DNA of 61,943 nucleotides, filler included, from Choristocarpus tenellus KU-1152 (lineage: Eukaryota > Protista > Phaeophyceae), in NCBI GenBank assembly GCA_964200185.2. It is 7 parts of 7 records of this genome, joined end to end, with 100 filler letters (N's around TTAATTAATTAA, not from the genome) between each part and the next. Parts side by side here need not be neighbours in the genome. Positions count along the whole stretch, not along the records: positions 1 to 16,225 come from CAXNAD020000856.1; 6 more parts are not named here. The stretch is one strand, 5' to 3'. Below, one piece after another: positions 1 through 61,943 of this stretch. Numbering within the stretch: the stretch's first letter is position 1; each line of letters starts with the position of its first letter. Under the pieces are notes generated by a model. It was not told where the DNA came from. It did no database searches and was given only the letters and a program-made list of their open reading frames with translations. A program made the translations under genes and the position numbers.

Positions 1-210
1 GGGTGAAGTAACTTCGGATTCGGACCATCAGTACTCTCATGTGGTCTATGGACTAGAACTTGATCGCCAAGTACGAAAATGGGGAACAAGAGACATTTGT
101 TGACACGCTCCTGATTTTTAACGTGTTCATGGAGGTTACAGTGTGCCAACTTAAATGCAACCTGTAAATTATCTTTGGTTTGCTGAGGAAACTTCTCAGT
201 AGTGACATCT

Positions 211-388
211 GATCGTGTTTGTTAGGAGATGTCAATATCCTTGCTCCGGACACACCTTTTTATAACGTACACATTTTGCCTACTCCGAAACGTTTTGGAG
301 TAGGAAAATTTCACAAAAAACCCCATGGGAAGCCAAGCCCCAATGGACAAACAGGGCAAAACTCGTACCCTCTAAGGTACTTTCACTC
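211..388 (+). mobile_element. MITE family A, 5'-truncated copy (Sola2-like non-autonomous element)
   Basis: Matches the internal part and right end (CCCTCTAAGGTACTTTCACTC) of the ~258-bp element at 45291, 47230, 47981, 49744 and 51995. Confidence 0.85.
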
Positions 389-429
389 GAATCAAGGATG
401 ATATCAACATGTAAATGAGCTGTCTTTCA

Positions 430-2700
430 AACAGAAGCAAAGACAGGGTTTCATGTAATTTTGCACCGAAAACTGCATTATGGGCTAACTGTACGAAAGG
501 GCAATTACGATACCAGGTTATCCTCAGCAACAGAGATATACATTGCTAGCATAGAATGCAACGTAGTATGTACTCTCTAACACATAATTTCCTTGGGGGT
601 GATACGGCGTGCTTTTGGTTTTGCTGTAACCAAAGACAGACTGCAACTCTGCAACGATACTATTTTCAAATTTGGTACCTTGATCGGAGTGTAACAACTT
701 GGATGGGCCAGGAATCGAGAATACGTATTCTACTGGCGTACGAGCAATTGTTGTGACCTCTTTGTCTGGAACAGGGCACAGTACCACAAAAAGAGTGAGG
801 TGATCAATTGCTGTTTTGTGCTCTACCAAATCAATAGTAACACGTTGAGATGGTCCGTCAACGGGCATATGGCCAGTGGGAAGCATAGCTTTGTTATGAG
901 CAATCTTACGTGTTTGGCATGCCTGACAATAACGGCACCATGTACGAACATCGATATTGAATGTTGGCCACCAACACGCACCTCTAACCCCATCGAACGT
1001 GGGTTGGAAACCTAAGTGGCCTCCGGATATTGCATGGTCGTGGCAGCCATGGAGTACAAGACGGACTAACGAGCGAGGAATATTCAACTGGTCTTTTTAT
1101 GTGCTCCACCTACGAAGATGACCTGGTAAGTACGAACGATACAGTAAGTCACTGCAAAGGAAATAAATACAACAAAGGTCATCGATTCCTTATCAGGTGG
1201 TAAGGCGACGTTGGGGGACTGTAAATACCTGAAATATGGTCCAAACTCACGTTCCTGCTCCTTGCGCAATCGCTCGATGTTCACTACAGGAAACAAAGTA
1301 GTGGAACTAGTAAGTAGTTCACGATAACTTTGGACGGGCATTGCTCTTGCCAATCAAGGACTGCACCGAAGGCCTCCATGACACTATTATCAAGAAGTAT
1401 TATATCAGGACCAAGTTGGATAATTGCTCCACTTCTGTCCGGAGACGTTGGTTGTGATCAGCAGAGTGTCCATAGGTCTGGAGCTTCAGGAGATCCTCAA
1501 GACATTCAGGTGGCGTGAAATTCACTCTGGTTGTGGTCAGCAGAGTGTCCATGGGCCTGGAGCTTCAGGAGATCCTCAAGTCATTCAGGTGGCGTGAAAT
1601 TCACTCTCGTGCACACGTTAATGTGGTACATGATGAATGCGGAAATAGCATCATTGAACTGTGCCTGCAAAGTGACCACCTCATCACCAGTTGAACGTGG
1701 GGGAGAAACAGGACTCTCCTGGAAAAGGACCCAATGAGTTTAACGGTAGCCCGAGCTGATACGGTACTCAACAGTCGACGACACAGTTCCTGCTTGACCG
1801 CAACGATCTGTTGGGGATAATGGGGAACCTCGTCTACGATTCATATTTCTTGCATTGTTGGACGACGTTGATGAGTGATTTGATGACGTAGAATCTGAAT
1901 TATGGTTTGTTGAAGACCCTTACGTCTTCCATTGAGCCGCTTTCGTCAGCTTTCTGTTCCTTCCCTTCCCTTGATTCCTCGAAATGTTCAGCCAGGCGCT
2001 CCTGTTGATGACCTTTTCTTCTGGTTTTGACGTTGGGCATGTTTGGTCAGTGGTTGAACAAAAAATTCACTTGTCACCCTACGTCTAAGGTCACCAGTGT
2101 CGCCAATATGAATCACGTGATTCTGTTGTGTGGCGTGGTTTACTCAGGCAAGGGTGGTGAACAGAATAACTAGGCAAGACATACCAAGACAAACCGAAAC
2201 CGAGAGGATGAGATTAAGGTTGGACAAGTGCAAGACTGCAAGGACTTACACAACAACTGAGGAGTGACTAACTGAGGATCTTGTGAGAGGGGATCATCGG
2301 AAATGTCAAGACATGAGAACAAAGTGAATCTTTGATGTTTGACAACCCTGAATGAAGAGCAGTCCCTTATCTATGGAACCAGTCTCTTGAAGAGGTTGCA
2401 TGGATTCATTCTCACGGAAGATCCTCTACTGGAATCATGGATTCCTCACAAAAAACCTCATCAATACAATGGTGTATGGCATACGGCGAATACGGTATAG
2501 TAACAAACCTGCTTTTCACAGAGGGAGGGAACATTATGGAGGATGTGGTGTAGAGTGTTACACAATCCATTCCAAAATGTAGGATGGGCTCAGTGCACCT
2601 GAGCAGACTGCGTTCAAACCTCATGAACCTAGCCAATCATGACCCAAGAATGCCATACTCTACATCAATGGCAACTCAACCTTCCTGACGAAAGTATGCA
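430..2700 (-). mobile_element. Degenerate, internally deleted Ty3/Gypsy LTR retrotransposon remnant
   Basis: ORF 524-1087 has an integrase HHCC zinc finger (HDHAISGGHLG...WWP...CQACQ) and an rve core (VTIDLV, LHSDQGTKFEN, TPYHPQGN). There is a gag-like start at ~2040 (MPNVKTRRKG) and a PBS-like TTGGCGACACTGG on the minus strand near 2094-2106. No RT seen. Boundaries approximate. Confidence 0.75.
1450..1607. repeat. 79-bp tandem duplication (2 copies)
   Basis: GGTTGTG(A/G)TCAGCAGAGTGTCCAT...GAAATTCACTCT at 1450-1528 and 1529-1607, with a few substitutions. Confidence 0.95.
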
Positions 2701-3880
2701 GTGGCACACCGTGCTATGAGGCACAGGCAGTCTTCCTTGATTCCTCAAGCTGAGAGAGTGATGAAAACAAACAAAACAAAAACAAAGATGGAAGAAGAAA
2801 AACCCCCAGAAAGTCGCTGTATCACAACAGCTGTCCAGCGTAAGTCTATTAAACAGTTCAATAACACCACTTGTAACACCACATCACCACTACCATACAG
2901 CTCTTGCTTCAAAGGTGCCCAATGCCTTCAGAGAGGTGAAGAAGGAGGCAGACCAATAATTCCCTCCTAAACAAAGAAAAAACACATGAACTTATACAGG
3001 TTCTTTGTACCTACACCTACTCACCTCAACTATAGCCCCATGGGGCAGTCATGCCAGCTAGACTCACGCATGATCACTAGAGGATGAAATTTCTCCTAAT
3101 AATAGATGCCTTGTATTCAATTTGTCACTGATAGTCTTGGGAAGCAGTGGGGAATGACCCACAGTACACATACTGCTCATAACTAGTTGAGTCAACTCCT
3201 ACCCAACCTCACCACGAATTCCTCCCATCAAGACCACCTGTGCTCCACGAGGACACACTGGTGGCAAACATCATCTACATGATCCCCCTCTTCTTGTACA
3301 ATCTTTCACAAAGGATTTAAAGAAAGGAAAGTGCATCTGCTGCCCCTCCCCCACCAGGGTCAGCCAGCTCTCCCTATTGAGTCAAGTCCATCTAGCACAC
3401 AGGCAGACGCAAGCTGATGAAACAAAATGGCCTGGAGAGCACATCTACCATGGGCCTCGAGGGGCAACCTCACCCTCCCCTGAGAAGCTCTTGTGTGACC
3501 CCATCTCCCTCATGTGTGTCTATCATTAATCCTTACCAAACCTTAGCCATTTCCACAATAAAATTTGACTTTTTCCCCCTCACCCAGACACCTAGAAAAC
3601 CTCACATCATTTCCTTGCACTGCTGGAACACCTCAGAGCCCCCCCCCACTCTACGACCAAAACCCTCCTGTCTCGCATAACAGAAGCCAAGGTTGAAGGG
3701 GACTCGAGGGTGGAGGAAGGGGGGGGGGATTCACTCTCCTTTCAACTGGTTTCCACACCCGTGAAAAATATCAACTATCGTCCTGCCTCCCCCCCCATCC
3801 TTTACTGCACACCCCACTACAATAACCACCTCATGATTACTCGTATCCTTTGCGTCAACCGCTCCATACCCTACCTCAGA

Positions 3881-6725
3881 CTAGCTCACTGCATCAGGGT
3901 GCTCAGCATCACTTCCCTCCTCGTCCTCTTCTGCTTCCCCCTCCTCCGCCTCCTCCTCCGCCTCCTCCCTCTCATGCTTCTGAACAGCACGAACAAAATC
4001 ATCATTGACCCTGCACTGTACCCCAACATAGTTTATCACTGTTCCCTCTGAGTCTCGAAGAGCTGCAATGAAGAACTGGTTCCAGAACATTGCCCCATCC
4101 ACACGGTAATTGCGGATGCAAACAGATGTGTCCTAGTGGAGCACAGGAGGAGGGGCAGTGTGGACACACACACACAGTGGTAGTTGTATTAGGCATGCAT
4201 TAGTTGGGAAGGATGGATATTGGGTCAGCTTGTAGTAGCCTCCAACTAGAACCTCACATAATCACAATAGGTTCTCTCCCCATGGCAGGGAGGATAAGTT
4301 ATTGACCAGTCTCATAGATAAGCAAGAGCCAATCCCAAAAAACTGTACTTACCCCTTCCCACATCCACATCTGCCTCATCAAACACAACAGGTATCCAAC
4401 TATATTTTAGTGGGCAACATAAAAAAGTGACACATTCCCAAAACAAAGACGGAGGGTGCCACTTGAATCTGGGTGAGGGTTTCCTCTCTCCCTGTGAATG
4501 TCTGTGGCATCACTCACCGAGCCCTGCTCAATAGCCTGTACAGATACAAGAGTTAGGGGGGGTGAGGAAATGCAGTAAGAATCAGTGATTAATCGTGCTT
4601 CATATCAATAGTGCAGCATGTTTGATTCTCATTAATACTTTGATCATGTCCTTTAAGATCAGTTTCTTCTAGGTGGAGACACTGGATACAACATAACAAT
4701 CTGTGGAAAAAAGGTAGGTCCACCCACAACCCAGAAGGGGCGCAGCATTCCATCGTCAGAAATTCTCGAGCTACTCATACATCCAATACAACAATTGACA
4801 GGCTCTATTTCAACTCACCTCTACAATCAGAGGTAACTGACAAGCAACTTGAAAAAAACTACCCAACACTCAAGGGAGAAAACAAACACATCTCACGAAG
4901 TATAGAGAGTCGAGGCTGTTGAACACAGATCACATAGAGCAAATACCCTTGTAACACATACCACAACACACACACACACACACACAAACACACTTCACAT
5001 ACTTCCCTCTCCTCAATCCCCACATTCCCAGACACAGGGCTCATCACTCAGGTGTGTATACACACGGGTCACAGTTGCAAAGAAAGTGTAACACGATTAT
5101 GGCTGCTGCTCACCTTCCGGATTTTCTCAACTGCCTTCGGGTCAGTGTCCGGGCCTTGCAGAAATCGACAGTTACGTCCCAGTATTTGGTCAAGGGTATA
5201 CCCTGTGAGCTCAAGGAACCCCTGGCTTGCAAATACGATAGGGTTGTCCGGCAGGGTTGGATCTGTGATCACAAAGTTCTGCTGTGCCGTCTGCAGGGCC
5301 TTGACCAGTGAATAGTCTGGGTCATCCAGCACCTTTGTGGCATCTCCAGGTGTGTTTGCAATCAAGCTTGAGGTTTCCGTCCTTGTCAAGAGCTCCTTAG
5401 CCTGCTCTGATCCCAGGTTCTGCCGTATTGCATTCCTTAGCTTCTCGTTCTCCTCCTGCAGGGCTGTGACACTCTTTTGGAGAGACTCTAGCAGGAATTT
5501 CTTCCTCACTCGAGAGCGCTTGGCATGCTCACGGTTACGCTCCCTGGCCACCCATTACCAACCCCAAACAGCAAGCCAGGTTGTTAAACGAAGGCAGGAA
5601 GAGTTTGATATGCAATCACATGGAAGAGGATATTAGCAATGTGTTTTGAGAGAGAAAGTGAGGAAGGAAAGGCTAGTTGAGAAAGACACAGAGGTCAACG
5701 GGGATCAAGAACTCCATTCTCAGCTGTGATCACTAGTAGTACAATATATACCAGGACATGAATAATAATGAAGGTACTACTCTCTAGATCTTCAAAAATT
5801 GTACCATGTGTTTGCATCCCTTGTTGATTAACCTTGAGGTATAGGAAGGGAAGCTAGGGATACGGCTTCAACCCACGTATTCTTGAATGATCTCCAGCTG
5901 TGGGGGGATTGACACAGATCCAAAAAAGAGCTCTCTCTTCCAGACTTGAAAGGAAAACTAGCAGGAAGCGACTCCACTACAGGTTCCCTTTTCAATAGTC
6001 ATTTCCTCATCACTGTGCACGGAATCACCAGCATCGGTCCACACTTCTATCACACTCTATCCCATACCCATCCCTACCGTATGGTGGGACAGAAAATTCC
6101 CTAGTCAAAAATATTGAACACGTGCCATGATCCTACTGTTTCCATTCAGAAAGGCACCATAATATGTATCCGTATCTCTCCCCCCCCACCTCCTCTCGAG
6201 TCTTTGTTGCTCAGTCATATTCCTGCCACTCTGACGCATTCGTTTCCCACGCTTTCCCTTATCGTCGTCGTCATCCTCCTCATCAAGTCCTGCTGCCAAA
6301 GCGGATCGCGACAACTTGTCAGCAGTTGTGGCAGCTCCCCGCGCCCGTACCTGTGTATTGGGTATTACTGATGTTTGCCCCACTACTGCGTTAGTCTGGT
6401 GCATTTGTTCCATATATGGTGGTACGCCCACCATCCCACCAGGTATCTGGGGAGGGATTATTCTCCCCGTCCCATTAAACCCTGAAATCTGCCCTGGCAA
6501 CCCTTGGGAGGTCACTGCAGTCCCAGAGGAGGCCGCTGCAGAATTGTTTCCTAGTGCGAGTGTCCCTGGTGTAATCCCGAGGAGTTCGTTATCGGATCCC
6601 ATGAAGCAGTCGGCGAAGATCTCATCGATGTTGATAAACTTGTTGCCACCGAGCTGACCATTTTCAGAGTTGGCAACCCCAAAAGTTGGAGCTGGAGGGG
6701 AGCTGTGCCCCGGCACTTGATCCAT
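3881..6725 (-). CDS. AUREO1: Aureochrome (AUREO1-type bZIP-LOV blue-light photoreceptor and transcription factor), 4 coding exons
   Basis: Exons 6725-6190, 5543-5114, 4535-4518 and 4132-3881, all GT-AG and in phase. bZIP basic region ERRERNREHAKRSRVRKKFLLESLQ is followed by a LOV domain with the intact photoactive motif GRNCRFLQG and NYRVDGAMFWNQFF...NYVGVQ. Acidic C-terminal tail. Confidence 0.96.
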
Positions 6726-7691
6726 GTTCAACACAACGTGTGGGTAGTTAGGTACCTACTACCTCCTTCCTCTGTACACAATCAAACCTATGTAATTGAT
6801 GTCTACTGGGGCCTCCAAGATAGCTTGACCCCAAAGTTAGAGCAGGTCGTTCTTGAACAAATATAGCCAAGGTCCTGCCAAAGTACACGGATGCTGCTCG
6901 CCTGAGAAATTGTACAAGGAAACGAGTGGGGGAAACAACAAAAAAATTTCAGATATTGTGCAAGGACGTCGGTCCTATTGGGTCGGATGTTGAACGGCCC
7001 CAAGGCATCGTAACCAACGAAGAGATAGAGTGCAGCGCCTTCTGGTGCAGACAAGGTCCTCTCCTCAACGAAGGTTCCACAATCAACGGAAGAAAGAGAT
7101 GGAAAGGACAACATATTTTCACCGAAGACTTGAGTTTCCCTTCGTATTTCTGCAACAACATGGTAGGAGTAAAGCACATACTGGGCATTCCTTTTTCAAT
7201 TGTGAACCAAAAGTTTGTCCCAAGGACTGGTCAATACTTAACAAAATAACCGCGTTTTCACCTATCGGTATGTTCATAAGACCAATTGAGAGTTACACAC
7301 CTGCCAAATTGTGTCGGATGGTTTAGGTTGTCTGTATTGCTATGCTCATCTTTACCTCAGGTAACAAACAAGACCCGTGCCTTCAACTCGAAGTGAACAC
7401 AGGAAACAATTTCTCCTGATATTCCGCAAATCCTTTGAGGGGTCTATCAACTAACGGTGAGCAGGTACAGCCAACTACACTGTAAGCTGTAAGTGGGTCG
7501 AAGACCCTCTGGTGCTCCGCACACAACGAAGGCCGTGATCCCCGATATTAAGGGGGTGAAGTTGAAATCGATCTCTTCAATAAAATTTGGTAGGGTTAGG
7601 GTTTACCAGACCTTCAAAACTTCCAATTTGTTGTACCATTGATGTTCACATCCAACAAGACGAGAGGGACATCTTGACACGACGAGGTAGA
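6726..7691. promoter_or_regulatory. Putative bidirectional promoter and 5' UTR region between aureochrome and UBL-SF3A2; contains a telo-box-like TAGGGTTAGGGTTT at ~7590-7603
   Basis: Only 966 bp lie between the divergent ATGs (6725 and 7692). A possible aureochrome 5'-UTR intron (donor near 7355, acceptor near 6772) would bring the start sites closer. Promoter function is inferred. Confidence 0.5.
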
Positions 7692-9825
7692 ATGCAAATC
7701 TTTGTCCAAGGTCTAGATGGGGGGCATGTTTGCATCGAAGTCAGCCCTCGGGATGGTGTGGAATATGTTAAAGCTATCGTTGAGGATGAGGTGGGAGTTC
7801 CTGCATCACTCCAACGCCTTATCTGTGGGGGGAGAGATCTGTGCGATGGCCGTCTGCTCAGCGACTATGGGATAGGGGTGGGTAGTACAGTGCGCATGGC
7901 TCTACGAATTCGGGGAGGGATTGATTTCCAGCATCGAGAGGGATCCAAGTTCGGTGGCGGTGGGGTGATGTCCGATACGCAGGCAGCTGTGGATCGGCGG
8001 GAGCGACTGAGGAAACTGGCCCAGGAGACGGTCGATCTCAACAAAGATCCTTACTTCATGAAGAACCACCTTGGAAAGTATGAATGCAAGCTGTGTTTGA
8101 CCTTGCACAATAATGAGGGGAACTACCTGGCCCATACACAGGGAAAGCGTCATCAGCAGAACCTCGCACGACGTGCGGCCATGGAGGCAAAAAATGCCCT
8201 CGTCAAGCCACAGCCGTGAGTTTTGCTACACCTCTTTTTGAACTTGTGGTATCGCTCACGGACTCGTCAGCTGATTAGTTTGAGTGTCCGGCAATATGCA
8301 TGAGGCGTGGTATAGAGTCATATCACACATTTGACCTGATTCTCTCTTTTCCAAGATTGCCAATGATTCTCCCTAGCCTCATCCTCGCCTAATGAAAAAC
8401 CCTGATCTTGATTGAAGGCTGATGAACCCAATCTTCGAAATGCGTTTCTGCGTCCAAAAGGGCGGTCACTGTACAAACCCGCAATGTGATCAAAATCGGA
8501 AGGCCAGGCTATAAGGTCACTAAGGCTCGGGATTTATCAACAAATCAACGAAGCCTGTTGTTTGAGGTGGACTACCCAGAGGCGGATGAAGGTGCCCAGC
8601 CACGACATAGGTTTATGTCTGCCTACGAACAAAAGGTCGAGGCGCCGGACAAAAACTACCAGGTTAGTGTGACTTTTATATATTCCAATTTTTACTTGTG
8701 AAGTGCTTCCACAGTAAATGAAATGCAATCCACCAGAGGATACCCGTCTGAGCTTGTGGTGTGGTTTAATTTGAACCCCCTCCATTTGTAGGCCAAGCAT
8801 CTTGTATTTACATAGGGAAGGTCGCATCCATCGATACAGAGCACTACTCCTGACAAGAGCACATGTTCAAACCAACCATGAAAACAGGGTGTGGGTGTGT
8901 TAGCGCTTTTCCCATCGATTTGGAAATGAAAAAAGAAAATATGCAACCGTGCTCTTAATCTAGGTAGTTTGATGTGGCTTCAAGCACCCCTTGACACTTT
9001 ACTCTATGCCAGAATCTGATAGTTTAGTCTGAAGCTGCTAGAAACACCCCCAAACCCCCATCTCGTAAGCTTCCACTTGTGCTACCTGTACTGCTCTTGT
9101 TGTTTTTTTGATGTGCAGTACCTCCTCTTTGCATGTGACCCGTATGAGACAATTGGTTTCAAAGTGCCCAACCTGAAGATCGATAAGGTGGAGGGGCATT
9201 TTTTCACCAACTGGGATAAGGAGGCAAAAAAATTCACAGTGAGTGTGTGCTGTTGTGTTCAAGAAGTGCAAGATTTCCCATGTGCTACACACGGTCATTG
9301 ATATCATTTGTTTGGCAAGGGTCCATCTATAGTGGCATGCCGGCAATACGTTTCTCAGTTGTGTGAGCTCAAGGCATTTGCCATTTGTCAAAGCACTCTC
9401 AACAGTAAATTATTGAGTATGCCCCCTATTGTGTTGCCAAGGTGCCAGAGGAAGTACACTTTTCAGTTATTTGTTTTCTGATTCACTATAAAGGTAGCAT
9501 GGCATCTTCTTACTGTATGTAAAATGAGAGCTGAACTTATTTCATGGTTGAAACGATAGAACAGGCCCAACGTAATGTGAACATTAAAGGTGCAGTAGTA
9601 TGTATGTACATGGGCTTTTTTATTGCTGGCGATCTTTCAGTCACCGATCAAGTAAACTCAATTCCGTTCTTCAGACTCCTGCTACTGCCCTTGCATTGAC
9701 CTCAACACTTCTCATGCACCTGTTCTCTAATATCCAACACGTCAACCCTATCCCTCTTGTATCCCTCACATGCCACTCACACACCTCAGCTACAACTTTA
9801 CTTTGAAGATGAGTCCAATTCATGA
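7692..9825 (+). CDS. SF3A2: Fusion of a 76-aa ubiquitin-like domain to splicing factor 3A subunit 2 (SF3a66/Prp11), 4 exons
   Basis: Exons 7692-8215, 8461-8662, 9119-9238 and 9790-9825 (LQLYFEDESNS*), GT-AG and in phase. Residues 1-76 are ubiquitin-like (MQIFV...QRLI...LSDY...LRIRGG). The rest is typical SF3A2: IDFQHREGSKFGGGG, DPYFMKNHLGKYECKLCLTLHNNEGNYLAHTQGKRHQ (matrin-type Zn finger), KIGRPGYKVTK, PRHRFMSAYEQKVE, YLLFACDPYETIGFKVP. Confidence 0.96.
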
Positions 9826-11471
9826 CATGGATAAGGTATGGCATCGCTGTGTGAGTCGAAAAGTTGAAGGGAGTATTATTTGAGTGAATGTTGATCGCCA
9901 AAGCAGAGTTGCAGATGTAACAGGGCAAGGGGCAGACTTGAGGGTTATCATGTAGCCCCAGGTACAATTCGTTGCCTTTATAAAGTTTGCCGGGAGGTAT
10001 TGTTTCTTGCTATAGCCAATGCAACCAGATCTATTAGGATCCATGACCACAAGGGCATCCTGAACCCCTTGAGATAGTCAGTGTTATTTGTGTAAGACAG
10101 TTGGGTTAGGTCTTTCAGTGTTGTCATTCCTCACGAAAGTGATTTTGTTAAATGTGGTGCACATCACCATGTGTTTGCTTGGCAGATATATCGTACCAGG
10201 TCTTTGGTGGTCTGCTGATGCAAATGAGGAACTGCTGGGACTGCAAATGTGACTGGGGGCTGGGGTTGATGTACACTTGGCCTTTGTCTCTGAACTGATG
10301 TAGTTTAAACCAACAACTCAAGACTTACCTTTCACTACATCAATCCTGGGGAATCTGCACAAAATCCCCTGGAAGCACGAGCATGGTATTGCATGAAGGG
10401 TTTCATGTCCCTTCTCCTATACAGGACACACACAATTGACTCTCTTCCAATGTGTTCAAATTGATCCAACCACTGACAGTACACTTAAGAGCATAGAGTT
10501 AATGCGAATCCGGAGTCTCAGGAATGCTTACCCGCCCAATGATAGGAAATGGAGTGATCCTTCCACTTGTTCAACATGTCTACAGTGAAACATTTCAAGG
10601 TGTGTAAGTTATCAGCAGTGTGTAATGTTGCTGTAATCAGCTGGGGATCTTGATGCAATCATTCCAAATGTCAGTCCATATTTTGCATTGAGTGCAGGTA
10701 TGAAGAAATGGTCGAGACAGGCATTGATTGTGCTATGTTACACATGTTGGTTGCCCTTAAGTGTATCTGGCATCCACAGTGAGATTGCAAGAAAAAAAAG
10801 GTTTGTCTTACTAAGGCAGTATAGATTCCATGATAAATGCCTAGTGCACCATGGTACCAATCTTGCTACCAGAGTATAAATCATTACATCAAAGGTGTGG
10901 TCCATGAACTGAAAGGATTTCATAAAGCTGAAAGTTGGGGACAACATCTTGACTGCACCTTCAACCCAAATACATGGGCACTGGTGCAAGTGCAAACAAC
11001 TTCTATCTGAGGTCTTGTTTAGGACCTTGCCAAAACATCATGGTAGAAATATACAACTAGGTCTGCACACTCCAAAGCAGTCACACACTGGGTGCAGTTG
11101 GTATCTACAGAAACTTATTCTGTAAGAAAATAAAAGAGCGTGGTTTATCCCCAACATAGTACCTGCATGTGGTTAGTGTCGAATCTCTGTACAGTTGTTG
11201 GCTGTACATCTACAAAAACAAACATCAAGCTCTCACTTGTACACGAAGAAAAAGTGTAATTTCACCACACAAAGGATACTAAAATAAATATATATGTATG
11301 TATATCTACTACCCAAACGTCAACAGTGCACACAAAATAACATGCAAAAACGGAATATGCAAGCCCAATTAAACAAGGCAAGGAGTAGTGCATACTTGTG
11401 CAGCTACACCTCACCCCATCATACCATGCCAGCACCAGGTAGGTTCCAATCAAAAACCTGCAGTGTGAGAG

Positions 11472-14400
11472 TCAGCTAAGAAGCACTGGAGCCTTACAAA
11501 AAATTCGAACTTTACCCTCGTAGTCCGAGGCCAGGATCATGCAACTGAGGTAACCTCCAACATCCGCTACATCCTTTGACAACCCTCCACGAACAGCGAT
11601 TACACAAGCACGTGCTGCACTCTCCGGAACAAAGGCTGCAACAGTCACAATGGAGGGATCTCCCTCAGTGGCAACAAACGATTCATGACAGCGGTTCGTG
11701 TCTTTGGCGCCACTGCTGCTACTGCTGCTGCCACCAGAAACCGCTGCCGTTTGGGGCCGTGATGTACCAGATGTGTTCCACACATACACCTGCATTTCCC
11801 CAAGCAGTCGGGGGGGTTTTAGAGGGGGGGGAGGAGGGACCAAGGTATAGAAGGAATTAAGCCTGTCCGAGGGGNNNNNNNNNNGGGCGGAGTGACGGGG
11901 TGTGTCCAGGGCGGCGGCGGGGGGTGGCGCAGGCGGGCGGGGGGGGGGTGGGGGGGGGGGGGGAGGGACCAAGGTATAGAAGGAATTAAGCCTGTCCGAG
12001 GGGACTGGGTGTGTGTGCTGTGTTCATGAAATGCTGAAGTCGATTGCTATACTATGCATAGTGTCAACCAAAAAACCGTTGATTCATACAATTAGCTCCT
12101 GCTTCATGTTCATGGTTGAAGAATGGCATGTATCACGCACTATACACTACATTCCATTCAGTTGCTTCGTAGAAGAACTCTCGTGTAACACTGCAGGAAA
12201 TTTCCTAGAGTTGCTGAAATTGCCCTCATTCAAAGTACACTGGTTCCTTTAGAGGGAATTGATTCTACAACAACATTGTACTGCATGCTTGCAAAGGCAT
12301 GAAAACATCACTTTCCAGCATGTTACCACTCTACCCCTATCTGCATCCATTCTCAAGTTAGACACACTATGAGTAAAGAAAAATATTGATCACTATAATG
12401 TCAGATTGGCAGCATTGCATTTTCCAGAAGATTGCATGCAAAGGTCTTCCAACTAAGGTTGCTTTGCAGCTGTAGTACCAATAGTACATAAGAGGAATGC
12501 AGTCTTTGTTCTCAAGGCCACCTACTATTGCAACTACACACATACATGGCCTGACCCTTCCATAGTCTTACTTCTAATATAAACTAAGCAAATTTAGAGA
12601 ATCCCTCCTATCTAATCAAAATTACAGTACCTGCAATTTGCTCTCACATGTGAGTGTCAGGTCTTGAAGTTTGTCTCTTTAGACTTACAATGTAAATAAC
12701 TACTCCATACACTAACTTCTAAGACACCCATTCTTTTAGAGATACGAGACAACCCAACATCAATAGCCCTCCTTCAGAAAGAATAATAAAAAAGCTCTAA
12801 ATAACCCAATCCAATAGAAAAAATTGCCTCACACCTTTCCATTCTCTGACCCGCTAATAATAAGGCGACCATCCTCGCTGAAGCTGGCCTTGATCTGCAG
12901 GCTATCATTACTTAGCCCCTTGTACTTTGAGCTCATTGCAAAGTCCTCGGTGTTGTACAGGCGGAGGCGGGAGTCATTGGTTGTCACCAACACCTCTTCA
13001 TCCACAGCACCAAACTTTTTACGAGCACATGCCAGTGCACCCCCTTGTACCCCTGCACCACCGCTGCCACCAGCAACATCCCCTGCCTTGGTGGTGCCTG
13101 AGCCCTTGAATGCCAACCCAGTTACCTTACGCCCACTCTTAAGTGGCCCCCGCCTGTTGCGGCACTCTATTTGGGTGAAGTAACGCATACCTTGAGTCTG
13201 GTAAAAGAGGACCTGCTCAAAGGTAGGACAAACAAACACACCACGAACACAGAATATTAGGGCGCAACAACGACATAGTGCTGTTTTCTTAAATGTTTCT
13301 ATACTATCCTGCGAAGTAGGAGGGCTCTACACAACCCCACTACCTACTGATAAGGCTGCCAGCGAGAGCAAGACCCTAATCCTAAGTAGTCCACATGACT
13401 GAAATCATGGTACAGGATGAACACAAACGTGTTTACTGGGCAACCCAACCACTCATAGCCAACACGGGTTGTCCCTATAGCTAAAGATGTTATCTGAGAG
13501 CTCCATACACTCACCTGCCCCTGGTACAGACCAGCAATTATCATCTGCCCATCCCTGCTGAACCTTGCAGCTGTGACCATACCAGGTGCCTGCTGCCACT
13601 CCTGCACCCGCCCATCCCGTATGTTCCACACACGTACCTTTTTGTCAAAGCAACCTGACAAGAAAAGGTGCTCAAAGACGGGGTGAAAGTCCACAGAGGT
13701 GACAATATCAGAGTGAAGGAAACAGTGCAAGCAGGCCCCCTGGGAGACATGCCAAAGTCGAACCGTCTTGTCCAGTGAGGCAGAGAGAAGAAAATCGTTG
13801 CGCGACCATGTCAGTTCGACCACATCACCCGTGTGACCCTCAAAAATACGGAATGTGTCCTTCTCCAACAGGCCAGGCACCTTCACCGCAGGCCTTTGAA
13901 GAGGTGAAAGCGGCGATGGCAGAGATGATGACAGTGGAGAACTAGCACCCCCCACACCACCCACCCCTGGCACATCGGAGCTCATGCTGCTACTGCCTCT
14001 AGTACCCCCAGGCAAGGTTGGTGAAGATGGAATTGACATTACCTCAATGCTTGACTCACTCTCAGAATTTGGTTTTGGGTGTGGCAACAGGACACCTGGT
14101 TCACAAATGCCAGTCTCCTTTGCGGCCAGCCCTTTATTGGTGCCCTTCCCATCACTGCCACTGACACAGTACACTCGGACCTTGGTATCCTGGCCAGCAG
14201 TTGCCAAGAATCTTCCTGTGTGACTGAAGGCTGCTGTCCACACCGGTCCCGTATGGTGGCACAGCTCTTGAAAAAGCATCAACCCCTCCAGCTCACTAGT
14301 GTCTTTCCCCTTAAATGATATCTGAACCCCACCAGAAGAAGTGTCACTAACAGCCTTCCTACTTAATCGATCACAACCCCCATTCCCTGAAACCACCACT

Positions 14401-16015
14401 GCAGAAGCCACCTTACCAATCCCATCTCGTACCAACCTGCCAATGGCCAAGGCCTTTGCCTTCCCACGGGCACTGCCAATGCCACTCTGCCTCTCTTCAC
14501 CCACCCCATTCCTTGGCAAATTTGAAGAGGCTCCCTGGCTGTATTCACTATCTGCACCCTCCCTTGCCCCGATTTGTCCTTTGGAGCGCCGACGCTCCAG
14601 CTCCATCAAGAGCTCTCGACTGGGAAGGAGGGAATAGTTCACTGATGGGAGGTGCTTCTCAAGATCCCGCATATCAAATACCTCTCCTGTATCCTGGTTA
14701 AGCACCACAAGAAGGTGGTTTGTAGTGACATAGGTTGGAAAGGATGGAGATCTAGCATAGGATGAGGTACGAGGCATTGTCAAACTGATTGAACTTCACA
14801 GTTTTAGCATCTAAGGGCTACTTACCACGAGGTGTAAAACAGTTGCATAATGGAGGATATCAGAGATTTAGCTACCCACAAGAGAACAGAACCACCCTGA
14901 ATATATATCTATGAACATACATCTTCAAAAATGCTGTCCTCTCACTTCGACCGGGTCAGGCGACATATTCTAAAGTTCAGTCAAATGATGCCAGCCCCAA
15001 CATATTGGGGCTGGCATTGAAGAAATTCCTGCCTAGCAACCATTGCACAATAAGCTCCGCCAGAATCTGTAAATTTTGGTACTGGATACCCTGTAGGCAG
15101 TTGAAAACCATCCAAGAGTCAAGAACAGCATCCTGTCGGAAGCAATTTTCTGTCCGTCTGAGAAAGAATCGAGTGAAGTCTGTCTTGCTCCATGTTGGAA
15201 TTCTATATGATTCACGGACTTTGGTTAAGGACTTTGCTGACCTTGTTCACCAACATATATTTCCTGTCTTCTTCGCTCCCATCTACGGGTGGGAAATTCG
15301 ACGTTGAAGTTGTGCCATCCGCTGCAGCGTCGCCGTTTCCCTTGACCTGTTGCTGAGGGCCGACAAGACCTTTTACACCCACCGACACTCGTGGCGGAAG
15401 AGGTGGAGGCGTGATCCTTGAGTTGGTGGCTGAAAAATTGGCAGCTGTGGTAACACCGAAGCTTCCTGGGGGCGTATTTGGAAAGTAGGTTTCTCCTTGA
15501 CGGCTAGACTTCGCCATGGGAGTGGACTCAGCGCTACTGATGTCCGAAACCACCACACGCCGTTGAGGTGCCACAGGGGAAAGTTCGCCCTTTGCAGTAG
15601 CAGCGGGCACAACTGTCATCGGTGTAATGTGGTGAGAGGAAGGATTTCTATTTCCTGAGGTAATCCCCCCCAATGCCTTGGGTGAAAATTCACCAACTGG
15701 AGTCTTCTCCGAATCGCAATCTTGGCGTTGTTCAAGTTGCAGGATAGACGACGTCCGTAGCGCACTTGTGGAGGAGCTGCTACGACACAGATCCATCGTT
15801 TCCAAGGCATCGTAAAATTCATCATCTCCTATAGAACCGTCGGAAGACAGAAATTGCAAAGCTGCTGCAGTACCTGCAAGAGAACCACCTGGCGCATGGG
15901 GAGTAGGAGACCAGAGGTCAGTGTGCGTGTAATGAGCCGTTAGACTCTTGGACTTCGAATTTGTCGCCGATGTCAACATTTCAGAGTAGGAGTTCCTACC
16001 TGCCACACCGCTCAT
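11472..16015 (-). CDS. WD40-repeat protein, WDR44/rabphilin-11-like, 4 exons
   Basis: Exons 16015-15242, 14693-13515, 13212-12835 and 11789-11472. WD repeats: HTGPVWTAAFSHTGRFLATAGQD, GHTGDVVELTWSRNDFLLSASLDKTVRLWH, HSDIVTSVDFHP...FLSGCFDKKVRVWN, and VTTNDSRLRLY...QIKASFSEDG...SGSENGKVYVW, as in the WDR44 family. Start Met uncertain. Confidence 0.88.
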
Positions 16016-16185
16016 AGCCCAGACGGGAAGCACGTAGAGGGTTGCACAAAGACGAGGCAGGTTAGACAAACACTCCACTCTCCCTCTCTCTCTGATCCGC
16101 GCGCAGAATGTTCTTGGGTTGATACTAGCAGTAGAAATGTCTATGTATATTGTAGAACCTTAACGTATTACCGAATATTAGTTTA

Positions 16186-16225
16186 TTTTATTATTATGCC
16201 CTGTGACATTTTGCAGATGTGTCAG
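16186..16225 (-). repeat. Hairpin/(TAA)n-tail short repeat, copy cut by the gap
   Basis: TTTTATTATTATGCCCTGTGACATTTTGCAGATGTGTCAG matches the copies at 36300, 36767, 58240 and 61847. Confidence 0.85.
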
Positions 16226-16325
16226 NNNNNNNNNNNNNNNNNNNNNNNNNNNNNNNNNNNNNNNNNNNNTTAATTAATTAANNNNNNNNNNNNNNNNNNN
16301 NNNNNNNNNNNNNNNNNNNNNNNNN
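16226..16325. other. Assembly gap spacer (N44-TTAATTAATTAA-N44); identical spacers at 24015-24114, 32140-32239, 36120-36219, 42444-42543 and 50969-51068
   Basis: The same 100-nt pattern, with a six-frame stop core, occurs at six places. It is artificial. Confidence 0.98.
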
Positions 16326-16830
16326 AAAAAAACAAAGAAGGTGGGAGGGGGGGGGGGGGGGGGGGGGGGGGACCAAAGCGCATGGTAAAGGTGTTAATAT
16401 AGGCAGTTCAAATCTTGAAGGATAACCACACCAACAAGATACAATCTTGCCGACCACCATGAGGAACCAGTTAGGTCGATACATGCTATGGGGTTAGGGT
16501 TAGGGTACTTTTTGCATTGAATTGCATTGATCAATCTTATCTATTGGGGTCTCATTTAAGGTGTTACAATCACATTTGAGTTGTTATCACACTTGAGATG
16601 ATACTATCAACCACAAAACACTCAAATATGATGTATGTGTAGCTGATACCCTAGATACAGACCACCTTTAAAAAAAAAATCAACAGAAACAAGAAAAAAG
16701 TGTAGGAGGTGGGCTGGGGGCTGGGAGGGGAAGAAATATCAATTTCGGTACATTCATCAACCAATCTATTCTTCCATCCCCACCCCACCCCCTGCACACA
16801 CCACACCACCTCTCTATCTATCCCTCTCAC

Positions 16831-19800
16831 TTTGATGTCAGCATTCTTGATGAAACTAAAGTTGATCTTCACTGGGAACAACTCAAGAGCATCCATGTAG
16901 ACATGTAACTCCTCTGTGATATTATCGACGCCCCATACACCCCCACTCTCCTCAGTCCCATGTCCAGTGGCATCCAAGACATCAGCTGGAGATTGAAGGG
17001 TGAGGCAAGGAACAGACACCAGGTGATGAAACACAGCTAGAAAATAAAGCAAAGTCCTACTCTGTTAGGGATGCTTTAGGGTGCTTTATGGTATATAACC
17101 ATACAGAAAAACCACAAAAGGTGCATATATACCTCACCTCACCAGAACACTCTTGTCACCTTGACCTATCCCTAGCTCTCACAACCCCCCCCCCCCTGTC
17201 GATTCAATTTCCAATACTTCTGCCATATGCAATGCTTTCATGCAATGAGTCCCATTAGTCTATGCTCCAAGCCTACTTCAACACCCCTTCAATCCATCAG
17301 ACCTCACCATTGACCATGGGAGTCTTGATCATGCCTTCTGAAAGGGATGCAGCAGATGCAGCCTGAAGTGCCACCAGTCCAACAGCCTTCCTATTATATA
17401 CATCCCGACTTGATCGCTGGTAGTCCAAACGGTCCACCACAAACTACAGTCCATACAAAAACAAAAAATAACAACAACGGTAACAATAACAACATATTTG
17501 TGTGTTATGTGTGTGGGGGTATAGATGAAGGTAGAAAGGAGGATGGGAAGTTCCATAGGTAACCGGGCATGGTGGAGCAAACAATAAAATTCATTGCCTC
17601 CTCAAGCATGTCCTGCATTGCTCTACTGGCTCGGTGGCTTTACCTGTAACAGCCTCAGATAAGTTCTGGGGGGGAGCTCAGCTGTGCAAGCATTACAAGT
17701 ATAACAAGCGTAGCAAGTATAAGCATTGTAAGGGGTTCAGCAAAGTACCTTTCATCTTTGAGGTAGAGAGCAATGGACAGTGGTCAGGGGAAGGCTTGCT
17801 CTAGTAGCTGTTTTCAGGGAGGTAACAGGGGGCAGAGGACAGGTACTTTCTCTTGCGTCTATTAGTAGAGTGAGAATGCGAGTGAGTATGCCATCTATTG
17901 CATAACATCCAGCGCTAACCTGGGTCAGGTCGGTCAGAATGGCCTGCTCCAGCATAACATCCAGCTCTTGCAACAGGAAGCCGACATACTGCATCAGCAA
18001 ACAAACAAACAAACACACACACACACACACAAATGCAAATACCCAGAAGTGTAGAGAGAGGTTGGCATTGCATACACACATACATATAGAAAATATATGT
18101 GATCGTATCAATCAGTGTGGGGCAATGCACACCAGGCGGTTACAGACCTGCACGCACAACCAAGACAAAAAAAGAAAAGGATAGCCTTAGCCCTATCCCT
18201 ATCCCTAACCCTAACCTGAACCCCAATACAACACAGATAAGTTCATGATCCTTTCAACACATATTGGGGGTGGTTCTGTGCAATATTGTTCACAACCAGG
18301 TTATCTCTTGGATTGCTTTCAAGATCATAATGATCATAATGGTCATAATGATGATGCAAAACATTTCTTGGAGTAGATTCTTTTGCAATGTACTGTAAAG
18401 ATCACTTGCCCATCTTGCCCATCACACACATACTTCAATCCTTTCATAGACATACACAGACACACACACACATACACATACAAATAAGTATGGCCAACAG
18501 ACCTCGAAGTGGTTGAGGTGATTATGGCTCTTGGTATTATTCCTTATGAAGGTGAGTTGCAGTGTTGCCTGTGGATTGGTTACAGGTGTTGGAGCTAAGA
18601 TGATAGGAGCCACAGTGTTATGAGTCTGGTTATCGAGCTGTATCCAGTCCACCACACAGCTGCCCCTTGTGAATTCCTGAGGGTAAGGAAACAACACAAA
18701 AAGGGTTGGTTAGGGATAGGGTTAGGGTTATACTTTGCTTTCCGGTCAAGGTTTATGATGATTTGATACTTTGATACCTTCAACATTGATGTGAACATTC
18801 AGTACAGGAGGTGGGAGGTTAGGTGCAGAGGGAGGGAGATGCTAATGGGAGTACTATCAACACTACAACTGTACTGCTAGTACACTATATCATTAGTAGA
18901 GGGATAAAGTGAGAAAGGCTTTGTTAGAGCAAAGTAGGCGTTGTTCTCTCTTGAACCAACGCTTAATACCTCTCCTTCTCAAGACTAGATTGCAAGGACT
19001 ATGGATTAGATTGATTGTACCTTCTATGTTCCACAAGTACATCCGCCCACTCACTCAAAAGGGTCAAACGGTCACAGAGAAATTGTCATTTTCATGTTCA
19101 ATATTGGAAAACTTACAGACTGACAGAGCCTAATTGGCTCTATTTTATATCATATCTGACTATTAAGCACTTGATGAAAAACCTTATCACATACAGTGGA
19201 CGCAAATTCCTGAGCAAAGTCAGAAGCTTCCATCACAAGAAGCTTCTCTTGTCATTGTCACTAGCAAGCACTTGATGAGAGGGGGGGGCATCCTCTTCTT
19301 TGGTCAACTCGTTCATCTCAGTCAACTCAGTCAACTTGAACCCCTTGGTGTTTGCAGTCCAAACCTGTGATTCCGTGTAGCGCCAGTCTACACCCTTGAT
19401 GGTCAGGTGTAACAGCTCCTTCGCACGCCTAGTGATAAAAAGTAACAGCCAAAATAAAATAAAATATCCTTAATATTCGTGTTTGCGAGGATTGGGGGGG
19501 GGGGGGATGACAGTGGTTGTAGAGTTCACATCACAGTGCTAATAGTACAAATTTATGGAAGCAGGTCCTCCCTTGTCACCATTAGGCACTCATCCCCATC
19601 TCCTCGGAGTTGTAAGTCAAGAGTATAGACAGGAAGGCATTGAAGGCATTGTTTCACCCACGCTAGCTGCGCATACTACTAGCAAAAGATAACCTCAGCA
19701 CCTATAGACAGCAGTTTTTTTTTTTTTAAATTGATAGTCTTGTCCACCTCAGACCCCCCCCAAGAAAAGTTGTAAATCATTCATTCACAGGGATTTTTTT

Positions 19801-22057
19801 TTTCCCCCGTGCCGTAACAGGTGGGGGTAAAAAACCCTAACCCTAACCCTAACCAGTACCTAAAACGAAGCACTGTAAGAGGGGAAAAAACCCTCAGAAC
19901 ATCAGTGGCAAAGAGAAGACAGCACAAAAACAAAGCGATGTAAAACAGTGGAGTGTTATTTGATACTGTGTGTTGTTTTGTCCATGGTGGATGACATTCA
20001 ATTGTACAGTACTTACAAGGTGCTGCCTGTGACACACACTTGGGAGCAGTCACATGGAAAAGCACTCACACTGGGGGAGGGGGGATCCTCAGGATCATTG
20101 CCTTTTCAATACATATCCCAATCACATCCCAATCCTTACTGGTTGTCAACAAGAGACATGGAGACCTCTCCTAGCAGGGCACTGATGTAAGACCGTGTGG
20201 CAACCGGTGAGCTTGCATTTCCCCCCTGATATCGGAAGGCTGGTGAAGTAGGTGTCCACTGCACTGCCAGCTGTAAAGGACATGACAGCAACGACAAATT
20301 AACATAAACATAAATATTAATAGCATAGCATGGTATAGTATAGTATAGTATAGCATGGGGGGCGAAGAGAGCAAAGTTCAAAAACAGAACCAGAGAGGCC
20401 ATACATTTTCGGTAGAATATCAAGATTGTAAGATTGTAAACAGATTGTGACTCCATTCATCACAGCTCTTCACCCAGTCAGACTGTGCACTTATCCTTGA
20501 TGAAACGCACACCTGCATGACAAGATTGTAGTGTGCAAAGTCCACTGCGCGACGTTGCTCTGGCGTGTTTGCCCAACCAGTGTACGCTCCATCGCCACCG
20601 CCTTCCTCTCCCAATAAAAACCTATCATCTCTTTGCGCAGGAGAGCCTAGGGGAAACCAACGCTGGACAAGGCGAACGGAAGGTGGGTGGGGGTGGGTTG
20701 GGTGAGGGGGGGTTGGCCCTGCCAACATTGAAAGGGAGGTGGGCAAAGGTAAGCAAAACAGGTTCATCACTACATGTTGAACACAAATATTTTGAAAGTA
20801 ATAAATAACCCTCCCCCGAAAAAAGAATCTAACCCTAAAATAATCATACACTAGGGTAGTGATTATGGAGGGATAAAAAAGAGATCAACATTCATCCCTA
20901 ATCCTTGTTGAGAGGGACTGCTATCAGTGTTATCTGCAGATGTCACTAAGGTAAAAAAAAGCAAAGCCTAGGGTAGTGTCTTCTACTTCTGAACCAACTG
21001 TTGAAGCAACAAGCATTGATATACGGAGATGATCAAGACTTAGGGCTATATTCTACTATATGAGTGGACTGCACAAGAAAGGGTACTAGTAGTCTTAGCA
21101 TGCTTGAGGCCAGGACATGTATTTGATAAGCTGCACAGCAATGCCAATCAGTACAACATCGCACGCATTTATCTCATCACCTTCAAGCCAATCCATACAG
21201 TTCAACAACAATAAGAACACCCCTTTGAGGGACAAAAACGATACACACATATACGTGATTTCCTTCACTTTCTGTCCACATGCCAACATACTTTTAATAA
21301 CTCCAATGCAGCCGGTGCCTGTACACCTGGTCCACACCCCTTCCGTATTGCACTGTACATCAACATCACATCAACATCCTGTCTACCAAGAGATGATGTC
21401 TTTGGGACATGCTCAGGCTACCCTCAAAGCCTGTCATTCCAGTACCGTGCCTGCACTGAATAATGACACCACATGCTCGATCAACCCCTTGCCTTATCAT
21501 GTGTAGCATGTATATATCAGTATCAGCACCTACAGTAGCAAGTCTTTTCCAGGCCCTCTTGCCATGATCACGCTACCGGCCCCTGCATATCCTGTACATC
21601 CTCTGCTTCCAAGTGCTCTGTACAACAAATACACCTTGGAAGGCACACCTTCTACATGACACTATACACAGTTGTCACTTGCCCTAGTATCCTCTTGACT
21701 TGAAGCAAGCCTACAAAAGTATGACCCTTTTGGCCCTCACTTGTTATGGAAGCAATGTGTATGGAGTGGGATAGTGAGGCAAGTTGGTTTTCAATGATCG
21801 GCAGCATGTTTTTGCAGTATGTGTATGTAGTGATAGCGATTCCATCATCATACCTGCATGACTCGTTAGATTCACAAATAAAACATTTTTTTTTCACCTT
21901 ATACTCAGTACGACCTCGAAAGGTGCAGCAGTCTATCAAGTCACCCAAAGGGAGTTCCAGCCGTCCAAGCTCTGTGTCTGAACGAAGGTCGCCTGCCCCA
22001 GTCTCTACAAAAACCGATAGCCTGTCAGCACATAATGCACCCATACATGTTTGTGTT

Positions 22058-22104
<47 letters not shown>

Positions 22105-25100
22105 GGTAGGTGCAATTCAAACAGACAAAAGGGCAGAAGCAGACCATATGAAACAGAGCGCGATCCTGTCCCAATAGGGTGATAGGGAAATCAGCAAACG
22201 TATGTCGATTCAAATAGTACACTCTCTAATTCCCTCATTCATAAAACCACAAAGACTTCCCTTGTATCCTTCAAAATATACTAAACAACTCCTCTTGTTG
22301 ACATGCATAAATAATCCCAAAGTTCCACTAGGAAAGTGCCATTGTACTGTCACTAAATACTCTCCACAGAAAAAAGAACAAATATTCCCCTAATCTCACC
22401 CCATGCGCTCAAAAATCTACGATATAGCAGACACAAAGTATCTGAGGGGGGAGGGGGTGGCGGCGGCTATCCATTCCATTTGGGGTCCATTTTTCCACAT
22501 TGTGAATTTTGGGTAATTTGGTTGCATGCGTCAGATGGATAGTGTAAGTGCACTTCTCCTGTTCAGGGCCCGAATGGACACCCTGGTGTAGACAACTCCC
22601 CCTCTCCAGATACTTTGAGCCACCATCAACACCTGACCCAGAACACTTTACATTAACTTTCCCACCCTCAAACCAAATTCACTCACCCAAAAAGCTACAT
22701 ACCCAAAAGCTCAAAAGGGTCCAATAACTGACACTGTCCCTTGCCTCCCCCCTTCACAAAAACCTCATGTGACCCAACTTGTCATCACCTCAGGGTGCCA
22801 GACGCCTCCAGGGCATCCACGGGGAACTCGCATGGTCGCTGCTCTCTTCCCCATGTAGGAGAAACGGCTGCAGCGGCATGTCCACTGGTCCACTTGAATG
22901 GACCCCTCTGGAGGTGAGCTTGTACCACAACATAAACCCTCCGCTGATTAGTGGTCCCCAGGTGGAGGGCCTGCAACAACACCGAGGTGATTTTCGGCAG
23001 TCATAGGGGGATAGATTCAGAACAAATCAATTGCCCTCTAGGCACAAGGCTCTATAAAGAAAAACGGGTATGATGACCCCTTGCAAATTCTTTTGGGAAA
23101 TAGTAACAACAGTGGTCAGACTCACTGAACGATAGATCCAGGTAGATCTAAGGAAGGAGGGGAACGGCGGATATTGGGGAAGCACTTGCCCTGCAAAAGG
23201 AACATACTCATAGACTACTCACCTGCAGTGGTCTAACTGTCAGTACTCCCCCACCCCTTGTAACCCTCTGGTGGCTGAGCTCCATCTCACACACAGCCCT
23301 CTCTCGGCTGGTACGTATGAGGTCCTTGAGGGTTGGCCTTTGCAGTAGCGGTAACAGACGGGCCTACACAATCACAATCACAAGGACACACACATGGGCA
23401 ATGAAAGCAAGTATGTCTAGTACAAGATACAACCACACAAGAACAAAAATAGTAAAAACACATTATATATATATATATAAATATATATTCATCACTTTGA
23501 CAGAATTCTATCCTGAAAAAGGTGTTGAGTTTGAAGATACACGCCTATGCAGGTGTGAGAGATGACCTTCCTAAAGAGTAATCAAACAGACAGCTGGTGC
23601 AAACACCCAGAGCATACGCAGGGGAGTAAACGACCAGTCAAGGAAGGGTGCACCTAGAGAGCACACACAACTACTCATCCCCTCCCGGTTACAAAGGAAA
23701 GGGTTAAGGCAAAGGTCAACAACCTCCACACACTCCACTACACACTTGCCCACTACATGTTGCATGCCCTATCTGGAACAGATACATGCAACTGTGCCCG
23801 TAAGCATGTCTGATACCCTTACACTAACCCTGCACAACAGAACACCAAAACTATTAGTACCACCATTGCACGGTCACCTTCTCCCTGTACTCAAGCATTG
23901 GGTCCACCAGCCTTATGTCCTCCACCATCGCAGCCACATCACCTCCACTTGCAGTGTGTTCCGATCCAGTACAAGCCCCCACCCCCCCGCATATTCCACT
24001 GGACTCTGTCCCTCNNNNNNNNNNNNNNNNNNNNNNNNNNNNNNNNNNNNNNNNNNNNTTAATTAATTAANNNNNNNNNNNNNNNNNNNNNNNNNNNNNN
24101 NNNNNNNNNNNNNNCCCCCCACCTCGGTCCCAACCTCCTTTGCCCAGACCAGCCCCACCCCGCTGCCCTGCACACTCCACCCACCTCCATCCTGGTGCCA
24201 TCCACACGCCACCCTCGCTCCTGCTCCTAGTACTGCTCCGGCCAGTACGCTCAAAGTCTTTTCCTCGGCCGTCCCCGTCCCCGCACCACCACCGACTCTC
24301 ACTGTCGCTGCCACTGGAAGATTCGAGCTCAGTCTCGAAGTAGTCCGCATTGAGCATTGTCACTGGACCCATCACATAGACCTCTTCGCTGGGGAATCCT
24401 CCTGCACACTCATTCCCAATTGATAAACAATCTCCCACTTTTCCAGAACCAGCTACAGTGTGGTTCGAACCACCCCTTCCGATGTCCCTACATTGCCAAA
24501 CATGTCGCCTACGTCTCTGTTCAGGTACAGTGCCAGCCACATTATCCCAGTGCTCCCCCCGGCCCCATTTTACACTTACCCTTCGATTGCTGCAACCATG
24601 ACCACTGGATCCAGAGGTCTTTGGTGGTGACCGCTTGTGGAGGCATTCTTCTTGACTAGTGTTAGGGTAGTATGCCTGAGAGAGCCTGGGACCGGCCTTC
24701 CATGTTCTACGCCGTTTGTAACTGAGGGAGGGTGTACTCTTTGGCGGGAGTCGAAATCCCACCTGACCCAGAAGTAGGGTAGGGAAGGAGCAGGAGGAGA
24801 GAGGTTGATTGTGGTTGCGGGGTGGTTCCCACAACCCCTGAAAACTTACATGCAGCCTATGGTAGGAGCACATGTTGCAATAGATGTAGAATGCTGATGT
24901 ATTTGAGGCATAGGCATCAAATTGGATTGATGGCAGGGATTTGATCTGAGCAAAACATGGAAAGTTGGAGGTGGGTCACAAGTCCTTGTTGAGTATCATA
25001 CCGGCAAATGATCCCCTCTTCAAACCTGTTCCAAATCTTACCTTACCACCATCGATTGGCTGAGCGACATTTTCCAATTTCGAACTCATTCCGTCCACTC

Positions 25101-25600
25101 GTGTCCAAGCTACCCCAGTTTTCACCATGCCCAATATCATGTTTGGAGAGTTTACTGATCCATCACTGGCAGGTATGCTTGCACCATCGTTACCTCCTCC
25201 ATTGCTGAGGGGCTGTTTGTGTACCTCCCTTACTTCCCTCTTTTGAGTGTCACTGACTGGTTGCAGCCTGGTTTGCCTTACTTGCGATGCAGTTGCCGTA
25301 GGTCCTGAACCTGTAGTCACGCCAGCAGCAACACCAGCAGCAGCACCTTGGTCATTCCCAATGACACCTGCACTCAAGTGTAAACTGGAAGATTTCACGT
25401 CAACCCCACCCATCTCCCTTCGACAAGGATGAAATGACTGCCTTCTTGGGTGCCCTTGGCTAGGACAAAACCAGGCTTGGGGGGGTTGATGTGTGTACCC
25501 AATTGTTTAGACGATGACAAGCATTATCCTTCCCTATTTCGTGTTGATCTCGAGACTCCTGGGCAGCGGGTGGTCCTTCCCCGCTTCAAAGACTTACCCA
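16831..25600 (-). CDS. VPS13: VPS13-family lipid-transfer protein, partial multi-exon model with a C2 domain
   Basis: Spliced exons give SYISALLGEVSMSLVDNQ|RAKELLHLTIKGVDWRYTESQ (19428-19365)|EFTRGSCVVDWIQLDNQTHNTVAPIILAP...HFE (18676-18503)|YVGFLLQELDVMLEQ (17988-17920)...LHVYMDALELFPVKINFSF (ends 16831), which are VPS13 C-terminal motifs. Upstream exons (~22975-20514) form a C2-like domain (ELGRLELPLGDL...RWFPL...LAVQW). Both ends unresolved; a gap lies at 24015. Confidence 0.72.
18185..18730. repeat. Interstitial telomere-like (CCCTAA/CCCTAT)n tracts at 18185-18224 and, inverted, 18708-18730; further tracts at 16491-16506 and 19833-19854
   Basis: TTAGGG-type hexamers directly visible in the sequence. 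Confidence 0.8.
22056..22101. repeat. Compound (GT)n(GA)n microsatellite in an intron
   Basis: Visible dinucleotide runs. Confidence 0.9.
22430..22621 (+). mobile_element. MITE family B (~190 bp, Sola2-like)
   Basis: TIRs GACACAAAGTATCTG...CAGATACTTTGAGCC; flanks AGCA/ACCA (4-bp TSD, 1 mismatch); shares the AAAGTATCT core with family A. Confidence 0.8.
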
Positions 25601-28600
25601 GCCCCCTCTCCCGCACGTCGACGAGGAAGGGGGCGTCAGTGTATCGCAATCGTCATGAACCGAATGATGATACTGATGCTCGTCTCCTAGATTCCAATTC
25701 GGGATTGCTATCTAGAACATGGGATTCATGCTCACAGCATCATCCAAGACCTATGTGGTTGTTGAGGGCTAGGTTCAGATTCACCAGGCACGCTTAAAGG
25801 GCCGTATCCCTCCCCCAGAACAACAATATATCTAGCCTACGTGTTATGGCGTCTATCCGCGAAGAAATTTGACACATCAAGCATGGACAACGAAAGTCAA
25901 CAACGGTATAAACTAGGTGGTTAGATCGACATGCTTACAGACGGCAAGTCAGAAAACACACGAGATTGCCAAGGGTGACCTCTTTGAACACTCATTGTCA
26001 GGGGATACGCGTTTCGAGGTCTGAGAACCATGTTGGGCTAGCATGGATACATCTTCACATCCATTTCAGTAAGGCTAGAGCGATTCGTTGCGTGATGCGG
26101 TGAAGACATCGGACGACGCTCACCACACCTGGTTCATCATTCCTCCTAGCCCTCTATCTCAATACAGGTGCAGAGGATTATTGAAGAAGGTTTCCTTGGT
26201 CGTTCTTTCGTGAGGGTTCAATAGGTCCAAAACGTGGGTGTGCGCTTCGTATCATCCAGTTTGAGGTTTCTGAGTCCGCGCGTATGGCAAGGGTGCTCGC
26301 GTATGGGAAGGGTCCTACTCGCGAGGTTTGTAGTCGTAGTGATGTGTATGTAGTAAATAAATATAAGGTAGAATAGTAGGAATACGCTCAAATGTTATTT
26401 GAATTAAGTGGCATCATCAGATGTTTTTGGTCATACTGGTCAAATACACCTTGAAGAAGTGGACATGTCTCAAAGGTAGTCAGAACCGCTTTCGTGGACA
26501 AATATTAATCTTCTAAAGGGTACCGCTTGCACACTTTGGGCGTGCTGTGCACAAGGGAACGTTGCTGTACCTCCGCCACCATCGCACACGGACCGCCCAC
26601 CTTCACAGGGCATTAAACGTCGATGCACACACGACGTTAGGGAAGTTGTGGCATCGTGGATCCGGATGATGGTGACCATGACACGAAGAGACTGTGCTTA
26701 GATTGTCACTCTCCCATTGACTATATTTTTTATGAGGAGAAGAGTGATGGGGACAACGGTGATGATGAGCTGGCTGTGGCGATCGGTCATGGTGGACGTG
26801 ACCAAAATGTCTATGACCTCACAGAGGTCCAGAAACTGGATCTGAGGGTTCGACAAGTAGAGGAGGGAAGGGAGACTGGGGAAGGCACTGGAAGACCTAC
26901 CTCGACAAGGCTGACAAACTCCCAGCCAGTACTAGTACACTAGTGCTCAGGAATGGTTGAAGCTAGAAGAGTTGGAGTGTGTAGTGGTTGAGTCCTTGGC
27001 GCAGGACCTCAAGAATGAGCTAGTCTATGTTCAAGTACAGTAGTTGAGGCTGGTGTGGAAGGGAGTGAATTGTCAGGAGACCAGAGTGAGAAACAAACAG
27101 GATGGTGATGGTGATGGTGATGGCAGTGGAGGAGCGAGTCTTCCTCTACTCACTTTGTTGAAGTAGCACCACCATGTTTTAATTGAACTGGGGGTGAAAA
27201 GGAACGAGAGTGGATTAGATCTGACCTGCACATTGCTGCGCAAGGCAAAAATGAAGCTCTTGAGTCCTTTTGCTTCGAGACATTCAATGCAAACAGACAC
27301 AACAAGCTTTTGACTGATGGGTGCTACAGCATGTGCTTGTGTTCTCTCCACAGACACCATTCCAGGGACACAATGCCACACCCGAGTGAAAAAGAGTCGA
27401 ACATGAGGGCCACACTTGTGTGAGTACCGATTTTTTAGGGTTACTAATCTTTGAAAACTGTCCAATTTAAGGTGTATGACGCCCCAAAAGATGAAACCCG
27501 ACTTATTATCGACTTTGGCAAATAAGACAAGTCAATCAGTGATCCAACCCATTTAGGGTTGGCACAAGATTGCCTTAAAAGTGACCACCGAGTGTAGTGA
27601 TGTGATACTCTTTGCTTTTTGTAGTAAAACCCACATACACTTTACAGTATTAAAACCTACTTCGAAGTAAAGTACAAACAACAGTACTTGTACCCCACTG
27701 TAGTTATATATTACACTACTCTACCTGCAGTCTTCTTACACCTAAATTCGTAGGACTCCAGACCTCTACAATATGCCGAATGAGCAAAAGAGGAAGTTGG
27801 TGATGTGTGCCGGAGTGCTGCGATTCTTGGGGCAGATACTATATAAAGAGTCACACGACAGACTTGAGTGAATTGTATTGACATGAGGTGAAGGGTAACG
27901 GGTAGTGCAGGGCACAATTACCAGCATGGAGAGTCGCAGAGAGGGAAGCGGACACCTCAGGCATGCCACATAATGGAAATAGGCCATAAGTGCCGTCCGA
28001 CTCCTGATGTCCCACGCTTTCTTTTGGGTGTACCATCACCTGAGCAACTAAAAATCACTAATCCAGTGGTCACTATTGCGCCGTTTCAGTCCCAAAGGGC
28101 TTCCCAGGCACCACAACTATGTAGGGTGTGTGAGCATTTCCATTTTTCAAAATTTGTTGGTAAGTGGCACACAGATGAGGGCTTACGAGGTAGTGGGGCA
28201 TGGACTTTTAAATGTCCCTGAATCGATGCAGCACATCCAAGTTCAGGGTGTGTCAACCCACAGTTCCTTCTTTGGTTAACAATGTAACTTCAGGACACTG
28301 TCCGGAGTATCAAAATACGAAGTAGAATAAAAGTTCAATAATGTTTCTTAAAGCATACTTGAAAACCAATCATATATTCCTCTATTCATAATGTATCAGG
28401 ATACACTGGGAATTCAAACAACACATCAGAACATCCCCTGACGAACATGTCTATCTCTTTGTTTCCCACCATATCTAGTCCCTTTGTAGTATTCATATTA
28501 TCTTTTCGAATGCATCACGAATTCAAATAGTACATCAGAAACACCCCTCATGAGCATGTTGCTCTGGATCTTCAATGTCATCTGCTCCACGTTGTACTAC

Positions 28601-31600
28601 CTCCTCTTGTACTGCATAGTACCACGAACCAATCGTTTCTACCGTTCTGATCAATATTAATGCTAATATTTATGCCACCCCACCCCTCGTCTTTCCCTCT
28701 CCTCTCTCCAACGAACATTCTCCTGTAACCCACTGCCCTGCAATTAACCTTTTCCACCAATTTGCAGTTACTCCTGCATTTGTGGTACAACAATCAATGT
28801 ACAGGTAATGCCACTCACAACAATGGCCAAGAGAACCAGGTTTACCTGGAAAATGATATAGTGACAACCGGATTAGAACACTCGCACACCTTGACAGAAG
28901 TTCTCGGCCTTAACTACTGACCTACCAGAGTGCTCTCGTGCAGCTTGCACGGGTTACTTTCCGCAGGTAATTATATTAACTCAACGTGCCCTGGCATACC
29001 CATACTTAGAGGTTTGACTTAATGAATTGAAAATGCAAATCTAGAGATGGGTAGATTGCAAAAGCAAAACAAGGAGGGATCTTAAACAAAAGAAGCACAA
29101 CAAGAAAATCCTCCACTCACTTTCAACACTAGGGTAGTATACCTGACTGACTGAGCCAGACCATAGCAAAGGCTCTCCAATGCTTGGAAGCAATATGTAT
29201 GGAGTAAGGGGTGAGGTTCCCCCCCTCAGAAAACGATACATCGACAGCAGATGCGTGTTGCTGTTGAGTTCGGATTACACTTATTTGTGTTGAGAAGTAA
29301 TGTCTACTGTGGTCATGGCAGGTGTGAATGTGTAGAAGGAAGGAGAGGAAGCAAGGAGGAAGAGAAGCAGCAACAGCAACATGTCTTGAAACAATTAAAT
29401 ATGGCACAGTACATGTTTTTACAGTAGTACTTTACTCACATAATAAACCAAGTAATCCCTGTACGAGCCCTACACAGTGTGGTAACAGATAGTAGAACTC
29501 ACAATCTCAAGATAATCTGAAAGTGTAAAATCAGAGTGTTGTATAGTCTTTCTGTAGGTTTGAAACTAGTACAGGAAGGAATTGGTTTTATACACCGGCT
29601 ACATGAGAATTCCCGAAGACCTGAACGTGGTGCTCTTTTTTCTTTTGTTCATAATACTTTGTAACAATAGTGATGGGGAGTGAGTGAGTGAACATATGGA
29701 CGAAGAGGATGCCTTATAATAAAATAAGGTATAGGCACATATGAATGGGTAGAATAACACGAATTGGATGGCATATATGTATGGAGGGGTTAGTAGAACC
29801 GTACGTACGTGAGTAAGGTGGATGTTGAAGATTAAATAACTATTTTTTATTGTCGTACATACGTGAGACGGGGTCAAAAGATTGGATTTGTTTTATTAAT
29901 CTATCAATGAATAAATAGGATTATGTTCAACACTATTTTTACCAAATCCACAATTTTTTTTTGAAAGGTTGGTGTTTTGAATACTGTCATATTGGAGGTC
30001 CTCGTCACCGATCCCAATCTACCTCCCTCACACCATCGTCGATCCTAACCGAGGATAAGAGTATGCTATTAATAAGCAGGTCCTCGTCAGAAGCCATCAT
30101 ACTTGTAGGAATATGCCATCACTATTGACGAATAACGTGCTTGAGGTCTCAAAGTCCTCACTGCCTCTTCCAAGAGAACTCTCAGTTTCGCTATCGTATC
30201 TTCCATCCTCACTGATTACAGTCGACTGATAGCCCACGGCAAGGTATGGCGCTCACTTCCTTTTCCCATGCACCGCTTGGGGCTGAATCCTGCAGAGCTA
30301 GTGAGGTTAGAAGCTGAGATTGCGAAACTGAAACTCCCCTGGAAGAGGCGAGAAGAGCGAGAGAAGAGGCGTGAGTGTGTCATAGAGCCTTGCAAGTAGA
30401 AGACGGAACGTCCGATCACAGATTAGAGAAGAATCGGAAATCATCTCGGGAGGTTAACAACTTCCGCCCCAATACCGCCTTGTGGGCATCCCCTTTCCCA
30501 CATTAACCCTCTTGATTTTCTCTAACACATTCTACCAAACTCGAATACGACTATAACTAGGGCGTATTGGTGCAGGGGTGCAGAGTCTCACGAAGGACCC
30601 GTGGCAGGCTCTGAGGCAGTATCGAAAGGCTGAGGTAGCAGATGCTTGGGTATTGGCAGCTGATTCCTAAGAGAAACTTGAGCGTTCTACCACGGAGGCT
30701 GTGGAGGACAGGCCAGGGCAAGAGGTGGAGGTGGAGAGGCAAGATGAGGTGACACTGTGAATAGCACAGATCGGTCAAAGGGAGGGACTCAAGGATGAGC
30801 CTGATGATGTTTCTGGGGGAATAGTTTGCTATATTTCTTGTATACCCTTGTTATTTTTCCAGTTGTTTAAAAATACCTCTGTGGCGTTGGGTTTTGGATT
30901 TGCCGTTTGATACTGGGAGTTCATGTTCCGACTCAGATTGTATTTAATTGGAGGTGACGAACGCATCGATGATGCACGGCGATTACGTAATTACGACAGG
31001 AACAAAAGGTGATGCATATTGATATTTTGCTATTTATGTAGTAACTGTTGTGCTGTTGTTGAACGCGTACATGCCCACGTACATGCGTGGGTGCGTGCGT
31101 GCGTGTATGTGTGTGTGTGTGTATACGAACTTACTGCACTCAACAGCTTTGCAGTGGTCTAATATGATTCGTCTCATCACAAGTGAAGGAATAGCACCAG
31201 AAACATGTCTGTCCTGCACTGAAAGAGTGATTTGCTACCAACCATTGGATTTCTGGGTAGTCATATGCAATGCAAGAGCTTACGAAATGTACTCCAGGAG
31301 AAGATTATGACCTATTTTTTACCTGCAGCATGGATGTTTATGCTGGTTCTACTTACAGTGCAGCATATCAGAAAACCTTGTTAATTGCGTAACACTCTGT
31401 TTGTACAACCCATCACATTTGCCACTGCTGATTCAGCTGTAGGTGTTATGAACACAATAACATCAATCACATAGCCACACTTCTGACATATTGACATTGT
31501 AGTGACCATTGTAAATGTGACCACTATGTTGGAGACTGTATGCTTTTGTTTCATGTGTGTAGAACTATTTGTTTGCGCTCTCTGCTCAATCACACCTCCT

Positions 31601-32239
31601 GCAACAGGTGTTTGTTTTCAACTATTTCTTGTTTTTCTCATACCCATCCCTAAACTTAACCTACCCATTCTCACAACTTCTCTACCAACACATAAGCAAC
31701 TGGCTTTCTTTGGTGTTGCAATTAGTGCAAAGGCATTCCTTTGCCAGAGCAGGTACAGGAGCAGGTATTTGTATCCCTTCTGAATGGCAGGAACAAGGTC
31801 GATTTGGTGGTGGAGATCCTGAACAAGGATTAGAAGCGCAAGAATTAGAACCTAAAATAGTTAGGAACAAGCTGGTAAGGAACCTTGTTTGCACCAAAGT
31901 ATGCCTTCCTCCAACCCGCCCCGTTTCCAACATAAACTAACATACCCACCTTTATGTTCTACAGTATATGCTACGAGACGCTCCACAAGCTTACCATGAT
32001 GGGATATGTAGCTCCAATCCAGAAGGCTTTATGTGGACTATGAAGTTATGGAAGGGTCCATAATTTAGAGGTTGTCTAATGTGCTGGATCTATCATTTCG
32101 ATTATTCACTTCATGGGTATCATCAGGGTATAAAAATAGNNNNNNNNNNNNNNNNNNNNNNNNNNNNNNNNNNNNNNNNNNNNTTAATTAATTAANNNNN
32201 NNNNNNNNNNNNNNNNNNNNNNNNNNNNNNNNNNNNNNN

Positions 32240-32334
32240 CCTCCGACGTATGCAATCAAATAACCCCAAAATCGCGACATAAAAAAATTGACCCCAAATG
32301 GACAGCCGCCACCCCCTCCGAGATACTTTGAGCC
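32240..32334 (-). mobile_element. MITE family B, partial (abuts gap)
   Basis: CCCCAAATGGACAGCCGCCACCCCCTCCGAGATACTTTGAGCC is the reverse complement of the family B left end. Confidence 0.8.
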
Positions 32335-35300
32335 TCATCCATTATCACTGACGTATGACCAAAGGCTGATTCATATTACAATTGCGTACGTTACTACTGG
32401 TATTGTACCGAGCTAAAAGATACATGTACATGAAACGGTATTATATACTTGTATAAGCGCACACAGCATAAGTGTAACACTAGTCATTCGACACTCCTGT
32501 ACGCCTTTTATTTCCAGTCCTGTTAGTCCCTGGCCTCGGTCACCACCTGTACTCCACATCTGCAGGTACAACCTTGGGACGAACCACCCCTCTATCAACT
32601 GACTCCCACCTAGCTAAGAGATTGTCCCCAAATCTACATCAGCCTTGCTACTTCGCTTTACCTCCTGGACTCCTCTTCCCCTCCTGCTGCTTTGCCACAT
32701 TCCTCGCCTATTTATTCTCCCATCATCTTCGCCTTGATGCGCTCAGCCCAGCTTGTGGTCAGTTGCTACACTTCCACCATTGAAACTACCGACCACAACT
32801 CACATCCACCTGTAGCTTACTCAGACTACCTCCCTCTTCCTCTACACCCACGTGGTTAAACCTACGGTTGGCCTGATCCCTACCTTTGCACTGGAGGGTG
32901 ACTGGAGTTACAATATTCTACTTTGTGGATGACCTGAGTTTCACTAGTGAAGACCCCTCCGTCATCGACTGTGTGCAGGACTACACACATCTTTACGATA
33001 TTCTGACCTCGGGGCTCACTGTCTCTGGAGCTTCAACTACCACATCATCTGGCTCATATCATGCTCCTTCTGCACCACTAACCCTATGTTCTTAGGCCCT
33101 TAAGCATCTACTCAGAGCACCTTCATCATTACCTTCAGTTTCTCCTCAGAGTACTTCCCCATAAACCTTCAGCCACTAACCATCTCCACCCCTTCTTTCC
33201 TTGGGTTCACCATCAACATCATCATCTTCCTTTATCAACAAGGTGCATTTCTCATGGCTAGTTGCCTGGTTTCCATCTATGAACGTAGTCTGCGAGCTAT
33301 TCCCCTGGCCTTCCTTCCAATCTTGCCACTAGAAGTGTCACCACTGCGGTGGTCTACATCAGTACCAAAAAACGGCTGGTGGATCCCCTAATCAATAACC
33401 TTAACCTTATACTGCTCCAAGATCTTTATTCTCCCACCCTCGCGCCTTCATCCCCCACTGATTCTTAAATCCGTGTTTTTCTTCCCACCTTGGGTTCATT
33501 TCTTAGTTTCCCCATTTATGTATGTGTGTGTGTGTTGTTTATTCTTCCCTCTTTTCTACGACAGCTTCTTGTCTTAAGGTGGAATTTCATTTCCCAATAT
33601 TTGATTTCCAACATTTTTTCTGTTCTCTTGGGATTTCTACCCCTTACTACGTTCACCCTCTTACCCTTTGTTTTCTTTCCGTAGCGCATACTTTTCTTCC
33701 ATGGATAAGTCGTCTGTATCCAACATATAGTACAAATCAGGACGTCACCACCCACGTGACACATACGTGTCGACTCAGACTTAGATTTTATTATTTTCAT
33801 TTTTATAGCACAGGTAACTCGGGCATCTTGTTTGATGGTCTTAAGCTGTCATCTCCTTGTGAAACTTCGACCTCACTCTGCAATAAGTATACATTGATGC
33901 ATACCTGGATGGGATATACTCAGAGTTGATATATTCACATCCTTCACGAGGTACCAAGCTTCTGCCCACAGCATGCATCACTATCCTACGCTATAGCACT
34001 GATTAGTGCTGTACTCTGCAGGAAAGCCTCTGAGCAGAACACACCACTAGACTAATTCACACAATGGAGTACATGAGTGCTTCAGTGCAATGGGTCACCT
34101 CTTGACTACAAGAAAACTCCAAGCCTCTACACAGGGCACTTCATCTGAATCAACACATCATTGTCGACCTTTTGCTTCAGAGCACAACTTCATCCAATTC
34201 AAGATTTCAACATCTCCTCCTGGTCCACCCCCAACACTTGACACCAAACACTCTTTCAGTCCACACTTGCTTTGAGCATTGCTGCTTGTGGATTTCTCTT
34301 GGGCATCCTCTTTGGTGACCACCTAAACCAAGGTGTTCCTTTATCTCATGGCCAATGACACTAGCCAGAGCTAAAACAATCGAGAGGTAGACAGGTTTGA
34401 ATCCTTTGGCATCCTAAGTAATCTTTCAATCCCTGTGCAATACTCTCATTGCCTTATGTGCACAATAGTTAACACAAAATAGACATTTTCCCCTTTAAAC
34501 ACACGAAGTGATGCCACAATTCAGGAAAGACTCTTTCTGCGAATGTACAAAATGATAACTTTTTGCCCTATCTCAGGACCCTTAAAATGCAACCCTGCCT
34601 ACCTCTCCGTTGGTTTGACTCAATATTGTCAAATAACTTCTCCTTGGTCACCTCCAGTGCCCTTCATCCTCTTGTCCTGCATCAGTTACCGTGGTGGTTA
34701 TGAAAGCCAAAGTCCATCTCTGACAGCATGATGGGCATGTCCGCCACGCTTTGTACAAATTCTGCTTTTTCGAGCAATCTCCTTGTGTCTTGTCCCTCCA
34801 CAACTCTGTCGCAAGGAACCCCCTCCGAACTCTTAGAGTTAGAATCGAAACTATTTTCCTTTTTTTCCTGGTCAGCTCTTTACGTTCAGCCACTGATTTT
34901 TTATTCCCCAACTCACCCTTAACTGTTGTGATGAAATGTCCCTTTGTGATGAGAAGAATTTCCAGTGACCAGGGCATGACCACTTTTGTTTCTTATCTCT
35001 TCACCTTTGAGCTGAGCATACTACTCTCAAACACTATTTTAAACGTCTGGCTTGCATAGTGTTTTCTGCTAAGTGATTTGACGTGTCTCCGTGTGTTGTA
35101 ATCCAGCTCAAGTGCGCCCAGAAACCTGTGAAGATCCATCTTATCGCAGGCAACCCAAACCATCACCACTGTGCTTCCCTATACTGCATTGAATTGACCC
35201 AGCTCAAGGAGTTCATTTGCTCCCCTATCCACCTCTGTAGAGAAGAAGTTATCGAACAGGGTCTGGCTGGTCCCCACTATGTTCGGCATGAATCAGGTGT

Positions 35301-35399
35301 CCATGACCCGAAAGGGCGCTCTGGGACTGTGATAAGAAAAGAACACTGCCTTCGTTGCAGTTGCAACTAAGGCAACAAAAATAGCATGGTATGCCTCTT

Positions 35400-36119
35400 G
35401 GGCAATCGATATGTTTCCACTTCACCCAAACCATCCGCTTGATCCATGAGGAAAAGTTTGATGTTGATTGTCTGCGGAGTGGTAGGTTCTTGTTCAGAGC
35501 GTCAGCAAGTTGATCCTGGGAGCTGGAGTTGCAGCCAGTGATGTCCATGTCGTCTGCTTACACGAATAAAAGAAGCTCAGTCTCCCCACTGGTGTGCTTG
35601 CAGGGATCAGCAACTCTAGGTGTGAGGTGGTGGAGGGTTTTGGTGCCAGGGACAGGGTGGCCTGTCAGAGGTTGTAGTAGACTTGGTGGGGGCGTTAGAC
35701 CTGATGGTGGCCATGGGAGTTGAGTTCGGGAGTGGCTGGGTAAATGAGGGGATGCCTCAGCAAGGATGCCAGAGTGATTGAAGTGACTAAGGTGACATGG
35801 TTCACGGAATTTGGCTGGTGTGGGTGTGTGGAGTGTGTGGAGTGTGTGGAGTGTGTGGGAGTGGTTGTGGTTGGGTATATGAAGGGAATGGTTGGGTTGC
35901 TCTGAGGAGAGACTTAACGTAAGGTTGAGTAGCTCTGATTAAGGGCTCAAGGTATGGTTGGGTTGCTCGGAGTAGAGGTGTAACGTATGGTTGGATTGGT
36001 CTGAGTAGAGGCTGAGGGTATGTTTGAGTTCCTCTGAGTAGAGGTGTTACAGGCGCCCCTCAATGCTCACCTTCCAGGATGTACAACTCAAATCAACGAC
36101 CTTAAAACGATGCTATGAG
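35400..36119 (-). mobile_element. Degenerate Copia-like fragment with a 33-bp tandem repeat (5 units, ~35889-36053)
   Basis: QDQLADALNKNL resembles the end of Copia RNase H. The upstream S/T/P-rich region is built of 33-bp units (TGGTTGGGTTGCTCTGAGTAGAGGTGTAACGTA-like). A similar S/T/P-rich tract lies on the + strand at ~33090-33180. Confidence 0.45.
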
Positions 36120-36229
36120 NNNNNNNNNNNNNNNNNNNNNNNNNNNNNNNNNNNNNNNNNNNNTTAATTAATTAANNNNNNNNNNNNNNNNNNNNNNNNN
36201 NNNNNNNNNNNNNNNNNNNGTTTCCACAC

Positions 36230-36364
36230 TTACAATGTTTTATAGTGTTCTTATGTTTAGGATATTTGATTTCTTTAGGGCTAATAACGACATATATATA
36301 GTTTTCAATGGTTTCCCCCCTGACACATCTGCAAAATGTCAGAGGGCATAATAATAATAATAAA
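36230..36364 (+). repeat. Hairpin/(TAA)n-tail short repeat, long copy
   Basis: ...TTTCTTTAGGGCTAATAACGAC...GTTTTCAATGGTTTCCCCCCTGACACATCTGCAAAATGTCAGAGGGCATAATAATAATAATAAA; near-identical to the reverse complement of 61847-61943. Confidence 0.85.
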
Positions 36365-36616
36365 ATATATATAAAGTTAGGGAAGAAGAGAAATCCGTAG
36401 AAAAGCAACCTCAATCGATATCACGGTATATAACATAAGGCTATAACGGTATAATATAAAACGCACAGGGTACTTTGCATAAATTTTTTCAGGAGGGTTT
36501 GGAAGATGTTTGGTACTCCTTACCTAACATCCAAACTAGTGATATCAACAGGTACTTTCTCGACCTTAATTGCGTGTAGTGCTGTGACAACATTCAGATC
36601 ATTCACGTCATCATCC

Positions 36617-39600
36617 ATGGCTGAAGAGAGCGGAAAGAAAGCCTTCAGTCCCCAGGTCCGGGCAATGGTTCAGATGTTGTCCCTTGGGTCATTTTGTTAT
36701 GCCCCCCTCCACCATAAGTAGTACCCAACCACTTGGGCAGGTGCGCGCGAATAATGATAAGGTGATTTCATTGGTTTCCCCCTGACACATCTGCAAAATA
36801 TCAGAGGGCATAATAATAAAATAAGGTGATAGCCCCTCGAGATCTCCAGGTTATGTGATGCAAAGTATTTAACGCCAGGAGCCCACTGTCGACCCTCCTG
36901 ATGGCGCTACTCTTTTTCTCAGGAGTTCCGGGAGTTCCCCATCCTCGAGGTGGAGTCACTCACACACAATGTGCGCCGTTTTCGCATGAGCCTTCCATCA
37001 GCTGAGCATGAGATGGGCATGTCTGTAGCTTCATGTATCGTGGTAAAGGGCAAGGGTCTCGATGGGACCTCGGATGTGGTTAGGCCGTATACACCAACAA
37101 CCACCAATGACACCAAGGTAGGTATTGCGAGGAAGGAAACTGGACTTTTTATATCTTAGCCGCATTTAAATGTGCAAGATGTACAATTTTTGCCTGTGAT
37201 ATCTCCTATCTGATCACCCCGTTCTTGGATCCAACAGGGATACTTCGACTTGGTCATCAAGGCCTACCCACAAGGTAATGTATCTTCGTACATGTTCGGC
37301 CTTAAGGTCGGGGACAACGTGGCGGTGAAGGGACCATTCCCCAAGTTCCCATACAAGGTCAATGAGAAGAAGAAGATCGGAATGATTGCGGGGGGCACTG
37401 GTGAGAATGACAAGTAGGTGCACACATGTTGAGTCGGAGTTTCTACGAGCGTTCCAGTAGCTAAACCTACCAGGAAGGAAAATCGAGAGGGGTTGTTACG
37501 ACTAACTCAATTACAACACTGGTATGTGCTAGATACGATTATTCAGTGACCTAAATCGGGCTGCTGCCATACACTATTGGTACACTGACTCCAAGAATCT
37601 AGGTTACTGAGGTGATACAGTCTACAGTCATTCATATATAGGATTCTTGCACCTCAAGATCAAACGTCGAAAACGTTGGTCTCAGGATCACCACTCTCAA
37701 CTCTCCCCTCCACCTTCCCCCTCAACCCCATGATTGCATGTGGACCTATTACTGGACCGTTATAATGGTGAAGGCATCACTCCCATGCTGCAGGTTCTGC
37801 AGGAGATTCTCCTGAACCCAGAGGACAAGACAGAGTGCACGCTGTTGTTTGCTAACCAAACTCCGGATGATATCATGCTCAAGAGTGAGATTGATAGCCT
37901 AGCAGCGGCTCACAGCAACCTCACTGTGGTGTACAAGGTGATGTAATTGAGTAATACAAATTTCCAAGTTTGTACTATTAGCGAGTGGAAGACATCTTGC
38001 TAGTTAACTTGCAACAGAAGACTAAAAAATGGTGGGCAGTTCAGTAGAACAAAGTGATCACTTCAACTGCTTATGGTGATATACATGACAGGACAGTTAA
38101 AGTCGGCCCTCTATCAAGGAAAAACCTTTCACCACACGCTGAGGTAGTGGAGGAAGTAGTCAATTGTCGAGTTTTGGGGTAACAGTGATTAGCCGTTTTT
38201 CTGTTACCTAATGAACAGTGTACGGAATAAAATAGGTGTCTTCTTAGTATCTTTAACTGAAATGTCAAAGCTTGACCTATGGTGCTTTGATTTGGAACAG
38301 GTTGACAAGGATGTCAGTGGTACATGGGAGGGCCCGGTGGGCCACGTAAATGCCGATGATGTTAAATCCCACATGCCAGCACCTGGGCCAGAGGGAATTG
38401 TCATGGTTTGTGGGCCCCCTGGCATGATGAAGGTGAGCTGCTTCTTTTCCCTCTTCCCTTTCCCCTTTGGAAAATCTTCCTGTTGGATTTTTGTTCAGGT
38501 AGTAGTTGCCTGTGGTTGAGAGAGTACAATCTTTTGAACATATATGAAGAGGGAGTTCCAAGATGAGTCCTTTTATCTAGTTCTAGCCATCATGGGGGAC
38601 AAGAAATATGTTATTGCTATTGGATTTTTGCTGGTTGACCGAATGTTGATTGTGGTTGATAGCTTTGTCACTGTACGGTAGCAATCTGATGTGGTACTGA
38701 AAGCACTATACCTAAGTGTTTTTAGATTTTTGATTAATAATGTATTGCGTAATGTACAAGCAAGATGTGTGTCCCATAAAAAGAGATATCTCTCTGGATA
38801 GCCCCCCTGAAATTTCTCATGCATCCATCGCAAATTGTCGGGCACTTGTGCCTTCTGATGTTGTGAGAGTTGATAGTGATACTAACATACATTGCTACTG
38901 CTAGGAGATAATTTTTCATGCAGGTTGTGTACCAATGTCACAAAATGTGTGAAGAACCCTGGTGGTATGGATGTTGAAAATTATTGTTGTATCTGATCTG
39001 TGTTGAAATTTTGTTATGCATGTATTGGTGGTGTTAGCAAGCAAGTGGCACAGACCCTCCAACACTGTTTTTTCATTTCATTACAGTTTATTTGTGCCTT
39101 GTGTATGTGTGCACTTGTGTAACTTCTATGTATTTGATTTTATCCTTCTTGTATTAGACCTTTTCAGAGGCAGTGTGATATATTTTTTTAGAGTTTTCAA
39201 TCTTGTAGTCTCAAAAGACCTTTCGCAAATGTGAGGGAGAACTTGGTGAGCTCCAACTTGGTCAATCTATCAAATATTGAGATACCACAGTAGTACCAAT
39301 GGGTGAGATAGTTGCCTATCTGCCCTAGTGATATTGTGGTATCTCAATATTTGATTAAATCAGAGGTCGGGGTTCTACCTGGCTCAATCTGTGGGCCATC
39401 ACCCCAGTAAAGCTCCTGCCTGCCCTGGTGGTATAGTGTGGTATATCCATATTGTACTGTGCTGGTTATCTGTAAATTTATTCCTGGAGTAGTCCATTAT
39501 TTGTAGATATGGTGTCAAGGAAGGTTCACTTTGTACAGCAGTAGGTATCTGTTGGTGTGCACTGATATTAGGAAGGTGCTCATGAGTGACTTGATTTGCA

Positions 39601-40572
39601 AAGTTTGATACAAACCTGAACACTCACAATGTGGCATGTCCTAAATACTAGTTCCAGTAGTGCCCCAAAAGATGGAAGCGACATGGAACAGTAAGCTTCC
39701 ATCTTCGAGTGGATGTGATGATGCTTGAACTGCTGAGTCGATTTTGAGTGGTGCATGTTTGAGGGTAGGAATCTTTAGAACTGATGCAAGCGCGGTGTGT
39801 GGTAGGTCCTATGTATTAATTTTTTAATACCCATTGAAATTTTCCAGGTGTTATCATAGAAAAGATAGAGGTGACATAAAAGAGAAAACTGTGTGATATA
39901 TAAATAGTGTGCGTTTACTGTTCGTAACCAACCTTCCTATGCACATGTCCCTAAGTGTTACTGGTTTGACCAAAATAGTTGAAGTGTTTACTCCCAAGTG
40001 ACAGCCATTGTGCATTGTGTAAATTGCTGGGGAGTTGAGACTTTCAAGTCATCTTGATGTGTTCTTTCTATCGGAAGTCTGTTCCTGAAACCTCTCAAGG
40101 GTTCCTATTTTTGTCTTTAGTTTTATTCTGTTCATAGTATTATGTCAAAATTGTTCTCTTCCACACTTCTGTTGTTACTACTGCAAACATTTTATTTGCT
40201 TATTTTTTCTGTGATGTCTCTTGCTGTTGCCCACTCCAATAGAGAAGGGAAATCCCGACAAGCATTGTACTGTAGATTAATGTAGCACCTACCAAGAATA
40301 AGTTTGGATGATAAGAGTTGCTTTTTTGATGCCTGAAGGGTATCTTGTTGCTTTGTCCCAATCACTCCTTTGACGGCCATTTGTGTTGAGAGTAGATGCG
40401 CATGAAACCTGCCCTTGTGGTTTGTTGCCCCTGGCAATATCCCAAATATTATTTTTCAACACCTTTTTGCCAGGCGTTATCTGGTGACAAGGCAGAGGAC
40501 AAGTCACAGGGGGTGTTGGCAGGACTCCTGAAGAGCTTGGACTATACTGAGGACATGGTCTACAAGTTCTGA
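36617..40572 (+). CDS. NADH-cytochrome b5 reductase (FAD/NAD-binding; no N-terminal membrane anchor seen), 6 exons
   Basis: Exons 36617-36655, 36923-37117, 37238-37400, 37774-37937, 38301-38432 and 40474-40572. Motifs RPYTP, FDLVIKAYPQGNVS, GMIAGGTGITPMLQV, LLFAN, VCGPPGMM, and C-terminus SGDKAEDKSQG...YTEDMVYKF*. Confidence 0.94.
36767..36820 (+). mobile_element. 54-bp hairpin/(TAA)n-tail insertion with a 10-bp target-site duplication, in intron 1 of the reductase
   Basis: ATAAGGTGAT at 36757-36766 and 36821-36830 flanks TTCATTGGTTTCCCCCTGACACATCTGCAAAATATCAGAGGGCATAATAATAAA. Confidence 0.85.
39269..39355. other. 87-nt intronic foldback with 21-bp perfect arms (pre-miRNA-like or tiny MITE)
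   Basis: ATCAAATATTGAGATACCACA (39269-39289) is the exact reverse complement of 39335-39355; inner stem GGG..AGATAG/CTATCT.CCC. Confidence 0.75.
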
Positions 40573-42334
40573 GACTATTTCTTGTGTCTGATTGTCCCAA
40601 TTGTTTTGTTCTAGATCTCAAGAACAAGGAAGTAGTACTCTTTCAGTGCAACCAGTGGTGCTGACTTGTTGGTAACCTTTTTTGTTTGTCTTTATTGCTG
40701 CTGCCTTCTGGTGTAAACGGCAATGAAACCTTGACACACATTGACCGCATTCACACCCAGTTTACAGGAGGCTCAAAGTTGTGTGGCAGGGCTGCAGGTG
40801 CTACAACTTCCACAGACCGGCAGTTTCAGCTTGAATTTGTTTTATGTGTTGGTGTGTCTGGAAAAGTTAAGAAACCCGGGTTTTCACTTGTACACTAGGT
40901 GGGCAGGTGGGCGGGTTGTACAAGTTTGGATTGGAGTACTCTACTCGAGAAGGGTTTTAGGTGTTTCGAAACACTGTTACGTTTTGTGCTGATTTCTCCA
41001 GGCGTATCAAAATGTGAATCAATAGTATTTGCACAAGTACTTGATTGTGCCAGTCTTGTTTCTCTGCTGGGTGACACATAGTAGTGAAAAGACCATTGAC
41101 TGTTGGTTTATTTTGCACTGAAACAATTTCTCCTATGGCCTTACACCATCCAGTCGTTCCTTGGTTTTTGTCCCAGAAAACACTAATGGTGAACTATTTC
41201 CCAGTCTGGTGCCTGTGCGAGATTACGTAAAAATTGTGGGGTATGTAATGCTTGAACTTTTTTTTAATGTGTTGATTCTTTGATGTAGATACCATAAATT
41301 GATCAATGCCTGAAGTATACACAACACTTGCCTACTTGAGGTGCACATTTTCAAAATGTTTTTTCCAACCTAATAATAATACCGAAACAATTATCAGAAG
41401 ATGGAGGAAGCAAGAATATGTGTGTTTAGTCTATACAACTCCATGCATGTCCACAGGTATTTTTTCGTACCTTGTCCCAGAGGAGGTATCAAGTATTTTA
41501 CCCCAGATCCAATCAGGGGTTGTAAATAGTGCATAGAATGGGGTTGGTCGTCAGTAGTTCTATTCCTTTGTTACCTCCTCCTGACTGCGCCTCATCTTGT
41601 AATCTTGGCCAACTTCAGGGAGAATGGCAATGTTCTGAGTGGGGTGGTTGGCTTCTTTGGCTGGCATTGGCATTGCAGTAATTTTCAGGGTAGCGTAGAC
41701 CCTCTGCTGCATAGGACGAACGCACTCTTGCTGGTTACTGATGGAGGAGTGGCTTCGGTGGACTGTTCATTGTAGTAGTATCTTCTAGCAGTAGGAATTC
41801 GGCACTGTATGAATAACAAGAGGACAACAGCAGGGGTGTATTGTCTTGTGCACTACTTCCATTATACAGCATTGGTCTTTGTTTGGCAGGAAGAGGTAGG
41901 TACCTGACTGCAGCTGTTGAGCATGCTGGGAGGAGGGACCTGTCATTCATTCGTTCTAATAAGAACCCAACAATTAAGTCAAGGGTTTTGTGGTCTCCGT
42001 CTTGCAGGGAGTAGGTAACACACCGTAATAATAATGAATGTTGCAGTCTGTAAATTAGTATCAATTGGACTGTAATTTTCGGAGCTCTGTTTCTCTGCAT
42101 CACATGATGAGACAAAATACAACCTTTTCAGTGCATATACACCTTTCCTACCATAGGTAGTACATTTAAGCGTCAATTACTCGCTCAGCAAACATCTACT
42201 AACCCATTTATCTGCAGTCCGTCCTGTTCGCAACATCCTACCTGTGTAGTTAGAGCTCTCCAAGTGGTGTATACATACTGGGTACTCCAGAGTAATACTT
42301 AGTATACTTCAAAGAAATAACTCTTAGTGTGTTT

Positions 42335-42443
42335 GACCCAAAGTATCTGGGAGGGGAGGGGGGGTCTACACCAGGGTGTCCATTTAGACCAAAATCAGGA
42401 AAAGTGCATTTACAGTATCCATCCCGACGATGCAAAAATTGCT
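42335..42443 (-). mobile_element. MITE family B, partial (abuts gap)
   Basis: GACCCAAAGTATCTGGGAGGGG...GTCTACACCAGGGTGTCCATTT matches the reverse complement of the family B right half. Confidence 0.8.
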
Positions 42444-42543
42444 NNNNNNNNNNNNNNNNNNNNNNNNNNNNNNNNNNNNNNNNNNNNTTAATTAATTAAN
42501 NNNNNNNNNNNNNNNNNNNNNNNNNNNNNNNNNNNNNNNNNNN

Positions 42544-42640
42544 TTTCGGAGTAGGTAAATGTCATAAAATACCCTGAGGGAAGCCAAGCCTCAAATGGAC
42601 AAACAGGGCAAACCTCGTTCCCTCTAAGATACTTTCATTC
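42544..42640 (+). mobile_element. MITE family A, right half (abuts gap)
   Basis: Ends CCCTCTAAGATACTTTCATTC. Confidence 0.85.
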
Positions 42641-43530
42641 TGACGGAATGTGTTGATAAAAGCCATACATAATTGGTCCCATGTTTTAGGGGTCACAATG
42701 GGAACTGGATCGGTGGAGTTATTCTGCATTTGAATGACACGTAATTGGGCAGGTGAGCGTCATTCAACTCTGCCTTCCATACTATGCAAATATAGCATAC
42801 TGGCATTTGTATCTAAAATCAAAGGCAAATAGGCCATGCGCGCCCTATCAATGGTTGACTGGTCACGTTGTGATTCATTAAATTGAAGTGTGACATGCAT
42901 ACGGAAACTTATCAGAATAGTTGGTACATTAGTTGTAGTCGAAGGAAGACGCAGCTGATGACATTTTCGGCAAAGAAGTAATGGGGGCAATTGGAGGGGA
43001 TTGCCTTACATCAGTCATGTCCCTTGTCGCTGTCAAGTTCCGGATGAGGTCCATGTTTGGCGGGTGCTCCTCCTCCACTGCAGCCCTTAAATCGTCATTA
43101 ATGAGATTTATGCTGTACAGGTCTCCAGTAGACGACATCACCGACGGAGCAGACGGTGATGCTGGCGATATTGTGAGAGACCTTGTGTTGGGTACATGCG
43201 CAGGCTGAGAAACGGGCGGGGTTGGCGGGAAGGGAAATTGACTCATGGGGTGATTGTCTGCCGACATCAGCTCTTGGACCACCCGCGAATCCACCACTCG
43301 GAACTCCGTGTCTACAAAAATCCCAGAGGATTTATGGACTAAAAGTTTCCTTCCGTCCTCAAAGATGACCTCATCAAATGATAAAGGGTCCTGGTCATGA
43401 AATGGTGGTAGTAGATGTTCATCTGGTTCATTTTCTTTGAATTCCTCTGCCACGAATCTCTGGAAACGGTTTGTGGTTGTCTGGAACGTACTCTGTCGTC
43501 TCCTTGATTGAACTGTATGCCACCAATCAG
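42641..43530 (-). mobile_element. Degenerate retrotransposon gag-like remnant
   Basis: ORF 42929-43453 plus a frameshifted continuation ending ...PKTWDQLCMAFINTF (W-x-x-L-x-x-x-F-x-x-x-F gag motif); PBS-like TGGTGGCA on the minus strand near 43518-43526. Confidence 0.4.
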
Positions 43531-44975
43531 ACTGATTTGGTATATGCGGTGCTCAAAGTATAGGGAATATACTCAGAGTTTCCCCCAAAAGTACTGTAAA
43601 AGTACTCTCCCACTTCAAAACGATTGTCGTCGTCGCCACTGTGAAACAGATGGAAACAAGCAGACAGGTTCTTCGTGATGAAGGGGAGCGGGAAGACCCA
43701 CAGGAGGCAAGGTCAAAGAGAGATAAGTCAAAAAGGGAGAGCGATCCCTCAGAAGATCACTCTGGAAAAGAGTGTTCAGGTGGTAACTGGAAGAGGGGTG
43801 CGTTGGAAAGGTCACTCCAAACCACCCAATCTTATTTCAAGCAGATGTTACCTTCAGCATGCAACAACAAACGTCATACGAATATCATAATGTTCAAGAT
43901 AGGTCACATTCAGGGTATGCCTTCTGTGGAAGATGACTCTCACATATCTTACCATCAAATAACATCATAAGTGTGTATAGTACAGTTTCCACCATATATA
44001 TGTATCATTCGTTTTAACCTGGAGACATCAGGGAGATGAGTAAGGAAGAGCTTGTTAGATTCTTGAGATGCTTCCTTAGCTCCTCACCCTGGGGTGGAGG
44101 AATAAGGTAGGTTGAAGGCACAGGAAGGCAGTGGTACAGCATACCTGGTAGTATAATACGTAGATCATTGTTCTTTACATTTAGTACAGCTGTTACATTT
44201 TTAGGGATTTTTCTGATACATTAATAGTTTTCGTTGTTTTTTCTCCAGACACATCTGAAAAATACTCCAGCAGAGGAGGCGCAGCCAAACTGGATTGGTT
44301 TGGGTTTGGTTTACATCACCCATGGTCGGTGATTGTCTTCATACCAAACTCCTCCAACTGACGAATGAAAACCATGCAGACTGGTTAGCCACAACGCGTA
44401 TCTTCTTGGACACACGATGTGTTATCGATGATGCATTAGATGACAGGGGGGAACCTATCAGAGTGGGCGATTTCAACTTCATCAAGGGGAAGAATATAAG
44501 TGAAGATGAGGTCACCAAGGTCAAATGGGCATAAGCGTTTTGTTGAGAAGTACCAATGGCTTCTACAGGTGCATTGTTCGTATTGTAGCGTTACCATCGG
44601 AGACTTGGAAGCAGTTGAGGGAAAAATTTGTTATCGACTCGGACAAGGAAATAACCAGGGACTACGAAAGATGATTATGAACATCAAAATGCCCCGGGAG
44701 TCCGACCCCCAAATCACCTTCACACCAATATGTTTATCTGAGCAAGTCAGATGGAATTGATGGGGCATGAAATGTCGGAGTAAGTTCTACAAATCGCTAT
44801 GCTGGGTTCTCTGGACGACGACGACCAGATCACAACCATTACTCGCAACATCATTGTATCTGTTAGCGTACGAGTGATGCCATTCAACGTGCCGCCCGTT
44901 CGCGATATTTTCCCTGCAACACGAAGCGTAGGGAACCGCAAGGAGCCTGGGAGCACTCTTGCTGCGAGGACTATG

Positions 44976-45665
44976 TGTGCAAATTACCTTGTGAGGTAAT
45001 GCTATTTGTCAGTAGTGAAGATATGAAGGTGTGAAGCCTTACACGACCCCTTTAGCTGAACGTGAAAGGAATGGATGGTTGAAATTAGAAGAGTGACCTT
45101 TGTAGGGTGTCTTCTCATTGCTTGTTTATTATTATTTGTGCTTCCTGCAGAAGTCAACAATTAAATCAAAGTAGTTGAATTCAACCCCAAAACCCTATAC
45201 ATATTCCATTCATAATTCTGATGTACTTTCTTATTAGTTACATCACATGGACTCAATCAAGATGACTCTCATACACAAAATAAGGTACAAGAGCCAAACT
45301 ATCTTAGGGGGTAGCGCCACGTCCATTTGGGGACCAAAATCCAATGTTACGATTTTGATCTAATTTTGGCTATCGTGTTTGTTAGGAAGTGTCAATATCT
45401 ATGCTTTGGACAGACCTTTTCATAATGTAAACATTTTACCTACTCCTAAACATTTCGGAGAGGAAAACGTCATAAAAACCCCCAAGGGAAGCCAAGCCCC
45501 AAATGGACAAACAGGGTAAAACTCGTACCCTCTAAGATACTTTCATTCACAACTCACTATTTTCCTATTTTGCACCTTCCCCCATGAGGGCGCAGGCAAT
45601 GAAAGAGTTGCTGGAACTCTCAAACCTAATACTTCTTATTATGTACACACACCCCATTCTGCACA
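44976..45665 (-). repeat. 3' LTR of the Copia element (contains a MITE at 45291-45548)
   Basis: Termini TGTGCA...TGCACA; 44976-45238 aligns with 50536-50798; PPT adjacent. Confidence 0.88.
45291..45548 (+). mobile_element. MITE family A, full length (258 bp)
   Basis: GAGCCAAACTATCTTAGGGG...CCCTCTAAGATACTTTCATTC with a perfect 4-bp TSD ACAA/ACAA. Confidence 0.92.
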
Positions 45666-46003
45666 CTCCCCCATGAAAATAGAATTAAACGACGTTAGAT
45701 TGGTTCAACTCTTGCACACATCTCATGTATCTTGTCAACGAAGTAAAAGAACGTAGATTACTTCAATTTTAACACAGGACATTAATCTAATCAACACAGT
45801 GTCTACAAAGTCTTCTACCTGCTTCTTGCGTAGTCTTTTGGTCAATATGTCTGCAAGTTAGAGTGTCGTGGGAATATATTTTACTGCAAAAATCCTTTGC
45901 TAACATACTCCCTGGTGCATTTTAGTTTAATATCTACATGCCTTGTCCGTCCATTGAAGCCTTCAGTTGTTGCTGCTTGGATTGTACCTCGATTGTCTCC
46001 ATA

Positions 46004-46861
46004 CTAAACCGCGACCCCTTTGAGTATGCCCAGCTCCCCCAGGATGCCTCTGAGGAATATTGCATGCCCCATTCCATGCACCATCGCTGTCCATTTGGCC
46101 TCTGATGAAGATGTGCTTACAGGTCCTTGCATTTTGGATTTCCATGCAATTTGGGCTCCATTCATGAGTATCAGATACCCTGTCACGCTCTGCCTTGATG
46201 CAGTGTCATTGCCCCAGTCTGAGTCTCCGTACCCAACCAGGTCCCCATTGTCCATTTCACCACCAGCAGGATAGTGTATCCCTACTTTTGTGGTGCCTGC
46301 CAGGTATCGCAGAACATGTTGCAGTCCTTTCCAGTGTCGATCGCATGGGGTTGCTGCATATCTTCCCAGTTCCTGGACACTGTTGGATAGGTCTGGTCGT
46401 GTCATCCCGGCTAGGAACATGAGTTTCCCCAGGATGGTGCGGTAAGGTTTGTACCTCTGGTCCAGCTCCTCCTTGTCAGTTCTTCTTGCAGTCAGGTCCA
46501 TTCCTGGGTTTAAAGGTGATGAGGTACTCCGTACTTCTGTGGATCCCATTCCTTCGCGAACAATGCTCTCTGCATAGAAATGTTGGTCTAGTGTGATGCC
46601 AGCCTCATCCCTGGTGATTGCCACCCCAACTAACTTGTCTGGGATCCCGAGGTTCCGTCCTTCGTACTTGGTAAGCAGATTGCTCTTCATCCTCTTTATT
46701 TCTTCGAGGTAGTTTCGGGTCAATGTGATGTCATCCACGTAGTGAAAAAGAACAGCGATCCTTCCATCTTCACTCCTTTTGACATATAAGCAGGCGTCAA
46801 AATCGCTAACACTCCACCCCTCAGCTAAAATTGTTCCCTTTAGCTCCTTGTTCCACTCCAT
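46004..46861 (-). pseudogene. Copia reverse transcriptase/RNase H fragment
   Basis: RVT_2-type motifs DACLY, HYVDDI, YRTILGKLMFLAGMTRPDL, GYGDSDWGND, WKSKMQ. Confidence 0.92.
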
Positions 46862-47229
46862 TACTGATTGCTTAAGGCCATAGATAGCCCTGGCAGCTTT
46901 TACGATGGATCCATTGGGCAGTTGTAGCCATACATCTTCAGGGAGTGGTGCGCTCAGGTAGGGTTGAGTGAAGTCTAGGGTTGATGATCCAGTTTCTGTT
47001 TGCTGCTGTAGCCAGGACTGCTCGAATCACATCAAATCCCACCATTGGACTAAATGTGCTGTGTCCTGTCGTTGCTGTGTTTTAGTTCTGAAGGGGGAGA
47101 ATCCATGGCAATACCCAAGTTCAGTGCTGCTATGGTTTTGCGTCTGTATTTGTGTTTATTTATCTTGGAAGGGGTGGAGTCGTTTTAGAGAGTACCCTAA
47201 TTTTGACGTGTGTATGAGACTCTGGTGTA

Positions 47230-47486
47230 GACAGAAAGTATCTTAGGGGGTAGAGCCGCGTCCATTTGGGGACCAAAATCCAATATTACGATTTTGATGT
47301 AATTTGGCTATTGTGTTTGTTTGGAAGTTTCAATATCCTTGCTCCGGACTCACCTTTTCATAACGTACACATTTTACCTACTCCGAAATATTTTGGACTC
47401 GAAAAATGTCTTAAAAAAACCCCAGGGAAGCCATCCCCAAATCAACAAACAGGGCAAAACTCGTACCCTCTAAGATACTTTCGCTC
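47230..47486 (+). mobile_element. MITE family A, full length
   Basis: TIRs AAAGTATCTTAG.../...CTAAGATACTTT; flanks TGTA/TGGA. Confidence 0.9.
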
Positions 47487-47980
47487 TGGAGGAGTTTTTC
47501 TTTTGAACGTTGAGTCAAATGCAGAGTGAGTGCCGTGAGGTATGAGTGTCACTCTAACATATCTGTCGTCAGGACAAACGTTGGAAGGGAGGTTTTCCTC
47601 CAGGTTTCCTCCTCCGCTGGATCCTCAACGCTGCCTACTGATATGTTAGGACCTGGAAGTGACATTCATTTAATTTCTGCTGCGTTCATGATAGGATGAG
47701 GAGCGACATTATATTTCCTTGTCCTATCGCATTGAAGCAGTTATGCTTCATGCTAGTGGGGCATGTTACACGCGATATGTCTTGATGGCGGTTTCATAAA
47801 CACCATTATTATATTGAAGTTCTAGATTTGATATATTTGTACTTCTTGATTACTTGGTCATTATGGTCTCCGATTGCGATAAGACATCGTTGATTAGTTC
47901 CTTTCTTATACGATGATATTGGTGATAATCCAAGTGAGAGATTCAGCATACTTGACAACATGTGCATCAGGAGTCCTATA

Positions 47981-48238
47981 GAGTGAAAGTATCTTAGAGG
48001 GTACGAGTTTTGCCCTTTTTGTCCACTTGGGGATTGGCTTCCCATGGGTTCTTTTATGACATTTTCCTACTCCAAAATGTTAGGAGTAGGTATGGTGTAT
48101 ATGATGTGAAAAAGGTGTGTTCGGAACACAGATATTGACACTTCCTAACAAACAAGATAGCAAGAATGACATCAAAATCGCAACATGGATTGTGGCTCCC
48201 AAATGGACGCGGCTCTACCCTCTAAGATACTTTGGCTC
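47981..48238 (-). mobile_element. MITE family A, full length, reverse orientation
   Basis: GAGTGAAAGTATCTTAGAGGGTA...TACCCTCTAAGATACTTTGGCTC; TSD not clean (TATA/ATAT). Confidence 0.9.
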
Positions 48239-48289
48239 ATATGTACATCAGTATCATATATAAGCCCGTAGATTGGAGCTATACATCCT

Positions 48290-48915
48290 GTGGAGGTAAG
48301 CTTTCTGGGGCGCCTGTAACAGAGTTGCTTTATTGCCCTTTCGTCGATTCCGTTGCTCTGTGGTGTTCTCGTTGGGGATTTCCTCCATCGGGTACCGTTG
48401 TTCGCCAGCATCCTTTGGAACTTCACTGATCTCCCAAGCTCGTCAGCGCCATCCCCACTGATGCATTTGACTGGTATACCTTCCCTGGCCATCTGGTCGA
48501 TATAAGCAGCGGTTGCGTTCGTCGCAGCGGTTGCGTCCGTTGCTGCGTTTTTCGTTTTTAATCCATACACCCTCTTGTCTCGGCTGCTCTCGTCGACAAA
48601 CACCTGAAAATATTGGTGGCCAGTGATGTCTGCTTTAAAGGGTCTCGCCAAATCTATGTGGACAACCTTGCCGGGCTGCTTGGGGGTCCTGCCACCCCGT
48701 TGATAGCTTATTAAGACCTCGGACTTGCATTCCTTGCAGGTCTCATATTGCAGTTCTGACGCCACAGTAGCGTCGGTGATCTCCAACAGTTCACGCTTCT
48801 TGAGGTGCTTGATTACTGATGGGTTGATATGTCCCAATAGGTTGTGCCAGTCCCTCAATGTCAGCCCCTGCTTTTGCTTGGCTCGTGCAGCACTGAATCT
48901 CGATTCGTGTTCCAT
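48290..48915 (-). pseudogene. Copia integrase fragment
   Basis: WHNLLGHI...CKEC zinc finger; VHIDL, FVDE, SGDGADE, TPQSNGIDER. Confidence 0.88.
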
Positions 48916-49743
48916 GGTGATTATGGTTCCGGTTAAATTTAAGAACCCCCCCGATTTTTGTAGGTTTGTCTTGGGCGAATTCTTTGAGGCCCTCAGATAA
49001 CTTTATTTTGTTCTTGAATCCATAAATTCTCCTCCATTCCGTACCATCCAGTACTCAATATGCAGCATGGTAGACCTGGGACCCATAGAACATCCTTCAG
49101 AACCACTGTTGTTGGTTTGCCGTCCTTCTCTGTCAACATTAGAACCATATCCCCGGTTTCCTTTGCTTACAATTTCCCATTGTTTCCGAAGGTGCGTGTG
49201 CATTTGGTGCCCCGAGTACTTCTGAGATCTTCACGACCAGGTGTAAGATGTACGTTTGCTCCAGAGTCACATAATATCTCGACTTGTTTTCCACTGGAGG
49301 AGTTGAACACCGCACATTTGTTTACCTCCTCGTCTACTGTCACCGTGAAACTGGAGAAGGAGCACATTTGGTTTCCGTCGACTTTGTTGCTGCTCCCACG
49401 AGTTGGAGGTGGCGGAAATGTTCTGAGTGCCATCCCAGGCAGACTTGTTGCAGGTGGCTTTCCTTTTAAGTATTGATAGCAATTCTGCCATCGATGGTTC
49501 ATCCTTAAGCAATTTCCACATGGTTTGATTTGAGGCCGCTTCCAGCTGATCGCTTGGTCTTCCGAGCATGACCGTTCTTCACATTGCCATGCATTGCCAA
49601 TACCCCGTCATGACCATCTTGACCCGAGTGAAGGCAAGTTGTTGACAAGATGACTGCCCGTTTGAGCTCCACATAGCTGATGTCCGGGTGCATTATTAAT
49701 TGCGTGAACACATGTGGCATCGCTTCCTTGATCCCAAGCAGTA

Positions 49744-50002
49744 GAATCAAAGTATCTTAGAGAGTAGATCCGGGTCCATTTGGAGGCAAAAATCCAATTT
49801 TGTGATTTTGATGTAATTTTGGCAATCGTAATCGTTAGGAGATGTCAATATCCTTGCTCCGGACACATCTTTTCATAGTGTATACATTTTACCTACTCGG
49901 AAACATTTTGAAGGAGGTAGTACGTCATTTAAAACACGTGGGATGTCAAGCCCCAAATGGACAAACAGGGCAAAACTCCTACCCTCTAAGATACTTTCAC
50001 TC
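49744..50002 (+). mobile_element. MITE family A, full length, inserted in Copia gag
   Basis: GAATCAAAGTATCTTAG...CTAAGATACTTTCACTC with a perfect TSD AGTA/AGTA. Confidence 0.92.
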
Positions 50003-50535
50003 AGTACAGATGCCCTCTTAATGTTTTCGGATTTGGGCTCCTTGAGCTCCTCGAATTCCGAAAATAGTTGTTCGAGTTTAACGACAAATCGGTGCTGTCC
50101 TCAGACGCTGCGCACTGTAATTCTCGGAGTTTTGCCTCCAACGTGATGACTTGTATGGGGATTTCGTTCTCCGCGTCCACCGTAGACTCGTTCTAGTTCC
50201 AACCAAGTTCCTCTGCCATCTGGTTGACCTCCATTTTCGTGTTTGGCCACAATAGTGGATGCGGATCCTTCGTTGTTTGTAGAAGGAGAAACCATAATGC
50301 CTTGTTATGCTTGGAGTGTGTGGCATGTGTCGTACGCACTGCCTCTCCCGAGATGGTGGTGGATGTTTTGGGAATCTCGTAATCCCTTGTCATTATTTCG
50401 TACAAACCCTTTCCTCCAGCGTAGGCGATCAGCGACAGTCTCCAAGTTGACCAGGTCTCCAATGACCTTCCTGTCGCCCCTGTCCAGACAGCAAGTTTCT
50501 TCAGGTCAGTCTCCATAATATGAAGGCTCATTACC

Positions 50536-50798
50536 TGTGCAAATTTACCTTGGGAGGTAATCCTATTTATCAGCAGTGAAGACAAGAAGGTGTGAAGCCT
50601 CACACGACCCCCTTTGCTGAACGCGAAAAGAAAGGATGGTTGAAATTAGAAGAGTGACCTTTGTGGGGTGTCCTTTCATTGCTTGTTTATTATTATTTGT
50701 GCTTCCTACTGAAGTCAACAATTAATTCAAAGCAGTTGAATTCAAATAAAAAACCTACACATATTCCATTCATAATTCTGATGTACGTTCTCATTAGT
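50536..50798 (-). repeat. 5' LTR of the Copia element (truncated by MITE B and the gap)
   Basis: Aligns with 44976-45238; ends TGCACA immediately before the PBS on the minus strand. Confidence 0.88.
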
Positions 50799-51098
50799 GG
50801 CTCAAAGTATCTCAGAGGGGGCGCCGCTGTCCATTTCGGGACAATTTTTTCGTGCCGCGAGTTTTGGGTGATTAGGTTCCATACGTTGGATGGATATTGA
50901 AAGTGCACTTTTCCTGGTTTTGCCCAAATGGACACTCTGGTGTAGACCCCCCCACCCCCCCCCCCCCCNNNNNNNNNNNNNNNNNNNNNNNNNNNNNNNN
51001 NNNNNNNNNNNNTTAATTAATTAANNNNNNNNNNNNNNNNNNNNNNNNNNNNNNNNNNNNNNNNNNNNCCCCCCCCCCCCTCCCGGATACTTTGGGAC
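50799..51098 (+). mobile_element. MITE family B spanning a gap
   Basis: GGCTCAAAGTATCTCAGAGGGG...[gap]...CCGGATACTTTGGGAC; the two halves may come from different copies. Confidence 0.75.
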
Positions 51099-51994
51099 AC
51101 ATTTTTTGCTATCCCTATCCATGTTATTGCTGCAAGTGACCTGCTCATCCAACTGGATGCCACAACACACGTTCGCAGGTTGTCAAGACTTCTCCTGACA
51201 GTGCTGCTGTTACAGATGGACCTTTGGGGAGGGCTTTAGGTGGACTCCTTACCTACTTTCCACCATCTGGAACAAAGAGTGCCACCAACAACGAGGTACA
51301 CATATCCATGATATAGACCATAGTGCATCTTGAACACCTTCCTGAGAAAAACAGTTTCCTATCTTGAAAGTATAGATTAATTGATAACGATCTCCAAAGC
51401 ATAACTGAACTCTGCAGTATGTTTTCCGGACTAGTACTCATGAGGCGAATACTTGGTTGGGTGCATCCTTGATTTTTTGCACTATAACCTTAGGTACAGA
51501 ACTAAACTACCGACACATTACTCCCAAGATTTGTTCAGACATGTATGCCTCTTGTGCAGCCATACACGGGTAACATGGAGTTGTATGTGAGCATTTATTC
51601 AAACCATTACTGAGTGGAGAATCGTTTTGCATCAGTGTTCTTGGATATAGTGCTTAGCACTGCCTTGATATTGACCCCCATCATTTGCATACTTTCAGGG
51701 ATGTACATAGGATTTCAGTTTAGTGGGCGGTATGGTATGGCTACAGAAGAAACTGTTGGCGGAGATTGGGCTTAGCTACACTACGTAGTACAGAGTATCA
51801 TCAGTGATTAACATCATACTGTCACACTATCCCGTCCACCGTCCTCCTATGTTTTGTTACCGACTCTCTGATTTTTTATCCAAAAATGGACTCCCCTCCA
51901 ATTTCTGGAGGCCCTACATTTAAAAATAACTCTAAAAATGGGTAGGTCGCCAAAGCAAACCAAGAGCAAGAGACTATGTTTCTAACGTAGATCT

Positions 51995-52246
51995 GAGTTA
52001 AAGCATTTAAGAGGGTAGTGTCGCGTCCGTTTGGGATCATGAATCCAATGTTTGCGATTTTGATCAATTTGGGCTATCTCGTTATTAGCAAGTGTCAATA
52101 TCCTTGATCCAGACACATCTTTCATAGTCGTAATATTTTCGGCGTTCACACAGAAAACCGAAAAAAGGTGTAAGAACCTGTGGGGGAAGTCAAGCCCCAA
52201 ATGGACAAACAGGGCAAAACTCTTACCCTCTTAAATGCTTTGGGCC
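51995..52246 (+). mobile_element. MITE family A variant with altered TIRs
   Basis: Internal sequence is family A; both TIRs read AAAGCATTTAAGAGGGTA; flanks ATCT/ATCC. Confidence 0.88.
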
Positions 52247-55200
52247 ATCCCACCTTCCTTCTCCCATCGTGTTCTAGAGTATGCCTAAGTGAAAGAATGT
52301 AGAAATATCCACCTTCCAATCTTACAGTTTCGTGCATACCCCTTCACACAGGAAAACTGGAGTTTCCTTTGGGAGGCTTTCACCCCTGTTGACCTGGTTT
52401 TGAGGTGTGACTTGAACAATGACGACACCAAAGCGGGGCTATGCCATTCACTTCACACTTACTACCTTGGGCCCAAGAAGGTACCTATAAAAAAGTTGGA
52501 AGCATTTTGTATGTCTCTGTTGCTCTGATGCACCTTTTCTTGCCTCCACATAAGTAGGAGCGTCTTCTCAACCCTATACAATTGACGCTATGATTAGCTT
52601 AGAGTTATCATGAATGGTATCCTACAAACAGTTCCGACCAGGCCATGCCAAACAGCTTCAGTCCCATTCAACTCCAGAAGTACTATGAATTAGACAACTC
52701 ACCAAGTGAACGAGATTTCCCCCTGACACAGGGGATTCTACCCAGCCTTACTAAGAAAATATAGAGTACTTGTGAGTTACAGACAAATGGGATCATGGAT
52801 GGTGCCAACAAACCAACCAATGCACTTCAACCTTGCTTGATTGGATATGAAAGGTTCTTGTTTGATCCTCCTGACTTGGCTATGAATGACGCTGGACACC
52901 ATGATCACGCGGGTGAAGTGTCCGTAGCCGAAAAGACGATGAAAATCCCTAGTTACAGCTTTGGATACGCACAGAGCAATATTGTCTTATCAAGTATTGT
53001 ATACCCATACTTCAAGACTCGAATCTTCATTTCTCATTCAGTTTTCGAGATTAACCTGGAAATTTTGAGGGCATTTTCGATTTAATATGTAGAAGAAGAT
53101 CAAGGGTCAAGGGTGTTCACCTAAAATGAAGATACGACACTTATTTCGCCACCAAAGGGGAAAGAAATGTATTTTCGTCAAGTATTAGGGTGTTAATGCA
53201 AAATGAAATTAATTAAGGTGTTTTGTCTAACTGCGATAAGAATATCCACTACGAAAATCAGTATCCACAAGATGAAATTCACTATCAAAAAGAAGAAATG
53301 GAAAAAACAAGAAACTCCACCCGGAGGTGACGGGCAAATTTAAACCATCTTCAACACGGTTAGCGCCCCGTGACGAAAGAGCAGTGTGCCATAGCCCGTG
53401 TTAGCTTCCATCTATTTCGACCCTTCCCTGGACATTTCTCAGCGGATTGAGCGATGCAGGTAGGTCTTTGCCTGAATGGTGTCGAATTCTATCGCTCGCC
53501 CTGTCTGTGGCTAAACCAAGTGGGGATCGAAGTTTATTGGCTGGGGAACAGATGTGACTGGTCGAACGGGTTTTGATGCAATACTTTTTGGAGTGAACGA
53601 GGTCCATATTTCGCAGGAACCAAAGCAGGTTGTTTGTTTACGGCAGCACAGACAGTGGTCGAGGAGTTCTGGGTCAAACAGGTTGAGATATTGGTCCGAG
53701 GGTTACCAGTACACTGTTGACAACCTCTTGTTGTGGTAGTGAAATTTGACTTGATACCTCATCGTGCATGGACGTCCTGTACTGGCGAGGTAGTCCTAGT
53801 ACTTCATAACGATCGTGGCTTCGGCTAAGGCAGCGAAAGGGTGTGACATGCTAACAAACATAGCACGCACATCTGTCATGCCACAATACCCAAACCATTA
53901 TGAGTCTTGTCCTTGTACAATACAGCTTTTGTAGCATTGTGGTTGGCTAAAACAAACGCGTATTGGTCGGCTCGATTGGATCATTCCTCCAGGAGATCAT
54001 CAAACCTTTGAGTGTTGCCTTGAGGGTCTTACCGAAGCCACAATGCTTTTCACTATTGTTTCACACTTGAAATGGGAAATTTCGTAACATTTGATAGTGA
54101 GAAACACTAATAGCAGAACACGAGGTGATAGATAAGACTTTCCGATAGTGAATTTCATTTTACGCAAACACTCTATTAACTATGGCATTTTTCAAAGTAC
54201 GCCCCTTTGCCCTTCTTCTAAACAATACGACCAGACTGTAGCAGAAGTAGTACATTTTATTCTTTGTACTTCAAAGTAATAAAATGCCTAGGCTGGGTTG
54301 TGTTCTAAGGGTATCGTGACTATCTTTGCCGAATAAAACACATCGCCTCGTCCAGTTGTCGGACGTAAATTGCTCGTATCTATTCTTGAGTTTAGACAGC
54401 CGAAAGACATGCCGTCCGTGCCCTCTAGACTCGGCGTCAAATATAGACTTACGCATTCGTGCGTAATACTGAGTGGTCAATTGTAGAAGACTGTTGCGAG
54501 TCAATTGTTTGACGCTGGACTTAGAAGCCATGGCTATCCAACACCCTAGTGGAATTATTTGTAGCAATAAGTATAGTACTTCTTTACTCCACCAATAGTC
54601 ATGTGCCTGATCCCTCACCCCACACCAAGTCCCACAAAGACACCCCTGCCCCTTCGTACCCCCCCTCTCTGGACTCCATCTTTCCCTCCATAGCTTTACT
54701 GCATGTGCCAATGAACCTATCAGCAGCACCAAAATCTTATTTTCTAAGTATTCCATTCTTTCATATATCTCACCTGCGCTCTCTCAGGGGGGGCTGGTTC
54801 TTTGCGAATCACCTCGGTGTAATGAGATACTCTGGAACTCCAAAAAGTCTTTGAGGGCTTCACTCAAAAAGGTAAGAGACAGCGACAGGTAATGCAGGCA
54901 GAGGAGTTTGAGGGACTGGGTCAAAATGGAGAGATTGTGGATATTATGTAACAAATGGGAGACTGAGGAGGCTATGATCCTAGGTGATCGAACCATGGAC
55001 TTCTCGGTGACAAACTAGGATAGCATGCATTTCATGGTGTCAACCCCTGAATTTCAGGTAAGTTGACATGGTGTGATTATTTTCACATACAATGAGATGC
55101 ATGATCATACTCACATCAATGACTTGTATCATCCAGCTTTTCCTGCGACTTGTCGTGTGACCAAAGACCGGATGCCTTTGTCATCGTTCTCAAGTTGACC

Positions 55201-55816
55201 AAGGTGTAGAGGAGGGGGTTTGCTGCTGCTGCTGGCACGGGACTAGGATAAAGTATTTTCAGTGTCATTGATAGTTAAGCACCTTTCTCTAACGACCTCA
55301 CATTTTCCCACAACTCTATCATTGTCTGTGATCAAGGGCATGTCCTCCATCTTCCGGAGGGGCAAAGGCAGACACCAGACACGGCTCAGCAGTGCAATCA
55401 TCTCTGTGAAGGAGCATGGCCGGCTCTACCTGAGGGACTCTTCCAATAAGGAGATGGGATACCACCTGGACCTCAACCGTGGTGAAGAAGCAACAGGACG
55501 TGATGCTGTGGGTGGGTTTTGTCGAGGACACCTCCAACTGTGCAATTTTACTTTTGCATGAGTAGGATAGGTATAATGTGTGCACATGGTGGCTGTGTAT
55601 TCTCACTTTGCTAGTAGGAGTTGGGCAGTAGGAGAGAGGAGAGAATCTAAGTTAGGATGTTTGTGCAAGTACTCGTGATTAATGAATTTGAACTTCACCA
55701 TGGTCGAGAGGAATTCACCATTGTTATCCAAACTTGCTTGCTTCAGTTACAAGCCTTATATAATTGTTTATTGGTGTTATTATTGGGTATTTAAAGATGG
55801 AGCTGGTAGACACAGG

Positions 55817-56126
55817 AGCACTTTATGTTAATACAGAGCTCTACAGGAGAAATCTTTGTCAGCTCGATTCTCTCATTTTCAACAAATAGTATCACCACAT
55901 AACCAATATTAGTCAAGAACTCTGTAAGTGCATTGTTAACTGGTGTGAGATATATGTACAGCACTTCTACACAGAAGCACTTTATGTCAACATAGAGTTC
56001 CACAGAGAAACCTTTGTCCGCTTGATTATCTCATTTCTAACAAAGTGCATTACTACCTGTCCGTTATCAGGCAAGAGCCCTATAACTGTATTGATAACAA
56101 GTATGAGATACGTGTACAGCACATCA
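55817..56126. repeat. Imperfect ~159-bp tandem repeat (about 2 units)
   Basis: AGCACTTTATGT...GAGATA(T/C)(A/G)TGTACAGCAC recurs at 55817 and 55976. Confidence 0.75.
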
Positions 56127-58239
56127 ATTGGAGCAATGGCAAGGTTGAGGGGTAATGCACAGAGCACCAGAAGCAGTATTTTCGCCAATATAATAGTTTT
56201 TTTGGTGCATTGATCCAATAGAATATGATTGACCTGCAATCTTTCCACCACCTTATTCTTGCTACTTCCCATTGGTATATAATTTCTCATCACTTAGTAA
56301 GGATACTGGAAGGACTTGAAGAATGTTTCAGGTACATGAAACAAATTCTAGGGTCAAATCTCCTTCCGATTCCCCTCCATTCCCCCACCCCTCCTGCCTC
56401 ATTTCCTTACACTATATATCCATCTCCTTCTTATCCCTTGTATTTTCCTCAGTGGACAACAAGAAGTACGTGGCGGTTCTTGGTCGCAAGGGCAGCCTGT
56501 GTGTCTATTCCCCTGTAGAAGGAGCAGAGTTTTGGTCGGGATCGGGCATTAACAAAGCACATGTGTACTCTGATATCGATGTCTGTGATTGACTTGTTCG
56601 TGGGAACTTACTGCAGATAAGTGTGTGTTTGTGATCCACAGGTTGTCTGTCACCAAGTATACAGGTAGCAGAATGCAGTAGAAAAGGCAGAGACTCAGTA
56701 CCCAAGATAGGATGGAAGGGCGTTTGACAAACCTCTGCCTCTCTGTTTGCATTCTTCCGCTCGTTTATCCTCCTTCACACACCCAAAAGCAAATTCCATT
56801 CAACAGCAGATGCTACACACCATCCATCATTTCAACATTGGTGAGGAGGGATAAGCAACATATTTTTGTAGTACTGGGGCTCACCTCATGCTGTAGCCCC
56901 ATGACTCATGGCAACCAGCTGATCCCTAGCGTTTCCTAAACTTTGGGTTCACCCATTATTGTATTTTTCCTTTCTAGATTTGCTCGTTGAGTGTTCTAGA
57001 TGGTATAGTGTGTATATGTAAAGCGTTGTATATGATTTTGTGTGTCTGATTTAGTTTGTATAAATGTAGGTGTTGTATACATGGTTTTTGTATATTTGAT
57101 TTCTTTGGGTTGTACCTTTGGTCTGAGGTTGATTCATTTTCTCTCTAGGTTCCCCCAGTGCTGGTGAGATGGGACCGTGAATTTGTTGTTGTGATCAGCA
57201 ATAGCAATCAAATGGGATTCCCGTTGAAGCACACCATTCGCTTCATCATTTTCACACACTCGTGTTACAGTGGTGATGAAAGTGAACAGAGTAGAGATCG
57301 ACTGTTGTAACAAGCACACATATTTCAATCATCATCGTGCATGTTTACTTGAAAGTTGGATCACCTGAAGACCATGTGGAAAGGAACCTGTCGGGAGCCT
57401 ATGATACAAGGCCAACCAGGCAGTGTTGTGTTTGGTAGGATGTGTATCGTTCTTTCTCTAGAGTACCCGGTGTTCGTGTCGTTGTTTGAACTGGAAAATC
57501 AAAAGAGGTGATTGCTCAACCATGATGAGGTGGGTTGAGAGGGTGGTTTAGACATTGAAACAACCCTATTCTCCACCACTGGATTGATATAATCTTGTGT
57601 ATCACTTAGTAGAGGCTGGGGTACGACCAGACATGGTGGGGTACGAATAATTGAAGAGGATGGAACAGGCCTGTGGATGTAATGCGCATGAAGGTATCTT
57701 GTATACCTTGAGGCAAGGAAGTGGGTCATGCATATGGAATGATTCCTTGACTTACCCACAAGTGTGTTACAAGCGCACAAGAGGTGGTTGATCAGTCAGA
57801 GGGGTCTTACTACTGGTCACTACAAATACCAAATGTGTGTGTATAGCAGGAGATCTAGCAACCAAGCACAGTCACTCCGTGTTGTTGGTGCACAGTGCTG
57901 AGTTTCTGATTGGAGAATTCTTTCCACTATGTGGGCAATATTTGTGTTCGGGTGTTTGTAGTGAACCTATGACCTGATTTTAGTGCTCCAACAGTGTAGA
58001 ACTCTATTGGGAATTATCACACCTTCCACAACATTTCAATATTGCAACACTATGTTAACGCAAAAGTTTCTACTTTTCGCAAAATGTTGCGTGCATAACA
58101 TATCTTCAGTATTATATATTATGCTTTTTGACATTTTTGTAGATATGTCCCAGGAAAAAAGTATTTGATACAATCTGGAGGTGTTACAGGCACAATATAG
58201 TGCTGGATATATTTTCGTCATCAGTGTTAAAGGCACATA

Positions 58240-58294
58240 CATACTATGCCCTCTGATATTATACAGATGTGTCAGGGTAAAAACCAATGAAAAC
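58240..58294 (-). repeat. Hairpin/(TAA)n-tail short repeat, diverged copy flanked by a CACATA direct repeat
   Basis: TATGCCCTCTGATATTATACAGATGTGTCAGGGTAAAAACCAATGAAAAC; CACATA at 58234-58239 and 58295-58300. Confidence 0.75.
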
Positions 58295-58303
58295 CACATA
58301 TAG

Positions 58304-58480
58304 GGGTCAAAGTATCTGGGCGGGGGGTACCGGCGTCCGTTTTTCACCCTTTTTTCGATTTTCACTTTTTTGTTGTGATTTGGTCGCACGTGTCGGATTT
58401 GAAAGGTCAGCAAAAAAAAAGGTTTGACCGAAACGGATGCCTCCTCACAAACCACCCCCCCCCCCCAGACACTTTAACCC
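58304..58480 (+). mobile_element. MITE family B-related element (177 bp)
   Basis: GGGTCAAAGTATCTGGG...CCCAGACACTTTAACCC with a perfect TSD ATAG/ATAG. Confidence 0.85.
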
Positions 58481-61400
58481 ATAGGGCGTATCATTTTTTG
58501 TCTTTTACTGTAATACGTATGGTGTAATAATACGAAATATAATGTTACAATAGTGTATTTAATCATCAACGAAAAAACAGTTTACTGTGATGTAACACGA
58601 TACTTCATGTTATGAAGACAATAACGGCGAATGTGCTGGCATAGGTAAGGGGTGTCTACATGGGATCTACAACATCAAATGAAGGAAATAATAAAACATC
58701 TGAACTTCCCATCACACATCAAAGTCATCACCAAAAATATAACAGAAACAAAGCACAACAAATGAAAAGTGATGTAATTCTGGGGCAGTCAGCAAAAATG
58801 GTATATTTGGATCATGAAGGGGTAGTAAAAAAAAAGTGTCAAGACCTGGTGGAGTAGGTACATCTACTGGCTGACCAAGCATAAGTCCAATTGTTGTGCT
58901 TGTTGATCAAGAAGTGCCAAAGAAAGATTGCAGGGAGGTTTCAGAGTCTGTATCCTTGCCGTCATGTACGAAATCACAAAGTTTTGAGCATATGAGAAAG
59001 CTGTTGTGTCCTGTGAATATTGCTGTTATCAAATTACAGCTAAGAAATATTCGCATTCGCTTGCCTGGGTGCATCATGAACATGTGATGAAAAAGTTGAA
59101 CAAAAAAATCAAGTTCTATCTTTTATGGTACACAAGGCATACATATATATGGGGTAGATCCAGAAGCCCATAAGATGGTTTCTCTTACAACCATATCACT
59201 GTCCACCACATACTAGTAGTAAAGACATTGTTTTACGTGCACAATTTTTCACATACAAACTAGGCAGAGTAATCGGGCTCTAATCTTGTCTGCATTGGTG
59301 TGCTAAATAGGACTTCCTCCAATGGTGTGTATCAACCGAAAAGCAAAATCATAGTCATTTTACCACACCAATGCAAACAGAAAAAATATAACAAAATGTC
59401 TTGGCACACAGATTCTGACAAAAACTGGATAGTCATCAAATAAAAATTTGGGGGTCAGTGGGGTAACATGATGAAATGTGGTATATCTATGACAGTGTAT
59501 ACAAGTTTATCTTAAACAGTGCCAAGGGGGTGAGGGTTGGTCATACTCTAATACTAAATACAACCTAGTTAACTACCCTGGAGGAGAGCGGATACTGATT
59601 CAATGACAAAAAGGTTGTTGGATATCAGATTCATCATGTCATCATTAGTCCTTGATAAAACAGGAACACATGGAAGAAGAACACTGCTTCAAGTAATAAA
59701 AAGAAAAAAGATGGAAAGCAACCCTGCAAGTTCCCAAAATATCTTGTCTACCACGGTAGTGCCTAAACCTGGGACAGACCATGTTGAATGCACAGATCCA
59801 AGGGACAGTGGGTGATGGATGGGATCATCCCTACTCACCAGCCACTACTTGTAAGAAAGAGGAGAATTCATTTCAAAATAGATTAATAAAATAAATCGTT
59901 GAAATTCCCCCCTTAATGACCAATGGATGGCCATAGGCAGGGTCACTGTGGGTTTCAACTCTGATAGAATAGTACCCACTCTGGAGAACAAGCCCAGAGG
60001 TCCACATAGTGGAAGTGGGGGGGCAACTCATCACCTCTTGGGAGCAAAGGACCAGTAGTCTGGTGGGGAATTCCTTCTGTCCTCACGAGGATTATTTTTT
60101 TATGTCAATTTTTCTTGACGAAAAATGTCATCCCAAACTCCACATAAAAAAATATGTTGAGATTGGAACCTTACACTACATAAAACAAATGAACACAAAA
60201 ATGGTCATTGCCTTAGCTTCAGCAAAAGGGTGGTACAAGAGTGAAAAAGCTATGTCTCAAGAGCCAACAGCACTTCATGTTAAAAGTGTTTAACGTTGGC
60301 TCTGTCATTAATCGCTTTTACACTATGCCTCTCCCTAATGAATCTAACGCCTCGATTAGGGTGATTCAAGGAATGACCTTACATGCGAGATCACTGCATC
60401 CACCTCCTGTGAGGTTTCACAGCGTCCCTGCCCCCAATGCTTTTTGCTGTGGATGAGTGTACCGGTATTCTTGAGGACGATCTCGAAACGTCCGGTGACG
60501 CCTGGGTCCTCAAGGGGTACTAGTTCCACCTAAAGGAGACGGAAATATAAGAACACAACATACGACCCTTCGATCAGGTTTGACACCAACATGTGAAGGG
60601 AGGGTTGCCATTTTTCTTGCCAGCATACGACTAAATCCTCAACCCCATTACACCAAGATGTGTGCGCATTTTAAATTACACATCACTACCTGGTAGGACT
60701 TAGGTTTGAATGACAAGGTGTTTGGAAGGCATATGTCCACTGTAGTAGATAGGCACACTACAGTAGGAGTTAAAAGTTTTCGTGAATGCAACAAAATTTT
60801 GTTCTGATTACAATCTAAATCAGCACACTATTGACCCGAGTATCACTTTAGGCCCAATCTGCGACACCATCGTTTCTTCTGGGGGTTGTGTTGCTTATAA
60901 AGGAGCTGTACGATACCTAACTATATTTTGAAAGCTGGATTACAAACCGAAGACATTGAGATGGATAAATATATATGAATGGGGAAAAAAAGTAGAAGAA
61001 ACGAAGATAGATTTAAATGATAACGCTCCCAGATCATCTTTCTCTCTATATTTGATGTCGGGGGAATCTTTGCAGTCTTCTCAGCGCTTCGTGGCTACAC
61101 CTCTTACCAATTCATCAGATGCAACATCAATCTCTTCTCAAGTCCCACTTTCCCAATGGTGCAGATTTAAAAAAAAAACACGCAAAGATGTGTATCTATA
61201 GTAAGGAAACTGGAGAGTGGGGGAAGGAGAGAAGGAGAGTTGAAGGCAAGCCGCTAGATTAAAAAAACTACATACTATAGAGAAACTTCCAGTTTTAAAG
61301 AGTTTCTACGAAGAGTGTAGAGAGAGACTGGACGAGATCACTCAAGGGCATCGGTGAATTTCCAGTGTGTCGATAAGAATCAGCACGATGCTACTTCGGA

Positions 61401-61846
61401 GTCACCACCCACTACATGGCAATAGGGTACACAACTCTAAACGGTTGACCATTGCACCGAGATCAAGTTTGTGGAAAAGTTTGCCTGATCGCCAAATACA
61501 GCTTTGAGTTGTGGTACTAGGCGATTGAAGAAGCGTCCGTAGCCTCACCCGCCGCAGTACGTGATCTCCAGGCGTGCTACTTTGCTTCCAGTTGCAGACA
61601 TTGTTCCCTTTTTTGGTGCAGGTCACAATAGACGAGGTCGAAGATTGAAGATAGCAGTTATACCCCTTTACCCCTTCTCATTTTTGCTTCCTGTCGGTAA
61701 GGAAGGTTTTATTTTCTATGTGTGCGGTCGGTAGGATATCGCCATATATCTTACAAGAAATATGTGTCCAAATCTTGATGAAAGTGTGGACCCCAATGTC
61801 TTACAGTATTCTTATGTTTAGGACATTTTATATACACATATGTATA

Positions 61847-61943
61847 TTTTATTATTATGCCCTCTGACATTTTGCAGATGTGTCAGGGGGGAAACCAATG
61901 AAAACTATACATTTGTCGTTATTAACCCTAAAGAAATAAAATA
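61847..61943 (-). repeat. Hairpin/(TAA)n-tail short repeat, long copy running off the window end
   Basis: Near-identical to the reverse complement of ~36265-36364. Confidence 0.85.

Follow-up and report, generated by a model that had tools for sequence, protein, structure and literature searches.

A ubiquitin-like domain fused to the spliceosomal protein SF3A2 in Choristocarpus tenellus and other stramenopiles: a putative cleavable precursor

We report the analysis of a window of 61,943 nucleotides, that being the whole stretch of DNA analysed, filler between its parts included, from the Choristocarpus tenellus KU-1152 assembly (GCA_964200185.2). The gene for SF3A2 lies on its + strand with the ATG at 7692, and comprises four exons with a product of 293 amino acids. 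Its features, in coordinates of the window, are as follows.

7692..7919, + strand: ubiquitin-like domain (UBL), codons 1-76, MQIFVQGL...MALRIRGG (PF00240, E 1.4e-14)
7914-7919, + strand: Gly-Gly codons closing the UBL, the end of LRIRGG
7920..7922, + strand: ATT, coding for Ile77, where the initiator Met of SF3A2 would stand (translation and alignment to human SF3A2 residue 1)
7920..8215, + strand: remainder of exon 1, encoding the N-terminal arm conserved in SF3A2 (IDFQHREGSKFGGGG...) and the zinc finger (PF12874; RNA joint 8215/8461)
about 8079-8153, + strand: matrin-type C2H2 zinc finger (PF12874 zf-met, E 2e-7)
8216..8460, + strand: intron 1, 245 nt, GT..AG (spliced contig, run X3)
8461..8662, + strand: exon 2, first half of the SF3A2 beta-sandwich (PF16835 at 8495-8665, E 5.7e-17; RNA joints)
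8663..9118, + strand: intron 2, 456 nt, GT..AG (RNA joint 8659/9116, equally good three places rightward)
9119..9238, + strand: exon 3, second half of the SF3A2 domain (PF16835 at 9110-9235, E 3.9e-11; RNA joints)
9239..9789, + strand: intron 3, 551 nt, GT..AG (RNA joint 9238/9790)
9790..9825, + strand: exon 4, LQLYFEDESNS and the TGA stop at 9823-9825 (translation, RNA joint)

The start codon is placed at 7692 by the in-frame stops upstream and by the lack of any in-frame ATG between the last of these and 7692. From there the frame is open to the GT donor at 8216, which sets the end of exon 1 at 8215, and codon 77, ATT, is followed in the same frame by DFQHREG with no stop, linker or intron between the UBL and SF3A2. 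An earlier note on this DNA had described just such a linker-free junction, with ATT where the usual start codon stands, and the sequence bears it out. The whole protein was searched as database entry P0001, which is 100% identical to the translated exon 1 and matches our reading of exons 2-4.

One spliced RNA contig, at a depth of about 630, spans both the UBL and SF3A2, being colinear with the genome from 7300 to 8215 and continuing into exons 2 and 3; the joint of exons 3 and 4 is found on an overlapping contig of high depth, and RNA coverage past the stop codon, to at least 10100, represents the 3' UTR. Run X3, which its record does not label as RNA, was judged to be so by the splicing and high depth of its contigs, and the sequencing runs, being kept as contigs, are blind to minor isoforms or to a transcription start downstream of the UBL. 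A profile search of the 164-Mb assembly returned only one SF3A2 locus, though with the assembly fragmented into 27,310 contigs an overlooked second copy is conceivable. The earlier note had considered that a separate canonical SF3A2 might exist, the fusion being unexpressed, or that transcripts might lack the UBL; what we find is a single locus and a spliced, high-depth contig that joins the two halves. RNA contigs also reach upstream to about 6590, across the 5' exon of a divergent aureochrome-like gene, and, the contigs being strandless, this may reflect either a long 5' UTR or overlapping head-to-head transcripts.

Residues 77-290 of the product align to residues 1-215 of human SF3A2 (PDB 5z56_v) with an E-value of 7e-96, such that Ile77 falls exactly opposite human Met1 and the conserved arm, xDFQ[HN]R, is aligned from the first residue of the human protein. 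The zinc finger occupies residues 130-154 (PF12874), both PF16835 matches exceed the cut-off (67.6 bits for exon 2 and 48.9 bits for exon 3) and the predicted beta-sandwich has a pLDDT of 73-90, mostly above 80, over residues 190-290. The domain and alignment E-values are far outside chance and, judged by its zinc finger, beta-sandwich, N-terminal arm and single locus, the gene is the Choristocarpus SF3A2/Prp11 orthologue.

The ubiquitin profile covers residues 3-72 of the N-terminal half, for which the AlphaFold2 model predicts a beta-grasp fold (pLDDT 90-96); by profile and predicted fold, this half is a member of the ubiquitin (beta-grasp) family. The identities that the earlier note had assigned to the two halves are thus upheld by domain profiles and alignments, and its manual count was reproduced: the alignment to residues 1-76 of human ubiquitin is gap-free with 39/76 identical, ending in LRIRGG. 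Against the alga's own ubiquitin the count is 37/76. The domain carries K48R, K63V, H68R and V70A, and so lacks the features of ubiquitin proper (the I44 patch and the chain-forming lysines); true ubiquitin genes are also present in the genome.

A search with the whole protein is dominated by polyubiquitins, and only the SF3A2-type rows were used. The fusion is found in brown algae, xanthophytes, raphidophytes, chrysophytes, synurophytes, a diatom and oomycetes, its carriers in the homologue search including Discosporangium, Ectocarpus, Hapterophycus, Heterococcus, Tribonema, Chrysoparadoxa, Heterosigma, Fibrocapsa, Mallomonas, Ochromonadaceae, Fragilariopsis, Thraustotheca and Pythium, and several of the fused matches are transcriptome entries flagged as complete open reading frames. 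The notion that the fusion is confined to the Choristocarpus lineage therefore falls, since it spans ochrophytes and oomycetes. Among the homologues found here, fused SF3A2 occurs only in stramenopiles and in environmental eukaryote sequences, and the SF3A2 of the named haptophytes and animals begins at the usual Met. Annotation gives the fused proteins the title 'unnamed protein product' or else 'Matrin-type domain-containing protein'.

A tree built by quick search from 128 rows of the SF3A2 part has nine changes between fused and canonical states, compared with 43 when the labels are shuffled, and its well-supported branches require at least five; a single origin may be reconciled with this tree, as may several. 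Some rows scored as canonical within fused clades resemble truncated gene models, for example MSG-IDFQHREG. Taken together, the sequence comparisons indicate that the fusion is old and has been maintained by selection over the stramenopiles, at least in ochrophytes and oomycetes. In three environmental clusters a near-canonical ubiquitin (96-100% identity) is fused to IDFQ[HN]R. An assembly chimaera is unlikely to lie behind these, because the clusters are separate, one has seven members on several contigs and one differs from ubiquitin by four substitutions.

Amongst 150 homologues with an N-terminal extension, 143 have GG directly before the first SF3A2 residue, such that the linker is of zero length in 95% of cases; a few have GGS, GGA or AG instead. 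The residue that follows GG in these 143 is I in 119, M in 21, V in two and L in one, and never Pro, with Met or Val, which together make up about 16%, characterising whole clades of xanthophytes, oomycetes and some diatoms. In an alignment of 40 sequences, G75 and G76 are the sole invariant columns of the UBL. The positions of its hydrophobic core are preserved, whereas I44, K48, K63 and V70 have been lost, with a match to ubiquitin at I44 in 5%, at K63 in 2% and at V70 in 2% of the fused domains; they share 30% identity with ubiquitin at the median and 12% at the minimum, and those of diatoms hold low-complexity inserts of 100-300 residues. Between Choristocarpus and Discosporangium, where synonymous sites are saturated (pS about 0.9) so that only dN and the comparison of pN with pS are used, dN is 0.216 for the UBL versus 0.009 for the SF3A2 part. 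Because pN is nonetheless far below pS in the UBL, we read this domain as fast-evolving yet constrained by purifying selection. The pLDDT of the AlphaFold2 model falls below 50 over residues 75-94, and the junction is thus predicted to be flexible and exposed.

We consider it probable that the SF3A2 precursor is cut after Gly76 by a deubiquitinase, freeing the UBL and releasing functional SF3A2. Translation would yield a precursor in which the Gly-Gly of the UBL is joined straight to SF3A2 residue 1; cleavage after Gly76 would free a dispensable, fast-evolving domain, the mature protein would begin with Ile rather than Met, and its N-terminal arm would then be able to reach the active site of the spliceosome. 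The case for cleavage is made much stronger by the retention of GG in 143 of the 150 homologues against a background of drift elsewhere in the UBL. Linear ubiquitin-X fusions are cut in vivo unless X is Pro, and the residues found after GG, only I, M, V and L, are compatible with deubiquitinases.

The argument draws, secondly, on published Bact structures, which place the N-terminal arm of SF3A2 in the active site, where it helps to secure the 5' splice site at its first nucleotide, SF3A2 and RNF113A together shielding the 5'SS (PMC10208982, PMC10943123); these are human and yeast, not stramenopile, complexes. Since the arm enters the Bact active site in other eukaryotes, removal of the UBL is probably required for SF3A2 function. 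By analogy with fusions of ubiquitin to ribosomal proteins, the benefit of the UBL may lie in aiding folding or solubility, or it may lie in control of the mature N-terminus. Many deubiquitinases use the I44 patch as their contact surface, and FUBI, a diverged UBL, has a dedicated protease, USP36; as most of the fused UBLs are without that patch, the SF3A2 precursor may likewise need a protease of its own.

A refinement of cleavage, rather than an exclusive alternative to it, is that the purpose of the fusion is to expose Ile as a type-2 Arg/N-degron through which unassembled SF3A2 would be degraded, assembled SF3A2 being protected, which takes up the proteolytic control point suggested in the earlier note. 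In yeast and mammals Ile and Leu count among the type-2 residues that are destabilising at an N-terminus, and they account for 120 of the 143 residues that follow GG; genes with a UBR box are present in the Choristocarpus genome and there is a parallel in Sde2, where cleavage of the UBL exposes an N-degron residue (PMC6486553). The whole clades that carry Met or Val at this position, neither of them type-2, are at odds with the proposal, and ATH arises from ATG by one substitution, which is neutral as soon as translation ceases to begin at that codon; the hydrophobic side chain may simply be a requirement of the fold. The UBR-box and ClpS-like matches, moreover, lie on separate contigs, so that a UBR1-type type-2 site is hypothetical, and the N-degron rules of stramenopiles may differ from those of yeast and mammals. 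On balance we regard this purpose as unlikely. The same low standing is given to a broader proposal, in which maturation of the stramenopile U2 snRNP would be gated by a deubiquitinase, SF3A2 being able to set its N-terminal arm at the 5' splice site only once the UBL is gone, and in which the resulting Ile, never acetylated in contrast to the Met-Asp start of other eukaryotes, would also mark unassembled SF3A2 for degradation. If true, this would make the capacity for splicing depend on the ubiquitin system.

Somewhat less probable still, and doubtful in our view, is that the UBL remains on SF3A2 as a permanent docking module for protein or RNA in the U2 snRNP. The precedent lies in the same complex, for SF3A1/Prp21 is likewise an SF3a subunit with a ubiquitin-fold domain, one that stays uncleaved (PMC6795144, PMC8833184), and the purifying selection on the UBL and the retention of its fold would both suit such a role. 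However, the UBL of SF3A1 is C-terminal and binds stem-loop 4 of U1 snRNA via an RGG-containing tail, whereas in SF3A2 the domain sits at the N-terminus, lacks a conserved Arg ahead of GG and leads directly into a functional SF3A2 N-terminus that is itself conserved. The earlier note had raised a retained, RNA-binding UBL of this RGG type; it is disfavoured and we reject it, since position -3 holds 16 different residues, with the would-be RGG Arg in only 51/143, and no basic tail follows GG, where the SF3A2 N-terminus comes next. Retention in any form is also opposed by the lack of a conserved surface on a domain in which GG alone is invariant, by the diatom inserts, by the plain ubiquitin found in the same position in some lineages and by the near-universal absence of a linker, which suits a protease site more than a domain hinge. 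In addition, the place that the SF3A2 N-terminus takes in the active site should leave no room for a folded domain attached to residue 1. The Choristocarpus SF3A1 gene itself is cut short in its Pro-rich region by the end of contig C150, beyond which a UBL of its own may or may not follow. A UBL on contig C13103 was considered as a candidate part of SF3A1 but did not look like it, the open frames downstream seeming, by eye, to resemble a protease gene.

That the freed UBL is the product that matters, as a conjugatable modifier or a ubiquitin source made in step with SF3A2, is very improbable, for although it would end in GG, is ubiquitin itself in some lineages and would follow the ordinary production of ubiquitin from fusion genes (Sibbald 2019, PMC6332867), its low identity to ubiquitin, the loss of I44, K48, K63 and V70, the large inserts in diatoms, the slow evolution to be expected of a modifier with its own E1/E2 partners and the genuine ubiquitin genes of Choristocarpus all speak against it.

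Returning to cleavage after GG as the favoured reading, the closest parallel is Sde2 of fission yeast and humans, a splicing regulator with an N-terminal UBL that is activated by a cut after GG: deubiquitinases make the cut, the C-terminal product joins the spliceosome and its new N-terminus can enter the N-degron pathway (PMC9508853, PMC6486553, PMC13572447). Each is a spliceosome protein made behind a ubiquitin-fold domain that ends in di-glycine. Sde2, however, is an accessory, intron-specific factor and not a core U2 snRNP subunit, its architecture is widespread in eukaryotes while our searches met the SF3A2 fusion in stramenopiles and environmental eukaryotes alone, and its cleavage has been shown, whereas that of SF3A2 is proposed.

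As in Ub-eL40, Ub-eS31 and FUBI-eS30, the N-terminal domain ends in a GG that is followed at once by the first residue of a protein belonging to a large RNP and, as in FUBI, the UBL has diverged far from ubiquitin with GG retained. In those ribosomal fusions a functional particle requires that the domain be removed, for a non-cleavable FUBI-eS30 blocks 40S maturation (PMC8354635). The SF3A2 fusion differs from these in having a spliceosomal partner and in being limited to one lineage where theirs are pan-eukaryotic. With the algal fusions Ub-NiSOD, Ub-actin, Ub-P1/P2 and Ub-HMG box (Sibbald et al. 2019, PMC6332867) it shares a single N-terminal moiety, an unrelated partner in frame, a patchy distribution in protists and the ease with which annotation misses it, but its moiety is mostly a diverged UBL and not ubiquitin. 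The inventories of ubiquitin fusions from Bigelowiella and Guillardia in that paper are without SF3A2 and splicing goes unmentioned there (PMC6332867); our literature search found no paper on a UBL-SF3A2 fusion, in keeping with the novelty that the earlier note had suggested. The architecture, with UBL GG abutting residue 1 of its partner, fits the class of ubiquitin/UBL fusion precursors, to which we propose SF3A2 as a new addition with putative cleavage.

SF3A2/Prp11 is an essential and near-universal subunit of the spliceosome, whose first residues are located at the catalytic centre ahead of the first step of splicing, and we know of no description of proteolytic processing for the core U2 snRNP proteins. 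If the proposed cleavage is real, it would add to Sde2 a second, independent example of a spliceosome supplied through the processing of a ubiquitin fold. UBL fusions of this kind are under-reported by automatic annotation, and this one is a candidate synapomorphy for use in the phylogeny of stramenopiles. Should kelps, diatoms and the oomycete plant pathogens, a large group of ecological importance, have to process SF3A2, their spliceosome assembly would include an extra post-translational step, and in oomycetes such specific processing of an essential protein would be a possible difference from their plant and animal hosts.

The gene lies on contig C856 of the 164-Mb Choristocarpus tenellus assembly, and its best protein match, at 100% identity, is P0001, an "unnamed protein product" of 293 aa from the same species. 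Its frame opens with an ATG at 7692; in-frame stops precede this codon, and after the last of them no other in-frame ATG comes before it. Codons 1-76 (7692-7919), reading MQIFVQGL...MALRIRGG, belong to the ubiquitin family (Pfam PF00240, E 1.4e-14), with 39/76 residues identical to human ubiquitin 1-76 in an alignment without gaps, the same figure as in the earlier note, and 37/76 identical to the alga's own ubiquitin. Codon 77 (7920-7922) is ATT, then comes IDFQHREGSKFGGGG, with a matrin-type zinc finger (Pfam PF12874) downstream. Since residues 77-290 align to human SF3A2 from residue 1 (residues 1-215; PDB 5z56 chain v, E 7e-96), Ile77 stands at the position of the initiator Met, confirming the fusion of a ubiquitin-like domain (UBL) to SF3A2 that the earlier note described. 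The SF3A2 domain PF16835 is spread over exons 2 and 3, and the exons total 882 nt, that is, 293 codons and a stop.

Exons of the UBL-SF3A2 gene
7692-8215: exon 1
8461-8662: exon 2
9119-9238: exon 3
9790-9825: exon 4, with TGA at 9823-9825

A six-frame PF16835 search of the whole, fragmented assembly found no second SF3A2 locus, and the scenario of a separate canonical SF3A2 with a silent fusion locus therefore fails. Three sequencing runs, all from one study, contain the locus. Two are DNA-like, with unspliced contigs at a depth of 5-16, while the third, X3, is not recorded as RNA and is read as such because its contigs are spliced and its exon depth is ~630 against an intron depth of 0-50. 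A 1238-nt contig of X3 is colinear with 7300-8215 and is joined to 8461-8659/62 and then to 9116/19-9238; the joint 9238|9790 is found on an overlapping contig at a depth of ~540, and every skipped segment is GT..AG. These joints place the UBL and SF3A2, which no intron separates, on a single spliced mRNA, as seen in assembled contigs, whose reach does not extend to minor isoforms, strand or transcript ends. Coverage in X3 runs on upstream to ~6590, across the first coding exon of a divergent neighbour.

Other features of the window
524-1087 (-): retrotransposon-type integrase fragment near the contig start (Integrase_H2C2, E 4e-17)
5069-5551 and 6105-6734 (-): aureochrome-like gene, divergent from the UBL-SF3A2 gene, with bZIP and LOV-type PAS domains (PAS_9 E 8e-11; bZIP_2 above its cut-off)
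11472-11972: open frame containing a run of X (assembly N)
12829-14783 (-) and 15212-16078 (-): gene with three WD40 repeats (E 2.5e-25) and, upstream of it, a Ser/Pro-rich open frame without a Pfam match, which may be its 5' part

High-depth RNA contigs span the intergenic region from ~6590 to 7692; this could reflect either overlap of the aureochrome-like and SF3A2 transcripts or a long 5' UTR on the latter. A bZIP and PAS gene also lies head-to-head with UBL-SF3A2 in Discosporangium (locus L033) and Ectocarpus (L034, L035).

The UBL-SF3A2 fusion is widespread and old. All of the 120 best database matches to exon 1 carry xDFQ[HN]R, nearly all with an N-terminal extension, and in the nearest ESM Atlas cluster (n=112), of which the commonest phylum is Oomycota, SF3A2 occurs in 100% of members and ubiquitin in 45%. 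The scope of "this lineage" in the earlier note has to be widened to photosynthetic stramenopiles (ochrophytes) and oomycetes.

Named carriers of the fusion
Brown algae: Discosporangium, Ectocarpus, Hapterophycus
Xanthophytes: Heterococcus, Tribonema
Chrysoparadoxophyte: Chrysoparadoxa
Raphidophytes: Heterosigma, Fibrocapsa
Chrysophytes/synurophytes: Ochromonadaceae, Mallomonas
Diatom: Fragilariopsis
Oomycetes: Thraustotheca, Pythium

Among canonical-start matches whose organism name was checked, haptophytes (Diacronema, Chrysotila) and animals lack the fusion and have the usual Met start, and SF3A2 is not among the partners in the ubiquitin-fusion inventories of Bigelowiella (Rhizaria) and Guillardia (cryptophyte) (PMC6332867). 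On a tree of the SF3A2 part the fused state is strongly clustered (9 changes vs 43 with shuffled labels), a pattern compatible with one or several origins. The diatom-type junction reads ...LLGG|IDRQNR, behind UBLs enlarged by 100-300 low-complexity residues. The N-terminal regions of P0155, P0161, P0169, P0185 and other diatom-type proteins are 100-365 residues long, their UBL strands apparently split by long Ser/Thr-rich low-complexity inserts, and nonetheless terminate in ...R[LI]LGG|[IM]DRQNR.

What selection keeps was examined in 150 SF3A2 homologues with an N-terminal extension of at least 55 residues. GG immediately precedes SF3A2 residue 1 in 143/150; in three others a single Ser or Ala is added to the GG, in one the junction is AG, and three extensions look unrelated and mis-modelled.

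Residues around the junction (n=143)
Position -4: hydrophobic in 141/143
Position -3: 16 different residues, Arg in 51/143
Position +1: Ile 119, Met 21, Val 2, Leu 1; Pro never

When 40 diverse full-length fusions are aligned, G75 and G76 are the sole invariant columns of the UBL, against over 50 in SF3A2. Fused UBLs are 12% to 97% identical to ubiquitin (median 30%), keeping its hydrophobic core (3-5, 15, 17, 23, 26, 30, 43, 50, 56, 61, 67, 69, 71, 73) and losing its functional surface (identity 5% at I44, 25% at K48, 2% at K63, 2% at V70). Comparing Choristocarpus with Discosporangium gives a dN of 0.216 for the UBL against 0.009 for the SF3A2 sequence next to it. In the UBL, non-synonymous divergence (0.19) is far below synonymous divergence (0.89, saturated), and the domain is therefore fast-evolving yet still constrained. 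Three environmental clusters of transcript contigs (P0327, P0285, P0337) carry ubiquitin or a few-substitution copy (96-100% identical) before IDFQ[HN]R, among clade-mates with diverged UBLs, which suggests that ubiquitin itself was the original partner; ancestral-state retention or gene conversion from ubiquitin genes could possibly account for them, and assembly chimaeras are unlikely.

An AlphaFold2 model predicts a beta-grasp domain (pLDDT 90-96) and has very low confidence over residues 75-94, meaning that the junction would be exposed and flexible. In published Bact structures the N-terminus of SF3A2 lies in the spliceosome active site, and SF3A2 and RNF113A/Cwc24 shield the 5' splice site (PMC5835773; PMC10208982; PMC10943123). 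We infer that a folded 8.5-kDa domain carried on the first residue of SF3A2 would be difficult to accommodate there. From this, and because fold and GG are kept, with no linker and a non-Pro residue next, while the rest runs free, cleavage after Gly76 to give Ile-SF3A2 is probable. The deubiquitinase-cut precursors FUBI-eS30 (PMC8354635) and Sde2 (PMC9508853, PMC6486553, PMC13572447) show a like pattern of conservation. The architecture on which the earlier processing claim rested was right, and its case for cleavage is strengthened (GG in 143/150, no linker); its N-degron is still speculative as a reason for the fusion: Ile and Leu after GG fit, and Met and Val, in whole clades, do not. UBR-box genes occur in the genome, with ClpS-like matches on contigs other than theirs. 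A UBL permanently attached to SF3A2 would have to do without any conserved surface. A freed UBL acting as a modifier is unlikely, given the sequence drift and the diatom inserts. The suggested RGG-type RNA binding, like that of SF3A1, is rejected on the variable -3 residue.

Elsewhere in the genome, locus L009 (contig C1218, 979-1284, +) is a second non-classical UBL fusion in a single open frame, a 76-residue ubiquitin-family domain (Pfam ubiquitin, E 2.8e-13) ending NVNGG and directly joined to a complete 25-residue eL41, MRAKWRKKRMRRLRRKRRKMRQRAR (Ribosomal_L41, E 4e-8); a UBL-eL41 fusion is not mentioned in Sibbald 2019 (PMC6332867). The SF3A1/Prp21 gene (contig C150, 18363-27135, +) has two Surp domains and PRP21_like_P, and leaves the contig end within a proline-rich stretch ahead of the C-terminal UBL position. 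The search for that UBL met a UBL-containing gene on contig C13103 (~750-2280, +), whose downstream open frames, read by eye, looked like a WLM/Wss1-type protease candidate.

No published description of a UBL- or ubiquitin-SF3A2 fusion was found in a full-text search of open-access papers and bioRxiv, and the principal survey of ubiquitin fusions in algae (PMC6332867) says nothing of splicing. The domain combination is already visible in precomputed Pfam annotations, but the titles of the entries do not show it: they read "unnamed protein product", "Matrin-type domain-containing protein" or just "splicing factor 3A subunit".

As in ubiquitin-ribosomal protein fusions, the UBL might aid the folding or solubility of a disordered N-terminal arm; the fusion might also give control over the N-terminal chemistry of mature SF3A2, or an N-degron on unassembled subunits. 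Met-Asp starts are usually N-acetylated, and a post-translationally exposed Ile would not be. We class UBL-SF3A2 with the known ubiquitin and UBL fusion precursors, to which it is a new addition. Its partner, as a core subunit of the spliceosome, is notable, and the fusion is spread over a whole lineage.
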